Made by a program: the position numbers and the translations under genes. DNA of 64,000 bases from Escherichia coli. Its GTDB lineage: Bacteria; Pseudomonadota; Gammaproteobacteria; Enterobacterales; Enterobacteriaceae. Location of the stretch: NCBI RefSeq assembly GCF_044324785.1, contig NZ_CP172127.1; one strand, written 5' to 3'. Below, in pieces: positions 1-64,000 of the stretch; within the stretch, counting starts at the first letter, position 1, and the number at the start of each line of letters is the position of its first letter. The notes beneath the pieces were generated by a model. The model made no database searches, had not been told where the DNA came from, and was given only the letters and a program-made list of their open reading frames with translations.

Positions 1-78
1 GTGCTGGTGTGTGGTTCGTTCCACACGGTCGCACATGTCATGGAAGTGATTGACGCGAGGAGAAGCGGTGGCAAGTAA
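1..78 (+). CDS. folC: 3' end of folylpolyglutamate synthase gene (partial, enters from upstream of window)
   Basis: Frame 1 reads ...VLVCGSFHTVAHVMEVIDARRSGGK followed by TAA at 76-78; no start in window; lies directly upstream of and overlaps the dedD start, as in the folC-dedD arrangement. Confidence 0.55.
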   Translation: MLVCGSFHTVAHVMEVIDARRSGGK

Positions 79-730
79 GTTTCAGAATCGGTTAGTGGGC
101 ACGATCGTGCTGGTGGCGCTGGGGGTGATTGTACTTCCAGGGCTGCTGGATGGGCAGAAAAAACATTATCAGGATGAGTTCGCGGCTATCCCGCTGGTGC
201 CAAAAGCGGGCGATCGCGATGAACCTGATATGATGCCAGCCGCCACCCAGGCGTTGCCGACGCAGCCGCCGGAAGGCGCAGCGGAAGAGGTGCGGGCAGG
301 TGATGCCGCAGCACCGTCGCTCGATCCGGCCACTATTGCAGCCAATAACACCGAGTTTGAACCGGAACCTGCACCGGTCGCCCCACCGAAGCCGAAACCG
401 GTGGAGCCGCCTAAACCAAAGGTTGAAGCACCACCTGCGCCGAAGCCAGAACCGAAGCCGGTCGTGGAAGAAAAAGCTGCACCGACGGGTAAAGCCTATG
501 TTGTGCAACTGGGTGCGCTGAAAAATGCCGATAAAGTGAATGAGATTGTCGGTAAGCTGCGCGGTGCCGGTTATCGGGTTTATACGTCGCCATCCACGCC
601 AGTGCAGGGTAAAATTACCCGTATTCTGGTTGGGCCGGATGCCTCGAAAGATAAGCTGAAAGGTTCGCTGGGTGAGTTGAAGCAACTTTCTGGCTTAAGT
701 GGCGTGGTAATGGGCTATACGCCGAATTAA
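68..730 (+). CDS. dedD: cell division protein DedD (SPOR domain, N-terminal membrane anchor)
   Basis: GTG start at 68 in frame with track ORF 50..730; 220 aa; N-terminal hydrophobic anchor LVGTIVLVALGVIVLPGLL, Pro/Lys/Glu-rich linker, C-terminal SPOR-like segment. Confidence 0.9.
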   Translation: MASKFQNRLVGTIVLVALGVIVLPGLLDGQKKHYQDEFAAIPLVPKAGDRDEPDMMPAATQALPTQPPEGAAEEVRAGDAAAPSLDPATIAANNTEFEPEPAPVAPPKPKPVEPPKPKVEAPPAPKPEPKPVVEEKAAPTGKAYVVQLGALKNADKVNEIVGKLRGAGYRVYTSPSTPVQGKITRILVGPDASKDKLKGSLGELKQLSGLSGVVMGYTPN

Positions 731-739
731 TACGGTCTT

Positions 740-830
740 GCCTGATGCGACGCTGGCGCGTCTTATCAGGCCTGCGCAGGGGTAGAGCCGTAGGTCGGAT
801 AAGGCGTTCATGCCGCATCCGACACGCATT
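740..830. repeat. REP/BIME-type palindromic unit cluster in the dedD-cvpA intergenic region
   Basis: GCCTGATGCGACGCTGGCGCGTCTTATCAGGCC and GTAGGTCGGATAAGGCGTTCATGCCGCATCCGACAC are imperfect palindromes of the classic REP form; coordinates approximate. Confidence 0.7.
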
Positions 831-916
831 GCCCGATGCCGCAAAGGCATAAAAAGTCGATGGCGTTGAATATTTTTTCAGCGCCATTTTTATTGATGCG
901 CGGGAAGGAAATCCCT

Positions 917-932
917 ACGCAAACGTTTTCTT
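917..932. promoter_or_regulatory. PurR operator (pur box) in the cvpA-purF promoter region
   Basis: ACGCAAACGTTTTCTT closely matches the PurR box consensus ACGCAAACGTTTGCGT; TAGAAT -10-like hexamer follows at 940-945. Confidence 0.65.
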
Positions 933-988
933 TTTCTGTTAGAATGCGCCCCGAACAGGATGACAGGGCGTAAAATCGTGGGACACAT

Positions 989-1477
989 ATGGTCTGGATT
1001 GATTACGCCATAATCGCGGTGATTGCTTTTTCCTCTCTGGTTAGCCTGATCCGCGGCTTTGTTCGTGAAGCGTTATCACTGGTGACATGGGGTTGTGCTT
1101 TCTTTGTTGCCAGTCATTACTACACTTACCTGTCAGTCTGGTTTACGGGCTTTGAAGACGAACTGGTTCGAAATGGGATTGCCATCGCGGTACTGTTTAT
1201 CGCTACCCTGATCGTTGGTGCTATCGTGAACTTCGTGATAGGCCAGCTGGTGGAGAAAACGGGGTTGTCAGGCACCGATCGGGTGCTGGGCGTCTGTTTC
1301 GGTGCGTTGCGCGGTGTGTTGATTGTTGCTGCCATTCTCTTCTTTCTCGACTCCTTTACCGGGGTGTCGAAAAGCGAAGACTGGAGCAAATCACAGCTGA
1401 TCCCGCAGTTCAGTTTTATCATCAGATGGTTTTTTGATTATCTGCAAAGCTCGTCAAGTTTCTTGCCCAGAGCGTAA
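989..1477 (+). CDS. cvpA: colicin V production / inner membrane protein CvpA
   Basis: 162 aa polytopic membrane protein starting MVWIDYAIIAVIAFSSLVSLIRGF; immediately upstream of purF as in the cvpA-purF-ubiX operon. Confidence 0.92.
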   Translation: MVWIDYAIIAVIAFSSLVSLIRGFVREALSLVTWGCAFFVASHYYTYLSVWFTGFEDELVRNGIAIAVLFIATLIVGAIVNFVIGQLVEKTGLSGTDRVLGVCFGALRGVLIVAAILFFLDSFTGVSKSEDWSKSQLIPQFSFIIRWFFDYLQSSSSFLPRA

Positions 1478-1513
1478 GTGCTCTGAGATGTGGCTTAACG
1501 AGGAAAAAGACGT

Positions 1514-3031
1514 ATGTGCGGTATTGTCGGTATCGCCGGTGTTATGCCGGTTAACCAGTCGATTTATGATGCCTTAACGGTGCTTCAGCATCGCGGTCAG
1601 GATGCCGCCGGCATCATCACCATAGATGCCAATAACTGCTTCCGTTTGCGTAAAGCGAACGGGCTGGTGAGCGATGTATTTGAAGCTCGCCATATGCAGC
1701 GTTTGCAGGGCAATATGGGCATTGGTCATGTGCGTTACCCTACGGCTGGCAGCTCCAGCGCCTCTGAAGCGCAGCCGTTTTACGTTAACTCTCCGTATGG
1801 CATTACGCTTGCCCACAACGGCAATCTGACCAACGCTCACGAGTTGCGTAAAAAACTGTTTGAAGAAAAACGCCGCCACATCAACACCACTTCCGACTCG
1901 GAAATTCTGCTTAATATCTTCGCCAGCGAGCTGGACAACTTCCGCCACTACCCGCTGGAAGCCGACAACATTTTCGCCGCCATCGCTGCTACAAACCGCT
2001 TAATCCGCGGCGCGTATGCCTGTGTGGCGATGATTATCGGCCACGGTATGGTTGCTTTCCGCGATCCAAACGGGATTCGTCCGCTGGTACTGGGAAAACG
2101 TGATATTGACGAGAACCGCACAGAATATATGGTCGCTTCCGAAAGCGTAGCGCTCGATACGCTGGGCTTTGATTTCCTGCGTGACGTCGCGCCGGGCGAA
2201 GCGATTTACATCACTGAAGAAGGGCAGTTGTTTACCCGTCAATGTGCTGACAATCCGGTCAGCAATCCGTGCCTGTTTGAGTATGTATACTTTGCCCGCC
2301 CGGACTCGTTCATCGACAAAATTTCCGTTTACAGCGCCCGCGTGAATATGGGCACGAAACTGGGCGAGAAAATTGCCCGCGAATGGGAAGATCTGGATAT
2401 CGACGTGGTGATTCCGATCCCGGAAACCTCTTGTGATATCGCGCTGGAAATCGCGCGTATTCTGGGCAAGCCGTACCGCCAGGGCTTCGTTAAAAACCGC
2501 TATGTTGGCCGCACCTTCATCATGCCGGGTCAGCAGCTGCGTCGTAAGTCCGTGCGCCGTAAACTGAATGCCAACCGCGCCGAGTTCCGCGATAAAAACG
2601 TCCTGCTGGTCGACGACTCCATCGTCCGTGGCACCACTTCCGAGCAGATTATCGAGATGGCACGTGAAGCCGGAGCGAAAAAAGTGTACCTCGCTTCTGC
2701 GGCACCGGAAATTCGCTTCCCGAACGTTTACGGTATTGATATGCCGAGCGCTACGGAGCTTATCGCTCACGGGCGTGAAGTAGATGAAATTCGCCAGATC
2801 ATCGGTGCTGACGGGTTGATTTTCCAGGATCTGAACGATCTGATCGAAGCCGTTCGCGCTGAAAACCCGGATATCCAGCAGTTTGAATGCTCGGTGTTCA
2901 ACGGCGTCTACGTCACCAAAGATGTTGATCAGGGCTACCTCGATTTCCTTGATACTTTACGTAATGACGACGCCAAAGCCGTGCAACGTCAGAACGAAGT
3001 GGAAAATCTCGAAATGCATAACGAAGGATGA
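1514..3031 (+). CDS. purF: amidophosphoribosyltransferase
   Basis: 505 aa; N-terminus MCGIVGI (Ntn glutamine amidotransferase catalytic Cys after Met); PRTase motif [13 protein letters not shown]. Confidence 0.97.
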
Positions 3032-3125
3032 TGCCTTCGCTCAGGGTGCCGGTCTGGCACCCTGACTTGCAACTCCCGCCGAAATCCTGCAAAGTCTGCC
3101 TGCAAGTCTGACAGGGCAACTATTT

Positions 3126-3695
3126 ATGAAACGACTCATTGTAGGCATCAGCGGTGCCAGTGGCGCGATTTATGGCGTGCGTTTATTACAGGTTCTGCGC
3201 GATGTCACAGATATCGAAACGCATCTGGTAATGAGCCAGGCGGCGCGCCAGACCTTATCTCTTGAAACGGATTTTTCCCTGCGCGAAGTGCAGGCATTAG
3301 CCGATGTGACGCACGATGCGCGCGATATTGCTGCCAGCATTTCTTCCGGTTCTTTCCAGACACTGGGGATGGTGATTTTACCCTGTTCAATCAAAACCCT
3401 GTCCGGCATTGTCCATAGCTATACTGATGGCTTACTGACCCGTGCGGCAGATGTGGTGCTGAAAGAGCGTCGCCCGCTGGTGCTCTGCGTGCGTGAAACA
3501 CCATTGCACTTAGGCCATCTGCGTTTAATGACCCAGGCGGCAGAAATCGGTGCGGTGATTATGCCTCCCGTTCCGGCGTTTTATCATCGCCCGCAATCCC
3601 TTGATGATGTGATAAATCAGACGGTTAACCGTGTACTCGATCAATTCGCCATAACGCTTCCTGAAGATCTCTTTGCCCGCTGGCAGGGCGCATAA
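3126..3695 (+). CDS. ubiX: flavin prenyltransferase UbiX
   Basis: 189 aa; N-terminus MKRLIVGISGASGAIYGVRLLQVL typical of the UbiX/Pad1 flavoprotein family. Confidence 0.93.
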   Translation: MKRLIVGISGASGAIYGVRLLQVLRDVTDIETHLVMSQAARQTLSLETDFSLREVQALADVTHDARDIAASISSGSFQTLGMVILPCSIKTLSGIVHSYTDGLLTRAADVVLKERRPLVLCVRETPLHLGHLRLMTQAAEIGAVIMPPVPAFYHRPQSLDDVINQTVNRVLDQFAITLPEDLFARWQGA

Positions 3696-3703
3696 CCTCA
3701 TTG

Positions 3704-3726
3704 TTGCCCTGTTTCAGGGCAATTTT
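3704..3726 (+). terminator. intrinsic terminator downstream of ubiX (end of the cvpA-purF-ubiX unit)
   Basis: TTGCCCTG-TTT-CAGGGCAA perfect 8-bp stem followed by TTTT. Confidence 0.7.
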
Positions 3727-3876
3727 GCAACCGCGATCAAATCCTCGACATTTTGTTCCTTTCGATGAATCGAAACGCTGCGATTCAACCGCCATACCTG
3801 CTATCTTCAACTTCAGGACAATAATGCAACGTCTTATTAACATATTTAACGTTGAATGTTACTGTTGTCGTAAAGA

Positions 3877-3893
3877 TGGCATAAGACCTGCAT
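3877..3893 (+). promoter_or_regulatory. sigma-54 (-24/-12) type promoter upstream of argT
   Basis: TGGCATAAGACCTGCAT has GG and GC elements spaced as in the TGGCAC-N5-TTGCA consensus, about 70 nt upstream of the argT start; consistent with nitrogen control of argT. Confidence 0.5.
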
Positions 3894-3960
3894 GAAAGAG
3901 CCTGCAAACACACAACACAATACACAACATAAAAAAGCCATTTTCACTTGAGGGTTATGT

Positions 3961-4743
3961 ATGAAGAAGTCGATTCTCGCTCTGTCTTTGTTAGTCGGTC
4001 TCTCCGCAGCGGCTTCCAGCTATGCGGCGCTACCGGAGACGGTACGTATCGGAACCGATACCACCTATGCGCCGTTCTCATCGAAAGATGCCAAAGGTGA
4101 CTTTGTTGGTTTTGATATCGATCTCGGTAACGAGATGTGCAAACGGATGCAGGTGAAATGTACCTGGGTTGCCAGTGACTTTGACGCGCTGATCCCCTCA
4201 CTGAAAGCGAAAAAAATCGACGCCATTATTTCGTCGCTCTCCATTACCGATAAACGTCAGCAGGAGATTGCTTTCTCCGACAAGTTGTACGCCGCAGATT
4301 CTCGTTTGATTGCCGCCAAAGGTTCACCGATTCAGCCAACGCTGGATTCACTGAAAGGTAAACATGTTGGTGTGCTGCAGGGATCAACCCAGGAAGCATA
4401 CGCTAACGAGACCTGGCGTAGCAAAGGCGTGGATGTGGTGGCCTATGCCAACCAGGATTTGGTTTATTCCGATCTGGCTGCAGGACGTCTGGATGCTGCG
4501 TTACAAGATGAAGTTGCTGCCAGTGAAGGATTCCTCAAGCAACCTGCTGGTAAAGATTTCGCCTTTGCTGGCTCATCAGTGAAAGACAAAAAATACTTCG
4601 GTGACGGCACCGGTGTAGGGCTACGTAAAGATGATGCTGAACTGACGGCGGCGTTTAATAAGGCGCTTGGCGAGCTGCGTCAGGACGGTACCTACGACAA
4701 GATGGCGAAAAAGTATTTCGACTTTAATGTCTACGGTGACTGA
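3961..4743 (+). CDS. argT: lysine/arginine/ornithine-binding periplasmic protein
   Basis: 260 aa with signal peptide [22 protein letters not shown]; paralogous to the adjacent hisJ product; type 2 periplasmic binding protein fold. Confidence 0.93.
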
Positions 4744-4963
4744 TACGTCGCAGGGAAACTGTACCTGATGGAATGATCATCATGGTGCACGCCAGGTTTG
4801 TTGCACTATCGTGGTGCATTGAAATGCATACTTAAGCATTTTTAATGAAAAATAATACGTCTAACGGGGCGGGATATTTTGCCTTGATGGTCAATTTTAT
4901 GGCACGATAAGTGTAACAAACCTGTAAATATTCCCTATAAAAAGACCGTCAGTTGAGGACATT

Positions 4964-5746
4964 ATGAAAAAACTGGTGCTATCGCTCTCTCTGGTTCTGG
5001 CCTTCTCCAGCGCAACTGCGGCGTTTGCTGCGATTCCGCAAAACATCCGCATCGGTACCGATCCGACCTATGCGCCATTTGAATCAAAAAATTCACAAGG
5101 CGAACTGGTTGGCTTCGATATCGATCTGGCAAAGGAGTTGTGCAAACGCATCAATACGCAATGTACGTTTGTCGAAAACCCACTGGATGCGTTAATCCCA
5201 TCCTTAAAAGCGAAGAAGATTGACGCCATCATGTCATCGCTTTCCATTACGGAAAAACGTCAGCAAGAAATAGCCTTCACCGACAAACTGTACGCTGCCG
5301 ATTCTCGTCTGGTGGTGGCGAAAAATTCCGACATTCAGCCGACAGTCGAGTCGCTGAAAGGCAAGCGGGTAGGCGTATTGCAGGGCACCACCCAGGAGAC
5401 GTTCGGTAACGAACATTGGGCACCAAAAGGCATTGAAATCGTTTCTTATCAGGGGCAGGACAACATTTATTCTGACCTGACTGCCGGACGTATTGATGCC
5501 GCGTTCCAGGATGAGGTCGCTGCCAGCGAAGGTTTCCTCAAGCAGCCAGTCGGTAAAGATTACAAATTCGGTGGCCCGTCTGTTAAAGATGAAAAACTGT
5601 TTGGCGTAGGGATCGGCATGGGCCTGCGTAAAGAAGATAACGAACTGCGCGAGGCTCTGAACAAAGCCTTTGCCGAAATGCGCGCTGACGGTACTTACGA
5701 GAAATTAGCGAAAAAGTACTTCGATTTTGATGTTTATGGTGGTTAA
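4964..5746 (+). CDS. hisJ: histidine-binding periplasmic protein
   Basis: 260 aa with signal peptide [22 protein letters not shown]; followed by hisQMP permease and ATPase genes. Confidence 0.95.
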
Positions 5747-5835
5747 TCGCCATCGGTGAAAGAAAGCCCGCTCCCTTTGGGTAACCGGAGGGAGACAAGA
5801 GGCGGTAATTCACCACACACGACAGGACAGGCTGC

Positions 5836-6522
5836 ATGTTGTATGGGTTTTCAGGTGTTATTTTACAGGGTGCGCTCGTCACGCTGGAGCTGGCTATCAG
5901 CTCTGTAGTGCTCGCTGTAATCATCGGTTTAATTGGCGCTGGCGGTAAGCTCTCGCAAAATCGGCTTTCGGGCCTTATTTTCGAAGGCTACACCACGCTG
6001 ATTCGAGGCGTGCCGGACTTGGTGTTGATGCTGCTAATTTTCTACGGTTTGCAGATTGCACTAAACACGGTGACGGAGGCGATGGGCGTCGGGCAGATTG
6101 ATATCGATCCGATGGTCGCTGGTATTATTACTCTCGGTTTTATCTACGGTGCTTATTTTACCGAAACGTTCCGTGGTGCTTTTATGGCAGTGCCGAAAGG
6201 ACATATAGAGGCGGCGACGGCGTTCGGTTTCACTCGTGGGCAAGTGTTTCGGCGGATCATGTTTCCGGCGATGATGCGTTACGCCCTGCCAGGCATTGGC
6301 AACAACTGGCAGGTGATCCTCAAATCTACCGCACTCGTTTCGTTACTCGGCCTGGAAGATGTGGTCAAAGCCACCCAACTGGCAGGCAAAAGTACCTGGG
6401 AACCGTTCTATTTCGCCATCGTCTGTGGCGTGATTTACCTGGTTTTCACCACTGTTTCCAATGGTGTGCTGCTGTTCCTTGAGCGCCGCTACTCCGTGGG
6501 TGTGAAGAGGGCTGACCTGTGA
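5836..6522 (+). CDS. hisQ: histidine ABC transporter permease
   Basis: 228 aa polytopic membrane protein; overlaps hisM start by 4 nt. Confidence 0.93.
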   Translation: MLYGFSGVILQGALVTLELAISSVVLAVIIGLIGAGGKLSQNRLSGLIFEGYTTLIRGVPDLVLMLLIFYGLQIALNTVTEAMGVGQIDIDPMVAGIITLGFIYGAYFTETFRGAFMAVPKGHIEAATAFGFTRGQVFRRIMFPAMMRYALPGIGNNWQVILKSTALVSLLGLEDVVKATQLAGKSTWEPFYFAIVCGVIYLVFTTVSNGVLLFLERRYSVGVKRADL

Positions 6523-7235
6523 TCGAAATCTTACATGAATACTGGAAACCGTTGTTGTGGACCGACGGTTATCGCTTTACTGGCGTGGCGATCACTCTGT
6601 GGCTGCTTATTTTGTCGGTAGTGATAGGCGGAGTCCTGGCGCTGTTTCTGGCGATTGGTCGTGTCTCCAGTAATAAATACATCCAGTTTCCAATCTGGTT
6701 ATTTACCTATATTTTTCGCGGTACGCCGCTGTATGTTCAGTTGCTGGTGTTCTATTCCGGCATGTATACGCTGGAGATTGTTAAGGGGACCGAGTTCCTT
6801 AACGCCTTTTTTCGCAGTGGCCTGAACTGTACCGTGCTGGCGCTGACGCTTAACACCTGCGCTTACACTACCGAGATTTTTGCCGGGGCAATCCGTTCAG
6901 TGCCGCATGGGGAAATTGAAGCCGCCAGAGCCTATGGCTTCTCGACCTTTAAAATGTATCGCTGCATTATTTTGCCATCGGCGCTGCGTATTGCGTTACC
7001 GGCCTACAGCAACGAAGTGATCCTGATGCTGCACTCTACTGCGCTGGCATTTACTGCCACGGTGCCGGATCTGCTGAAAATAGCCCGCGATATTAACGCC
7101 GCCACGTATCAACCTTTTACCGCCTTCGGCATTGCCGCGGTGCTCTATTTAATCATCTCTTATGTCCTGATCAGCCTCTTTCGCGGAGCGGAAAAACGCT
7201 GGTTGCAGCATGTGAAACCTTCTTCAACGCACTGA
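6519..7235 (+). CDS. hisM: histidine ABC transporter permease
   Basis: 238 aa polytopic membrane protein; start overlaps hisQ stop. Confidence 0.93.
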
Positions 7236-7242
7236 GAATACG

Positions 7243-8016
7243 ATGTCCGAGAATAAATTAAACGTTATCGATTTGCACAAACGCTATGGCGAACACGAAG
7301 TGCTGAAAGGGGTGTCACTGCAAGCGAATGCCGGAGATGTAATAAGCATCATCGGATCGTCGGGATCGGGGAAAAGTACCTTTCTGCGCTGCATTAACTT
7401 CCTCGAAAAACCGAGCGAAGGATCGATCGTGGTCAATGGCCAGACGATCAATCTGGTGCGCGACAAAGACGGTCAACTCAAAGTCGCCGATAAAAATCAG
7501 CTGCGCTTACTGCGCACACGCCTGACGATGGTATTCCAGCACTTCAATCTCTGGAGCCATATGACGGTGCTGGAAAACGTCATGGAAGCGCCGATTCAGG
7601 TGTTGGGCCTGAGCAAGCAGGAAGCGCGCGAGCGGGCGATGAAGTATCTGGCGAAAGTCGGGATTGACGAACGTGCGCAGGGTAAATATCCGGTGCATCT
7701 TTCCGGCGGTCAACAACAGCGTGTTTCTATCGCGCGGGCGCTGGCGATGGAACCGGAAGTTTTACTGTTTGATGAACCTACCTCGGCGCTCGATCCTGAA
7801 CTGGTAGGCGAAGTGTTGCGCATTATGCAGCAACTGGCAGAAGAGGGGAAAACCATGGTGGTAGTGACTCACGAAATGGGCTTTGCTCGTCATGTTTCTA
7901 CTCACGTCATTTTCCTCCATCAGGGGAAAATAGAGGAAGAAGGCGCGCCGGAGCAGTTATTTGGCAACCCGCAAAGCCCTCGTCTGCAACAGTTCCTTAA
8001 AGGTTCGCTGAAATAA
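7243..8016 (+). CDS. hisP: histidine ABC transporter ATP-binding protein
   Basis: 257 aa; Walker [13 protein letters not shown] signature LSGGQQQRV, Walker [12 protein letters not shown]. Confidence 0.96.
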
Positions 8017-8022
8017 TTGCCT

Positions 8023-8052
8023 CTCCGGTGGCTAACGCTGCCGGAGTATTTT
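8023..8052 (+). terminator. intrinsic terminator of the hisJQMP operon
   Basis: CTCCGG...CCGGAG stem-loop directly after the hisP stop, followed by TATTTT. Confidence 0.65.
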
Positions 8053-8212
8053 CAAGGGGAATTTGCGAGTCCGCTTCCGCTGAAATGTAAAAGTTGCAGT
8101 CCGCTAAAAATACTTCTGAATTCGCTGTCCAAAGATAAAAACTGCCTGCTGCATTGGGTGTTAATCGTGGTTATTGTCGCGTCATCTTAAATTTGAGGGG
8201 TGACGGAACGCC

Positions 8213-9103
8213 ATGACAATATCGACAACTTCCACGCCGCATGATGCGGTATTTAAATCTTTTTTACGCCATCCAGACACCGCGCGGGATTTTATTGATA
8301 TTCATCTTCCTGCGCCGCTGCGCAAACTGTGTGATTTAACAACGCTTAAACTGGAACCAAACAGTTTTATTGATGAAGACCTGCGGCAATATTATTCCGA
8401 CCTCTTGTGGTCTGTGAAAACGCAGGAGGGAGCGGGTTATATTTATGTAGTGATAGAGCACCAAAGTAAGCCGGAAGAATTAATGGCTTTTCGCATGATG
8501 CGCTATTCCATTGCGGCGATGCAAAACCATCTTGATGCAGGCTATAAAGAGCTTCCATTGGTGATCCCGATGCTGTTTTATCATGGTTGCAGAAGTCCTT
8601 ATCCTTATTCACTCTGCTGGCTTGATGAATTTGCCGAGCCTGCGATTGCCCGCAAAATTTATTCATCGGCTTTTCCGCTGGTGGATATTACCGTGGTGCC
8701 GGATGACGAGATTATGCAACATCGCAAAATGGCGCTGTTGGAGTTAATTCAGAAACATATTCGTCAGCGCGATCTGCTGGGATTAGTCGACCAAATTGTT
8801 TCGCTGCTAGTTACAGGGAACACTAATGACAGACAGCTAAAAGCCCTGTTTAATTACGTATTACAAACGGGGGATGCCCAGCGTTTCCGTGCATTTATTG
8901 GTGAGATAGCGGAACGCGCACCACAAGAAAAGGAGAAACTGATGACCATTGCTGACAGATTACGTGAAGAAGGCGCAATGCAGGGCAAACACGAAGAAGC
9001 CCTGCGTATTGCTCAGGAGATGCTGGAGAGAGGTTTAGACAGAGAGTTAGTTATGATGGTGACCCGACTTTCACCAGACGATCTTATCGCGCAAAGCCAC
9101 TAA
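8213..9103 (+). CDS. rpnB: recombination-promoting nuclease RpnB (YhgA-like, transposase_31 / PD-(D/E)XK family)
   Basis: 296 aa starting [33 protein letters not shown]; characteristic Rpn/YhgA N-terminal region; sits between hisP and yfcH as yfcI does. Confidence 0.85.
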
Positions 9104-9150
9104 TTCTGTAACACCAGGAGTTAACTGGCGGATGTTTGCAGTAAACCACA

Positions 9151-10044
9151 TCAGCGAACAACATCCGCCAGCGCCTCTTCTAAATCGTACCAGCGAAACG
9201 CAAAACCCGCTTCTTCCAGCCGTTTAGGCAATGCTCGTTGTCCACCTAATACTAGTACTGAAGATTCGCCCATTAACAGTCGAATGGCGGTCACAGGGAC
9301 GCGCAAAATGGCCGGGCGATGCAGCGCATGACCGAGCGCATGGGCAAATTGTTCATTGCGTACCGGGTAGGGCGAAACCATATTAAATGGTCCACGCAGC
9401 TCGTTATCCAGCAGCCAGAGAATGCCGTTGACCATATCATCAATATGAATCCAGGCCAGATACTGCCGACCGGAGCCAATCGGCCCGCCCAGACCAAGAC
9501 GAAACGGCGGCAGCATTTTACTGAGAATACCGCCATCCGGTGCCAGCACTACGCCGGTACGCAGCAGGCACACTCGCGTTTTGTCACTTTGCGCCCGGCA
9601 GGCAATCTCTTCCCAGCGGGCGCAGAGTTTATGAGTAAATTCGTTATGCGGCGGTTCCTCTTCGGTAACCACCACTTCACCTAAGTCGCCATAATAGCCC
9701 GTTGCCGAGCCGGAAATGAGTACCGACGGTGGCGTGTCGCTGTCATTAATCAAATCCACCAGTTTTTGCGTGATATCCCAGCGGCTTTGGCAGAGACGCT
9801 CTTTTTGCTCGTGAGTCCAGCGTTTATCAGCAATCGGTTCTCCGGCCAGGTTGATTACCGCATCAACGCCGTTGAGGTTGCTTTGATCGGCAAGCCCTTG
9901 CCATAGTGTCACCCGAGGGCCGAGAACGGAACTGGCTTTCTGCGGGTTACGCGTCACTACCGTGATTTGGTGGCCCAGAGCCAGCAAACGCGGAATCAAA
10001 TGGCGACCAATTAATCCCGTCCCTCCGGTGATCACTATCTTCAT
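9151..10044 (-). CDS. yfcH: epimerase family protein YfcH (SDR-like, NAD-binding)
   Basis: 297 aa; N-terminal Rossmann motif [16 protein letters not shown]. Confidence 0.88.
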
Positions 10045-10064
10045 GCAGCCTCCCGATATGGCGG

Positions 10065-10427
10065 TTAACGCTGCCAGCTTAAGGTCATGGATACCGAATC
10101 GGCGTAGCGCAGCGCGTGCAGTTTATCGATCTCCACTTCAGCATACGTCACCCAGTGATGTTCACGTGCGATATCGAGCACATCCTGAGTTAATTTTTCC
10201 AGTAAAGAGAAACGGTTATTCTCTACATGCTGAATAATGTTTTTCGTTACAGTGCGATAATTCAGCGCATCGTTGATATCTTCGCTGGTGCGCGCTTTAT
10301 CGGCGGGATAGTGGATAGTCACATTGATAACAATATCCTGACGGTTGTTAATTTCTTCTTCCTTAATTCCGATAAACGTACGTAAACGAAGGTTCTTTAT
10401 ACGAATAATAGCGGCAGGTTGTGCCAT
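10065..10427 (-). CDS. folX: dihydroneopterin triphosphate 2'-epimerase
   Basis: 120 aa starting [25 protein letters not shown]; FolB/FolX fold family. Confidence 0.9.
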
Positions 10428-10483
10428 TGCAGGTTCTCCGTTGTTTTACTTAGGATGAAATAATACACGAGAACCTGTTTCTG

Positions 10484-11960
<1,477 letters not shown>

Positions 11961-11963
11961 TGA

Positions 11964-12518
11964 GTGATGAAACTGATGTTTGCATCGGACATTCATGGGT
12001 CGTTACCGGCGACGGAACGTGTTCTGGAGTTGTTTGCCCAAAGCGGTGCCCAATGGCTGGTGATCCTTGGCGACGTGTTGAATCACGGCCCGCGTAATGC
12101 TTTACCGGAGGGTTACGCGCCAGCCAAAGTCGCTGAACGGCTTAATGAAGTGGCACATAAGGTTATCGCTGTGCGCGGCAACTGCGACAGCGAAGTGGAT
12201 CAAATGCTTTTGCATTTCCCGATAACCGCGCCGTGGCAACAGGTATTACTGGAAAAACAACGTCTGTTTTTGACGCATGGTCATCTTTTTGGCCCGGAAA
12301 ATCTGCCTGCTTTAAACCAGAACGATGTGCTGGTTTACGGTCATACCCATCTGCCTGTGGCAGAACAGCGGGGGGAGATTTTCCACTTTAACCCCGGCTC
12401 GGTGAGTATTCCGAAAGGCGGTAATCCGGCGAGTTATGGCATGCTGGATAATGACGTACTTAGTGTAATCGCACTCAATGATCAAAGTATCATTGCGCAG
12501 GTCGCGATTAATCCGTAA
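11964..12518 (+). CDS. yfcE: metallophosphoesterase / phosphodiesterase YfcE
   Basis: 184 aa starting MMKLMFASDIHGSL; calcineurin-like motifs GDVLNHGPRN and GNCD. Confidence 0.9.
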   Translation: MMKLMFASDIHGSLPATERVLELFAQSGAQWLVILGDVLNHGPRNALPEGYAPAKVAERLNEVAHKVIAVRGNCDSEVDQMLLHFPITAPWQQVLLEKQRLFLTHGHLFGPENLPALNQNDVLVYGHTHLPVAEQRGEIFHFNPGSVSIPKGGNPASYGMLDNDVLSVIALNDQSIIAQVAINP

Positions 12519-12575
12519 TTTACCCACAACTCAAAATGCGCCGTAAGAGCGCCAGAAAAAGAAGGTTTCCTGATA

Positions 12576-13118
12576 ATGGAACAGCGTCGTTTGGCAAGTA
12601 CTGAATGGGTGGATATTGTCAATGAAGAGAACGAAGTCATTGCACAAGCCAGCCGGGAACAAATGCGGGCACAGTGTCTGCGTCATCGTGCAACTTACAT
12701 CGTCGTGCATGATGGCATGGGCAAAATTCTGGTCCAGCGTCGTACCGAGACAAAAGACTTTTTACCCGGCATGTTAGATGCGACCGCAGGCGGTGTAGTC
12801 CAGGCCGATGAGCAACTGCTGGAATCCGCGCGTCGCGAAGCGGAAGAAGAGTTGGGCATTGCCGGCGTCCCCTTTGCCGAGCACGGGCAGTTCTATTTCG
12901 AAGATAAAAATTGCCGAGTCTGGGGCGCGTTGTTCAGTTGCGTCTCTCACGGTCCCTTCGCCCTACAGGAAGATGAAGTCAGTGAAGTTTGCTGGCTGAC
13001 GCCGGAAGAAATCACCGCACGCTGCGATGAGTTCACTCCAGACTCGCTGAAAGCGCTGGCGTTGTGGATGAAGCGCAATGCCAAAAATGAAGCCGTAGAG
13101 ACTGAAACGGCAGAATGA
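12576..13118 (+). CDS. yfcD: Nudix hydrolase YfcD
   Basis: 180 aa; Nudix box-like segment [13 protein letters not shown]. Confidence 0.88.
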
Positions 13119-13152
13119 AAAAAGAGCCGCAATTGCGGCTCTTAACATTTTT
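13118..13152. terminator. bidirectional terminator hairpin between convergent yfcD and yfcC
   Basis: AGAGCCGC-AATT-GCGGCTCT perfect hairpin flanked by an A-run (5') and a T-rich tract (3'); gives a U-tract on the minus strand for yfcC and a T-rich tail on the plus strand for yfcD. Confidence 0.7.
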
Positions 13153-14671
13153 AGTGGTAGCCCATCAACTGAGCGCCGATCACTACGACGCTGGACATAA
13201 TAAACAGCAGTCCAAGCAGGGTCGCGCCCACCTTCAGCCAGTTACGGAAGTCCACCCGGCACACACCGAGCGTCGCCATTAACGAAGCTGAGGTTGGGTA
13301 AATGATGTGACTGAAGCCATCACCAAACTGGAACGCCAGCACGGTAACCTGACGGTTAACACCGACCAGATCGCCAAGCGGTGCCAGTAACGGCATGGTT
13401 AACGCCGCCTGACCAGAACCAGACGTCACGAAGAAATTAAATACCGCCTGGAAGAGCAACATAAACCAGGCCGCGACCGCGTTGTCCAGACCGCTAATGG
13501 CATTGGCAATGCTGTTGAGGATGGTATTTAACACGCTGGCATCACCCGCTTCACCATTACCGACCAGCAGCAAAATCCCTTTGGCGAAACCCACCAGCAG
13601 GGCAGGGGCGATCATCATTCGCGCCCCTTCGGTAAAGGATGAAGCCATGGTATTAACCGTCATGCCGTTAAGGCGGAAAACAACGCCGATGATGCCAATC
13701 ACCAGACCCATGGTGAAGAACTGGCTGGCAATTTCAGGAATAAACCAGGCATTAACGATCACGCCCCAAATCACCCAGACCATTACGGCGGTCAGGACAA
13801 TTAATACCAGCCAGTCACCAAAGGTAAACGGACGTTGTTCAACATCCGCCTGCTTTTCACGAAAGAAGCGGTCGGACTCATGCACGCGTGACAGAAGAGG
13901 ATTCTTTTTCACACGTGAGGCGTACACCATGGTAAAGATCAGGCCAATCAGAGTGGCGATAACCCACACCACGATGCGCAACCCGGAGCCAGAAAGCACC
14001 GGAACGCCGGCAATCCCCTGAGCAACGACCACACAAAACGGGTTCATCCACGAACTGGCAAAACCGATTTGCGTGGCGATATAGGTCACCAGGACGGTGG
14101 TAATACTGTCATAGCCCAGCCGGACCATTAGCGGTGCGATGATAATGGCAAAGGCGACGGCCTCTTCTCCCATACCAAATACCGCGCCGCCAAGTGAAAA
14201 CAGAATAAAGAGCGCAGGAATAAAGAGAATTTCATTCCCGCGGGTATGGCGAATAAGCGCCAGGATACCGTTATCAATGGTTCCTGTACGCATCACAATG
14301 CCAAACGCGCCGCCAATCACCAGCATAAACATGATGATGCCAACGGCTGTCCCGTATTTCGATCCTGAGGTTAACCCTTCAAACGGGAAGTTCATCAGGC
14401 CCGGGCGTTCATCGCCCGTCGTGAACAGCTGTACGCGGTGATACTCTGGTTCGCCTGCTTCGTTAGTCAGAATGCGAAATGAGTGTGGATCTACGACTTT
14501 GCGTGTTTTTGTTTGACCATCAACCTGATACTGCACTTCCTGACTGTCAAACATGCCCACCGGAACTACCCAGGTGGCAAGACTGGTTAAAATAGCAACA
14601 AAAAAGATAATCACCAACGTATCGGGCATTGCCCATCTTCTGGTTGGTTTGGATTCAGTGATTGCGGACAT
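13151..14671 (-). CDS. yfcC: putative inner membrane transporter YfcC (C4-dicarboxylate anaerobic carrier-like)
   Basis: Track ORF 13151..14692; start placed at the internal Met giving 506 aa beginning MSAITESKPTRRWAMPDTLVIIFF; highly hydrophobic polytopic protein. Confidence 0.85.
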   Translation of the reverse strand: MSAITESKPTRRWAMPDTLVIIFFVAILTSLATWVVPVGMFDSQEVQYQVDGQTKTRKVVDPHSFRILTNEAGEPEYHRVQLFTTGDERPGLMNFPFEGLTSGSKYGTAVGIIMFMLVIGGAFGIVMRTGTIDNGILALIRHTRGNEILFIPALFILFSLGGAVFGMGEEAVAFAIIIAPLMVRLGYDSITTVLVTYIATQIGFASSWMNPFCVVVAQGIAGVPVLSGSGLRIVVWVIATLIGLIFTMVYASRVKKNPLLSRVHESDRFFREKQADVEQRPFTFGDWLVLIVLTAVMVWVIWGVIVNAWFIPEIASQFFTMGLVIGIIGVVFRLNGMTVNTMASSFTEGARMMIAPALLVGFAKGILLLVGNGEAGDASVLNTILNSIANAISGLDNAVAAWFMLLFQAVFNFFVTSGSGQAALTMPLLAPLGDLVGVNRQVTVLAFQFGDGFSHIIYPTSASLMATLGVCRVDFRNWLKVGATLLGLLFIMSSVVVIGAQLMGYH

Positions 14672-14791
14672 AGCGCAAATATTCCCTTGCACAAAACAAA
14701 GTGGTAAGTATGCAAAGTGAGATGGCGCAATTCATTGATGCAGCGCAGTTAAGCAAGATAATCAGAAAGGATTAATGCAAATTAATAGAAT

Positions 14792-14850
14792 AAAAAACCG
14801 GAAATAGTCACTATTTCCGGTTCCGATATCCGCAGCGCAAAGCTGCGGAT
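14792..14850 (-). terminator. pta terminator region (two hairpins)
   Basis: Minus-strand CCGGAAATAG-TGA-CTATTTCCGG followed by TTTTTT (plus 14792-14820), plus a second perfect palindrome ATCCGCAGC-GCAAA-GCTGCGGAT at 14828-14850 just after the pta stop. Confidence 0.7.
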
Positions 14851-14860
14851 GATGACGAGA

Positions 14861-17005
14861 TTACTGCTGCTGTGCAGACTGAATCGCAGTCAGCGCGATG
14901 GTGTAGACGATATCGTCAACCAGTGCGCCACGGGACAGGTCGTTAACCGGCTTGCGCATACCCTGCAGCATCGGCCCGATGGAGATCAGGTCGGCAGAAC
15001 GCTGTACCGCTTTGTAGGTGGTGTTACCGGTGTTCAGATCCGGGAAGATGAACACGGTAGCGCGACCTGCAACCGGAGAGTTCGGCGCTTTGGATTTCGC
15101 AACGTCAGCCATTACCGCAGCGTCGTACTGCAGCGGACCGTCGATCATCAGGTCAGGACGTTTTTCCTGCGCCAGACGAGTTGCTTCGCGAACTTTTTCT
15201 ACGTCGCTACCAGCACCAGAAGTACCGGTGGAGTAGGAGAGCATAGCAACGCGCGGTTCGATACCGAAGGCCGCAGCGGAATCAGCGGACTGAATCGCGA
15301 TTTCTGCCAGCTGTTCTGCGGTCGGATCCGGGTTGATCGCACAGTCACCGTAAACGTAAACCTGTTCTGGCAGCAGCATGAAGAACACGGAAGATACCAG
15401 GGAGCTGCCCGGAGCCGTTTTGATCAGCTGCAGCGGCGGACGGATGGTGTTTGCGGTGGTGTGAACAGCACCGGAAACCAGACCATCAACTTCGTCCTGT
15501 TCCAGCATCAGCGTACCGAGAACCACGTTGTCTTCCAGCTGTTCGCGGGCAACGGTTTCGGTCATGCCTTTGTTCTTACGCAGCTCGACCAGACGACCAA
15601 CATAGCTTTCGCGAACCACTTCTGGATCAACGATTTCAATGCCTGCACCCAGTTCTACACCCTGAGACGCTGCAACACGGTTGATCTCTGCCGGATTACC
15701 CAGCAGTACGCAAGTTGCGATACCACGTTCAGCACAGATAGCAGCTGCCTTAACGGTACGCGGTTCGTCACCTTCCGGCAGAACGATACGTTTGCCCGCT
15801 TTGCGCGCAAGTTCAGTCAGCTGATAACGGAACGCTGGCGGAGACAGACGACGGCTGCGCTCAGAAGTGGCAGTCAGAGAATCGATCCAGTCAGCGTTGA
15901 TGTAGTTAGCAACGTATTCCTGAACTTTCTCGATACGCTCGTGATCGTCAACCGGAACTTCCAGGTTGAAGCTCTGCAGGCTCAGAGAAGTCTGCCAGGT
16001 GTTGGTGTTCACCATAAATACCGGCAGGCCGGTAGCGAAAGCACGTTCGCACAGTTTAGAAATGCGCGCGTCCATTTCGTAGCCGCCAGTCAGCAGCAGG
16101 GCACCGATTTCTACGCCGTTCATGGCAGCCAGGCAAGCGGCAACCAGCACGTCAGGACGGTCTGCGGAAGTCACCAGCAGAGAACCGGCACGGAAGTGCT
16201 CCAGCATGTGTGGAATGCTGCGTGCGCAGAAAGTGACGGATTTAACGCGGCGAGTATTGATGTCGCCTTCGTTGATGATGGTCGCATTCAGGTGGCGAGC
16301 CATATCGATCGCACGAGTCGCGATCAGGTCAAAGCTCCACGGCACCGCGCCGAGAACCGGCAGTGGGCTGGATTCTTGCAGCTTCGCCGGATCAACATTG
16401 TTTACTTTAGCTTTGGAAGAGTCGTCGAAAATCTCGGACAGATCCGGGCGAGTACGGCCCTGTTCATCAACCGGTGCATTCAGTTTGTTAACGATAACGC
16501 CGGTGATGTTGGTGTTTTTGGCACCGCCGAAGCTGTTGCGGGTCAGTTCGATACGCTCTTTCAGCTGTTCCGGGGTGTCAGTGCCCTGAGACATAACGAA
16601 GACGATTTCCGCATTCAGCGTTTTAGCGATTTCGTAGTTCAGAGACTGGGCAAACTGGTGCTTACGTGTCGGGACCAGACCTTCAACCAGAACGACTTCA
16701 GCGTCTTTGGTGTTAGCGTGGTAGTTTGCGACGATCTCTTCCATCAGCACATCTTTCTGATTGCTGGAAAGCAGACCTTCAACGTAGCTCATTTTCAGCG
16801 GTTCAGCGGCCGTCGTGGTGGAAGAGTTCGCACGTACGATAGTCGTAGTCTGATCGGGCGCATCGCCACCGGTACGCGGCTGAGCGATAGGTTTGAAAAC
16901 GCTCAGACGAACGCCTTTGCGTTCCATTGCACGGATCACGCCAAGGCTGACGCTGGTCAGACCGACGCTGGTTCCGGTAGGGATCAGCATAATAATACGG
17001 GACAC
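14861..17005 (-). CDS. pta: phosphate acetyltransferase
   Basis: 714 aa starting [32 protein letters not shown]; immediately downstream of ackA in the ackA-pta operon. Confidence 0.97.
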
Positions 17006-17079
17006 GGTTTATCCTCTTTCGTTACCGCCGATTTGGCGGGTTACAAAACAGCACCGCCAGCTGAGCTGGCGGTGTGAAA

Positions 17080-18282
17080 TCAGGCAGTCAGGCGGCTCGC
17101 GTCTTGCGCGATAACCAGTTCTTCGTTGGTTGGGATAACCACCGCAGGACGGGTACCTTCTTTGTTGATGAAACCAGATTTGCCGAAACGTGCAGCCAGG
17201 TTGCGTTCATGATCAACTTCAAAGCCCAGCACGCCCAGTTTGCCCAGAGACAGTTCACGAACCATCGCGGCATTTTCACCGATACCACCGGTGAATACAA
17301 CAGCGTCCAGACGACCATCCATCAGCGCAGTGTAGGCACCGATGTATTTCGCCAGGCGGTGGCAGTAAACGTCCATTGCGCGCTTCGCGTCTTCTTTCGT
17401 CGCGTAGTTGTCTTCAACATAGCGGCAGTCGCTGGTCACTTCGGTCAGACCCAGCAGGCCAGACTCTTTGGTCAGCAGTTTGTTGATTGCGTCAACGCTC
17501 ATGCCCAGGGTGTCGTGCAGGTGGAAGATGATCGCCGGATCGATATCACCAGAACGGGTACCCATGACCAGACCTTCCAGCGGGGTCAGGCCCATAGAGG
17601 TGTCAACGCATTTACCGTTGCGGATAGCAGAAACGGAACCACCGTTGCCCAGGTGGCAGGTGATGATGTTCAGTTCTTCTACCGGTTTGTTCAGCATTTT
17701 TGCCGCTTCCTGGGTTACATAGAAGTGGCTGGTGCCGTGCGCGCCGTAACGACGGATGCCGTGCTCTTTGTACAGGTTGTACGGCAGGGCGTAGAGGTAA
17801 GACTCTTCCGGCATAGTCTGGTGGAACGCGGTGTCAAATACAGCAACGTTTTTGTCTTTCAGCTGTGGGAAAGATTTCAGAGCTTCTTCGATACCGATCA
17901 GGTGAGCCGGGTTGTGCAGCGGTGCAAAAGAAGCTGCATCTTTGATACCCTGAATAACAGACTCATCGATCACTACGGAGCTGGTATACTTTTCGCCGCC
18001 GTGTACGATACGGTGACCGATAGCAGTCAGCTGCGCAGACAGTTCTGGTTTTTGTGCCAGAATAGTATTAACGATAAAGTTGAGCGCTTCGCTGTGAGCG
18101 GCGCCTGCACCTAAAGCCGCTTCCTGTTTATTGCCGTCCATTTTCCATTTGATACGTGCTTCGGGCAGGTGGAAACATTCGGCTAAACCAGAAAGGTACT
18201 CTTCACCATTTACTGCATCGATGATTGCAAATTTCAGTGAAGAACTACCGCAGTTCAGAACCAGTACTAACTTACTCGACAT
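17080..18282 (-). CDS. ackA: acetate kinase
   Basis: 400 aa starting [23 protein letters not shown] (acetokinase family N-terminal motif). Confidence 0.97.
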
Positions 18283-18619
18283 GGAAGTACCTATAATTGA
18301 TACGTGGCTAAAAAAACGTCAGGGAGCCATAGAGCGTAGCGCATGATGACACCGACATTTATGATTAACATCATGCACTGCAAATTTTTTTTGCATGATG
18401 GAAGAAATATCTTGAGTCTATGCCATTTTGCGTAATTTTCAGCCAATGGCATAATGTATATGAATTTGACGACTCAATAAATATGTACTACTTAGGCCTT
18501 CAGGCTGCTAAAGGATACCTGATAGTGGGTATGGAAGACAAAATGTTTTGAACGTTGTCCCGCTGAGTTGTGAATTTGCACAAATTTTTGAATCTTTATA
18601 TGTGAAGTTGAGGTGAAGC

Positions 18620-19075
18620 ATGTCAACGCCGGATAATCGTTCTGTTAATTTTTTTAGCTTGTTTCGCCGGGGACAGCATTACTCAAAGACGTGGCCGCTG
18701 GAAAAACGCCTTGCCCCGGTCTTTGTCGAAAATCGCGTTATCAAGATGACGCGTTATGCGATCCGTTTTATGCCGCCGATCGCCGTATTTACTCTCTGCT
18801 GGCAGATTGCCCTGGGCGGTCAGCTTGGGCCGGCAGTTGCCACTGCGCTGTTCGCCTTAAGTTTACCCATGCAGGGATTGTGGTGGCTGGGCAAACGTTC
18901 TGTAACGCCATTACCCCCTGCAATCCTTAACTGGTTTTATGAAGTTCGCGGTAAATTGCAGGAGTCTGGACAGGTGTTGGCACCCGTTGAAGGCAAGCCT
19001 GATTACCAGGCATTAGCTGACACGCTTAAGCGCGCCTTCAAACAACTGGATAAAACTTTCCTTGATGATTTGTAA
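18620..19075 (+). CDS. yfbV: UPF0208-type inner membrane protein YfbV
   Basis: 151 aa; two hydrophobic segments; divergent from ackA. Confidence 0.85.
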
Positions 19076-19079
19076 TTGA

Positions 19080-19652
<573 letters not shown>

Positions 19653-19662
19653 GGAGGCCCGC

Positions 19663-20313
19663 GTGCGGTGCAAAGGTTTTCTGTTTGATCTTGATGGAAC
19701 GCTGGTGGATTCCCTGCCTGCGGTAGAGCGGGCGTGGAGCAACTGGGCCAGACGTCATGGGTTAGCGCCGGAAGAGGTGCTGGCTTTCATTCACGGTAAA
19801 CAGGCGATCACCTCTCTGCGCCATTTTATGGCGGGCAAATCCGGGGCTGATATTGCCGCCGAGTTTACGCGTCTTGAGCAAATCGAGGCCACGGAAACCG
19901 AGGGTATTACCGCGCTTCCGGGGGCAATCGCCTTACTCAATCATTTGAATAAAGCAGGTATTCCGTGGGCCATTGTGACTTCTGGCTCCATGCCGGTAGC
20001 GCGAGCGCGCCATAAAGTAGCTGGGCTTCCCGCACCAGAGGTGTTTGTAACCGCTGAGCGAGTGAAGCGCGGAAAACCAGAACCTGATGCGTATCTGTTA
20101 GGCGCGCAGCTGCTGGGGCTTGCGCCGCAGGAGTGTGTGGTGGTGGAAGATGCTCCCGCTGGCGTGCTTTCAGGCCTGGCGGCGGGTTGCCATGTCATTG
20201 CGGTTAACGCTCCGGCAGATACCCCGCGCCTGAATGAGGTCGATTTAGTCCTCCACAGTCTTGAGCAAATTACTGTGACCAAACAGCCAAATGGCGATGT
20301 TATTATTCAGTGA
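19663..20313 (+). CDS. yfbT: HAD-family sugar/hexitol phosphatase YfbT (HxpA)
   Basis: GTG start; 216 aa; HAD motif I FLFDLDGTLVDS near N-terminus. Confidence 0.9.
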   Translation: MRCKGFLFDLDGTLVDSLPAVERAWSNWARRHGLAPEEVLAFIHGKQAITSLRHFMAGKSGADIAAEFTRLEQIEATETEGITALPGAIALLNHLNKAGIPWAIVTSGSMPVARARHKVAGLPAPEVFVTAERVKRGKPEPDAYLLGAQLLGLAPQECVVVEDAPAGVLSGLAAGCHVIAVNAPADTPRLNEVDLVLHSLEQITVTKQPNGDVIIQ

Positions 20314-20331
20314 AACACCTGATCATGATTT

Positions 20332-20356
20332 AGCCCCGTCTCGTCGGGGCTTTTTT
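20332..20356 (+). terminator. intrinsic terminator downstream of yfbT
   Basis: AGCCCCG-TCTCGT-CGGGGCT followed by TTTTT. Confidence 0.8.
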
Positions 20357-20399
20357 ATGGCAGAATCAAGTCATCCCCCTCAATTAACAAGGATAAGTT

Positions 20400-22232
20400 G
20401 TGAACGGTGAATTGATTTGGGTTCTTTCATTACTGGCCGTTGCCATCGTCTTGTTTGCGACGGGCAGAGTGCGTATGGATGCGGTCGCTTTGTTTGTTAT
20501 TGTCGCGTTTGCATTAAGCGGAACGCTGACGGTCCCCGAAGTATTTTCCGGCTTTTCCGATCCTAACGTTGTCCTGATTGCCGCCTTGTTTATTATTGGC
20601 GATGGTTTGGTCCGTACCGGTGTTGCCACTGTAATGGGGACATGGCTGGTCAAAGTGGCGGGCAACAGTGAAATCAAAATGTTGGTTTTGTTGATGCTGA
20701 CCGTCGCGGGGCTTGGCGCGTTTATGAGTTCAACCGGCGTTGTCGCTATCTTTATTCCCGTGGTGTTAAGCGTTGCCATGCGTATGCAAACGTCGCCGTC
20801 GCGTCTGATGATGCCGTTAAGTTTTGCCGGGCTGATAAGCGGCATGATGACGCTGGTGGCGACGCCGCCGAACCTGGTAGTCAACAGTGAATTGCTGCGT
20901 GAAGGCTATCACGGCTTCAGTTTCTTTAGCGTAACACCTATTGGCCTGGTCGTGCTGGTGCTGGGTATTTTGTATATGTTAGTGATGCGTTTCATGCTGA
21001 AAGGGGATACCCAGACCCCGCAGCGCGAAGGCTGGACGCGTCGAACCTTTCGCGATCTTATCCGTGAATATCGACTGACCGGGCGTGCGCGTCGTCTGGC
21101 TATTCGCCCCGGTTCGCCAATGATTGGTCAACGGCTGGACGATCTCAAACTACGTGAGCGTTATGGCGCTAACGTCATCGGTGTTGAACGCTGGCGGCGT
21201 TTTCGTCGCGTTATCGTGAATGTTAACGGGGTTTCTGAATTTCGCGCGCGTGACGTTTTGCTTATTGATATGTCTGCGGCTGATGTCGATCTCCGGCAAT
21301 TTTGTAGTGAGCAGTTGCTGGAGCCGATGGTACTACGCGGCGAGTATTTTTCTGACCAGGCACTTGATGTGGGCATGGCAGAGATTTCATTAATTCCTGA
21401 GTCTGAACTTATTGGTAAATCGGTGCGCGAAATTGGTTTTCGTACCCGCTACGGACTGAATGTGGTGGGGCTAAAGCGCAATGGCGTGGCGCTGGAAGGT
21501 TCGCTGGCGGATGAGCCTCTGCTGCTGGGCGATATCATCCTGGTTGTGGGTAACTGGAAACTGATCGGTATGCTGGCAAAACAGGGGCGTGACTTTGTGG
21601 CGCTGAACTTACCAGAAGAAGTGAGTGAAGCATCGCCAGCACACAGTCAGGCACCTCATGCCATTTTTTGCCTGGTGTTGATGGTGGCGTTAATGCTTAC
21701 CGATGAAATCCCTAATCCTGTTGCCGCTATCATCGCCTGCCTGCTGATGGGGAAATTCCGCTGTATCGATGCTGAAAGCGCCTATAAATCCATTCACTGG
21801 CCGAGCATTATTTTGATCGTTGGGATGATGCCGTTTGCTGTGGCATTACAGAAAACGGGAGGTGTCGCGCTGGCGGTGAAAGGGCTGATGGACATTGGCG
21901 GCGGTTACGGGCCACATATGATGCTGGGTTGTTTGTTTGTCTTGTCGGCGGTTATTGGGCTATTTATCTCTAATACCGCAACGGCGGTGTTGATGGCTCC
22001 GATTGCGCTGGCTGCTGCCAAAACGATGGGTGTGTCGCCTTATCCATTTGCGATGGTCGTGGCGATGGCAGCATCCGCCGCCTTTATGACACCGGTTTCT
22101 TCACCGGTTAACACACTGGTTTTAGGCCCGGGAAATTACAGCTTCAGTGACTTTGTGAAGTTGGGGGTACCGTTCACCATTATCGTGATGGCGGTTTGTG
22201 TGGTGATGATCCCGATGCTGTTTCCGTTTTGA
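20400..22232 (+). CDS. yfbS: putative anion transporter YfbS (SLC13/DASS-type permease with TrkA-C domains)
   Basis: 610 aa; hydrophobic N- and C-terminal halves separated by a soluble central region. Confidence 0.88.
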
Positions 22233-22237
22233 CAAGA

Positions 22238-22290
22238 GCCTGATGTCGCATCCGGCGCTTATTGCCTGATGCGACGCAGACTCCGGCTGC
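22238..22290. repeat. REP-type palindromic element between yfbS and yfbR
   Basis: GCCTGATGTCGCATCCGGCGCTTATTGCCTGATGCGACGCAGACTCCGGC contains REP-like GCCTGATGCGACGC units. Confidence 0.65.
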
Positions 22291-22890
22291 TTACAGCGGT
22301 GAATCCTGGCTAATCTCATCGAGCGAAAGATGGAAGCTGGGAACAAAGACTTCCATGAAGTAGTCCATCTCCTGGCTGCGGCGCGCTTCAAGCGTCGCTT
22401 CCAGTCGCGTTTTTGCCAGCAAGAATTCATTATTTCCCGCCGCGAGTTCTTCCAGACATTTCAGATATGCACACAGTGCATCTGCCTGTTTCACCAGCGA
22501 TTTCTCTTCATCGCTATATGCATGCTCGTCAATTAACGGCGCAAAGATATCCCGCAGCTCTTCCGGAACCATATCGACCAGTTTTTGCTGAGCGATTTTT
22601 TCAATCGCCTTGTACTCCTGAGCGATTTGCGAATTGAAGTATTTCACCGGAGTAGGGAGATCGCCGGTGAGCACTTCTGAGGCATCGTGGTACATCGCCA
22701 GTAAAGCGATACGTTCGGCGTTGACATTACCGCCAAATTTCCGATTTTTGATAGCTGCCAGCGCATGGGCGACCATCGCTACCTGCAAACTGTGTTCGGA
22801 CACATTTTCAGTCCGCACGTTGCGCATCAGCGGCCAGCGGTTAATGAGTTTCAGGCGGGAGAGATGGGCAAAAAAATGGCTCTGTTTCAT
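22291..22890 (-). CDS. yfbR: 5'-deoxynucleotidase YfbR (HD domain)
   Basis: 199 aa starting [45 protein letters not shown] (HD motif). Confidence 0.92.
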
Positions 22891-22937
22891 AGTGACCTTA
22901 CGTATGATGACATCATCAGGTCATTGTGGCGGGATAA

Positions 22938-22964
22938 CACTGCCGGATGCAATCTCCGGCAGTG
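22938..22964 (-). other. perfect 10-bp inverted repeat (stem-loop) between alaA stop and yfbR start
   Basis: CACTGCCGGA-TGCAATC-TCCGGCAGTG; no adjacent U-tract, so likely an intercistronic RNA structure or protein-binding palindrome rather than a canonical intrinsic terminator. Confidence 0.55.
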
Positions 22965-22973
22965 AAATTAAGA

Positions 22974-24191
22974 TTACAGCTGATGATAACCAGAAAGGAA
23001 ACGCGCGAACTTGCTCAAAGACAGCTCGATATCATCGACACGCGGTAGCGTGACAATGCGGAAGTGATCCGGCCACGGCCAGTTGAATGCCGTCCCTTGC
23101 ACCAACAGAACTTTTTCCTGCAACAGGAAATCCAGCACCATTTTCTGATCGTCGTGAATATTAAAGCGTTTGGCGTCGATTTTCGGGAACATGTACAGCG
23201 CACCACGAGGTTTCACGCAGGAAACGCCCGGAATATCATTGATCAATTCCCATGCGCGGTTACGCTGCTCATAAAGACGACCGCCAGGGGTAATAAATTC
23301 ACTGATGCTCTGATAACCGCCTAGTGCAGTCTGAATGGCGTGTTGCGCAGGAACGTTAGCACACAGGCGCATTGAGGCCAGCATTTCCAGACCTTCGATG
23401 TAACCTTTGGCGTGTTTTTTCGGCCCGTTCAACACCATCCACCCCTGACGGAAGCCAGCAACGCGGTACGTTTTCGACAGTCCGTTAAAGGTAATGGTCA
23501 GCAGATCAGGTGCCAGCGGCGCAATTGAGTGATGCTCAGCGTCGTCGTAGAGAATTTTGTCATAAATTTCATCGGCGAAGATAATGAGATTATGCTGACG
23601 TGCAATCTCCACTATCTCCATTAACAGCTCTTTGGAATATACCGCGCCGGTTGGGTTATTTGGATTGATAATAACGATCCCACGCGTACGAGGCGTAATT
23701 TTAGCGCGAATATCATCAAGGTCCGGGAACCAGTCAGAGGATTCATCGCAAAGATAATGCACCGCTTTACCGCTGGAGAGCGAAACCGCCGCGGTCCATA
23801 GTGGGTAATCAGGTGCAGGAACCAACATTTCGTCCCCGCTGTTCAGCAATGCCTGCATTGCCTGAACGATAAGCTCCGATACACCATTGCCGATGTAAAT
23901 ATCTTCCACGGTAACATCACGCATGCCACGAGCCTGGTAGTGCTGCATGATGGCTTTACGCGCGGAGTAAAGCCCTTTGGAATCGCAATACCCTTGAGCG
24001 GTAGGCAGGTTGCGAATCACGTCAACGAGGATTTCATCTGGCGCGTCAAAACCGAATGGTGCAGGATTGCCGATGTTCAGTTTCAGTACCTTGTTACCTT
24101 CTTCTTCCAGGCGTTTTGCTTCTTTCAGCACCGGACCACGGATGTCGTAACAGACATTCTCTAATTTGCTGGATTTTTCAATGGGGGACAT
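22974..24191 (-). CDS. alaA: glutamate-pyruvate aminotransferase AlaA
   Basis: 405 aa starting MSPIEKSSKLENVCYDIRGPV; fold-type I PLP aminotransferase. Confidence 0.93.
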   Translation of the reverse strand: MSPIEKSSKLENVCYDIRGPVLKEAKRLEEEGNKVLKLNIGNPAPFGFDAPDEILVDVIRNLPTAQGYCDSKGLYSARKAIMQHYQARGMRDVTVEDIYIGNGVSELIVQAMQALLNSGDEMLVPAPDYPLWTAAVSLSSGKAVHYLCDESSDWFPDLDDIRAKITPRTRGIVIINPNNPTGAVYSKELLMEIVEIARQHNLIIFADEIYDKILYDDAEHHSIAPLAPDLLTITFNGLSKTYRVAGFRQGWMVLNGPKKHAKGYIEGLEMLASMRLCANVPAQHAIQTALGGYQSISEFITPGGRLYEQRNRAWELINDIPGVSCVKPRGALYMFPKIDAKRFNIHDDQKMVLDFLLQEKVLLVQGTAFNWPWPDHFRIVTLPRVDDIELSLSKFARFLSGYHQL

Positions 24192-25107
24192 GAATCTTGA
24201 CCTTTTTTGCTGTTATCGCCACTCCCTGCCGTGGAAGTCAGCTTAGAACAATGTACTCCCCCAGGACGGCGTTTTGAAGGTCTGCAGAATAAGATTTTGC
24301 CAGAGGGGAAGGCTTGATTGTGCTGCTAATAACTTAATAATGGCAAAATAATGAGGTGTATATGCTTAATAATTAATGTTATGTAGTGAATTATTCTGAT
24401 TCTTAATTGTGAGTGTGGTTTTTTTATCTGTAAGATAATTGTTTGAAAATGCCTCGTTTAAGAATTCACTAATGAATCGTGATGATGATATTTCCGCATT
24501 ACGGAGAGTTTAACAGCGTGATGATTTCCGAGGTGTCGTAATGGGTGCAAGGTGTGAAACTATTGTTAAGCGGGATTAATGAATGAGGATGATGCTAATT
24601 AATTATTATTTAATATTCAAAAAGGTTTTGTTGTGCTTATTAATAATAGAAGATTACTTTGCCTAACATAACATAACTTTGCATCAGATAATTCGCAATG
24701 ACCCTTATAAATAAAAGGTTTTTGGGGTAAAATGCTCGCATAAATGACGGATCCCTGCTCTTGATGCCGCCTCACCATTGCTGTTTGTACGTGTTCGCGT
24801 ATGACCAGCGATGCTGCACGAGAGTGGAACAAGGACTCACATTTACATTTATACAAACACGCGCATGTCATAAATACAAAAGAGTGAGTAACTTAATAGA
24901 TATGCGATTCCTGAAGATATATTCTGTGATCTACTTCAGGCATTATAACGGAACAATGTGAGTCGCTTTTTTAGTGCAACTCATATGCATTTTTACTTTC
25001 GTCCGGGTTCCGGATGAAACTGCCAGGGAGGCACATTACAAATGGAATTGCTTGTTTGTGTGTGCACAGCATTAACCAGCTCAGTATGAGCCGCCAGTAA
25101 GTGATAA

Positions 25108-26049
<942 letters not shown>

Positions 26050-26092
26050 TCGACGGACCATAGATAATTTCTGAGACAATAGTGTAAAAACG

Positions 26093-26131
26093 AGCCGCTG
26101 GGGGTGTTTTAAACCCCAGCGGCTTTTTTTT
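26093..26131 (+). terminator. intrinsic terminator downstream of lrhA
   Basis: AGCCGCTGGGG...CCCCAGCGGCT 11-bp stem followed by a run of eight T. Confidence 0.85.
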
Positions 26132-26678
26132 AGTAAAAAGCCTTCCTCGTATCGTGCAGAACGTACAAAACTGTTCATTTTTCAATCACCAGAGATTCAC
26201 GTCCCGAACGCACAAATAATCGCCTGAAAAAAATCACCTGCTACAATGATGTTAAAAAATACGTAAATTTGTTGCTGCGTTTTTGTTATGGAATGACAAA
26301 AGCGTGTCACAGATCAAGAAAATACTCTCTTTTGGGGGGAGGAATCGACACAAATTCCTGTCAAAATAGACCCGTATTTTTTCCATTGCTTCACAACGGA
26401 CACGATTCAACAACATCTAATTATCCTGGAGTCGTCAAGGATCTGGGGTGAAAGGGCATTAAATGCTAATGGTGTTGATATTATGTAAACTAATGTGAAG
26501 AAACTTTTGTTAAAGTTGACAAAAGGTTATAGAAAGGAGTAAAAGACCACATCAATTAGCTGTATAAAAGAGTTTCTACAGTGATTGTAAGGTTTTTTTT
26601 ATTCCTCCCCATGAATCGATGTGGCGTCCATCTGCCGTGAAGAGCAGTGAATCTGGCGCTACTTTTGATGAGTAAGCA

Positions 26679-27122
26679 ATGAGTATGTCAACATCCACTG
26701 AAGTCATCGCTCATCACTGGGCATTCGCTATCTTTCTTATCGTTGCCATTGGCCTGTGTTGCCTGATGCTGGTAGGCGGTTGGTTTTTAGGCGGTCGCGC
26801 ACGCGCGAGGTCGAAAAACGTGCCGTTTGAATCCGGTATCGACTCGGTCGGCTCCGCCCGCTTACGCCTGTCCGCCAAGTTTTATCTGGTGGCCATGTTC
26901 TTCGTTATCTTCGACGTTGAAGCGCTGTATCTGTTCGCATGGTCAACCTCTATCCGCGAAAGCGGCTGGGTAGGCTTTGTGGAAGCTGCAATTTTTATTT
27001 TTGTGTTACTGGCAGGTCTGGTTTATCTGGTGCGTATTGGCGCGCTGGACTGGACGCCCGCGCGTTCACGCCGCGAGCGTATGAACCCGGAAACGAACAG
27101 TATCGCTAATCGTCAACGCTAA
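26679..27122 (+). CDS. nuoA: NADH-quinone oxidoreductase subunit A
   Basis: 147 aa membrane subunit; first gene of a contiguous 13-gene nuo cluster. Confidence 0.96.
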
Positions 27123-27137
27123 CCGCGAGGCATTAAG

Positions 27138-27800
27138 ATGGATTATACGCTCACCCGCATAGATCCCAACGGTGAGAACGACCGTTACCCCCTGCAAAAG
27201 CAGGAGATCGTAACCGACCCTCTGGAGCAAGAAGTTAACAAAAACGTGTTTATGGGCAAGCTCAATGACATGGTTAACTGGGGTCGTAAAAACTCAATTT
27301 GGCCGTATAACTTCGGTCTTTCCTGCTGTTACGTTGAGATGGTGACTTCGTTTACCGCGGTGCATGACGTGGCGCGTTTTGGCGCAGAAGTATTGCGTGC
27401 TTCGCCGCGTCAGGCTGACCTGATGGTGGTGGCAGGAACCTGCTTTACCAAAATGGCACCGGTTATTCAGCGTCTGTATGACCAGATGCTGGAACCAAAA
27501 TGGGTTATCTCAATGGGTGCCTGTGCCAACTCTGGCGGTATGTACGATATTTATTCCGTTGTGCAGGGCGTTGATAAATTCATCCCGGTTGATGTGTATA
27601 TCCCGGGCTGCCCGCCACGTCCTGAAGCGTACATGCAGGCACTGATGCTGTTGCAGGAATCTATCGGCAAAGAACGTCGTCCGCTCTCCTGGGTGGTTGG
27701 CGATCAGGGCGTTTATCGCGCCAATATGCAATCAGAGCGCGAACGCAAGCGCGGTGAACGCATTGCCGTAACCAACCTGCGTACACCTGACGAGATTTAA
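27138..27800 (+). CDS. nuoB: NADH-quinone oxidoreductase subunit B
   Basis: 220 aa; Fe-S ligand motifs SCCYVEM and GCPPRP. Confidence 0.96.
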
Positions 27801-27905
27801 TTTGCGCCTGTCGGCAAAGGGATTTTTCTTCGCTTATTCCTAAATCTATTTCGCGAAGCTTACTGCGCCGACAGTCACCACGGACCATTTGCAATGGTGA
27901 ACAAT

Positions 27906-29696
27906 ATGACCGACTTAACCGCGCAAGAACCCGCCTGGCAGACCCGCGATCATCTTGATGATCCGGTGATTGGCGAACTGCGCAACCGTTTTGGGCCGGA
28001 TGCCTTTACTGTTCAGGCGACTCGCACCGGGGTTCCCGTTGTGTGGATCAAGCGTGAACAATTACTGGAAGTGGCCGATTTCTTAAAGAAACTGCCGAAA
28101 CCTTACGTCATGCTGTTTGACTTACACGGCATGGACGAACGTCTGCGCACACACCGCGAAGGGTTACCTGCCGCGGATTTTTCCGTTTTCTACCATCTGA
28201 TTTCTATCGATCGTAACCGCGACATCATGCTGAAAGTGGCGCTGGCAGAAAACGACCTGCACGTACCGACCTTCACCAAACTGTTCCCGAACGCTAACTG
28301 GTATGAGCGTGAAACCTGGGATCTGTTTGGCATTACTTTCGACGGTCACCCGAACCTGCGCCGCATCATGATGCCGCAAACCTGGAAAGGTCACCCGCTG
28401 CGTAAAGATTACCCGGCGCGCGCTACCGAATTCTCGCCGTTTGAGCTGACCAAAGCCAAACAGGATCTGGAAATGGAAGCCCTGACCTTCAAACCGGAAG
28501 AGTGGGGGATGAAGCGCGGCACCGAAAACGAGGACTTCATGTTCCTCAACCTCGGTCCGAACCACCCGTCGGCGCACGGGGCTTTCCGTATCGTTTTACA
28601 ACTCGATGGCGAAGAGATTGTCGACTGCGTACCAGACATCGGTTACCACCACCGTGGTGCAGAGAAAATGGGCGAACGCCAGTCCTGGCACAGCTACATT
28701 CCTTATACCGACCGTATCGAATACCTCGGCGGCTGCGTTAACGAAATGCCTTACGTGCTGGCGGTAGAGAAACTGGCCGGGATCACCGTGCCGGATCGCG
28801 TTAACGTCATTCGCGTAATGCTCTCCGAACTGTTCCGCATCAACAGCCACCTGCTGTATATCTCGACCTTTATTCAGGACGTCGGCGCGATGACGCCAGT
28901 GTTCTTCGCCTTTACCGATCGTCAGAAAATTTACGATCTGGTGGAAGCAATCACTGGTTTTCGTATGCACCCGGCGTGGTTCCGTATTGGCGGCGTAGCG
29001 CACGACCTGCCGCATGGCTGGGATCGCCTGCTGCGTGAGTTCCTCGACTGGATGCCGAAACGTCTGGCGTCTTACGAGAAAGCGGCGCTGCAAAACACCA
29101 TTCTGAAAGGTCGTTCCCAGGGCGTTGCCGCCTATGGCGCGAAAGAGGCGCTGGAGTGGGGCACCACCGGCGCGGGCCTTCGTGCTACCGGGATCGACTT
29201 CGACGTGCGTAAGGCGCGTCCTTATTCTGGCTATGAAAACTTCGACTTTGAAATCCCGGTTGGTGGTGGTGTTTCTGACTGCTACACCCGCGTAATGCTG
29301 AAAGTGGAAGAGCTGCGCCAGAGTCTGCGCATTCTTGAGCAGTGCCTCAACAACATGCCGGAAGGCCCGTTCAAAGCGGATCACCCGCTGACCACGCCGC
29401 CGCCGAAAGAGCGCACGCTGCAACATATCGAAACCCTGATCACCCACTTCCTGCAAGTGTCGTGGGGGCCGGTGATGCCTGCCAATGAATCCTTCCAGAT
29501 GATTGAGGCGACCAAGGGGATCAACAGTTACTACCTGACCAGCGACGGTAGCACCATGAGTTATCGCACCCGTATCCGTACGCCGAGTTATGCGCATTTG
29601 CAGCAAATTCCGGCGGCGATCCGCGGCAGCCTGGTGTCTGACCTGATTGTTTATCTGGGCAGTATCGATTTTGTTATGTCAGATGTGGACCGCTAA
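27906..29696 (+). CDS. nuoC: NADH-quinone oxidoreductase fused subunit C/D
   Basis: Track ORF 27894..29696 (MVNNMTDL...); start placed at the second ATG (MTDLTAQEP) which has a better-spaced GGTGA Shine-Dalgarno; about 596 aa; the start is ambiguous by 4 codons. Confidence 0.93.
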
Positions 29697-29698
29697 TT

Positions 29699-30199
29699 AT
29701 GCACGAGAATCAACAACCACAAACCGAGGCTTTTGAGCTGAGTGCGGCAGAGCGTGAAGCGATTGAGCACGAGATGCACCACTACGAAGACCCGCGTGCG
29801 GCGTCCATTGAAGCGCTGAAAATCGTTCAGAAGCAGCGTGGCTGGGTGCCGGATGGCGCGATCCACGCGATCGCCGATGTGCTGGGTATTCCGGCGAGCG
29901 ACGTCGAAGGCGTGGCAACGTTCTATAGCCAGATCTTCCGCCAGCCGGTTGGTCGCCATGTGATCCGTTATTGCGACAGCGTGGTCTGTCATATCAACGG
30001 TTATCAGGGTATTCAGGCGGCGCTCGAGAAAAAGCTGAACATCAAACCAGGGCAAACGACATTTGATGGCCGCTTTACGCTGCTGCCAACTTGCTGCCTG
30101 GGGAACTGTGATAAAGGGCCAAACATGATGATCGATGAGGATACTCACGCACATCTGACCCCGGAAGCGATCCCTGAACTGCTGGAGCGGTATAAATGA
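29699..30199 (+). CDS. nuoE: NADH-quinone oxidoreductase subunit E
   Basis: 166 aa; 2Fe-2S thioredoxin-like cysteines (CDSVVC ... [10 protein letters not shown]). Confidence 0.96.
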
Positions 30200-31533
30200 A
30201 AAACATTATCCGTACTCCCGAAACGCATCCGCTGACCTGGCGTCTGCGCGATGACAAACAGCCAGTGTGGCTGGACGAATATCGCAGCAAAAACGGTTAC
30301 GAAGGCGCGCGTAAGGCGCTGACCGGGCTGTCTCCGGACGAAATCGTTAATCAGGTAAAAGACGCTGGTCTGAAAGGGCGCGGCGGCGCGGGCTTTTCGA
30401 CTGGTCTGAAATGGAGCCTGATGCCGAAAGACGAATCCATGAACATCCGTTACCTGCTGTGTAACGCGGATGAAATGGAGCCGGGCACCTATAAAGACCG
30501 CCTGTTGATGGAGCAACTGCCGCACCTGCTGGTGGAAGGTATGCTCATCTCCGCGTTTGCCCTGAAAGCGTACCGTGGCTACATCTTCCTGCGTGGCGAG
30601 TATATCGAAGCGGCAGTGAATCTGCGCCGTGCCATTGCCGAAGCCACCGAAGCGGGTCTGCTTGGCAAAAACATTATGGGAACAGGTTTCGACTTCGAAT
30701 TGTTCGTCCATACCGGGGCAGGGCGCTACATTTGCGGTGAAGAAACAGCGTTAATCAACTCCCTGGAAGGGCGTCGCGCTAACCCACGCTCGAAGCCTCC
30801 ATTCCCGGCAACCTCCGGTGCATGGGGCAAACCGACCTGTGTCAATAACGTCGAAACCCTGTGTAACGTTCCGGCGATCCTTGCTAACGGCGTGGAGTGG
30901 TATCAGAACATCTCGAAAAGTAAAGATGCTGGCACCAAGCTGATGGGCTTCTCCGGTCGGGTGAAAAATCCAGGCCTGTGGGAACTGCCGTTTGGTACTA
31001 CCGCGCGCGAGATCCTCGAAGATTACGCCGGTGGTATGCGTGACGGTCTGAAATTCAAAGCCTGGCAGCCAGGCGGCGCGGGCACCGACTTCCTGACCGA
31101 AGCGCATCTTGACCTGCCGATGGAATTCGAAAGTATCGGTAAAGCGGGAAGCCGTCTGGGTACGGCGCTGGCGATGGCGGTTGACCATGAGATCAACATG
31201 GTGTCGCTGGTGCGTAACCTGGAAGAGTTTTTCGCCCGTGAGTCCTGCGGCTGGTGTACGCCGTGCCGCGACGGTCTGCCGTGGAGCGTGAAAATTCTGC
31301 GTGCGCTGGAGCGTGGCGAAGGTCAGCCGGGCGATATCGAAACACTTGAGCAACTGTGTCGATTCTTAGGCCCGGGTAAAACTTTCTGTGCCCACGCACC
31401 TGGTGCAGTGGAGCCGTTACAGAGCGCCATCAAATATTTCCGCGAAGAATTTGAGGCGGGAATCAAACAGCCGTTCAGCAATACCCATTTGATTAATGGG
31501 ATTCAGCCGAACCTGCTGAAAGAGCGCTGGTAA
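30196..31533 (+). CDS. nuoF: NADH-quinone oxidoreductase subunit F
   Basis: 445 aa; NADH/FMN-binding glycine-rich region [10 protein letters not shown]; 4-nt overlap with nuoE. Confidence 0.96.
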
Positions 31534-31585
31534 CCGAATTTCGATTAACGCTCAGTCTCTGACTGAGAAAACTGGAAGCATGCTA

Positions 31586-34312
31586 ATGGCTACAATTCAT
31601 GTAGACGGCAAAGAATACGAGGTCAACGGAGCGGACAACCTGCTGGAAGCTTGTCTGTCTCTGGGCCTTGATATTCCTTACTTTTGCTGGCATCCGGCGC
31701 TGGGAAGCGTCGGTGCTTGCCGCCAGTGTGCGGTGAAGCAATACCAAAACGCGGAAGACACGCGTGGTCGCCTGGTGATGTCCTGTATGACACCGGCTTC
31801 CGATGGCACCTTTATTTCAATTGACGACGAAGAAGCGAAACAGTTCCGTGAAAGTGTGGTCGAGTGGTTAATGACCAACCACCCGCACGACTGTCCGGTA
31901 TGTGAAGAGGGCGGTAACTGCCATCTTCAGGATATGACTGTGATGACCGGACACAGCTTCCGTCGCTACCGTTTCACCAAACGTACCCACCGTAATCAGG
32001 ATTTGGGGCCATTCATCTCTCACGAAATGAACCGCTGCATCGCCTGCTACCGCTGCGTGCGTTACTACAAAGATTACGCTGACGGCACGGACCTGGGCGT
32101 TTACGGTGCGCACGACAACGTCTACTTCGGTCGCCCGGAAGACGGCACGCTGGAAAGCGAATTTTCCGGTAACCTGGTCGAAATTTGCCCGACCGGCGTA
32201 TTCACCGACAAAACGCACTCCGAGCGTTACAACCGTAAATGGGATATGCAGTTTGCGCCGAGCATCTGCCAGCAATGTTCCATCGGCTGTAACATCAGCC
32301 CCGGCGAGCGTTACGGCGAACTGCGTCGTATCGAAAACCGTTACAACGGTACGGTAAACCACTACTTCCTCTGCGACCGTGGTCGTTTCGGTTACGGTTA
32401 CGTCAACCTGAAAGATCGTCCGCGTCAGCCAGTACAGCGTCGTGGCGATGATTTCATTACCCTCAATGCCGAACAGGCAATGCAGGGCGCAGCAGATATT
32501 CTGCGTCAGTCGAAGAAAGTGATCGGTATTGGTTCTCCGCGTGCCAGCGTGGAAAGCAACTTTGCGCTGCGTGAGCTGGTGGGCGAAGAAAACTTCTACA
32601 CCGGTATCGCTCACGGTGAGCAGGAACGTCTGCAACTGGCGCTGAAAGTACTGCGTGAAGGCGGCATTTATACGCCGGCACTGCGCGAAATCGAATCTTA
32701 CGATGCGGTACTGGTGCTGGGCGAAGACGTTACCCAGACCGGCGCGCGCGTCGCGCTGGCAGTTCGTCAGGCGGTGAAAGGTAAAGCGCGCGAAATGGCG
32801 GCAGCACAGAAAGTGGCTGACTGGCAGATTGCGGCAATCCTCAACATCGGTCAACGTGCGAAGCATCCGCTGTTTGTTACCAACGTTGATGACACCCGTC
32901 TGGATGATATCGCGGCGTGGACTTACCGCGCACCGGTTGAAGATCAGGCGCGTTTAGGTTTTGCCATCGCTCATGCGCTGGATAACTCTGCACCAGCGGT
33001 TGACGGTATTGAGCCTGAGCTGCAAAGCAAAATCGACGTCATCGTGCAGGCACTGGCTGGTGCGAAGAAACCGTTGATTATCTCCGGGACGAACGCTGGT
33101 AGCGCTGAAGTGATTCAGGCTGCGGCTAACGTGGCGAAAGCCCTGAAAGGTCGCGGCGCTGACGTCGGTATCACCATGATTGCCCGTTCCGTCAACAGCA
33201 TGGGGCTGGGCATTATGGGCGGTGGATCGCTTGAAGAAGCGTTAACCGAACTGGAAACCGGACGCGCCGACGCGGTGGTGGTGCTGGAAAACGATCTGCA
33301 TCGTCACGCTTCCGCTACCCGCGTGAATGCTGCGCTGGCTAAAGCGCCGCTGGTGATGGTGGTTGACCATCAACGCACAGCGATTATGGAAAACGCCCAT
33401 CTGGTACTTTCCGCCGCCAGCTTTGCTGAAAGCGACGGTACGGTGATCAACAACGAAGGCCGCGCCCAACGTTTCTTCCAGGTTTACGATCCGGCTTATT
33501 ACGACAGCAAAACTGTCATGCTGGAAAGCTGGCGCTGGCTGCACTCGCTGCATAGCACCCTGCTGAGCCGTGAAGTGGACTGGACGCAGCTCGACCACGT
33601 GATTGACGCTGTTGTGGCGAAAATCCCGGAACTGGCAGGTATCAAAGATGCTGCGCCGGATGCGACATTCCGTATTCGTGGGCAGAAACTGGCCCGTGAG
33701 CCGCACCGTTACAGCGGTCGTACCGCCATGCGCGCCAACATCAGCGTTCATGAGCCGCGTCAGCCGCAGGATATTGACACCATGTTCACCTTCTCGATGG
33801 AAGGTAACAACCAGCCGACCGCGCACCGTTCGCAAGTGCCGTTTGCCTGGGCACCGGGCTGGAACTCCCCGCAGGCGTGGAACAAATTCCAGGACGAAGT
33901 GGGCGGCAAACTGCGCTTTGGCGATCCAGGTGTGCGTCTGTTTGAAACCAGCGAAAACGGTCTGGATTACTTCACCAGCGTACCGGCACGCTTCCAGCCG
34001 CAGGCAGGGAAATGGCGTATCGCGCCGTACTACCACCTGTTTGGCAGCGATGAATTGTCACAGCGTGCTCCGGTTTTCCAGAGCCGTATGCCACAGCCGT
34101 ACATCAAACTTAACCCGGCGGATGCCGCGAAGTTGGGTGTGAACGCGGGCACTCGCGTCTCCTTTAGCTACGATGGCAACACGGTCACGCTGCCGGTTGA
34201 AATCGCCGAAGGGCTGACGGCAGGGCAGGTTGGCTTGCCGATGGGTATGTCCGGCATTGCTCCGGTGCTGGCGGGCGCGCATCTTGAGGATCTCAAGGAG
34301 GCACAACAATGA
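31586..34312 (+). CDS. nuoG: NADH-quinone oxidoreductase subunit G
   Basis: Track ORF 31580..34312; start placed at [13 protein letters not shown] giving 908 aa; N-terminal Fe-S cysteine clusters. Confidence 0.95.
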
Positions 34313-35286
34313 GTTGGATATCACCGGAACTGATTGAGATCCTGCTGACCATCCTCAAAGCGGTGGTGATCCTACTGGTGGTTGTCACCTGTGGGGCATT
34401 CATGAGCTTTGGCGAACGTCGCCTGCTGGGTCTGTTCCAGAACCGTTACGGACCTAACCGTGTTGGCTGGGGCGGTTCGCTCCAGCTGGTTGCGGACATG
34501 ATCAAAATGTTCTTTAAAGAAGACTGGATCCCGAAATTCTCGGATCGCGTCATCTTTACCCTGGCACCGATGATTGCCTTTACCTCGCTGCTGCTGGCCT
34601 TTGCGATTGTGCCAGTCAGCCCAGGTTGGGTGGTTGCCGACCTGAACATCGGGATTTTGTTCTTCCTGATGATGGCAGGTCTGGCGGTTTACGCGGTGCT
34701 GTTTGCGGGCTGGTCAAGTAACAACAAATACTCGCTGCTGGGTGCGATGCGTGCTTCTGCGCAGACCCTGAGCTACGAAGTGTTCCTCGGGCTTTCCCTG
34801 ATGGGCGTGGTGGCGCAGGCCGGTTCATTCAACATGACCGACATCGTCAATAGCCAGGCGCATGTGTGGAACGTCATCCCGCAATTCTTTGGTTTTATTA
34901 CCTTTGCCATCGCGGGCGTGGCGGTGTGTCACCGTCACCCGTTTGACCAGCCGGAAGCCGAGCAGGAACTGGCGGATGGTTACCACATTGAATATTCCGG
35001 TATGAAGTTCGGTCTGTTCTTCGTGGGTGAGTACATCGGGATTGTGACCATCTCTGCACTGATGGTGACGCTGTTCTTCGGTGGCTGGCAAGGCCCGTTG
35101 TTACCGCCATTCATCTGGTTCGCGCTGAAAACCGCGTTCTTTATGATGATGTTTATTTTGATTCGTGCGTCGTTACCGCGTCCGCGTTATGACCAGGTAA
35201 TGTCCTTCGGCTGGAAAATCTGCCTGCCGCTGACGCTGATCAACTTGCTGGTAACGGCGGCTGTCATTCTCTGGCAGGCGCAATAA
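34309..35286 (+). CDS. nuoH: NADH-quinone oxidoreductase subunit H
   Basis: 325 aa polytopic membrane protein; 4-nt overlap with nuoG. Confidence 0.96.
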
Positions 35287-35300
35287 GGGGCAATAAGACC

Positions 35301-35843
35301 ATGACCTTAAAAGAATTGTTAGTAGGTTTCGGCACCCAGGTTCGTAGTATCTGGATGATCGGCCTGCACGCGTTCGCCAAACGCGAAACGCGAATGTACC
35401 CGGAAGAGCCGGTCTATCTGCCGCCCCGTTATCGTGGTCGTATCGTTCTGACCCGCGATCCGGACGGCGAAGAGCGTTGCGTAGCCTGTAACCTCTGCGC
35501 GGTAGCCTGCCCGGTCGGCTGTATCTCGCTGCAAAAAGCAGAAACCAAAGACGGTCGCTGGTATCCGGAATTTTTCCGCATCAACTTCTCACGCTGCATT
35601 TTCTGTGGTCTGTGCGAAGAAGCCTGTCCGACCACGGCGATTCAGTTAACCCCGGATTTCGAAATGGGGGAATACAAACGCCAGGATCTGGTTTACGAGA
35701 AAGAGGATCTGCTGATCTCCGGTCCGGGCAAATACCCGGAATATAACTTCTACCGGATGGCAGGTATGGCAATCGACGGCAAAGATAAGGGCGAAGCAGA
35801 GAACGAAGCCAAGCCTATCGACGTCAAGAGCCTGTTACCGTAA
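35301..35843 (+). CDS. nuoI: NADH-quinone oxidoreductase subunit I
   Basis: 180 aa; two 4Fe-4S ferredoxin motifs ([12 protein letters not shown] and [12 protein letters not shown]). Confidence 0.96.
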
Positions 35844-35854
35844 GGAGAGGGGCA

Positions 35855-36409
35855 ATGGAGTTCGCTTTTTATATCTGTGGCCTGATAGCCATACTTGCGA
35901 CCTTGCGAGTGATCACCCATACCAATCCGGTACACGCACTGCTGTACCTGATTATTTCGCTGCTGGCGATTTCTGGGGTGTTCTTCTCACTGGGCGCTTA
36001 CTTCGCCGGTGCGCTGGAAATTATCGTCTACGCGGGTGCCATTATGGTGCTGTTCGTGTTCGTGGTGATGATGCTCAACCTGGGCGGTTCAGAAATTGAA
36101 CAGGAACGCCAGTGGCTGAAACCGCAGGTGTGGATTGGTCCGGCAATTTTGTCGGCCATCATGCTGGTGGTGATTGTTTACGCCATTCTCGGTGTTAACG
36201 ATCAGGGTATCGACGGTACGCCAATCAGTGCTAAAGCAGTGGGTATTACGCTGTTCGGGCCTTACGTACTGGCGGTGGAACTGGCTTCTATGCTGCTGCT
36301 CGCGGGTCTGGTTGTTGCTTTCCACGTTGGTCGTGAAGAGCGAGCGGGTGAAGTGCTGAGCAATCGTAAAGACGACAGCGCGAAAAGAAAAACGGAGGAG
36401 CACGCATGA
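35855..36409 (+). CDS. nuoJ: NADH-quinone oxidoreductase subunit J
   Basis: 184 aa membrane subunit. Confidence 0.95.
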
Positions 36410-36708
36410 TCCCCTTACAACATGGACTGATCCTCGCGGCAATCTTATTCGTTCTTGGCTTAACCGGTCTGGTTATCCGTCGCAATCTGCTGTTTATGCT
36501 GATTGGTCTGGAAATCATGATTAACGCCTCCGCGCTGGCCTTTGTGGTCGCCGGAAGCTACTGGGGCCAGACCGACGGTCAGGTGATGTACATTCTCGCC
36601 ATCAGCCTCGCGGCGGCAGAAGCAAGTATCGGCCTTGCGCTGCTACTGCAACTTCACCGTCGTCGCCAGAACCTGAACATCGATTCAGTAAGTGAGATGC
36701 GCGGATGA
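36406..36708 (+). CDS. nuoK: NADH-quinone oxidoreductase subunit K
   Basis: 100 aa membrane subunit; 4-nt overlap with nuoJ. Confidence 0.95.
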
Positions 36709-38546
36709 ACATGCTTGCCTTAACCATTATTTTGCCATTGATTGGCTTCGTCCTGCTGGCGTTCTCCCGTGGGCGCTGGTCTGAAAACGTCTCGGCGATC
36801 GTCGGCGTTGGCTCTGTGGGCCTGGCGGCGCTGGTAACCGCCTTTATCGGCGTTGATTTCTTCGCTAACGGCGAGCAGGCATACAGCCAGCCGCTGTGGA
36901 CGTGGATGTCGGTAGGCGACTTTAACATCGGTTTTAACCTGGTGCTGGACGGCCTGTCGCTGACCATGCTCTCGGTGGTCACTGGTGTGGGTTTCCTTAT
37001 TCATATGTACGCCTCCTGGTATATGCGCGGTGAAGAGGGCTACTCTCGCTTCTTCGCTTACACCAACCTGTTCATCGCCAGCATGGTAGTTCTGGTGCTT
37101 GCCGACAACCTGCTGCTGATGTACCTCGGCTGGGAAGGCGTGGGCCTGTGCTCCTATCTGCTGATCGGTTTCTATTACACCGATCCGAAGAATGGCGCAG
37201 CGGCAATGAAAGCGTTCGTCGTGACCCGTGTGGGTGACGTCTTCCTCGCTTTCGCGCTGTTCATTCTTTACAACGAACTGGGCACCCTGAACTTCCGCGA
37301 AATGGTGGAACTGGCACCAGCGCACTTTGCTGACGGCAATAACATGCTGATGTGGGCGACGCTGATGCTGCTGGGCGGTGCGGTCGGTAAATCTGCGCAG
37401 TTGCCGTTGCAGACATGGCTTGCCGACGCGATGGCGGGCCCGACGCCTGTCTCCGCGCTGATCCACGCCGCAACCATGGTAACCGCGGGTGTCTACCTGA
37501 TCGCCCGTAGCCACGGCCTGTTCCTGATGACCCCGGAAGTTCTGCATCTGGTGGGCATTGTCGGGGCGGTTACGCTGCTGCTGGCCGGTTTTGCCGCGCT
37601 GGTACAGACCGATATCAAACGTGTTCTCGCTTACTCTACCATGAGCCAGATTGGCTACATGTTCCTCGCGCTTGGCGTGCAGGCATGGGATGCGGCGATT
37701 TTCCACTTGATGACTCACGCGTTCTTTAAAGCGCTGCTGTTCCTGGCATCCGGTTCCGTCATTCTGGCCTGCCATCACGAACAGAACATCTTCAAGATGG
37801 GCGGTCTGCGTAAATCTATTCCGCTGGTTTATCTCTGTTTCCTGGTGGGCGGCGCAGCACTGTCGGCACTGCCGCTGGTCACTGCGGGCTTCTTCAGTAA
37901 GGATGAGATCCTCGCGGGTGCGATGGCGAATGGTCATATCAATCTGATGGTGGCTGGTCTGGTCGGTGCGTTTATGACCTCGCTCTACACCTTCCGTATG
38001 ATTTTCATCGTCTTCCACGGAAAAGAACAAATTCACGCTCACGCCGTGAAAGGGATAACTCACAGCCTGCCGCTGATTGTGCTGCTGATCCTTTCCACCT
38101 TCGTTGGCGCACTGATTGTACCGCCGCTGCAGGGCGTGCTCCCGCAAACGACGGAGCTGGCGCACGGCAGCATGTTGACCCTGGAAATTACCTCTGGTGT
38201 GGTCGCGGTGGTCGGCATTCTGCTGGCAGCCTGGCTGTGGCTGGGTAAACGTACTCTGGTGACCTCCATCGCCAACAGTGCGCCGGGCCGTCTGCTGGGC
38301 ACCTGGTGGTACAACGCCTGGGGCTTTGACTGGCTGTACGACAAAGTGTTCGTCAAGCCGTTCCTGGGTATTGCCTGGTTGCTGAAACGCGATCCGCTGA
38401 ACTCAATGATGAACATCCCGGCTGTCCTTTCCCGCTTTGCAGGTAAAGGTCTGCTGTTAAGCGAGAACGGTTATCTGCGCTGGTATGTGGCATCCATGAG
38501 CATCGGTGCGGTCGTGGTGCTGGCACTGTTGATGGTACTGCGTTGA
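36705..38546 (+). CDS. nuoL: NADH-quinone oxidoreductase subunit L
   Basis: 613 aa antiporter-like membrane subunit. Confidence 0.96.
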
Positions 38547-38551
38547 GTTAA

Positions 38552-38638
38552 GGATTGTGGGCTTGCCCCTGGGCATATAAGAACGTAGGTCGGATAAGCC
38601 GCCTTCGCGGCGCATCCGACACTACAACCACAATCCGA
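38552..38638. repeat. REP element within a larger palindrome in the nuoL-nuoM intergenic region
   Basis: GTAGGTCGGATAAGCCGCCTTCGCGGCGCATCCGACAC (REP-like) flanked by the inverted pair GGATTGTGG / CCACAATCC. Confidence 0.7.
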
Positions 38639-38711
38639 AGAGAATTTTCTGTCGTGAGAATTCGTTGAAAATCCGGTCCTGACGGGACTTTTACAAGGAA
38701 TAAAGATCGCC

Positions 38712-48415: not shown

Positions 48416-50086
48416 ATGTCAGTAAGCGCATTTAACCGACGCTGGGCGGCGGTCATTCTGGAAGCATTAACGCGTCACGGCGTCAGACACATCTGTATCG
48501 CCCCTGGCTCGCGTTCTACACCGTTAACGTTAGCGGCGGCGGAGAATTCCGCATTCATTCACCACACCCATTTCGATGAGCGTGGACTGGGGCATCTGGC
48601 GTTGGGGCTGGCGAAAGTCAGCAAGCAGCCGGTGGCGGTGATTGTGACCTCCGGCACGGCGGTAGCAAATCTCTATCCGGCACTGATTGAAGCCGGGTTA
48701 ACCGGAGAAAAACTGATCCTGTTAACCGCCGATCGCCCGCCGGAGCTGATTGACTGCGGCGCGAATCAGGCGATTCGTCAGCCGGGAATGTTCGCCTCTC
48801 ACCCCACGCACAGTATTTCACTGCCGCGCCCGACCCAGGATATCCCCGCACGTTGGCTGGTTTCTACCATCGACCACGCTCTCGGTACGCTTCATGCTGG
48901 TGGAGTCCATATCAACTGCCCGTTTGCTGAACCGCTGTATGGCGAAATGGACGACACCGGGCTTAGCTGGCAACAGCGGCTGGGCGACTGGTGGCAGGAC
49001 GACAAACCGTGGCTGCGTGAAGCGCCTCGTCTGGAAAGTGAAAAACAGCGCGACTGGTTCTTCTGGCGGCAAAAGCGCGGCGTGGTGGTTGCCGGGCGCA
49101 TGAGTGCGGAAGAGGGCAAAAAAGTTGCACTGTGGGCGCAAACTCTTGGCTGGCCGCTGATTGGCGACGTGCTGTCGCAAACCGGACAGCCGCTGCCGTG
49201 TGCCGATCTCTGGTTAGGCAATGCCAAAGCGACCAGCGAACTGCAACAGGCGCAAATTGTGGTGCAACTGGGAAGCAGCCTGACGGGCAAACGGCTCCTG
49301 CAATGGCAGGCAAGCTGTGAACCCGAAGAGTACTGGATTGTTGATGACATTGAAGGGCGACTTGATCCGGCACACCATCGCGGACGTCGCTTAATTGCCA
49401 ATATTGCCGACTGGCTGGAGCAACATCCGGCAGAAAAACGCCAGCCCTGGTGCGTTGAAATCCCGCGCCTGGCGGAACAGGCAATGCAGGCGGTTATTGC
49501 CCGTCGCGATGCGTTTGGCGAAGCGCAACTGGCGCATCGCATCAGCGACTATCTGCCTGAACAGGGTCAATTGTTTGTTGGTAACAGCCTGGTGGTACGT
49601 CTGATTGATGCGCTTTCGCAACTTCCGGCAGGTTACCCGGTGTACAGCAACCGTGGTGCCAGCGGTATCGACGGGCTGCTCTCGACCGCCGCTGGCGTTC
49701 AGCGGGCCAGTGGCAAACCGACGCTGGCGATTGTGGGCGATCTCTCAGCACTTTACGATCTCAACGCGCTGGCGTTATTACGTCAGGTTTCCGCGCCGCT
49801 GGTATTAATTGTGGTGAACAACAATGGCGGGCAAATTTTCTCGCTGTTGCCAACGCCGAAAAACGAGCGCGAGCGTTTCTATCTGATGCCGCAAAACGTC
49901 CATTTTGAGCACGCCGCCGCGATGTTCGAGCTGAAATATCATCGTCCGCAAAACTGGCAGGAACTTGAAACGGCACTTGCCGACGCCTGGCGCACGCCGA
50001 CCACCACGGTAATTGAAATGGTGGTTAACGACACCGATGGTGCGCAAACCCTCCAGCAACTGCTGGCGCAGGTAAGCCAATTATGA
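48416..50086 (+). CDS. menD: SEPHCHC synthase (thiamine diphosphate-dependent)
   Basis: 556 aa from ATG at 48416 ([34 protein letters not shown]); the 673-aa track ORF is an in-frame upstream extension overlapping menF. Confidence 0.93.
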
Positions 50087-50841
50087 TCCTGCACGCGCAG
50101 GCAAAACACGGTAAACCAGGTTTACCCTGGCTGGTGTTTTTGCACGGTTTTTCCGGCGATTGCCATGAATGGCAAGAAGTGGGCGAGGCGTTTGCCGACT
50201 ACTCACGGTTGTATGTTGATCTCCCAGGTCACGGTGGTTCGGCGGCGATTCGCGTCGATGGATTTGATGATGTCACCGGCTTACTGCGCAAAACTCTGGT
50301 TAGTTACAACATCCTTAACTTCTGGCTGGTGGGGTACTCGCTTGGCGGACGGGTGGCGATGATGGCGGCTTGCCAGGAGCTGGCGGGGCTTTGTGGAGTT
50401 GTTGTCGAAGGCGGGCATCCTGGGTTGCAAAATGCTGAACAACGCACGGAACGTCAGCGTTCCGATCGCCAATGGGCGCAGCGTTTTCGCACAGAACCGT
50501 TAACGGCGGTATTTGCCGACTGGTATCAACAGCCTGTTTTTGCCTCGCTCAATGACGATCAACGCCGGGAGCTGGTGGCGCTGCGCAGCAACAATAATGG
50601 CGCAACTCTTGCCGCGATGCTGGAGGCGACTTCTCTCGCCGTTCAGCCTGATTTACGTGCTAACCTTAGCGCCCGCACATTTGCGTTTTATTATTTATGT
50701 GGTGAACGTGACAGCAAATTCCGCGCCCTGGCGGCGGAACTGGCTGCCGAATGCCATGTCATTCCTCGCGCCGGACATAACGCGCATCGGGAAAATCCCG
50801 CTGGCGTAATCGCAAGTCTGGCGCAGATCTTGCGTTTCTGA
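50083..50841 (+). CDS. menH: SHCHC synthase (alpha/beta hydrolase)
   Basis: 252 aa; nucleophile elbow GYSLGG; 4-nt overlap with menD. Confidence 0.92.
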
Positions 50842-50855
50842 CTAAAGGACACAAT

Positions 50856-51713
50856 ATGATTTATCCTGATGAAGCAATGCTTTACGCACCGGTTGAATGG
50901 CACGACTGCTCCGAAGGTTTCGAGGACATTCGTTATGAAAAATCTGCCGACGGTATCGCAAAAATCACCATTAATCGTCCGCAGGTGCGCAATGCCTTCC
51001 GTCCTCTGACGGTAAAAGAGATGATCCAGGCACTGGCAGATGCGCGTTATGACGACAACATCGGCGTGATCATTCTGACTGGCGCAGGCGATAAAGCGTT
51101 CTGCTCCGGTGGTGACCAGAAAGTGCGTGGTGATTACGGCGGCTATAAAGATGATTCCGGCGTACATCACCTGAACGTGCTGGACTTCCAGCGTCAGATC
51201 CGTACCTGTCCGAAACCGGTTGTCGCGATGGTGGCTGGCTACTCCATCGGCGGCGGTCACGTTCTGCACATGATGTGCGACCTGACTATCGCGGCTGATA
51301 ATGCCATCTTCGGCCAGACTGGCCCGAAAGTCGGTTCCTTCGACGGCGGCTGGGGCGCTTCCTACATGGCTCGCATCGTCGGACAGAAAAAAGCGCGTGA
51401 AATCTGGTTCCTGTGCCGTCAGTACGACGCGAAACAGGCGCTGGATATGGGCCTTGTCAACACCGTGGTACCGCTGGCGGATCTGGAAAAAGAAACCGTC
51501 CGCTGGTGCCGCGAAATGCTGCAAAACAGCCCGATGGCGCTGCGTTGCCTGAAAGCTGCGCTGAACGCCGACTGTGACGGTCAGGCAGGTCTGCAGGAGC
51601 TGGCAGGTAACGCCACCATGCTGTTCTATATGACGGAAGAAGGTCAGGAAGGTCGCAACGCTTTCAACCAGAAACGTCAGCCTGATTTCAGCAAATTTAA
51701 ACGGAATCCGTAA
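50856..51713 (+). CDS. menB: 1,4-dihydroxy-2-naphthoyl-CoA synthase (crotonase fold)
   Basis: 285 aa starting [42 protein letters not shown]. Confidence 0.96.
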
Positions 51714-52675
51714 TGCGTAGCGCGCAGGTATACCGCTGGCAGATCCCCATGGACGCGGGGGTGGTTCTGCGCGACAGGCGGTTAAAAACCCGCGACGGGC
51801 TGTATGTTTGCCTGCGTGAGGGCGAGCGCGAAGGGTGGGGGGAGATCTCCCCACTACCGGGCTTCAGCCAGGAAACCTGGGAAGAGGCACAAAGCGTGCT
51901 GCTTGCCTGGGTAAATAACTGGCTGGCAGGTGATAGCGAGCTACCGCAAATGCCTTCCGTCGCCTTTGGCGTAAGCTGTGCATTGGCGGAGCTGGCAGGC
52001 ACGCTCCCGCAGGCAGCCAACTACCGTGCTGCGCCGCTGTGTAATGGCGATCCTGACGATCTGATCCTCAAACTTGCCGATATGCCTGGCGAGAAAGTGG
52101 CGAAGGTCAAAGTGGGATTGTACGAAGCCGTGCGCGACGGCATGGTGGTCAATCTGTTGCTGGAGGCAATTCCGGATCTGCATTTGCGTCTTGACGCAAA
52201 TCGCGCCTGGACACAGCTGAAAGGCCAGCAGTTTGCCAAATACGTTAACCCGGATTATCGCGACCGCATCGCGTTTCTCGAAGAGCCGTGCAAAACCCGC
52301 GATGATTCCCGTGCGTTTGCCCGTGAAACCGGCATTGCCATTGCCTGGGATGAAAGCCTGCGCGAGCCGGATTTTGCCTTTGTGGCTGAAGAGGGCGTGC
52401 GCGCGGTAGTTATCAAACCTACGCTCACGGGCAGCCTGGAGAAAGTACGTGAGCAGGTGCAGGCGGCGCACGCGTTGGGGCTGACGGCGGTGATCAGTTC
52501 TTCTATTGAGTCGAGCTTAGGCTTAACGCAACTGGCGCGGATTGCCGCCTGGTTAACACCAGAGACTATTCCAGGGCTGGACACGCTGGATCTGATGCAG
52601 GCGCAGCAGGTTCGTCGCTGGCCGGGGAGCCCGCTGCCGTTAGTGGAAGTTGATGCACTGGAGCGGCTGTTATGA
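51713..52675 (+). CDS. menC: o-succinylbenzoate synthase (enolase superfamily)
   Basis: 320 aa starting [32 protein letters not shown]. Confidence 0.94.
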
Positions 52676-54027
52676 TCTTCTCTGACTGGCCGTGGCGTCA
52701 CTGGCGGCAAGTGCGGGGAGAAGCCATCGCCTTACGTCTTAATGACGAGCAACTCAACTGGCGCGAGCTTTGTGCTCGCGTCGATGAATTAGCCTCCGGC
52801 TTTGCGGTGCAGGGTGTGGTTGCGGGCAGCGGCGTAATGTTGCGGGCGTGGAATTCGCCGCAAACGCTGCTGGCCTGGCTGGCGTTACTGCAATGCGGGG
52901 CGCGGGTGCTGCCCGTGAATCCACAGCTGCCGCAACCGTTACTTGAGGAATTGCTCCCCAATCTTACGCTGCAATTTGCGCTGGTGCCGGATGGGGAAAA
53001 CACGTTTCCGGCATTAACTTCGCTGCACATTCAGCTGGTTGAAGGCGCACATGCCGCTGCGTGGCAGCCGACGCGTCTGTGCTCAATGACGTTAACCTCT
53101 GGCTCCACTGGCTTGCCGAAAGCCGCTGTTCATACTTACCAGGCCCATCTTGCCAGCGCTGAAGGGGTGTTATCGCTAATTCCGTTTAGCGATCACGATG
53201 ACTGGTTGCTCTCTTTGCCGCTGTTTCACGTCTCCGGTCAGGGAATTCTGTGGCGCTGGTTATACGCTGGCGCGCGGATGACGGTACGTGATAAACAGCC
53301 ATTGGAGCAAATGCTGGCAGGCTGTACTCACGCTTCACTGGTGCCAACACAACTCTGGCGTTTGCTGGTTAACCGCAGTTCCGTTTCCCTGAAAGCGGTG
53401 TTACTTGGTGGTGCGGCAATTCCGGTCGAGTTGACGGAACAGGCGCGCGAGCAGGGGATTCGTTGCTTTTGCGGCTATGGTCTGACCGAGTTTGCCTCCA
53501 CAGTGTGTGCGAAAGAAGCCGACGGTCTGGCAGACGTCGGTTCGCCGCTGCCGGGTCGGGAAGTGAAAATCGTAAACGACGAAGTGTGGCTGCGGGCTGC
53601 CAGCATGGCAGAAGGTTACTGGCGTAACGGGCAACTGGTTCCACTGGTTAATGACGAAGGCTGGTACGCCACGCGCGATCGCGGTGAGATGCATAATGGC
53701 AAGCTGACCATTGTCGGACGTTTAGACAATCTGTTCTTCAGTGGTGGCGAAGGCATTCAGCCAGAAGAAGTCGAGCGCGTTATTGCTGCACATCCTGCGG
53801 TTTTGCAGGTGTTTATCGTTCCCGTTGCTGACAAGGAGTTTGGTCATCGACCGGTAGCGGTGGTGGAGTATGACCAGCAAACCGTTGATCTTGGCGAATG
53901 GGTGAAAGATAAGCTGGCCCGTTTTCAACAACCGGTGCGTTGGCTGACGCTTCCACCTGAACTGAAAAACGGTGGTATTAAAATTTCACGTCAGGCGCTA
54001 AAAGAGTGGGTGCAACGCCAGCAATAA
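52672..54027 (+). CDS. menE: o-succinylbenzoate-CoA ligase (ANL adenylating enzyme)
   Basis: 451 aa; AMP-binding motif [10 protein letters not shown]; 4-nt overlap with menC. Confidence 0.94.
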
Positions 54028-54136
54028 TTAACCATCCGTTTCACTTCTCATTTCTGCCATTCCATTGCCGTTGATAAAGAGTTTATCTGTTAATCTGTAA
54101 ATTGATGTGAAAACTCTTAGCAAACAGGATAATGCA

Positions 54137-54403
54137 ATGGAATGGCTGGTCAAAAAATCGTGCTGCGATAAACAAGATAACAGACATGTACTTATGCTCT
54201 GCGATGCTGGCGGCGCGATAAAAATGATCGCCGAAGTGAAGAGTGACTTCGCCGTGAAAGTGGGCGATTTACTCTCCCCTTTGCAGAATGCGCTTTACTG
54301 TATTAATCGTGAAAAGCTGCACACGGTGAAAGTCCTCTCGGCAAGCAGTTACAGCCCCGATGAGTGGGAACGGCAGTGTAAAGCGGCAGGGAACACTCAG
54401 TAA
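54137..54403 (+). CDS. pmrD: signal transduction protein PmrD
   Basis: 88 aa from ATG at 54137 ([30 protein letters not shown]); AGGA Shine-Dalgarno at 54126-54129. Confidence 0.9.
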
Positions 54404-54783
54404 CGTTGTTTTGTCGTGGGCAGGAAAATCAACATCAACCCGCTCATAATACAAGCAACTCCCAGTAGTGCCTTCAGCGAAAAAGTTCCTTCCCAGCCGG
54501 GAAGTATCATTGATGCAATCCATACCAGCACATAGCTCATACTGAGCAAGGCATAGGCTTTGCTTAACGCAAGTTTATGTAGCGTTTTATACCAACAAAA
54601 AACGGAAAGCAGATAACCCAGCAGCCCGAGTAACAGTATCCGGGCATCCAGGCCAAAAGCTAACAGCGCCGCGATAAAATCCCATAAGTGCGTCATCGGC
54701 GGTAGATGACTCGCCGCATAACCCAGGCTTAATTGCGCAGCTGAGGCAATAATGACGCTGAATAATCCCCACATCAGGCCCAT
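54397..54783 (-). CDS. arnF: undecaprenyl phosphate-aminoarabinose flippase subunit ArnF
   Basis: 128 aa ([14 protein letters not shown]...TTKQRY), small multidrug-resistance-like membrane protein; the 222-aa track ORF is an upstream read-through. Confidence 0.9.
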
Positions 54784-55118
54784 TACACCGTACTCCCGAG
54801 GATCACAATGCCGCCAATAATGAACGCCACCCCACACCAGTGACGCAGTGATACCGGCTCGTGCCACAGTTTTACTGCAGCCAGCGTCACCCAGACAAAA
54901 TTCAGACTTAACATCGGGTAGGCAATGCCTACCGGTACGTTCTGCAAGACCAGCAGCCAGAGCACCATGGCAAGGCCAAGACAAGCCAGCGCCAGTCCCA
55001 GCCACAGCACGATATGTTTGCGCCGTTTGTTTATCGCCACAAAGCAGGTTGCTTGTTTCTGACACAACTGCCCGGCAACGCTAAGCAAGCTGGCAAAGAC
55101 TAATGTTAGCCAGATCAT
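54783..55118 (-). CDS. arnE: undecaprenyl phosphate-aminoarabinose flippase subunit ArnE
   Basis: 111 aa starting [21 protein letters not shown]; 1-nt stop/start overlap with arnF. Confidence 0.92.
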
Positions 55119-56767
55119 TTGGGCCGATACTGAATCAGCACCAGACGCTCCTGACGATCGATGGCATCTGCGGGCGGAATGGCGAGACTGTTGATATCTT
55201 CATCGCGGTCAACCGAAAGCACGAGTGTAATAATCCCCTCCTGACGATGTTGATTAAGCCAGTTTGCGAACTCATCACCGCTGACAAATCTCCCTTTCGC
55301 ATCCGGATAATTAAGGCCGTATTTCAACTCACCTGTCTGACGATACATGATGATGTCATCGCGTTGCAGGCTCCATGCCAGACCTGCGGCAACGCCCACG
55401 CTGTCAGTAAGAATATAGCGGCTTGGCTGCAGTGATTCTTGTGTCATCTCGACAAAAAATTGCGGATGTTTTCCTTCCAGGACTCTGTCAGGAATTGAAA
55501 ATCCTACCAGCAACGTCAGCCCCAGCGGGCAAAGCGCGGCAAAAGACCAGGTCTTTTCGACGTTTGTTAAGGTGTACCAGCCGAAAAATGCCCATAGCGA
55601 AAAAATCGACCAGGCACAGAAGACTTTATAGCTCTCGAAGGTTTGCCACACCGGCGTGTTCATTGGTCCCCAGGGGGAGACCACAAACGTAGCAATAATG
55701 CCAGTGACGCCAAAAGCGATGTTAATCCAGCCATTAATCCGCAACGCCAGAGGATTATTTTTTGCTGCCAGCAAAGCGTAATGCGCCATCAGCATTGCCA
55801 GAGGTGCAAAGCAGGAAAGAATATAGGTGGGCAATTTGCCTTTGGCGACGGAGAAAAACAGCAGCGGCATTACCGCCCAGCTCAATAAATAGACGGTTGC
55901 GGAATGCTTGCGGTTTTTCCAGCCTGTGTACAGTGCTCCGGGGAGTAATCCCAGCCACGGCAGGCTACCGGCAATGATGACCGGCAAGTAGTACCAGAAC
56001 GGAGCTCTATGCTGAGCATCATCCATTGCAAAGCGTTGAATATGCTCAACCCAGAAAAAATAGTGCCAGAAGTCAGGCTCCCGCTGCGCTATCGCCAGTC
56101 CCCAGGGGAGAACCGTCAGTACGCAACTGATAACCGCCAGCCAGCCGTAAATAAAGAGATCTTTCCAGCGTTTTTGCGTCGCCACCCATGGAAGCACGCT
56201 TAATACCGGCACGGCAAGGGCGAGAAAACCTTTGGTCATCACCCCCATGCCGCAGGTGATTCCCAGCAGTAAAAATCCGGCGCTTTTGCCTTTCCACGTC
56301 TGTGCCTGCATTGCCAGCCAGAAGCTGCACATTCCCGCCACCAGCCAGAATGCAATAAACGGATCGAGCACGGCATAAGTGCCGATGGCATAGACAATAA
56401 ACAATGAGAGATAAATTACTGTGGCGAGTAGAGCCAGACGTTTATCGCGCCATAAGCGCAGAGTAAACCAGGTCACCAGCGCGGCAGTTAACAGGGTCGC
56501 AAAGATAACGCCTGCCCGCACACCAAAGTTATTCGCGCCAAATAGCCATTGCCCAATGCTGTTAATCCAGTATCCGGCAATGGGTTTTTCGAAATAACGT
56601 AGCCCTAACAGATGGGGCACAATCCAGTCGCCGGATGCCAGCATTTCTCGACTGATTTCCGCATAACGCGTTTCATCGGGTTGCCATAGCAGACGTGTGC
56701 TGATCGGTAACAGGTAATAGCAGGCAATAAACGCGAAGAGGCCGATAAGGTAACGTACCGATTTCAT
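55115..56767 (-). CDS. arnT: undecaprenyl phosphate-alpha-L-Ara4N transferase (lipid A modification)
   Basis: 550 aa polytopic glycosyltransferase starting [42 protein letters not shown]. Confidence 0.95.
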
Positions 56768-57657
56768 CAGCGACTACCCGCAATTTGTTGGCAACCCAGC
56801 CAGCCTTCACGTCCGGCAATATTTCCGCGAACAACTTGCCCGAGCGGCAACGTCCCTGATAACAGTTCGCTTAAAGGGCAAAATGTCACGCCTTCCTGGG
56901 CTGCGCGTTTCAGGAGATCCACAAAATTATGCTGATAAGCGCAGCCTTCAACTTCTGCATGAATGGTATAAACCGGCGTGCCTTTATCTCGCAGGATGCG
57001 GTTGAGTAACCAACCGTTAAAATCTTCTGCTTTCACATCCCGACCAATCACTTCATCCCAGGTGGGTAAGGTCACCGGAATTTGCGCAGTGCCAGGGTTT
57101 CCTGATTCGAGCAGTGGACGAAACGGCATGGCCCCACGACAATCGCTGTTGTAGCGCAAATGGAACGCTTCTTTTGCTTCGATCACCTGCTGGTCGGCAC
57201 GCCAGCCAGCGGCTGCGGAGCAGGTTACCGGTTGGCCGATAATTTCTTCCAGGGTGCGAAGGCCGCGTGCGATATCGTCGACCATTGTTTGCCGATCCCA
57301 GTTACTGCTATGGGCTTGCCAGGCATGGTGATCCCAGGCGTGCAGGCCGACTTCGTGGTGTTTAGCCGCTTCACGAATGATATCGGCATTGGCATGACCA
57401 ATCTCTTTACCTGGCCAGGCCGTACCTGCCAATAAAATATCCCAGCCATAAAGCGATGCTGCGTTTGAGCGCAGCATCTTCCACAAAAACTGTGGCTTCA
57501 CCAGTCGCCAGAGATGGCGGCCCATATTGTCCGGGCCGACGCTGAAAAAAATGCTGGCCTGAATATTATGCTTACTCAAGATTTCCAGCAGACGCGGCAC
57601 GCCTTCACGGGTGCCACGAAAGGTATCGACATCAATGCGTAAGCCTACTTTGGTCAT
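56767..57657 (-). CDS. arnD: 4-deoxy-4-formamido-L-arabinose-phosphoundecaprenol deformylase
   Basis: 296 aa polysaccharide deacetylase-like starting [21 protein letters not shown]. Confidence 0.94.
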
Positions 57658-59635
57658 GATGGTTTATCCGTAAGCTCGACGGTGCGCAAGAAGAAATCCA
57701 GCGTTTCGTCGATGGTTTCCTGCATATCAATTTTCGGCTCCCAGTCCAGGCAGCGGCGGGCATTGCGGATGCTTGGTTTACGATGCTCTACGTCCTGATA
57801 TCCTTTGCCGTAGTAGCTGCTACTTTCGACAACGCGAAAGCCCGCAAACGGTGGGAAGTGATGGCGCAGCGGATGTTTTTCGAAACTCGCCAGCAGCATC
57901 TCGCCCAGTTCCTCAATGCTCGCTTCGTTCTCAGGATTGCCAATGTTGATAATTTCGCCGTCGCAGCGATTTCCCGCATTTTCGATAATGCGGTACAACG
58001 CCTCGATACCATCGCGAATATCAGTAAAGCAGCGTTTTTGTTTTCCGCCATCAATTAGCTTAATTGGTGAACCTTCTACCAGATTGAGAATGAGTTGCGT
58101 AATAGCGCGGGAGCTGCCGATTCGTGCTGCATTAAGGTTATCCAGTCGTGGTCCCATCCAGTTAAACGGCCGGAAGAGGGTGAACTGTAAACCCTCTTTT
58201 TCGCCATAGGCCCAGATCACCCGATCAAGTAATTGTTTTGACACCGAATAAATCCAGCGTGGTTTATTCACCGGGCCGACGATTAAATTAGAATGGTCCT
58301 CATCGAAGTATTTATCGCTACACATCCCATAAACTTCTGAAGTTGACGGGAAGATGATTCGCTTACGGTACTTCACGCAGTAGCGGATAATGCGCAGATT
58401 CTCTTCAAAATCGAGTTCAAATACGCGCAACGGGTTGCGGGTATATTCAATCGGCGTGGCTATCGCCACCAGCGGCAAGACGACATCACATTTTTTGACG
58501 TGATACTCAATCCATTCGGAATGAATACTGATATCGCCTTCGACAAAGTGAAAATGCGGATGATTCAGAAAACGGCTTATCGCATCGCTGCCAATATCCA
58601 GACCGTAAACTTCATAATGATCTTCGCGCAGCAGGCGTTCTGTCAGATGGTTGCCAATAAAGCCATTCACCCCGAGGATGAGTACCCGGGTACGGCGTCG
58701 GGCGGTGCAGGCAGGCTGGCTATTCAAGCGTGAACCTTGCACCAGGCCCAGCGTCTGCGCTAACTGCGAGCCCTGCATAGTAATGCCGTCGCCCGCCTGT
58801 CCGGTGACGATTTCCAGCGCGCCATCGCCACAGGCAATCAGCAGTGGTGCAACAGAAATCACGCTCCCCGGCTGTGCTTTGCTGGCATGAGGATGAACAC
58901 GCGACGACCAGACGGTGAATTTCTGATTGCCAACATAGCTGAAGGCACCCGGCCACGGATCGGCAACGGCACGCACCATGTTGTGCAGTACGGATGCCGG
59001 CTTATGCCATTCGAGGAAACTGTCTTCCGGTGTTCTGCGACCAAAACAGGTGGCTTCGTTTTCGCGCTGGGCGATTTCCAGAATATTACCGTGTTTAATG
59101 GCGGGTAATGTCTGCTCCAATAGCTGGCGCGCGGCATGGCACAATTTATGATGCAGCGTAATGGCGATATCGTCTGGCGCAATGGCAACGCGCAGTTGTG
59201 CCACAATGGCCCCGGCATCGGCACGTTTCACCATTCGGTGCAATGTAACGCCAGTTTCCGTTTCACCGTTCACCAGCACCCAGTTCAGCGGCGCGCGACC
59301 ACGATATTTTGGTAACAGCGAACCATGCAGATTAAATGCACCTCTCGGAGCGAGCTGCAAAATCTCATCGCAAATAAGATGGCGATAATAAAAAGAGAAA
59401 ATCACCTCTGGTGATAGTTGGGCAATGCGTTCCACCCACAGCGGATGATTAACGTTATCCGGCGCATAAACTGGAATGCCTCTTTCCGCTGCCAGTCGGG
59501 CAACCGAACCATAAAAGGCTTTTTCACCGGGGTTATCAGTATGGGTAAAAATGGCGCTAATTTCGTAACCGGCAGACAGCAGGGCTTCAATACCGAGGCA
59601 TCCCATATCGTGGTAGGCAAAAACGACGGTTTTCA

Positions 59636-59636
<1 letters not shown>
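57654..59636 (-). CDS. arnA: bifunctional UDP-glucuronate decarboxylase / UDP-Ara4N formyltransferase
   Basis: 660 aa; N-terminal formyltransferase half ([20 protein letters not shown]) fused to C-terminal SDR-type dehydrogenase half ([12 protein letters not shown]). Confidence 0.96.
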
Positions 59637-60607
<971 letters not shown>

Positions 60608-61765
60608 TTATTGTCCTGCGAGTTGCTGAAGGGCTGTGATGACGCGGTCGGCATCGGCGGTGGTCATATCCGGGAACAGCGGCAACGAACAGATGCGTTC
60701 GCTATTCCATTCGGTATTCGGTAACGACAGCGTGGGAAAACGCTCGCGATAATATTTTTGTGTGTGAGCGGCGCGGAAATGTAACCCGGTACCAATGCCT
60801 CTTTCTTTTAACGCTTCCATCAACGCATCGCGACTGATACCACAACGTTGTTCATCGACACGAATAATAAACAGATGCCAGGCGTGAACGTGCGGCCAGG
60901 CGGGAAGGCTTAATGGCTGAAAGGGGAGAGCTGCCAGTGCTTGCTGATATTGCTGGGCAATTTCGCGCCGACGGGTGTTGAGGTGCTCTAATTTGGCTAA
61001 CTGGGTCAGGGCAATCGCGGCGTTAATATCGGTCAGATTATACTTATAGCCCGGCGTTAAGACTTCAGCTTGCGGTGCACGGCCCCAGGTTTGTCTGTCA
61101 TAGGCATCGACACCCAGACCGTGAAATTTTAGCATCCGTAGCTGGCGGGCAAGGTTTTCATTATCAGTAACAATCAGGCCACCTTCCGCACAGGTAATAT
61201 TTTTGATGGCGTGAAACGAAAAAATAGCGGTACCTTTTGCGCCAATATGTCGGCCTTTGTAATACGTACCGACGGCATGGGCAGCATCTTCGATAACTGC
61301 GATGCCGTAACGTTCGCCAATGGCGCGAATGGCGTCAATATCTGCTGGCGCACCGGCATAATGCACCGGAATGATGGCTTTAGTGCGTGGCGTAATGGCT
61401 GACTCGATCGCTTCAGGCGTGACCATCAGCGTATCGCGGTCGACATCCACCATTACCGGCGTTGCACCCAACAAGGAGATCATATTGAGGGTTGAAACCC
61501 AGGTCAGGGAAGGCGTAATCACTTCATCGCCCTTGCCAATTTCCAACGCCATTAGCGTGATATGCATTCCGGCGGTGGCTGAACTGACCGCGATGGCATG
61601 CTGATTTCCCGTCAACTGGCAAAAGGCTTGTTCAAGCGCCTGATTCTTCGGACCGGTTGTGATCCAACCGGATTCGAGAACCTCTTTAACTGCAGCGAGT
61701 TCCTCCACGCCCATTGCTGGTCGCGAAAAAGGCAAAAATTCTGACATTGCTTTTCCTTCCGCCAT
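60608..61765 (-). CDS. arnB: UDP-4-amino-4-deoxy-L-arabinose--oxoglutarate aminotransferase
   Basis: Track ORF 60608..61780; start placed at [16 protein letters not shown] giving 385 aa; DegT/DnrJ/EryC1 PLP aminotransferase family. Confidence 0.93.
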
Positions 61766-61845
61766 TGAATACCTGTCCACTTATATTTGCTATAAAGAGT
61801 GTTGTGTATATTTTGCCATTTGGAGCAAAATTTTAAGGATAGAAT

Positions 61846-61862
61846 ATTAACTTAACCTTAAG
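61846..61862 (-). promoter_or_regulatory. PmrA (BasR) box in the divergent arnB-ais promoter region
   Basis: Minus-strand CTTAAG-GTTAA-GTTAAT fits the direct-repeat PmrA box pattern YTTAAK-N5-YTTAAK (first base of second half-site deviates), about 80 nt upstream of arnB. Confidence 0.55.
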
Positions 61863-62054
61863 AAACTAATATTAGACGTAAATATTGAAATTTTTATATT
61901 TTTTCTTATTTAGGCTTTGCATTTGGCAAAATTTTGAGGCATTTTGCCGGCATCGCAGGATTTTTAATATTACACCAACTGCTAATTATCGCCAGAAATG
62001 TCGCTCAATTTCACGGTAATTGTCTGGTTGCGCTTGTCTATAGGTGGAGTTTAC

Positions 62055-62657
62055 GTGTTAGCTTTTTGCCGCTCTTCGTTGAAGTCAAAAAAATATTTCA
62101 TCATTTTACTGGCGCTCGCTGCAATTGCCGGACTGGGTACTCATGCCGCCTGGAGTAGTAATGGTTTGCCACGTATCGACAATAAAACACTGGCCAGACT
62201 GGCACAGCAGCACACGGTTGTCGTTTTGTTTCGCCATGCTGAACGTTGCGATCGTTCAACCAATCAATGCTTGTCAGATAAAACAGGTATTACGGTCAAA
62301 GGTACCCAGGATGCCCGTGAACTGGGCAACGCTTTTAGCGCTGATATCTCTGATTTCGATCTTTATTCCAGTAATACCGTCCGGACCATTCAGTCGGCGA
62401 CCTGGTTTTCAGCGGGTAAAAAGCTGACGGTAGATAAACGACTTCTTCAATGCGGTAATGAGATTTATAGTGCAATTAAGGACTTACAAAGCAAAGCACC
62501 TGATAAAAATATCGTTATTTTTACCCATAATCATTGCCTGACATATATTGCTAAAGATAAGCGTGATGCGACATTTAAACCTGATTATCTGGATGGTTTA
62601 GTCATGCATGTGGAAAAAGGCAAAGTTTATCTGGATGGGGAATTCGTTAACCACTAA
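62055..62657 (+). CDS. ais: lipopolysaccharide core heptose(II)-phosphate phosphatase Ais (PmrG)
   Basis: GTG at 62055 gives 200 aa ([31 protein letters not shown]...); histidine phosphatase motif LFRHAERCD. Confidence 0.88.
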
Positions 62658-62695
62658 ATTTTCAATCTGACAGCCAGTAATGGCTGTCATCATTG

Positions 62696-64000: not shown

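Follow-up and report, generated by a model that had tools for sequence, protein, structure and literature searches.

This locus raises the question of whether the short element TGGCAT-N5-CTGCAT (TGGCATAAGACCTGCAT, 3877-3893, plus strand), which lies upstream of argT, is a genuine promoter for the sigma-54 (RpoN) form of RNA polymerase and, if so, how it would be activated. An initial annotation, made from the letters alone, had proposed both a sigma-54 promoter and nitrogen control through NtrC. In the window, i.e., the whole 64-kb stretch of DNA that was analysed, the element is intergenic and in sense orientation, 84 nt from the argT ATG, and the two dinucleotides on which the proposal was based are in place: the -24 GG occupies 3878-3879 and the -12 GC occupies 3890-3891, with the first G of each 12 nt apart, which is the consensus spacing for sigma-54 (TGGCAC-N5-TTGCW class). 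The identity assigned to the downstream gene also holds, as the open reading frame at 3961-4743 (+) matches the NCBIfam equivalog NF011586 (ArgT, the lysine/arginine/ornithine-binding protein) with 583 bits against a cut-off of 440, and carries the argT annotation in 5,423 complete E. coli genomes. It lies between ubiX (3126-3695) and hisJ (4964-5746) in the Escherichia order cvpA-purF-ubiX-argT-hisJQMP, the plus strand of the window corresponding to the minus strand of K-12.

The 1.7-kb ubiX-argT region is matched in 5,423 of the 5,426 complete E. coli genomes at an identity of at most 98.6%, which points to a somewhat divergent Escherichia lineage as the origin of the window. From this identity, taken over 3100-4800, the source of the window is probably a cryptic-clade Escherichia and not typical E. 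coli, and the ArgT proteins nearest to that of the window are those of Escherichia MOD1-EC7003 and E1V33. Between 3776 and 3960 a single base differs from K-12 MG1655 (A in the window and C in K-12, at 3872), so that data obtained in K-12 transfer directly to the window. The loci of K-12 (b2310, argTp) and Salmonella Typhimurium (STM2355, argTr) have a core identical to that of the window, ATGGCATAAGACCTGCA(TG), in the same ubiX-argT-hisJQMP setting and equally far from the ATG, and as judged from this comparison their promoter and that of the window are the same element in close relatives.

Published experiments on the identical sequence demonstrate binding of sigma-54 both in vivo and in vitro. 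In K-12, ATGGCATAAGACCTGCA is the intergenic sigma-54 ChIP-seq site OS22, 12-fold above threshold and with a predicted start 58 nt from argT; validated sites of the same data set lose their sigma-54 ChIP signal in a delta-rpoN strain, and the status of K-12 argTp in EcoCyc in 2015 was predicted, not confirmed (Bonocora et al. 2015). In Salmonella, the same 18-mer, TGGCATAAGACCTGCATG upstream of STM2355 (argT), is a ChIP-chip site, and argT expression on microarrays is 3.5-fold higher in the wild type than in delta-rpoN cells when a promiscuous activator is present; that study treats argT as an NtrC/sigma-54 operon already known, one of four in Salmonella for which sigma-54 dependence had been established by experiment (Samuels et al. 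2013). RpoN holoenzyme binds the ubiX-argT spacer in vitro, with gSELEX peaks of 61% and 55% (Shimada et al. 2021), and the segment 3705-3902 has been cloned as 'argTp' and has served in metabolic engineering as a promoter of the sigma-54 type (PMC7045595). Occupancy by NtrC is documented as well: in nitrogen-starved cells a ChIP-seq peak covers the argT promoter, a weak one (5.4-fold) that was added by visual inspection (Brown et al. 2014). Together with reviews, which describe argT as transcribed from a sigma-54 promoter and activated by NtrC, this peak supports the nitrogen control put forward in the initial annotation. Our literature search, whose coverage did not extend to the primary Salmonella papers, found no argT start site mapped under nitrogen limitation and nothing useful on control of argT by ArgP.

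The element is conserved far beyond Escherichia. Among 80 argT loci from several dozen genera of Enterobacteriaceae (Escherichia, Citrobacter, Salmonella, Enterobacter, Klebsiella, Raoultella, Kosakonia and others), TGGCAY-N5-NTGCA is present in all 80, at 66-105 nt before the ATG. In the alignment of these loci, the TGGCA and TGCA columns, which are the bases contacted by sigma-54, are at least 97% identical, while the flanks drift (mean identity 0.49 over the 10 bases upstream and 0.58 over the 9 bases downstream) and the spacer positions vary. Judged by alignment, this is the pattern expected of recognition by sigma-54 and is unlike that of an RNA helix. It is this conservation, along with the published binding data, that settles the question: we assign a probability of about 0.93 to the reading of 3877-3893 as argTp, the sigma-54 promoter of argT, whose core as a feature is 3876-3893 (+), ATGGCATAAGACCTGCAT. 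The proposal of the initial annotation is thus borne out by the weight matrix scores given below, by conservation in 80 of 80 loci, by ChIP-seq in K-12, by ChIP-chip in Salmonella and by gSELEX of the identical sequence. The promoter is already known and of textbook standing, it is not a new feature, and nothing in its analysis alters current understanding. It nevertheless illustrates that a true sigma-54 promoter can be found by a reader given only sequence, and it provides a fixed point, nitrogen control over basic amino acid uptake, in the regulatory map of the window.

Upstream of argTp, the same alignment of 80 loci delimits four conserved blocks, at 3723-3756, 3776-3785, 3797-3807 and 3825-3851, in which column identity is at least 85-97% and around which the adjoining sequence drifts; the last of them contains the direct repeat TTAAC-N4-TTAAC. 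Within these blocks no NtrC match above chance was present, and comparison by eye with the motifs of IHF, ArgR, Lrp, Nac/LysR-type regulators and NtrC yielded none that was convincing. Two open reading frames that overlap the region, a TTG frame at 3701-3895 (+) and an ATG frame at 3625-3843 (-), were provisionally set aside as coding explanations, the conservation consisting of short blocks between variable stretches.

The argT gene is also served by a sigma-70 promoter that overlaps the sigma-54 site. Counted from the start of this promoter, which is active in E. coli, the sigma-54 motif spans +6 to +22 (Schaefer et al. 2015), which places the sigma-70 start near 3871. Hexamers read by hand against these coordinates give a promoter at 3837-3865 (+), with a -35 element TTAACA at 3837-3842, a 17-bp spacer and an extended -10 element TGn-TACTGT at 3857-3865. 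They score 8/12 with the extended -10, below the threshold of 9/12 at which a scan for sigma-70 promoters over 3600-5000 found none; the -35 block is kept across genera and the -10 is not. The sigma-54 start is predicted at 3903 (+), 58 nt before the ATG, by the rule of Bonocora et al. (2015), which adds 19 bp to the centre of the motif (3884 in the window). Because of the overlapping sigma-70 promoter, rpoN-independent expression of argT is expected; the initial annotation had taken such expression as grounds for rejecting a sigma-54 promoter, an argument that is invalid at a gene also driven by a sigma-70 promoter just upstream.

The initial annotation had pointed to 3730-3860 as the place to look for NtrC binding sites. 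A consensus scan (TGCACCAnnnTGGTGCA, scored out of 14) did not bear this out: no match in 3730-3860 was better than chance, and the best over 3696-3960 reached 9/14, with 0.8 such matches expected in shuffled sequence. Further upstream, a perfect dyad, TGCCCTGTTTCAGGGCA, occupies 3705-3721; its centre lies at about -190 relative to the predicted start. Its agreement with the NtrC consensus is 8/14 in the window, but sequences at this offset score as high as 13/14 in Klebsiella, Raoultella and others, so that the position can be regarded as homologous to their NtrC-like sites. In the window this dyad is probably the terminator hairpin of ubiX: the predicted folding energy of the RNA is -14.1 kcal/mol (z = -3.8), and UUUUG comes after it. 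The cloning primer for 'argTp' in PMC7045595 begins exactly at 3705. A second position, 3674-3690, lies at about -221 inside the 3' end of ubiX and is degenerate in the window (7/14); at this offset 45 of 81 sequences (the 80 loci plus the window) score at least 10/14, with a maximum of 13/14 and a family consensus of TGCACTAACAGAGTGCA. Most other genera, including Enterobacter, Klebsiella and Raoultella, have two NtrC-like dyads at the fixed offsets of about -190 and -221, 31 bp apart. Such pairs about 31 bp apart recall the enhancer of glnA, with its tandem promoters glnAp1 and glnAp2. The two systems differ in that the dyads upstream of argT are more distant (-190/-221) and, in Escherichia, degenerate, and in that the sigma-54 site of argT lies within the region transcribed from the sigma-70 promoter.

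The strongest NtrC sites of the window lie elsewhere. The spacer between argT and hisJ contains a pair at 4773-4789 (ATGATCATCATGGTGCA, 10/14) and 4802-4818 (TGCACTATCGTGGTGCA, 13/14, the highest score anywhere in the window). The two sites are situated before hisJ, about 0.9 kb downstream of argTp. Their GGTGCA half-sites are kept across genera, and the pair coincides with a 23.7-fold NtrC peak in ChIP-seq that was attributed to hisJQMP (Brown et al. 2014). NtrC could reach argTp in Escherichia from the degenerate upstream dyads, by looping from this hisJ-proximal pair, or from solution. A more specific scenario, which we consider doubtful, is that argTp of Escherichia, Salmonella and Citrobacter lost the canonical upstream enhancer and instead relies on looping from the pair 0.9 kb downstream, or on the four conserved blocks; if looping were true, a single enhancer at 4773-4818 would serve two transcription units. 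Any action of these two sites at argTp is conjectural, and the DNA sites proposed here for NtrC at this promoter are putative. Because the upstream enhancer of related genera is degenerate here, the location of the NtrC sites behind activation of argTp in Escherichia is the one aspect of the locus that retains modest interest.

The same spacer also holds a sigma-54-like element, ATGGCACGATAAGTGTA, at 4899-4915 (+), 49 nt before the hisJ ATG, from whose predicted start the NtrC pair is centred at about -116 and -145. Its TGGCAC is invariant in all genera examined, and its -12 part is degenerate in Enterobacter, TGCA in Citrobacter and TGTA in Escherichia; among the searchable tables and supplements of published sigma-54 ChIP-seq work on E. 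coli, none lists the element. The NtrC site at 4802-4818 adjoins the -35 of the published sigma-70 hisJ promoter TTGAAA-16-TTTAAT (4819-4824 and 4841-4846), an arrangement that resembles the NtrC sites overlapping glnAp1.

Among the alternatives to a nitrogen-regulated promoter, the one that survives best is that the site in Escherichia acts mainly as a roadblock, in which bound sigma-54 holoenzyme obstructs the sigma-70 argT promoter, and that initiation activated by NtrC is minor, the upstream enhancer having decayed. Published data give this reading substance: in nitrogen-replete E. coli, argT RNA in the presence of rpoN is 23% of that in its absence, and sigma-54 lowers sigma-70 initiation at argT in vitro (Schaefer et al. 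2015), which demonstrates interference with sigma-70 transcription on the identical sequence. Indeed, argT is itself a published example of the Class II repressive sigma-54 sites of that study, along with mdfA and topA, in that its sigma-54 motif follows closely on an active sigma-70 start and has a C at -12; in these features the window sequence shows no difference. Repression at argT is attributed to the sigma-54 holoenzyme, as opposed to glnA, where NtrC covers the -35 element. The position of the motif at +6 to +22, the degenerate Escherichia counterparts (7/14 and 8/14) of dyads that are strong in other genera, and the weak NtrC ChIP signal all fit with such a role. Against its being the main one, argT is listed among the NtrC-activated operons, all of which have a sigma-54 peak and most of which rise under nitrogen limitation, and Salmonella, which shares both the 18-mer and the TGCCCTGTTTCAGGGCA dyad, displays rpoN-dependent induction. 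We therefore regard a predominantly repressive site as unlikely; repression and promoter activity are in any case compatible, not exclusive.

Taken as a nitrogen-regulated promoter, argTp would work as follows. Sigma-54 RNA polymerase binds the -24 GG and -12 GC at 3876-3893, where it would wait as a closed complex whatever the conditions. When nitrogen is plentiful, argT is transcribed from the sigma-70 promoter (start ~3871), which lies about 32 bp upstream, and the inactive holoenzyme bound at +6 to +22 lowers the yield of this transcript. Under nitrogen limitation, phosphorylated NtrC would open the complex through ATP hydrolysis, leading to transcription from near 3903 and to more lysine/arginine/ornithine-binding protein for nitrogen scavenging.

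Both transcripts would carry the same C/A-rich leader segment, TGCAAACACACAACACAATACACAAC (3903-3928, +), through which the small RNA GcvB would repress translation. This segment is predicted to pair with nucleotides ~66-92 of GcvB, its G/U-rich R1 region, as a seed target, with a total duplex energy of -57.4 kcal/mol as compared with -33.1 +/- 4.0 in shuffles (~6 sd), and the C/A-rich tract is kept across genera. As a target of GcvB R1, the argT mRNA has been verified in Salmonella; it is counted as conserved in E. coli, and has been recovered as a GcvB target in E. coli interactome data sets.

Since the sigma-70 mRNA includes the motif itself, at +6 to +22, and the adjoining conserved blocks have no assigned ligand, the conservation of the motif might stem from an RNA element, or from the site of another protein within the sigma-70 leader, instead of from sigma-54 recognition. 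This is very improbable, given that conservation falls precisely on TGGCA and TGCA, a constant distance apart with a variable spacer between them, as for sigma-54 and not for a helix, and that direct sigma-54 ChIP, with a signal lost in delta-rpoN at validated sites of the data set, accounts for the conservation.

Motif scores bear on whether the match could have arisen by chance. Weight matrices were built from the sigma-54 ChIP-seq sites tabulated in Bonocora et al. (2015), one from all 134 sites and one from the 41 other intergenic sites of E. coli, with argT excluded. The RpoN matrix scan that the initial annotation had suggested as a check came out in favour of the site: with the 41-site matrix argTp scores 14.93 bits and ranks third among ~128,000 positions of the window, with the 134-site matrix it scores 13.3 bits and ranks eighth, and its score exceeds those of ~30% of the ChIP-verified training sites. 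The pattern TGGCAY-N5-YTGCW occurs four times in the window, as against 0.59 +/- 0.82 in shuffles. Simulations with a Markov-1 model yield 1.3 +/- 1.1 equally strong matches per 64-kb window and, counting the sense strand only, ~0.003 for each upstream region of 265 nt. With ~55 genes in the window, the sequence by itself is therefore suggestive, not decisive. A chance GG-N10-GC match without function is hardly credible all the same, for although about 1.3 matches of this strength are expected per 64 kb and similar scores occur inside genes elsewhere in the window (e.g., at 44018, 50818 and 46490), the bases contacted by sigma-54 are invariant over 80 loci while the flanks vary, and the identical sequence is bound by sigma-54 in vivo and in vitro.

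Other matrix matches that score at least as high as argTp lie at 44018-44034 (+), antisense within elaD, at 50818-50834 (+), in the 3' end of menH, and at 46490-46506, 49646-49662 and 56053-56069 (all -). None of these five is in the published high-stringency sigma-54 ChIP-seq list, so that a high motif score is not enough to identify a promoter. From gene order, the window presumably also includes the yfbV-ackA and cvpA-dedD spacers. The cvpA frame was located at 989-1477, which puts the dedD-cvpA spacer at ~700-990, and no strong sigma-54 matrix match was seen in the latter interval. Weak gSELEX peaks of RpoN holoenzyme have been reported in both of these spacers (Shimada et al. 2021). Finally, CTGGCATGGAGCCTGCA at 55365-55381 (-), which lies in sense orientation inside a frame confirmed as ArnT, is identical to the published intragenic K-12 sigma-54 ChIP-seq site IS28.

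Follow-up and report, generated by a model that had tools for sequence, protein, structure and literature searches.

The spacer between alaA and yfbR in Escherichia coli is best explained as two interleaved signals, a promoter of yfbR and a hairpin at the 3′ end of alaA, with the −35 hexamer of the promoter lying inside the hairpin. The spacer is 83 nt long and occupies positions 22891–22973 of the window, by which we mean the whole 64,000-nt stretch of the E. coli chromosome that was analyzed (RefSeq assembly GCF_044324785.1, contig NZ_CP172127.1); both genes are on the minus strand. The two signals are of ordinary, known kinds. yfbR has its own sigma-70-type promoter, the type being given by the hexamers and their spacing, and the core of this promoter is fixed throughout the Enterobacteriaceae that were compared. 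By analogy with described 3′ structures, the hairpin is best read as a stem-loop lacking a U-tract that would protect or define the end of the alaA mRNA. The whole composite, in which the promoter is combined with a protective alaA 3′ stem-loop and with Rho-dependent termination further downstream, is in our judgment somewhat better than an even bet.

The inverted repeat and its fold

A repeat search of the window found two arms of 10 nt (22938–22947 and 22955–22964; CACTGCCGGA / TCCGGCAGTG) that are 100% complementary and separated by 7 nt. This was in agreement with the original prediction, made from the letters alone, of a perfect 10-bp inverted repeat with a 7-nt loop on the same strand as both genes, alaA, yfbR and the repeat all being on the minus strand (Table 1). 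Its geometry needed adjustment. The span of 22891–22973 that had been given is that of the whole intergenic region, of which the hairpin itself takes up only 22938–22964, and the hairpin begins 9 nt past the alaA TAA rather than 10 nt after the stop and ends 47 nt before the yfbR ATG rather than about 30 nt. In the coding-strand RNA the hairpin reads CACUGCCGGA-GAUUGCA-UCCGGCAGUG. On its own it folds with an energy of −18.5 kcal/mol into a GC-rich stem-loop in which 7 of the 10 base pairs are G-C, and the folding-energy check that had been proposed gave −32.1 kcal/mol (z = −3.3) for the RNA of the whole spacer. The sense-strand tail that follows the stem is UUAUCCCGCC, so the predicted absence of a T-run, and with it of a U-tract, was borne out, and the terminator scan made no call there.

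Perfect 10-bp inverted repeats with loops of 3–10 nt number 10 in the window (at 7 loci), compared with a mean of 0.75 in 100 dinucleotide shuffles, which makes them about 13 times commoner than in shuffled sequence; the alaA–yfbR repeat is more than chance. The other perfect inverted repeats of at least 10 bp with short loops lie at 3041–3065, 14796–14822, 17052–17074, 19097–19123, 25361–25387 and 26094–26123, and at least the one at 19097–19123 (AAAAGAAGGC..GCCTTCTTTT) looks like an ordinary bidirectional terminator. The MG1655 annotation has no feature for the alaA–yfbR hairpin, and a scan of 22000–24600 with the covariance models of Rfam 15 (E up to 10) left the spacer uncovered. Upstream of alaA, the stretch 24440–24515 (minus strand) scores weakly against the Salmonella sRNA family STnc170 (RF02080; 20.4 bits against a gathering threshold of 80, E = 0.08), which is probably a chance match.

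The perfect repeat is one of two alleles. The sense strand of the 3′ arm contains CAGTG in the window and CAGCG in K-12 MG1655, and with the latter the second pair of the stem, counted from its base, becomes an A·C mismatch. Allele-specific searches of complete E. coli genomes recovered the perfect repeat in 2,429 (45%) and the K-12 allele in 2,995 (55%), a balanced biallelic polymorphism. In the 5,424 genomes the locus always occurs just once, and its 8-bp GC-rich core is exact in 5,422 of them; one genome under each allele query has an additional mismatch. E. albertii and E. whittamii have T at the polymorphic position, and because other Escherichia species carry this base the perfect-repeat allele looks ancestral. 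The K-12 allele weakens the two outer pairs and changes the folding energy from −19.5 to −15.6 kcal/mol. Since 55% of the genomes have the weaker allele, selection on the full strength of the stem is weak.

Table 1. Features of the alaA–yfbR region, given in window positions
Feature	Position	Strand	Basis or remark
alaA CDS (alanine transaminase)	22974–24191	−	ORF list; annotation in 5,425 complete E. coli genomes and MG1655
alaA TAA stop	22976–22974	−	ORF list
Hairpin	22938–22964	−	Repeat search, folding, covariation
Hairpin 5′ arm, CACUGCCGGA	22955–22964	−	
Hairpin loop, GAUUGCA	22948–22954	−	
Hairpin 3′ arm, UCCGGCAGUG	22938–22947	−	
Polymorphic base of the 3′ arm	22939	−	Sense T here, C in K-12; C allele gives A·C mismatch at pair 2
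yfbR −35 hexamer, TTGCAT	22947–22952	−	Invariance; fits the mapped TSS
yfbR promoter spacer, 18 bp	22929–22946	−	First 9 bp (22938–22946) are the rest of the hairpin 3′ arm
yfbR −10 hexamer, CACAAT	22923–22928	−	Invariance; ends 6 nt before the mapped TSS
yfbR TSS (G)	22917	−	Kim et al. 2012, PMC3415461; 27-nt 5′ UTR
yfbR Shine-Dalgarno sequence, AAGG	22896–22899	−	Read off the sequence
yfbR CDS (5′-deoxynucleotidase / dCMP phosphohydrolase)	22291–22890	−	ORF list; 5,425 genomes and MG1655
C-rich, G-poor stretch, candidate Rho-loading region on read-through RNA	22838–22937	−	30 C and 14 G in 100 nt
Equivalent of the published Rho termination region peak	~22791	−	MG1655 2408961; coordinate converted here

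A yfbR promoter with its −35 hexamer in the hairpin

A primary-transcript TSS for yfbR has been reported at NC_000913.2 2406857 (+), with 50 reads and a 27-nt UTR (Kim et al. 2012, PLoS Genet 8:e1002867, PMC3415461, supplementary file 2). The upstream sequence listed there for this TSS, TTTCACTGCCGGAGATTGCATCCGGCAGCGTTATCCCGCCACAATGACCTG, is identical to the corresponding region of the window and contains the whole hairpin (PMC3415461). After conversion of the published coordinate to a window position in this analysis, transcription starts 6 nt past the sequence CACAAT, within the 5–9 nt that characterize a primary (5′-triphosphate) start, and an 18-bp spacer, within the 17 ± 1 bp range, separates CACAAT from the upstream TTGCAT. 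Of the bases of TTGCAT, the first five belong to the hairpin loop, and the 3′ arm begins with the sixth.

The same elements were followed in a comparison set of 81 alaA–yfbR spacers, which comprised the yfbR loci of 80 Enterobacteriaceae species and that of K-12 and was anchored on the shared motif. TTGCA is invariant in all 81 sequences, which represent more than 25 genera, and the T that follows it is present in 79. The −10 element has the form C-A-(C/A)-A-A-T, with five positions (C, A, A, A and T) invariant in 81 of 81, and the distance between the two hexamers is 17–18 bp in 80 sequences and 16 bp in the remaining one (L080). Sequence flanking and between the hexamers is much more variable than the hexamers themselves. 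Judged from this alignment, the fixed TTGCAT ... CACAAT pattern is the signature of a promoter. The −35 hexamer matches the consensus at only three of six positions, which explains why a generic promoter/terminator scan missed the promoter; the same scan did not flag the hairpin either, because it lacks a T-run. In kind, the yfbR promoter does not differ from the internal (intra-operon) sigma-70 promoters described by Kim et al. (2012), in which the yfbR TSS is an entry, and its hexamers and spacing are conventional. What is added here is that its −35 hexamer lies inside the 3′ hairpin of the upstream gene and that its core is invariant across the family.

The existence of this promoter bears on the suggestion, made with the original prediction, that the repeat controls the coupling of yfbR to alaA: the two genes are not simply coupled, as yfbR has a promoter of its own with a mapped TSS. 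yfbR, but not alaA, is among the genes induced by RcsB (2.7-fold; Bury-Moné et al. 2009, PMC2731931) and among the Rcs genes induced by colicin M (PMC3599342), which implies that it is controlled independently. A search with an RcsB box consensus, at most one mismatch being allowed, gave no match near the spacer, so the link between Rcs and yfbR may be indirect.

Two other readings of the −35 region were considered. TTGCA was inspected by eye as the −12 element of a sigma-54 promoter, and this was rejected, since in E. coli the GC is not preceded by a GG at a distance of 12 nt. The sequence GTTGCATT resembles the CytR half-site aTTGCATc, but it is a single half-site without flanking CRP sites at the correct spacing. 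The 5′ UTR of yfbR also contains a perfect 13-nt palindrome, ATGATG-T-CATCAT (22904–22916, minus strand; +2 to +14), which is not conserved beyond K-12-like E. coli sequences.

The nature of the yfbR 5′ end also weighs on the idea that the hairpin is an intercistronic processing signal, at which cleavage by RNase III or directed by RNase E separates the alaA and yfbR halves of the message for different decay. alaA has been described as bicistronic with yfbR, the hairpin is placed between the two cistrons, and a second conserved stem (see below) adjoins the yfbR ribosome-binding site, all of which would suit such a signal. The downstream 5′ end is a primary, triphosphate end with matching −10 and −35 hexamers and not a cleavage product, and a stem of 10 bp is short for an RNase III substrate. 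We consider such processing highly improbable.

Conservation of the stem in Enterobacteriaceae

A hairpin with a folding energy of −15 to −31 kcal/mol is located between the alaA stop and the −10 hexamer in 78 of the 81 spacers, with a median z of −3.6 against shuffles. Its arms are unrelated between genera: the arm is CACUGCCGGA in Escherichia, GAGUGCUACCG in Citrobacter, GCCGCCGG in Klebsiella and Raoultella, AUGGCCGCCGG in Kluyvera, GGGGGAGGA / UCUUCCCCC in Kosakonia, Phytobacter and Atlantibacter, and GGGGGGCAU in Cedecea. Three arrangements of hairpin and promoter were distinguished. In the first, found in 61 sequences, the hairpin encloses the −35 hexamer. In the second, a different stem, for example CAGGCUAC-UUCG-GUAGCCUG, ends just before the −35 hexamer; this is the case in about 11 sequences, from Salmonella arizonae, Leclercia, Lelliottia, Huaxiibacter and some Enterobacter. 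In the third, a REP-like hairpin lies further upstream (seven sequences, from the Enterobacter cloacae complex). About 20 of the 81 sequences have a displaced hairpin upstream of the −35 hexamer, formed by a GNRA/UUCG-type or REP-like stem. A new hairpin, of 14 bp, has come with an inserted element in C. amalonaticus, where the former 3′ arm no longer has a partner.

Repeat elements were seen in several of these spacers. The REP-like hairpin GCCGGGTGGCGCTGCGCCTGCCCGGC, which replaces the Escherichia-type stem in spacers of the Enterobacter cloacae complex and related ones (L019, L023, L024, L030, L033, L035, L046 and L049), is positioned about 45–70 nt upstream of the −35 hexamer, and a C-rich spacer, CTTCCCTCCCCTCCCCG, follows the −35 hexamer at these loci. 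In L012 and L080 the alaA–yfbR spacer is enlarged by insertion to 207 nt (2294–2500) and 190 nt (2311–2500), respectively. The insertion contains GTGAATCCCCAGGAGCTTACA..AGTAAGTGACTGGGGTGA, its right end, ..TATGACGAGTAT, abuts the −35 hexamer, and it resembles the ERIC/IRU repeat. An 11-nt 'scar' identical to this right end is present in the hairpin loop of species of the C. freundii complex (L007, L010 and L011).

Covariation was analyzed in the 30 sequences that could be aligned (alignment A1), using a structure derived from one of them. With this structure 90.5% of the alignment cells form standard pairs, as against 23–52% when the 3′ partner is slid by 1–3 columns, and RNAalifold, unaided, predicts the same helix. 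The search for compensatory substitutions that had been put forward as a check found covariation of the stem across species: double compensatory changes occur in five of the 10 pairs, and none of 500 shuffles, which ignore phylogeny, attains as high a covariation score. A more robust argument than this score is that entire arms, and entire hairpins, have been replaced. Judged from the comparison of species, the stem is selected as a structure and not as a sequence. G·U pairs are frequent (59 in 76 distinct sequences), and the fold of the sense strand is more stable in 44 sequences compared with 25 for the antisense strand, a count uncorrected for phylogeny. This bias is a modest pointer to a function in the alaA-sense RNA and not in DNA or antisense RNA.

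These patterns argue against the proposal that the repeat is a regulator-binding palindrome, i.e. an operator at which a dimeric regulator, such as the factor behind the Rcs induction, binds across the yfbR −35 hexamer. Such a reading could draw on the centering of the repeat on the −35 hexamer in 61 of the 81 sequences, on the reported induction of yfbR by RcsB independently of alaA, and on the unusual invariance of the −35 hexamer and its immediate flanks. In an operator, however, the half-sites are conserved and the center is free, and the opposite was found: from one genus to another the arms, as the would-be half-sites, have no sequence in common, and the center is invariant because it is the −35 hexamer. 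In the roughly 20 sequences with a displaced hairpin, about a quarter of the species, the hairpin flanks other DNA, and the frequent G·U pairs would be mismatches in a DNA palindrome. No RcsB-box-like sequence was matched near the spacer in the search described above, and the repeat is perfect in only 45% of complete E. coli genomes and mismatched in K-12. As the arms drift and covary and the hairpin is off the −35 hexamer in a quarter of the species, a regulator-binding palindrome is highly improbable.

The position of the −35 hexamer in the loop can be accounted for by compaction. In E. coli there are only 21 nt between the alaA stop and the −35 hexamer, which leaves too little room for a hairpin of 27 nt. 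Spacers with about 10 nt more, such as those of S. arizonae, Leclercia and Lelliottia, have the hairpin wholly upstream of the −35 hexamer. It would therefore be only the shortness of the spacer that makes the hairpin straddle the −35 hexamer, and compaction would be a sufficient explanation: the invariant −35 hexamer may have become the loop, and the freely evolving flanks may have become the arms.

We also considered that the hairpin has no function of its own, being either neutral or what is left of a decayed REP- or ERIC-type repeat, and that such a palindrome flanks the promoter by chance. The spacer is a landing site for repeats, with REP-like elements in the Enterobacter cloacae complex and ERIC-like ones in L012 and L080, and the E. 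coli stem tolerates a mismatch allele at high frequency. Against this, the element is present once per genome in 5,424 genomes, and pairing is kept through compensatory changes while lost hairpins are replaced, which is unexpected under neutrality. A REP consensus had no match in the window, and a search of the window for the element itself, with up to three mismatches allowed, gave one match; identity with a REP was rejected for this single-copy element. The shared 10-mer GCATCCGGCA occurs once elsewhere, within unrelated sequence of coding appearance. A lack of function is, in our view, very unlikely.

Possible role of the hairpin at the 3′ end of alaA

REP/BIME elements between cistrons, for example between malE and malF, act as barriers to 3′ exonucleases and make the mRNA of the upstream cistron more stable. 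The alaA hairpin is likewise intercistronic and a candidate barrier to 3′ exonucleases; unlike these elements it is single-copy, shows no REP consensus and is much shorter. Spacers of the Enterobacter cloacae complex have a genuine REP-like hairpin at this place.

The hairpin can also be compared with the class of protective 3′ stem-loops described by Dar and Sorek (2018, Nucleic Acids Res 46:6797, PMC6061677), of which only 24% are REP elements. In transcripts ended by Rho, the steady-state 3′ ends were found to be precise and to lie directly behind stable stem-loops, which lack a U-rich tail, are followed by sequence with more C than G, and block PNPase and RNase II once termination, which is diffuse, has taken place further downstream (PMC6061677). 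The alaA hairpin agrees with this description in several respects. It is a stable stem-loop just after the stop codon, has neither a U-rich tail nor an upstream A-tract, and is not a REP. There are 30 C and 14 G in the first 100 nt past the stem, a rut-like enrichment, whereas the C/G ratio in the upstream alaA sequence is 0.8–1.0. Apart from these features, a bicyclomycin-sensitive region has been published further downstream, at MG1655 2408961, where the Rho score, computed on 800-nt windows, is 2.86 (p = 2.9e-5; Adams et al. 2021, PMC7815308, supplementary file 2). The distance from the stem to its peak is 147 nt, which places the peak 100 nt inside yfbR, and the downstream/upstream reads at this position are 29/73 in untreated cells and 126/111 with bicyclomycin (PMC7815308). 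What sets the alaA hairpin apart from the class is its 'tail', which consists of the yfbR promoter, the yfbR 5′ UTR and the beginning of yfbR itself and is not an untranslated 3′ UTR. For alaA, the tables of Adams et al. (2021) have no entry for a steady-state 3′ end at the stem base. The curated Term-seq lists of that study, which cover three growth conditions, contain no 3′ end at 24087xx–24089xx; this is not decisive, expression being low (about 73 reads per 800 nt).

On this basis the following course of events can be proposed. Polymerase coming from alaA would transcribe through the hairpin, since there is no U-tract for efficient release. The C-rich, G-poor RNA that follows would let Rho terminate a fraction of the transcripts within about the first 100–150 nt of yfbR, PNPase and RNase II, as 3′-to-5′ exonucleases, would trim these back to the stable stem, and the stem would define and protect the 3′ end of a monocistronic alaA mRNA. 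The remaining transcripts would read through and form a bicistronic alaA–yfbR RNA. Rho-dependent termination downstream of the hairpin is probable. The Rho score comes from windows of 800 nt with low counts; events at the yfbR end, or an induction of the yfbR promoter by bicyclomycin, could account for it instead. The peak is inside the translated yfbR ORF, which is odd unless read-through transcripts are poorly translated. Of the RNA-level roles that had been suggested with the original prediction, a function in mRNA stability or processing is the best-supported, since the stem is kept as a structure and fits the class of Dar and Sorek (2018). The suggestion of a Rho-dependent pause is supported in part, and only indirectly: the C-rich downstream RNA and the bicyclomycin-sensitive region about 147 nt on speak for Rho, and there is no sign of a pause at the hairpin itself.

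The main rival is a weak Rho-independent terminator or insulator, in which the hairpin alone releases some of the polymerases coming from alaA, so that fewer of them read on into yfbR and the yfbR promoter is kept from being occluded. With its 10 bp and 7-nt loop, the hairpin is similar in size to that of an intrinsic terminator, and it is stable, GC-rich and placed directly after a gene, 9 nt past the alaA stop; in untreated cells the read density falls from 73 to 29 between alaA and yfbR. The second half that defines such a terminator, the U-tract, is missing. In place of about five or more U in 8 nt, the tail in E. coli, UUAUCCCG, has three, and in Escherichia and most other genera it is UUAUCCCG or ACUCUCUG, with at most four U in 8 nt. 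The hairpin escaped the terminator scan, and the drop in reads is relieved by bicyclomycin and is therefore Rho-dependent. A precise 3′ end at the hairpin is absent from the Term-seq lists of Adams et al. (2021), and no precise, Rho-insensitive end in a U-tract was found, low expression limiting this comparison. The resemblance is closer in about 11 species (S. arizonae, Leclercia, Lelliottia and some Enterobacter), in which the hairpin is upstream of the −35 hexamer and is directly followed by AUUUGCAUCUU, a partly U-rich, terminator-like tail; in these, intrinsic termination is more plausible. Overall we regard it as unlikely. A terminator for antisense transcription was also considered and rejected, as the plus-strand tail, AAAUUAAGA, is not U-rich and the end of yfbS is about 700 nt away.

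A predicted second stem over the yfbR Shine-Dalgarno sequence

In the predicted fold of the spacer, a second stem is formed at 22893–22923 (minus strand), in which UGACCU (22918–22923), the 6 nt directly upstream of the TSS, pairs with AGGUCA (22893–22898) over the Shine-Dalgarno sequence of yfbR. The AAGG of this sequence is kept in nearly all aligned species. The predicted probability that the Shine-Dalgarno region is unpaired is 0.18 in the read-through RNA, 0.63 in the RNA that starts at the TSS, and 0.42 when the extra segment is shuffled. The predicted occlusion is strong in Escherichia, part of Citrobacter, Kluyvera and Pseudocitrobacter (0.00–0.14 versus 0.29–0.87) and absent in Enterobacter, Salmonella and Kosakonia. 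By eye, the Shine-Dalgarno and anti-Shine-Dalgarno segments differ between clades at apparently complementary positions (CCUUUAC / GUAAGG versus CCUUAA / UUAAGG).

These folds raise the idea that the spacer is a conserved 'transcript-origin switch', in which the hairpin embeds the −35 hexamer and the second stem masks the yfbR Shine-Dalgarno sequence in read-through RNA. We consider this model quite unlikely. If it were true, yfbR would be silent, as regards translation, in alaA read-through RNA, which would lie open to Rho; translation would be confined to transcripts from yfbR's own, Rcs-responsive promoter, and alaA and yfbR would look like an operon and yet be deliberately uncoupled. The separate observations on the spacer would then be tied together.

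Discussion

The combination of a yfbR promoter with a putative 3′-end structure of alaA opens no new mechanism. Its value is in correcting how the alaA–yfbR pair is read: the two genes are treated as bicistronic, yet yfbR owns a deeply conserved promoter, and the hairpin would mark the end of the alaA message. This is of practical use for reasoning about polar effects in alaA knockouts, for operon annotation, and for the engineering of yfbR in deoxycytidine production strains. The locus is also a clean example of how a short spacer can pack a 3′-end structure and a promoter into the same 45 bp. Across the family the structure turns over, through new arms, new hairpins and insertions of repeat elements, and the promoter core remains fixed.

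Follow-up and report, generated by a model that had tools for sequence, protein, structure and literature searches.

The palindrome that follows nuoL in the nuo operon of Escherichia coli is, to judge from its sequence, an ordinary E. coli REP repeat, an element of an already known kind, and we consider it probable (at roughly 0.7) that it represents what is left of a decayed inverted doublet of REPs, a REPIN/BIME-like quasi-palindrome that is tolerated where it stands, is read through by RNA polymerase and has a passive and conditional effect. No repeat is commoner in E. coli than the REP, and for decades REPs have been known as possible stabilisers or attenuators. The element described here matters little by itself; it sits in a respiratory operon of essential function in the best-studied bacterial genome, and literature searches found no study of this specific nuoL-nuoM REP. 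Coordinates refer to the window, which is the whole stretch of 64,000 nucleotides that was analysed, unless a K-12 position is named.

Anatomy and identity of the nuoL-nuoM element

The ORFs of nuoL (36705..38546) and nuoM (38712..40241), both on the plus strand, are separated by 165 bp, which is the largest gap in the nuo operon. The first-pass annotation gave this length and called the gap the only sizeable one in the operon; the length holds, whereas "only" does not, since nuoB and nuoC are about 93-105 bp apart and nuoF and nuoG about 46-52 bp, the remaining junctions being of 15 bp or less or overlapping. It also had the palindrome occupy the gap, and here the location is correct and the extent is not: the palindrome covers the first 90 nt of the spacer, and the last 75 nt are a separate, conserved leader of nuoM (Table 1). 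The region from 38450 to 38800 is 100% identical to that of E. coli strain FDAARGOS_497 and is matched in 5423 of 5426 complete E. coli genomes, every time at nuoL-nuoM. The second-largest gap, the nuoB-nuoC spacer (27801-27905), carries an 8-bp inverted repeat of its own (CTGTCGGC/GCCGACAG, about 52 nt apart) and folds with z = -2.0.

Table 1. Features of the nuoL-nuoM junction in the window
Feature	Position	Strand	Basis or remark
nuoL stop codon TGA	38544..38546	+	ORF 36705..38546 and annotated nuoL in identical E. coli records
Outer inverted repeat, left arm GGATTGTGG	38552..38560	+	100% complementary to 38628-38636; homologous arm in Citrobacter R56, Klebsiella and Superficieibacter
Putative left (inverted) REP relic TTGCCC/CTGGGCATA	38563..38577	+	alignments, fold and half-palindrome comparison
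GTAG tetranucleotide, 5' side of REP	38585..38588	+	pairs with CTAC 38622-38625 in the predicted fold
Intact REP hairpin GTCGGATAAGCCGCCTTCGCGGCGCATCCGAC, 7 + 5 bp	38589..38620	+	inverted repeat and fold
Outer inverted repeat, right arm CCACAATCC	38628..38636	+	complementarity; polymorphic in E. coli (CCCCAATCC, CCCCAGTCC, CCCCGGTCC)
nuoM leader, outside the palindrome	38637..38711	+	in Enterobacter, several Citrobacter and Atlantibacter its counterpart is the entire spacer (76 nt)
Invariant core GAATTCGTTGAAAATC	38658-38673	+	identical in all 12 aligned sequences
Hairpin H2	38675-38689	+	95.6% of cells paired; compensatory changes at 3 of 6 pairs
ACA	38693-38695	+	19 nt before the nuoM AUG, just past H2
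Shine-Dalgarno AAGGAA of nuoM	38695-38700	+	just downstream of H2
nuoM start codon	38712..38714	+	ORF 38712..40241 and annotation

A repeat finder reports the two 9-nt outer arms as a perfect inverted repeat and, between them, a 14-nt inverted repeat (38589-38602 with 38607-38620) that is 86% complementary. As coding-strand RNA, the 85-nt element (38552-38636) is predicted to fold into the outer helix, a 4-bp mini-hairpin (38564-38575) and the REP hairpin with its extension by GUAG/CUAC pairing. The energy of the fold is -44.3 kcal/mol, as compared with a shuffle mean of -23.1 (z = -6.48, none of 200 shuffles being as good); the REP hairpin with its flanks accounts for -22.2 kcal/mol (z = -6.2), and the nuoL-nuoM spacer as a whole folds with z = -4.3. 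The structure begins 5 nt past the nuoL stop codon, and the REP hairpin proper begins 42 nt past it. The earlier description, in which a REP lies within a longer inverted repeat in the nuoL-nuoM gap, is thus borne out by the repeat finder, by the fold and by the helix at orthologous sites described below; a chance palindrome is ruled out by the z of -6.5 together with the conservation of the outer helix at the orthologous site.

The inner hairpin has the properties by which REPs are recognized: it is an imperfect, GC-rich palindrome of ~30-40 nt with a GTAG foot, has many dispersed copies and is extragenic, lying within an operon between the stop codon of one gene and the start codon of the next. 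The GTAG precedes the hairpin, and the pattern GTAGGYCGGATAAGNCG is matched with 0 mismatches; a strict REP consensus pattern gave no match because the REP found here has a different upper stem, which the looser pattern allows. Its flanks, GTAGGTCGGATAAG...GCATCCGACA, are letter for letter those of the right-hand REP (790-825) of a REP pair elsewhere in the window. That pair (740-825) is an intact BIME, in which an inverted GCCTGATGCG... REP and a GTAGGTCGGATAAGGCG... REP stand 14 nt apart. With 38547-38660 as a blastn query, the median number of places matched in an E. coli genome is 28, of which just one covers at least 80% of the query; 4698 of the 5426 E. coli genomes have the composite, each in a single copy. 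Since the core is multi-copy and the composite with its outer arms occupies one place per genome, the core is a member of the REP family and the composite is unique to nuoL-nuoM; a composite that is mobile as a unit in E. coli was rejected on account of the same single-copy state. A search for known RNA families yielded only a partial match to naRNA4 (Rfam RF02564, a REP325 transcript; 38588-38625, 23.1 bits, E = 0.61), which stays below the gathering threshold of 59.5 bits and reflects the likeness to REPs. In K-12 the nuoL-nuoM REP lies between REP165 (2.349 Mb) and REP168 (2.4095 Mb); the record NC_000913.3 carries no annotated repeat features, even at REP325, and is uninformative as to a K-12 name for this REP.

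A probable doublet ancestor and the alleles of E. coli

Comparisons with other genera bear on how a REP might come to lie within a longer inverted repeat. The nuoM locus was taken from 80 species of Enterobacterales and the nuoL-nuoM spacer extracted from each. In Citrobacter sp. R56 the spacer starts with GGATTGCGGTTGTTTT, two inverted REPs meet at CCTAC-AAGACC-GTAGG and the module ends with AAAACCACAATCC; its left 47 nt match the reverse complement of its right 47 nt at 38 of 47 positions without gaps, and its RNA is predicted to form a single long hairpin (-56 kcal/mol). This doublet can be aligned with the E. coli element over its full length, apart from ~17 nt that E. coli lacks in the middle of the left REP (TTGCCC...CTGGGCATA in E. 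coli, as against TTGCCCGGTGGCGCTAACGCTCACCGGGCCTA); what is left of that REP now forms only the 4-bp mini-hairpin. The same outer arms recur in Klebsiella oxytoca/michiganensis and Superficieibacter electus, with left halves that are shortened differently, so that the 47 nt of Citrobacter sp. R56 correspond to 39 nt in Superficieibacter, 33 nt in Klebsiella and 27 nt in E. coli. Among eight sequences from four genera, 87% of the cells of the outer helix are paired at orthologous sites, as compared with 32-46% when the partners are slid, and there is one compensatory pair, from U-A to C-G by way of U·G intermediates.

From these alignments we take the outer repeat to be the distal end of an old quasi-palindrome. 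A REP doublet would have been situated just past the nuoL stop codon in an ancestor that was shared, or from which DNA was exchanged, with some lineages of Citrobacter, Klebsiella and Superficieibacter; in the line leading to E. coli the middle of the left REP would have been lost but not the right REP or the complementary flanks at the outer ends, which would leave a REP nested in a longer inverted repeat. Such a course would fit the account of Bertels and Rainey (PMC3337134), in which REP singlets are what remains of doublets as they decay, and singlets with a long palindrome arise as by-products of REPIN activity.

Within E. coli the allele of the window, with its perfect outer stem, is found in 323 genomes, a minority among the carriers of the REP module; an intermediate allele, CCCCAATCC, is found in about 167 genomes, and the K-12-type allele, CCCCAGTCC, which is 2 nt shorter, in about 4200. 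The outer helix of the K-12 type contains a mismatch and a G·U pair and still forms in the predicted fold (-41 kcal/mol). The outgroups end with ...CCACAATCC or close variants of it, and for this reason the window allele seems closer to the ancestral form, with the majority allele resembling a product of decay. All four stem transitions among the E. coli alleles retain a G·U pair on the mRNA strand, for which the chance is ~1 in 16; this hints faintly at a constraint at the level of the RNA, and we count it against the reading of the element as a tolerated repeat.

In 725 of the 5426 E. coli genomes (13%), including an O157:H7 genome, there is no REP between nuoL and nuoM, and an unrelated spacer of 230 bp is found instead. 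This spacer, taken from E. coli E21 and 23CRST029 (L002 and L003, 398-627), is identical at 230 of 230 positions to that of Salmonella enterica subsp. arizonae (L006, 971-1200). The first 27-74 nt of nuoM are identical as well, and the flanking coding DNA is only 80-93% identical. From the sequence, the Salmonella-type spacer looks like a recent patch of interspecies recombination of ~260-300 bp that exactly replaces the REP module. A chimeric spacer occurs in E. coli O157:H7 strain TR01 (L088, 1608-1837), where K-12-type sequence as far as GTAGGT is followed by a Salmonella-type middle, before K-12-type sequence resumes with H2 and the leader; this may be either a genuine recombinant or an artefact of assembly. 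The nuoL-nuoM spacer thus offers a natural allelic series within one species (REP with a perfect stem, REP with a degraded stem, and a different repeat with no REP), in which the ratios of nuoL to nuoM RNA and protein could be compared so as to decide cleanly whether a REP within an operon has a measurable effect.

The spacer across the Enterobacterales

Across the 80 species the nuoL-nuoM spacer varies from 24 to 289 bp. Structure was scored by shuffle z-scores, which replaced a threshold of hairpin energy that was over-lenient. Eight species have spacers of 24-41 nt without structure, and among the 72 spacers that reach 60 nt or more there are 60 that fold with z below -2 (median for the 72, -3.3), their sequences being unrelated. 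The structured spacers derive from REPs, doublets, probable ERIC (in Serratia), a 120-nt repeat and lineage-specific GC hairpins. In the Serratia species (L053, L054 and L071) the spacers contain AGTAAGTGAC, which reads as the ERIC core motif by comparison with ERIC primer sequences and would make ERIC a further repeat family at this junction. The first-pass annotation had suggested a comparison with the nuoL-nuoM spacing of relatives that lack the REP; in these the spacing runs from 24 to 271 bp, which shows that the gap is not simply made by the REP.

The nuoM leader is the more constant part of the junction (Table 1). In many genera a ~120-nt imperfect palindromic repeat with the centre GTACTTAAGTAC is found inside its hairpin H2 (L002 465-600, L009, L010, L012, L027, L031, L033, L039, L042, L044, L052 and others, with an internally deleted version in L043); in E. 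coli the median is 4 copies of this repeat per genome, diverged to 77-80% identity, and the repeat may be ERIC-like or RSA-like. According to the table of the MazF regulon (PMC5001579), nuoM is cut at an ACA that lies 19 nt from its start, a position that matches the ACA of the leader.

The nuoL-nuoM junction is, then, a landing pad for palindromic repeats, and structure at this place could be favoured, beyond being merely tolerated. A stronger version of this idea is that the junction is under selection for stable RNA structure, so that palindromes have been repeatedly recruited and swapped, shielding the nuoA-L mRNA from decay initiated in the nuoM leader, with the Salmonella-identical patch as an adaptive replacement. 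If this were true, REP doublets, the ~120-nt dispersed palindrome, ERIC and the lineage-specific GC hairpins would be the candidate elements that supply the structure; we think it rather improbable. Judging from the variation among alleles, the replacement of the whole spacer in some genomes and the range of spacer lengths, selection on the palindrome itself is weak.

Read-through, rival readings and known systems

Like an intrinsic terminator, the element places a GC-rich stem-loop past a stop codon. Unlike one, it has no U-run after any of its helices (the sequence past the outer stem is GAAGAGAA), and for want of a U-tract it is not an intrinsic terminator. Scans found no terminator-like site on either strand between 38547 and 38711 and no promoter-like site in the spacer, and both an intrinsic terminator and an internal promoter at this place were rejected on these grounds. 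The supplements of PMC7815308 provide curated Term-seq 3' ends of K-12, from LB at two densities and from minimal glucose, together with regions of Rho termination; for these three conditions, and for a strain other than that of the window, they list neither a 3' end nor a Rho region in 2393042-2393204 or elsewhere in 2,392,8xx-2,393,3xx, and ends that are weak or specific to a condition could escape such peak lists. On the same strand the tables do list 3' ends at 2391429 (nuoN), 2394829 (nuoL), 2399938 (nuoG) and 2403873, an "orphan" end which maps into the nuoB-nuoC spacer at about 27889 of the window. The terminator table in a 2026 preprint lists nuoG...nuoN together, with transcripts that end past nuoN. 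Read-through into nuoM-N is therefore the rule, and a stable RNA species ending at the REP is not prominent in the K-12 conditions that were mapped.

We take it as most likely that the element is a tolerated genomic repeat in a permissive intercistronic spacer. It is transcribed in the sense direction within the polycistronic nuo mRNA and is predicted to form the stable three-helix fold of about -44 kcal/mol just past the nuoL stop codon; RNA polymerase reads on to nuoM-N, and any effect of the element would most probably be passive and conditional. REPs block 3' exonucleases (PMC6061677; bioRxiv 10.64898/2026.03.23.713779), and if the mRNA were cut downstream, for example by MazF at the ACA of the leader, 3'-to-5' exonucleases might be halted at H2 or at the REP, whereby nuoA-L would be spared. 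Both this role as a barrier and its small size are what we infer; the MazF cleavage itself comes from the literature. Tuning of nuoM-N by the element, for which the argument would be one of analogy, is unproven.

The alternative nearest to the earlier annotation, which had proposed a partial terminator or mRNA stabiliser that changes the dosage of nuoM-nuoN, would make of the REP a selected regulator: a partial and probably Rho-assisted terminator, a stabiliser of upstream RNA, or both, such that nuoA-L RNA exceeds nuoM-N RNA. By analogy this is plausible, given that REP325 acts in this manner in yjdMN, where it attenuates and stabilises, and that tandem gene pairs containing REPs have a median log ratio of upstream to downstream RNA of 0.96, as compared with -0.09 in controls (bioRxiv 10.64898/2026.03.23.713779, a preprint that lays weight on how strongly context matters); the recurrence of structured RNA in the spacer across the Enterobacterales and the preservation of G·U pairs in the stem also speak for it. 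Nevertheless we judge it unlikely, since the K-12 maps of three conditions list neither a 3' end nor a Rho region there, a U-tract is lacking, nuoG...nuoN are listed together, 13% of E. coli genomes, an O157:H7 genome among them, have no REP at this junction, most carriers have an imperfect outer stem, and eight species have short spacers (24-41 nt) that are unstructured. One copy each of NuoL, NuoM and NuoN goes into the same complex, and a drop in RNA past nuoL would for that reason be without obvious benefit.

An effect on translation seems to us quite improbable. A terminating ribosome would have to melt the outer stem, which might slow termination and lower the output of NuoL, or else the initiation of nuoM might be uncoupled from nuoL. 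Liang, Rudd and Deutscher are said to have reported in 2015 that REPs within 15 nt of a stop codon slow termination and lower output. The geometry agrees with this, in that the last base of the stop codon is 38546 and the first of the stem is 38552, and a 165-nt spacer with its own Shine-Dalgarno sequence implies that nuoM is initiated independently; however, the REP hairpin proper lies at a greater distance, and the helix that is near the stop codon has just 9 bp, which most E. coli genomes have in a weakened form. A role at the level of DNA, whether as a site for a REP-associated transposase (RAYT), for gyrase, IHF or HU, or as an element that organises the chromosome, we regard as the least credible of these proposals. 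In the literature REPs are substrates of RAYTs and BIMEs bind gyrase and IHF, and the minus strand of the element folds equally well (-46 kcal/mol), but there is a single intact REP and no IHF-type linker, REP325 has no effect on nucleoid compaction or REP-REP contacts (bioRxiv 10.64898/2026.03.23.713779), and nothing in such a role is specific to the nuo locus. The tolerated, decayed doublet remains the reading that we prefer.

As a REP, the element resembles the other palindromic units of E. coli in its GTAG followed by a ~32-nt imperfect GC-rich palindrome, in its extragenic position and in its multi-copy core. It differs from them in an upper stem of GCCGC/GCGGC with a CUUC loop, where the commoner REP form has GGCG...CGCC, and in a stem to which GTAG/CTAC pairing adds further base pairs and around which there is an outer helix of 9 bp that is specific to the locus. 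With REP325 (the naRNA4 locus, yjdMN), malE-malF and hisJ-hisQ it shares the arrangement of a REP that is transcribed between two genes of an operon and is able to form an exonuclease-resistant 3' structure; REP325, in contrast, is a multi-REP array with a measured upstream to downstream RNA ratio of 35:1 and laddered 3' ends, whereas nuoL-nuoM has a single REP and no listed K-12 3' end.

There is also a likeness with REPINs and BIMEs (Bertels and Rainey 2011, Gilson et al. 1991), inasmuch as Citrobacter sp. R56 and C. amalonaticus have, at the orthologous site, two inverted REPs in one quasi-palindrome with complementary flanks. Two intact inverted REPs with a short spacer are present at the orthologous loci L013 and L012, as opposed to the window, in which the right REP alone is intact; the left one, having lost ~17 nt, is no longer a REP, so that the E. 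coli element is not now a doublet, and together with its flanks it is single-copy, unlike a doublet that is repeated as a unit. To read it as the relic of a doublet is a refinement of what is known of REPs, and not the description of a new kind of element.

Follow-up and report, generated by a model that had tools for sequence, protein, structure and literature searches.

Adjacent genes overlap in 663 pairs of the Escherichia coli reference genome, and 75 of these pairs are convergent, an arrangement ascribed to the movement of stop codons (PMC4161906). In such short convergent overlaps, two real genes on opposite strands have a few 3'-terminal bases in common, both stop codons included. Convergent excludons are neighboring genes with overlapping 3' transcription, defined by each gene excluding the expression of the other, whether by interference or by way of RNase III, and an RNA-seq survey with ExcludonFinder lists 165 of them in strain MG1655 (NAR 2025; PMC12288877). 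The convergent mscL-arfA pair of E. coli, also present in that excludome list (PMC12288877), has overlapping 3' regions that are reported to permit antisense RNA crosstalk (PMC10070815). Bidirectional intrinsic terminators are found where both convergent genes need to be ended in a very small space. Within the PmrA circuit, PmrR is a membrane peptide activated by PmrA, and a feedback role has been described for it in Salmonella; to our knowledge no such role has been described for the arnF-pmrD junction, the subject of this article. The pmrR-basS (pmrB) genes are also a convergent overlapping pair, found in the same excludome table (PMC12288877).

The arnF-pmrD pair belongs to this same circuit, PhoPQ-PmrD-PmrAB, which governs lipid A modification and resistance to polymyxin and colistin. 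It lies in the window, meaning the whole 64,000-nt stretch of E. coli DNA analyzed here. Set beside the systems above, arnF-pmrD is a typical member of the short convergent overlaps, with no difference from them. It shares its circuit and its convergent overlap with pmrR-basS, although the genes are different. The mscL-arfA crosstalk is reported to be experimentally supported and involves 3' UTRs, whereas at arnF-pmrD it is the coding regions that abut, and any crosstalk there is hypothetical. Unlike the sites of bidirectional intrinsic terminators, the junction has neither intergenic space nor a convincing hairpin followed by a U tract. The pair is itself in the MG1655 list of convergent excludons, but the mutual exclusion that defines these remains putative for it. 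We consider it probable that this is an ordinary short tail overlap of two real genes, which arose through stop-codon drift and which, having no intergenic terminator, leads to mutual read-through.

Geometry of the overlap

The 267-nt pmrD gene (54137-54403, plus strand; 88 aa) has a 3' end reading ACT CAG TAA, with its stop TAA at 54401-54403. On the minus strand, arnF (54397-54783; 128 aa), the last gene of arnBCADTEF, ends in CGT TAC TGA; its stop reads tca on the plus strand, at 54397-54399. The two 3' ends have the 7 nt TCAGTAA in common (54397-54403), as given by the sequence, the list of open reading frames and RefSeq. The earlier note had described precisely this convergent overlap, with the pmrD stop lying within arnF, and its coordinates are exact. 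Upstream of pmrD and in the same direction is menE (52672-54027, plus strand), which encodes o-succinylbenzoate-CoA ligase, while arnE (54783-55118) and arnT (55115-56767; open reading frame and RefSeq) are on the minus strand with arnF. The arnE stop and the arnF start have 1 nt in common (54783), and arnT and arnE have 4 nt (55115-55118); these two overlaps are of the usual translational-coupling type within an operon.

Both of the overlapping frames are real genes and match curated NCBIfam equivalog models from end to end, PmrD with 173 bits (NF011994, cut-off 96) and ArnF with 138.8 bits (NF002816, cut-off 99). Their neighbors are equally clear, with 210.9 bits for ArnE (NF011625, cut-off 92) and 758.5 bits for MenE (NF006539, cut-off 494), and the synteny menE-pmrD-arnFET is conserved. 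The 88-residue E. coli PmrD is present in full in PDB entries 2JSO, a solved structure, and 4HN7. RefSeq annotates the identical 7-nt overlap in all five genomes opened, which are N3, K-12 C600 and three divergent E. coli strains picked from the low-identity end of the genome match list. A 901-nt query across the site finds a match in 5419 of 5426 complete E. coli genomes; strain N3 is 100% identical, and only 10 of the 5419 are at least 99% identical to the window over the 901 nt.

The overlap is real, already annotated and already known. Since it is one of 75 convergent coding overlaps in E. coli, the question of whether it occurs more than by chance hardly applies. As it stands it is of little consequence, being annotated in every RefSeq genome checked and catalogued as an excludon. 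It does matter for engineering, where a tag on the pmrD 3' end, or its deletion, also changes the end of arnF, and vice versa.

The junction across Enterobacteriaceae

Loci from other taxa were gathered with a PmrD profile scan of one genome per species and by exact-protein look-ups, and the stop-to-stop geometry was then measured. The look-ups were added to the scan, which gave only 10 loci because its peptide patterns were narrow. E. coli, E. albertii (L006) and the Escherichia lineage L017 all have the 7-nt overlap, in the forms TCAGTAA, TCAGTAG or TCAGTGA. Salmonella enterica (L022) and its subspecies diarizonae (L012) have a 6-nt overlap, TCATGA. In Citrobacter there is a gap: 2 nt in C. 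freundii and C. youngae, 3 nt in C. farmeri and most C. amalonaticus, and 9 nt at one C. amalonaticus locus (L007). Conservation in other Enterobacteriaceae, a point raised in the earlier note, is partial, with 7 nt in the Escherichia loci examined and 6 nt in Salmonella, but gaps of 2-9 nt in Citrobacter. An overlap of exactly 7 nt characterizes the genus Escherichia, and what Escherichia, Salmonella and Citrobacter have in common is a junction too tight for any intergenic terminator. Further away the arrangement disappears. Intestinirhabdus alba (L015) retains menE-pmrD, but the arn operon is not adjacent, and Klebsiella-like and more distant PmrD homologues (L018-L021) are in unrelated genomic contexts.

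All eight Escherichia loci in the comparison have the 7-nt geometry, even L017, whose PmrD is only 61% identical and where the tails have wholly diverged. Conservation is poor in PmrD beyond W77 and in the ~8 C-terminal residues of ArnF; both differ widely between taxa, which fits a drift of stop positions in tails under little constraint. In this window, loss of the pmrD stop would append ~42 codons. The stable geometry could reflect selection on the arrangement, but purifying selection on the individual stop codons would, as long as no indels occur, predict it just as well; such selection suffices to hold the Escherichia geometry, and a regulatory explanation is unnecessary.

Several loci have features of their own. 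Downstream of menE-pmrD, I. alba has unrelated genes. The Klebsiella-like pmrD (L018) adjoins an AMP nucleosidase gene, and the distant PmrD-family proteins P0124 and P0128 are encoded beside a Wzz gene and beside MFS or acetyltransferase genes. The type strain of S. enterica subsp. arizonae (L011, 2750-3130) and a second Salmonella genome, GCA_900456195.1 (L013, 2700-3460), whose PmrD cluster is named subsp. houtenae in the source, have an 11-nt deletion in arnF that shifts its frame. In the second genome, a 139-aa open reading frame from the shifted arnF enters pmrD by 59 nt, and arnE has a large internal deletion. The ArnEF flippase genes of these two Salmonella appear to be pseudogenes.

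How the transcripts may end

No mRNA is complete before its own stop codon, and full-length pmrD and arnF transcripts therefore have 7 nt or more of complementary sequence. A stable duplex needs more than 7 bp, and so does RNase III; pairing of the two transcripts over 7 bp is too little to be of consequence. A consensus scan finds no terminator-like site beyond background over several kb after the pmrD or the arnF stop, with 11 terminator-like matches over 8 kb compared to 10.2 +/- 3.3 in shuffled sequences. Rfam gives nothing at the gathering score at this locus, the sole mention being a sub-threshold pemK match (21.5 bits against the 34.8 needed, E = 0.48). The 3' ends of pmrD and arnF have no entries in the searchable parts of the supplements of a SMRT-Cappable-seq study (PMC6131387) or an E. 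coli Term-seq study (PMC7815308), nor do the genes in those of TERMITe (PMC12207403) or of a survey of transcriptional interference (PMC10349824); both are weakly expressed in standard media, which makes this absence uninformative.

With no terminator-like motif after either stop, both transcripts probably end within the opposite gene. The composition of the RNA past each stop points to putative Rho loading regions. The RNA 3' of the pmrD stop is C-rich and G-poor at 54424-54501 (plus strand; C/G 1.9), and that 3' of the arnF stop at 54079-54196 (minus strand; C/G 1.5-1.9), a stretch antisense to the start and 5' part of pmrD. Together with the end of translation at the stops, these stretches make Rho-dependent termination within the opposite gene the most likely route, and polymerase collision may contribute or act in its place.

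The sequence of events can be proposed as follows. The stop positions would have drifted in two C-terminal tails under weak constraint, which adjoin without a spacer, and the practical consequence of this abutment is that an intergenic terminator is missing. An RNA polymerase that goes past pmrD would then enter arnF in the antisense direction, while one that leaves the arn operon would cross the 267 nt of pmrD in antisense and might reach the pmrD promoter region, ~300-370 nt beyond the arnF stop. The two transcripts would be ended by Rho, acting on RNA that is no longer translated past the stops, by head-on collision of the polymerases, or by both. The resulting RNAs would overlap at their 3' ends over far more than 7 nt, and any regulatory effect would come from this read-through and not from the seven shared bases. 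Such an effect would be at most a modest layer on top of the known control of pmrD by PhoP and PmrA.

Possible read-through and the control of pmrD

The RNA-seq survey lists arnF-pmrD as an excludon seen in at least 50% of 58 MG1655 samples and names the pair in its text as two genes of one pathway (PMC12288877). In a literature search on pmrD and antisense, this paper was the sole relevant match. The earlier note had held that the two transcripts necessarily overlap at their 3' ends; this is logically required, and the overlap is indeed catalogued (PMC12288877), but the listing does not give the true 3' ends. ExcludonFinder calls an overlap as long as coverage remains higher than 50% of the mean for each gene (PMC12288877), so that for coding sequences that overlap and are both expressed, a listing is near-automatic. 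In the same survey, validation of double-stranded RNA with p19 failed for convergent pairs (PMC12288877).

The pmrD promoter lies in the menE-pmrD intergenic region (54028-54136, plus strand), which has a PhoP-box-like site at 54069-54085 (CGTTGATAAAGAGTTTA, with three mismatches), a consensus match only. A pattern scan of this E. coli region finds no PmrA-box-like site within three mismatches. Expression of pmrD in E. coli depends on PhoP (PMC2565834; PMC3140997). The earlier note had placed both transcripts in the PmrA regulon, but pmrD is better described as a PhoP-activated gene whose product regulates PmrA. The intergenic region is also where six E. coli sequences differ most from one another, with pi = 0.106 against ~0.03 in arnF, and the menE stop region (within 54000-54136) occurs as two haplotypes, …CAGCAATAATT and …CAGGATTAAGA.

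Interference or antisense control at arnF-pmrD, which the earlier note saw as allowed by the overlap, is at present only a possibility. In one rival reading, the arrangement would have been selected as a regulatory device and would work as a convergent excludon. Once phosphorylated PmrA induces arnBCADTEF, read-through and antisense RNA would lower pmrD by collision, promoter occlusion or RNase III, and a negative feedback loop would be closed on the PmrD connector; conversely, PhoP-driven transcription of pmrD would dampen the operon at its arnF end. Such a device would make sense of several features. The two genes act in one pathway and are listed together, and so is pmrR-basS, a second pair of the regulon. 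The terminator-less abutment is conserved in three genera, and pmrD with its promoter lies within ~370 nt of the arnF stop. Furthermore, since the promoter region of E. coli pmrD lacks a PmrA-box-like site, PmrA could influence pmrD there only by another route, which read-through could provide. Against this, the excludon call is the near-automatic one discussed above, and the repression of pmrD by PmrA in Salmonella is ascribed to a PmrA box that its promoter contains there (PMC2565834; PMC3140997), while Klebsiella has neither the box nor the repression (PMC2565834). The feedback loop has been reported to be absent in E. coli (PMC3140997). Finally, pmrD is found away from arn in Klebsiella-like genomes and next to menE without arn in Intestinirhabdus, which argues that the pathway does not need the arrangement. 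A selected device of this kind is unlikely. The more specific proposal, in which PmrA-induced arn read-through across pmrD and its promoter would act as negative feedback on PmrD in all three genera and would be the sole PmrA-dependent brake in E. coli, seems to us decidedly unlikely. Repression of pmrD by arn read-through, if it occurs, would give the circuit a small additional layer of feedback.

A palindrome within arnF

The one candidate for a terminator near the junction is a palindrome within arnF, CTTCCCAGCCGGGAAG (54489-54504), found by the terminator scan and by folding in the codons for LPGWEG, 86 nt inside the gene. If it acted as an intrinsic terminator in both directions, pmrD transcripts would end ~100 nt past their stop and arn transcripts would be attenuated within arnF. 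A terminator of this kind would be expected beyond both stops, as a GC-rich hairpin with an A tract upstream and a T tract downstream. In Escherichia it forms a GC-rich stem of 6 bp with a 4-nt loop and a stability of ~-9 kcal/mol on either strand, and on the arn-sense strand it is terminator-like, with GAACTTTTTC coming next: the A run on one flank reads as TTTTT on this strand. It is also identical in all of the Escherichia sequences compared, and the 40-nt window around it is the least divergent of the region.

These properties are offset by others. In the pmrD direction the palindrome is followed by UAUCAUUGAU, or by UACCAUUGAA in K-12, which makes a poor U tract, and on the arn-sense strand the cut would fall ~90 nt ahead of the arnF stop. 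The pairing register is shifted in Citrobacter (-4.5 to -8.3 kcal/mol), and in Salmonella the stem is nearly gone (-1.8 to -4.2 kcal/mol), on which grounds the palindrome was rejected as a conserved terminator. The conserved peptide LPGW(E/Q)G by itself favors palindromes of the CCNGG type, and terminator-like matches are, as seen above, no commoner in the region than in shuffled sequence. The missing entries in the searchable parts of PMC7815308 and PMC12207403 point the same way, with the weak expression of both genes in standard media kept in mind. A role for this palindrome as a bidirectional terminator is very unlikely.

pmrD alleles and cloned fragments

That the overlap is an artefact of annotation or sequencing can be dismissed as next to impossible: frameshifted and truncated pmrD alleles mean that individual assemblies can differ, but nothing was found in support of this reading, which is refuted by the equivalog matches, the five independent RefSeq genomes, the complete PmrD of PDB 2JSO and the stop codons, which set the 3' ends unambiguously and so leave no room for a start-site error.

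In a functional cloning study, colistin-resistant clones carried the pmrD locus with its flanks (PMC8004244, Table 3). The BL21 fragments contained arnF-pmrD-menE-menC and arnT-arnE-arnF-pmrD, while the pmrD open reading frame alone under a strong promoter gave no resistance, and the authors suspected another element in the fragments (PMC8004244).

The alleles themselves vary within the species. Some E. coli have frameshifted pmrD alleles of 103 aa (proteins P0014, P0017, P0011 and P0023), in which a new C-terminus comes from the frame that ends with TAA at 54447-54449 (54402-54449 in the window); with these, the overlap with arnF would be 53 nt. Truncated alleles of ~55 aa also occur, in clusters of 38-44 members. 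With both kinds of allele present, pmrD looks dispensable or decaying in part of E. coli.

Follow-up and report, generated by a model that had tools for sequence, protein, structure and literature searches.

We propose that a 17-bp direct repeat, CTTAAGGTTAAGTTAAT, located in the region shared by arnB and ais of Escherichia coli is the PmrA (BasR) operator of the arnB (pmrH/pbgP) promoter, where it would act in class II activation; we put the probability of this reading at about 90%. A secondary role of the same box at the divergent ais gene is less certain and is given about even odds. The products of the arn operon attach aminoarabinose to lipid A, and the operon is the principal chromosomally encoded route to polymyxin and colistin resistance; the box would be the switch by which signals of the PmrAB (BasSR) system, whose regulator PmrA senses iron, reach this operon. 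The direct evidence presented here for the arnB box is its sequence, its uniqueness in the window (the whole 64,000-nucleotide stretch of E. coli chromosome that was analysed), its position relative to a published transcription start site and its conservation. Binding by PmrA would be expected from the literature on the orthologous boxes of Salmonella and Klebsiella.

Organisation of the arn-ais locus

The genes in the window were assigned by transferring the annotation of E. coli strain 7/2 (locus coordinates + 49649), which showed 100% identity to a 501-bp query around the box; 5418 of 5426 complete E. coli genomes were matched by this query. The gene order in this part of the chromosome is menE, pmrD, arnFETDACB and ais (Table 1). 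Both the gene identities given in the original prediction and its description of arn, pmrD and ais as one contiguous cluster were confirmed by the transferred annotation.

Three start codons can be considered for arnB: ATG 61747 (PGAP, 379 amino acids), ATG 61765 (the K-12 record, MAEGKAM..., 385 amino acids) and GTG 61780, which corresponds to the longest open reading frame. As the annotated start is either ATG 61747 (PGAP) or ATG 61765 (K-12), the arnB-ais intergenic region was taken to be 61748-62054, a length of 307 bp. The control region had been predicted at 61781-62054. Its right edge, which abuts the GTG start codon of ais at 62055, was upheld, but its left edge lies 33 nt too far into the 5' untranslated leader of arnB, having been set by the furthest upstream GTG in frame with arnB and not by an annotated start. 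A motif ATGGC(G/T)GAAGGA is kept across species, either as coding sequence or as a ribosome-binding site. Searching positions 61400-62400 for known RNA families (Rfam) returned none at E <= 1.

Table 1 Features of the arn-ais locus, in window coordinates
Feature	Position	Strand	Remarks
pmrD	54137-54403	+	Connector protein gene, far end of the cluster
arnF, arnE, arnT, arnD, arnA, arnC, arnB (operon arnBCADTEF)	54397-61747	-	Strain 7/2 annotation
arnB coding sequence	60608-61747	-	First gene of the operon; strain 7/2 annotation
arnB 5' untranslated leader	61748-61820	-	About 74 nt to ATG 61747; includes in-frame ATG 61765 and GAAGGA ribosome-binding site
arnB transcription start	61821	-	Transferred from K-12 2365854
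arnB -10 hexamer TAAAAT	61830-61835	-	Exactly 10 nt downstream of the box
PmrA/BasR box CTTAAGGTTAAGTTAAT	61846-61862	-	Half-site 1 CTTAAG (61862-61857), spacer GTTAA, half-site 2 GTTAAT (61851-61846)
AT-rich spacer, box to ais -35	61863-61916	.	54 bp; sequence poorly conserved, length conserved or shifted by about 1-2 helical turns
ais core promoter	61917-61945	+	-35 TTGCAT (61917-61922), 17-bp spacer, -10 CATTTT (61940-61945)
ais transcription start	61952	+	Transferred from K-12 2365723; 7 nt after the -10 hexamer
ais 5' untranslated region	61952-62054	+	103 nt
ais (pmrG)	62055-62657	+	LPS core heptose(II)-phosphate phosphatase, GTG start

Sequence of the box

A repeat of the form CTTAAG-N5-GTTAAT had been predicted on the arnB strand, and the strand does read CTTAAG-GTTAA-GTTAAT from 61862 to 61846, exactly as claimed. 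The verified PmrA boxes of Salmonella are composed of the half-sites CTTAAG and XTTAAT separated by a 5-bp spacer (PMC3973317). Comparison with characterised PmrA sites gave an exact fit to this verified form, and the E. coli box aligned with the single Salmonella pbgP box as well as with boxes from Citrobacter and other Escherichia. The pattern CTTAAG-N5-NTTAAT has a single match on the two strands of the 64 kb, CTTAAGGTTAAGTTAAT, against 0.02 expected. Relative to the stricter consensus YTTAAK-N5-YTTAAK the box carries one mismatch, a G at the first base of half-site 2, and when one mismatch to this consensus is allowed the window contains 7 matches against 3.0 expected; for this reason the motif is convincing only when its exact form is taken together with its position and conservation. 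The centres of the two half-sites are 11 bp apart. The form TTAAnnTT-N3-TTAAnnTT, reportedly that of the BasR box of Ogasawara and co-workers in 2012, is also matched exactly at 61846-61862. Judged by sequence and position, 61846-61862 qualifies as a PmrA box, and its predicted identity is supported by the form of the motif, by the geometry of the arnB promoter and by orthology to the Salmonella pbgP site.

Geometry of the arnB promoter

Transcription start sites were taken from a re-analysis of K-12 dRNA-seq data, which places the primary starts of arnB at 2365854 (+) and of ais at 2365723 (-) (PMC12987492, Table 1). The intergenic regions of K-12 (NC_000913.3) and of the window align without indels, and these starts therefore map to 61821 (-) for arnB and 61952 (+) for ais. 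Relative to the K-12-derived arnB start the box occupies -41 to -25, over the -35 region. The distance from the TAAAAT hexamer to this start is 8 nt, not 6-7 nt. The start was determined by dRNA-seq under antibiotic stress and not under Fe3+ induction. A consensus scan recognised no -35 hexamer for arnB, as expected of a promoter that would be activator-dependent.

The ugd promoter of K-12 was used as a control and showed CTTAATATTAACTTAAT, 10 nt, TATTCT and then the published start site. The ugd box thus resembles that of arnB in belonging to the same regulon, in being followed by a -10 hexamer after 10 nt and in having a start that is induced together with those of arnB and ais under antibiotic stress in K-12 (PMC12987492). 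It differs in that it is a perfect YTTAAK repeat, located at -39 to -23, and serves one gene and not a divergent pair.

We infer the mechanism at arnB from this geometry, by analogy with PhoB and with the structures of PmrA bound to DNA. Phosphorylated PmrA would bind head-to-tail as a dimer to the two half-sites, overlap the -35 region, take the place of the -35 contact and recruit sigma-70 RNA polymerase to TAAAAT, so that arnBCADTEF transcription would be started at about 61821 by class II activation of the PhoB/OmpR kind. Two sequence differences were observed in the promoter, both outside the box. The discriminator base at 61827 distinguishes this strain from K-12 (TTTTGC and TTTCGC, respectively, on the arnB strand), and the -10 hexamer, TAAAAT here, reads TAGAAT in strain MLI121 and in E. 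marmotae (position 61833).

Conservation in E. coli and the Enterobacterales

The 49 bp centred on the box were identical in 5231 of the 5414 E. coli genomes with a match. Two of the approximately 183 non-identical alleles were inspected and both differ outside the box, one being the -10 variant of strain MLI121 and the other carrying IS1 at the outer edge of the box. With a site that is essentially invariant, variation of the promoter box cannot be counted as a significant source of diversity in resistance within E. coli. The original prediction held any variation in this box to be phenotypically relevant, and such variation is next to absent.

Rare IS1 events do strike the arnB-ais control region. 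In the blood isolate EC5931 (locus L006, 2517-2545 and 3295-3315, equivalent to window positions 61854-61862), IS1 lies exactly at the outer edge of the box and is flanked by a 9-bp target duplication, AACCTTAAG. The complete box stays with arnB and the ais side retains only the CTTAAG half-site beside the IS1 end, which makes this insertion a natural separation of the box from ais. In E. coli 720632 (locus L004, 5289-6000), IS1A is located directly between menE and ais, and pmrD, arnBCADTEF and the intergenic control region are absent; lacking the whole arn operon, the strain is expected to have lost the aminoarabinose modification of lipid A.

The survey was extended to 80 species of Enterobacterales with an ArnB homologue, using the pattern YTTAAK-N5-NYTAAK within 350 bp upstream of arnB. 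A box in the forward orientation was found in 70 of these 80 regions and a reverse-oriented one in 5, and TAnnnT follows exactly 10 nt after the box in 70 of 72 cases; the Klebsiella-type box CTTAATATTATCCTAAG was among those recovered. This rule of a box, 10 nt and a -10 hexamer is usable for the annotation of arnB promoters across the order.

Two rearrangements were noted in Citrobacter. The arnB leader of Citrobacter amalonaticus (locus L013, 1690-2000) has acquired an insertion of about 210 bp, which moves the box to a distance of 310 bp from the start codon; part of the insert, CGCTCACCCCAGTCAC, may resemble an ERIC/IRU repeat element. In the Citrobacter freundii complex (loci L010-L016 and L024) nudI is found directly upstream of arnB, ais having been lost from between them, and the arnB box CTTAAGGATAAATTAAC is kept together with its -10 hexamer.

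The divergent ais promoter

The intergenic region has the ais core promoter as its second conserved block, CTTTGCnTTT...TTTAAGGCATTTT, which is kept in 14 species. No described ais/pmrG promoter was found in the literature covered. The gene is treated as PmrA-activated in E. coli (PMC3140997), and in ExPEC it co-varies with the arn operon, ugd, eptA and basSR. The original prediction considered the box consistent with co-regulation of both divergent units, and this is supported by the treatment of ais as a PmrA-activated gene (PMC3140997), by the co-induction of its start with those of arnB and ugd, by the lack of a second box and by the retention of the box upstream of ais, at quantised spacing, where arnB is missing.

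The box is oriented toward arnB, about 55 bp upstream of the ais -35 hexamer, with its centre about 98 bp upstream of the ais start; this distance and this orientation exclude classical class II activation of ais. Within 61748-62054 no second box was found on either strand at up to one mismatch from the consensus, and the matches with two mismatches are confined to sequence overlapping the box and to the ais leader (62004-62020). A second PmrA box nearer to ais was rejected on these grounds, the class II position of the ais promoter, 61913-61929, reading GGCTTTGCATTTGGCAA and bearing no resemblance to a box. Three further candidates were discarded. An ais-oriented box that would reuse the palindromic CTTAAG (CTTAAG-AAACT-AATATT, + strand) has 2 mismatches and a second half conserved in no other species; an alternative ais promoter from the consensus scan, TAGACG-16-TATATT at 61873-61900, has no reported start site and its sequence is not conserved; and a conserved TTTAAG just upstream of the ais -10, considered as a half-site, is variable in 6 of the 14 species and appears as TTTGAG in E. 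coli. Two repeats were observed around the promoters, namely an 8-bp inverted repeat GGCAAAAT/ATTTTGCC that spans the ais -10 (61925-61948) and is absent in Salmonella, and a direct repeat GCAAAATTTT(A/G)AGG with one copy over the arnB -10/start region (61825-61838) and one inside the ais promoter spacer (61926-61939). Neither is conserved as a structure across species.

The ais locus was compared in 14 species, four of which have no adjacent arn operon. All 14 carry one box on the strand opposite to ais and upstream of the same core promoter, including the arn-less loci of Intestinirhabdus alba, where pmrD precedes ais, and of C. rodentium, the 'C. freundii' TPA genome and the L097 genome, where menE precedes ais. 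In the arn-less loci a -10 hexamer is found exactly 10 nt beyond the box on the strand leading away from ais (L093, 1250-1500, TAGAAT; L095, 1260-1500, TAATAT; L096, 1219-1500, TATATT; L097, 1240-1500, TAATAT). Judged by sequence, this arrangement resembles an orphan promoter of the PmrA type that faces the 3' end of menE or pmrD, and with the opposite-strand -10 also kept, retention of the box in these species need not be due to ais. The remnant in C. rodentium retains ATGGCTGAAGGA, the 5' end of arnB.

The gap between the end of the box and the ais -10 is 77 bp in E. coli, E. albertii, E. marmotae and three Citrobacter, 67 bp in Salmonella (two genomes), I. alba, C. rodentium and two others, 56 bp in Escherichia sp. 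E1V33, and 64 bp, out of phase, in C. tructae. Thirteen of the 14 species therefore show 77, 67 or 56 bp, although only about three independent length changes are represented, one of them out of phase. Within one length class the spacers share about 50-60% identity in ungapped register, and the leaders vary from 30 to 113 bp for ais and from 98 to 310 bp for arnB. Gap classes that differ by 10 and 21 bp suggest a requirement for the box and the ais promoter to keep a fixed rotational position on the helix relative to each other. Palindromic TTAA cores make the box nearly symmetric, and read on the ais strand it has 0-1 mismatch in several species; on this basis we give about even odds to the same single box also supporting PmrA-dependent activation of ais, remotely and in a helix-face-dependent manner. 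Activation would then proceed from this one box and not via a second, ais-proximal one. With a box centred as far upstream as about -98 the mechanism at ais cannot be classical, and it is one that we infer.

A fuller version of this proposal, to which we assign slightly less than an even chance, is that the box works in two directions, as a -35-overlapping activator site for arnB and as a remote, phase-dependent one for ais. Its centre would lie at about -98 from the ais start in E. coli, at -88 in Salmonella and at -77 in Escherichia sp. E1V33, and the near-palindromic TTAA cores would allow such use. If true, this would account for the persistence of the box, at quantised spacing from the ais promoter, in genomes that have lost the arn operon; as a corollary, an orphan PmrA-dependent promoter directed away from ais would remain in them. 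Part of this may already be covered by a Salmonella footprinting paper of 1999. The ais side poses a small mechanistic question, that of OmpR-family activation from about 100 bp upstream, for which natural variants exist, and the bidirectional, phase-dependent use of the box is an apparent, if modest, lead.

Alternative explanations

The box might serve arnB only, with ais co-expressed through a weak unrecognised PmrA site, indirect control or supercoiling coupling between the back-to-back promoters, and with the conserved spacing reflecting the packing of two promoters plus an UP-like AT-rich element or a nucleoid-protein site, rather than PmrA touching polymerase at ais. We regard this as a serious competitor, though one with the odds somewhat against it. 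It accords with the remote position of the box, centred at about -98 and oriented toward arnB, with the finding of no remote PmrA architecture of such a kind in the literature searched, with the out-of-phase gap of 64 bp in C. tructae and with a regulon table of 2014 that lists BasR for arnBCADTEF and no regulator for ais; the opposite-strand -10 kept in arn-less species could in turn explain why they retain the box. However, no other box-like site was found near the ais promoter, and the spacer has an invariant length within each class at only about 50-60% ungapped identity while the neighbouring leaders change length freely. The length changes that are observed amount to 10 and 21 bp, and the palindromic TTAA cores give a near-symmetric site, which in several species has 0-1 mismatch when read on the ais strand.

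For EPEC O125ac:H6 it was proposed that QseB~P activates arn and that box-bound PmrA blocks polymerase, in which case QseB would target the site as well as, or instead of, PmrA. QseB~P was found to shift a 60-mer of the EPEC arn promoter that is identical to window positions 61826-61885, and a pmrA qseC double mutant is reported to show constitutively raised expression of arnB and eptA (PMC10729948). Since the whole PmrA box falls within this 60-mer, binding of QseB~P to a site of its own and cross-recognition of the box would give the same shift. The QseB consensus G(C/T)(G/A)ACAAT(A/T)A-N4-TT has no match with up to 3 mismatches wholly inside the 60-mer; a nearby match with 3 mismatches (61878-61893) runs past its end, and the best match in the region, GCGATAATTAGCAGTT at 61992-61977 (-) with 1 mismatch, falls within the ais leader, some 130 bp away from the EMSA fragment. 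The spacing of the box 10 nt from the -10, conserved at 70 genera-level loci, is that of an activator site, and a large literature treats arnB/pbgP as PmrA-activated (including PMC3140997 and PMC1804205). We consider a QseB-based explanation unlikely. Direct PhoP control, a feature of pbgP in Klebsiella and Yersinia, finds no counterpart in the E. coli region: a PhoP box (T/G)GTTTA-N5-(T/G)GTTTA is absent upstream of arnB, the best intergenic match having 3 mismatches and lying at the ais start codon, in agreement with the reported lack of a PhoP box here and loss of direct PhoP control of the operon in E. coli (PMC2565834). Finally, a chance match without any regulatory role has a negligible probability. 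The region is AT-rich and the one-mismatch consensus is matched more often than expected (7 against 3.0), but only 0.02 occurrences of the exact form are expected in the window, and the site keeps a fixed distance to the start and to the -10, is near-invariant in E. coli (5231/5414 genomes) and shows a strand bias of 70 to 5 among Enterobacterales; by this conservation the chance explanation is effectively refuted.

Comparison with known PmrA systems

The box in the E. coli arn promoter is an already known element. As the site was drawn as a PmrA motif in 2023 (PMC10729948), the arnB finding amounts to the correct recognition of a known element, and confirming it adds nothing new for E. coli; the geometry rule across species and the spacing pattern at ais are incremental observations. 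The literature accessible to us yielded one binding experiment on this E. coli fragment, the QseB EMSA (PMC10729948), and neither direct BasR binding nor mutational data for the exact sequence.

The closest relative is the pbgP/pmrG region of Salmonella, whose pbgP promoter is bound by PmrA in vitro and in vivo (PMC1804205). As in E. coli, a single intergenic box lies between the divergent arnB and ais/pmrG genes at an offset of 98 bp to the arnB ATG, and the two boxes have the half-site form and the 5-bp spacer in common. They differ in sequence, CTTAATGTTAATTTAAT in Salmonella against CTTAAGGTTAAGTTAAT in E. coli, and in the distance from the box to the ais/pmrG -10, which is 67 bp and 77 bp, respectively.

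PmrA box1 of the Klebsiella pneumoniae pbgP promoter has been footprinted, and NMR and crystal structures with PmrA are available (including PMC2565834 and PMC3973317). It likewise consists of two hexamers 11 bp apart that are bound head-to-tail and overlap the -35 region, and Klebsiella-type loci share with E. coli the geometry of a box followed after 10 nt by TAnnnT. In contrast, the K. pneumoniae box reads CTTAAT-ATTAT-CCTAAG, is separated from the start codon by about 155-170 bp and has no adjacent ais, and K. pneumoniae possesses a PhoP box and a second, PhoP-dependent promoter, whereas E. coli has no PhoP box here. Contact of PmrA with sigma-4 was modelled by analogy, not demonstrated, in the PmrA-DNA structure paper. 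The arrangement proposed for arnB also resembles that of the pho box and other PhoB class II promoters, in which tandem repeats with an 11-bp period replace the -35 and end 10 nt upstream of the -10, although the regulator and the recognition sequence are different ones.
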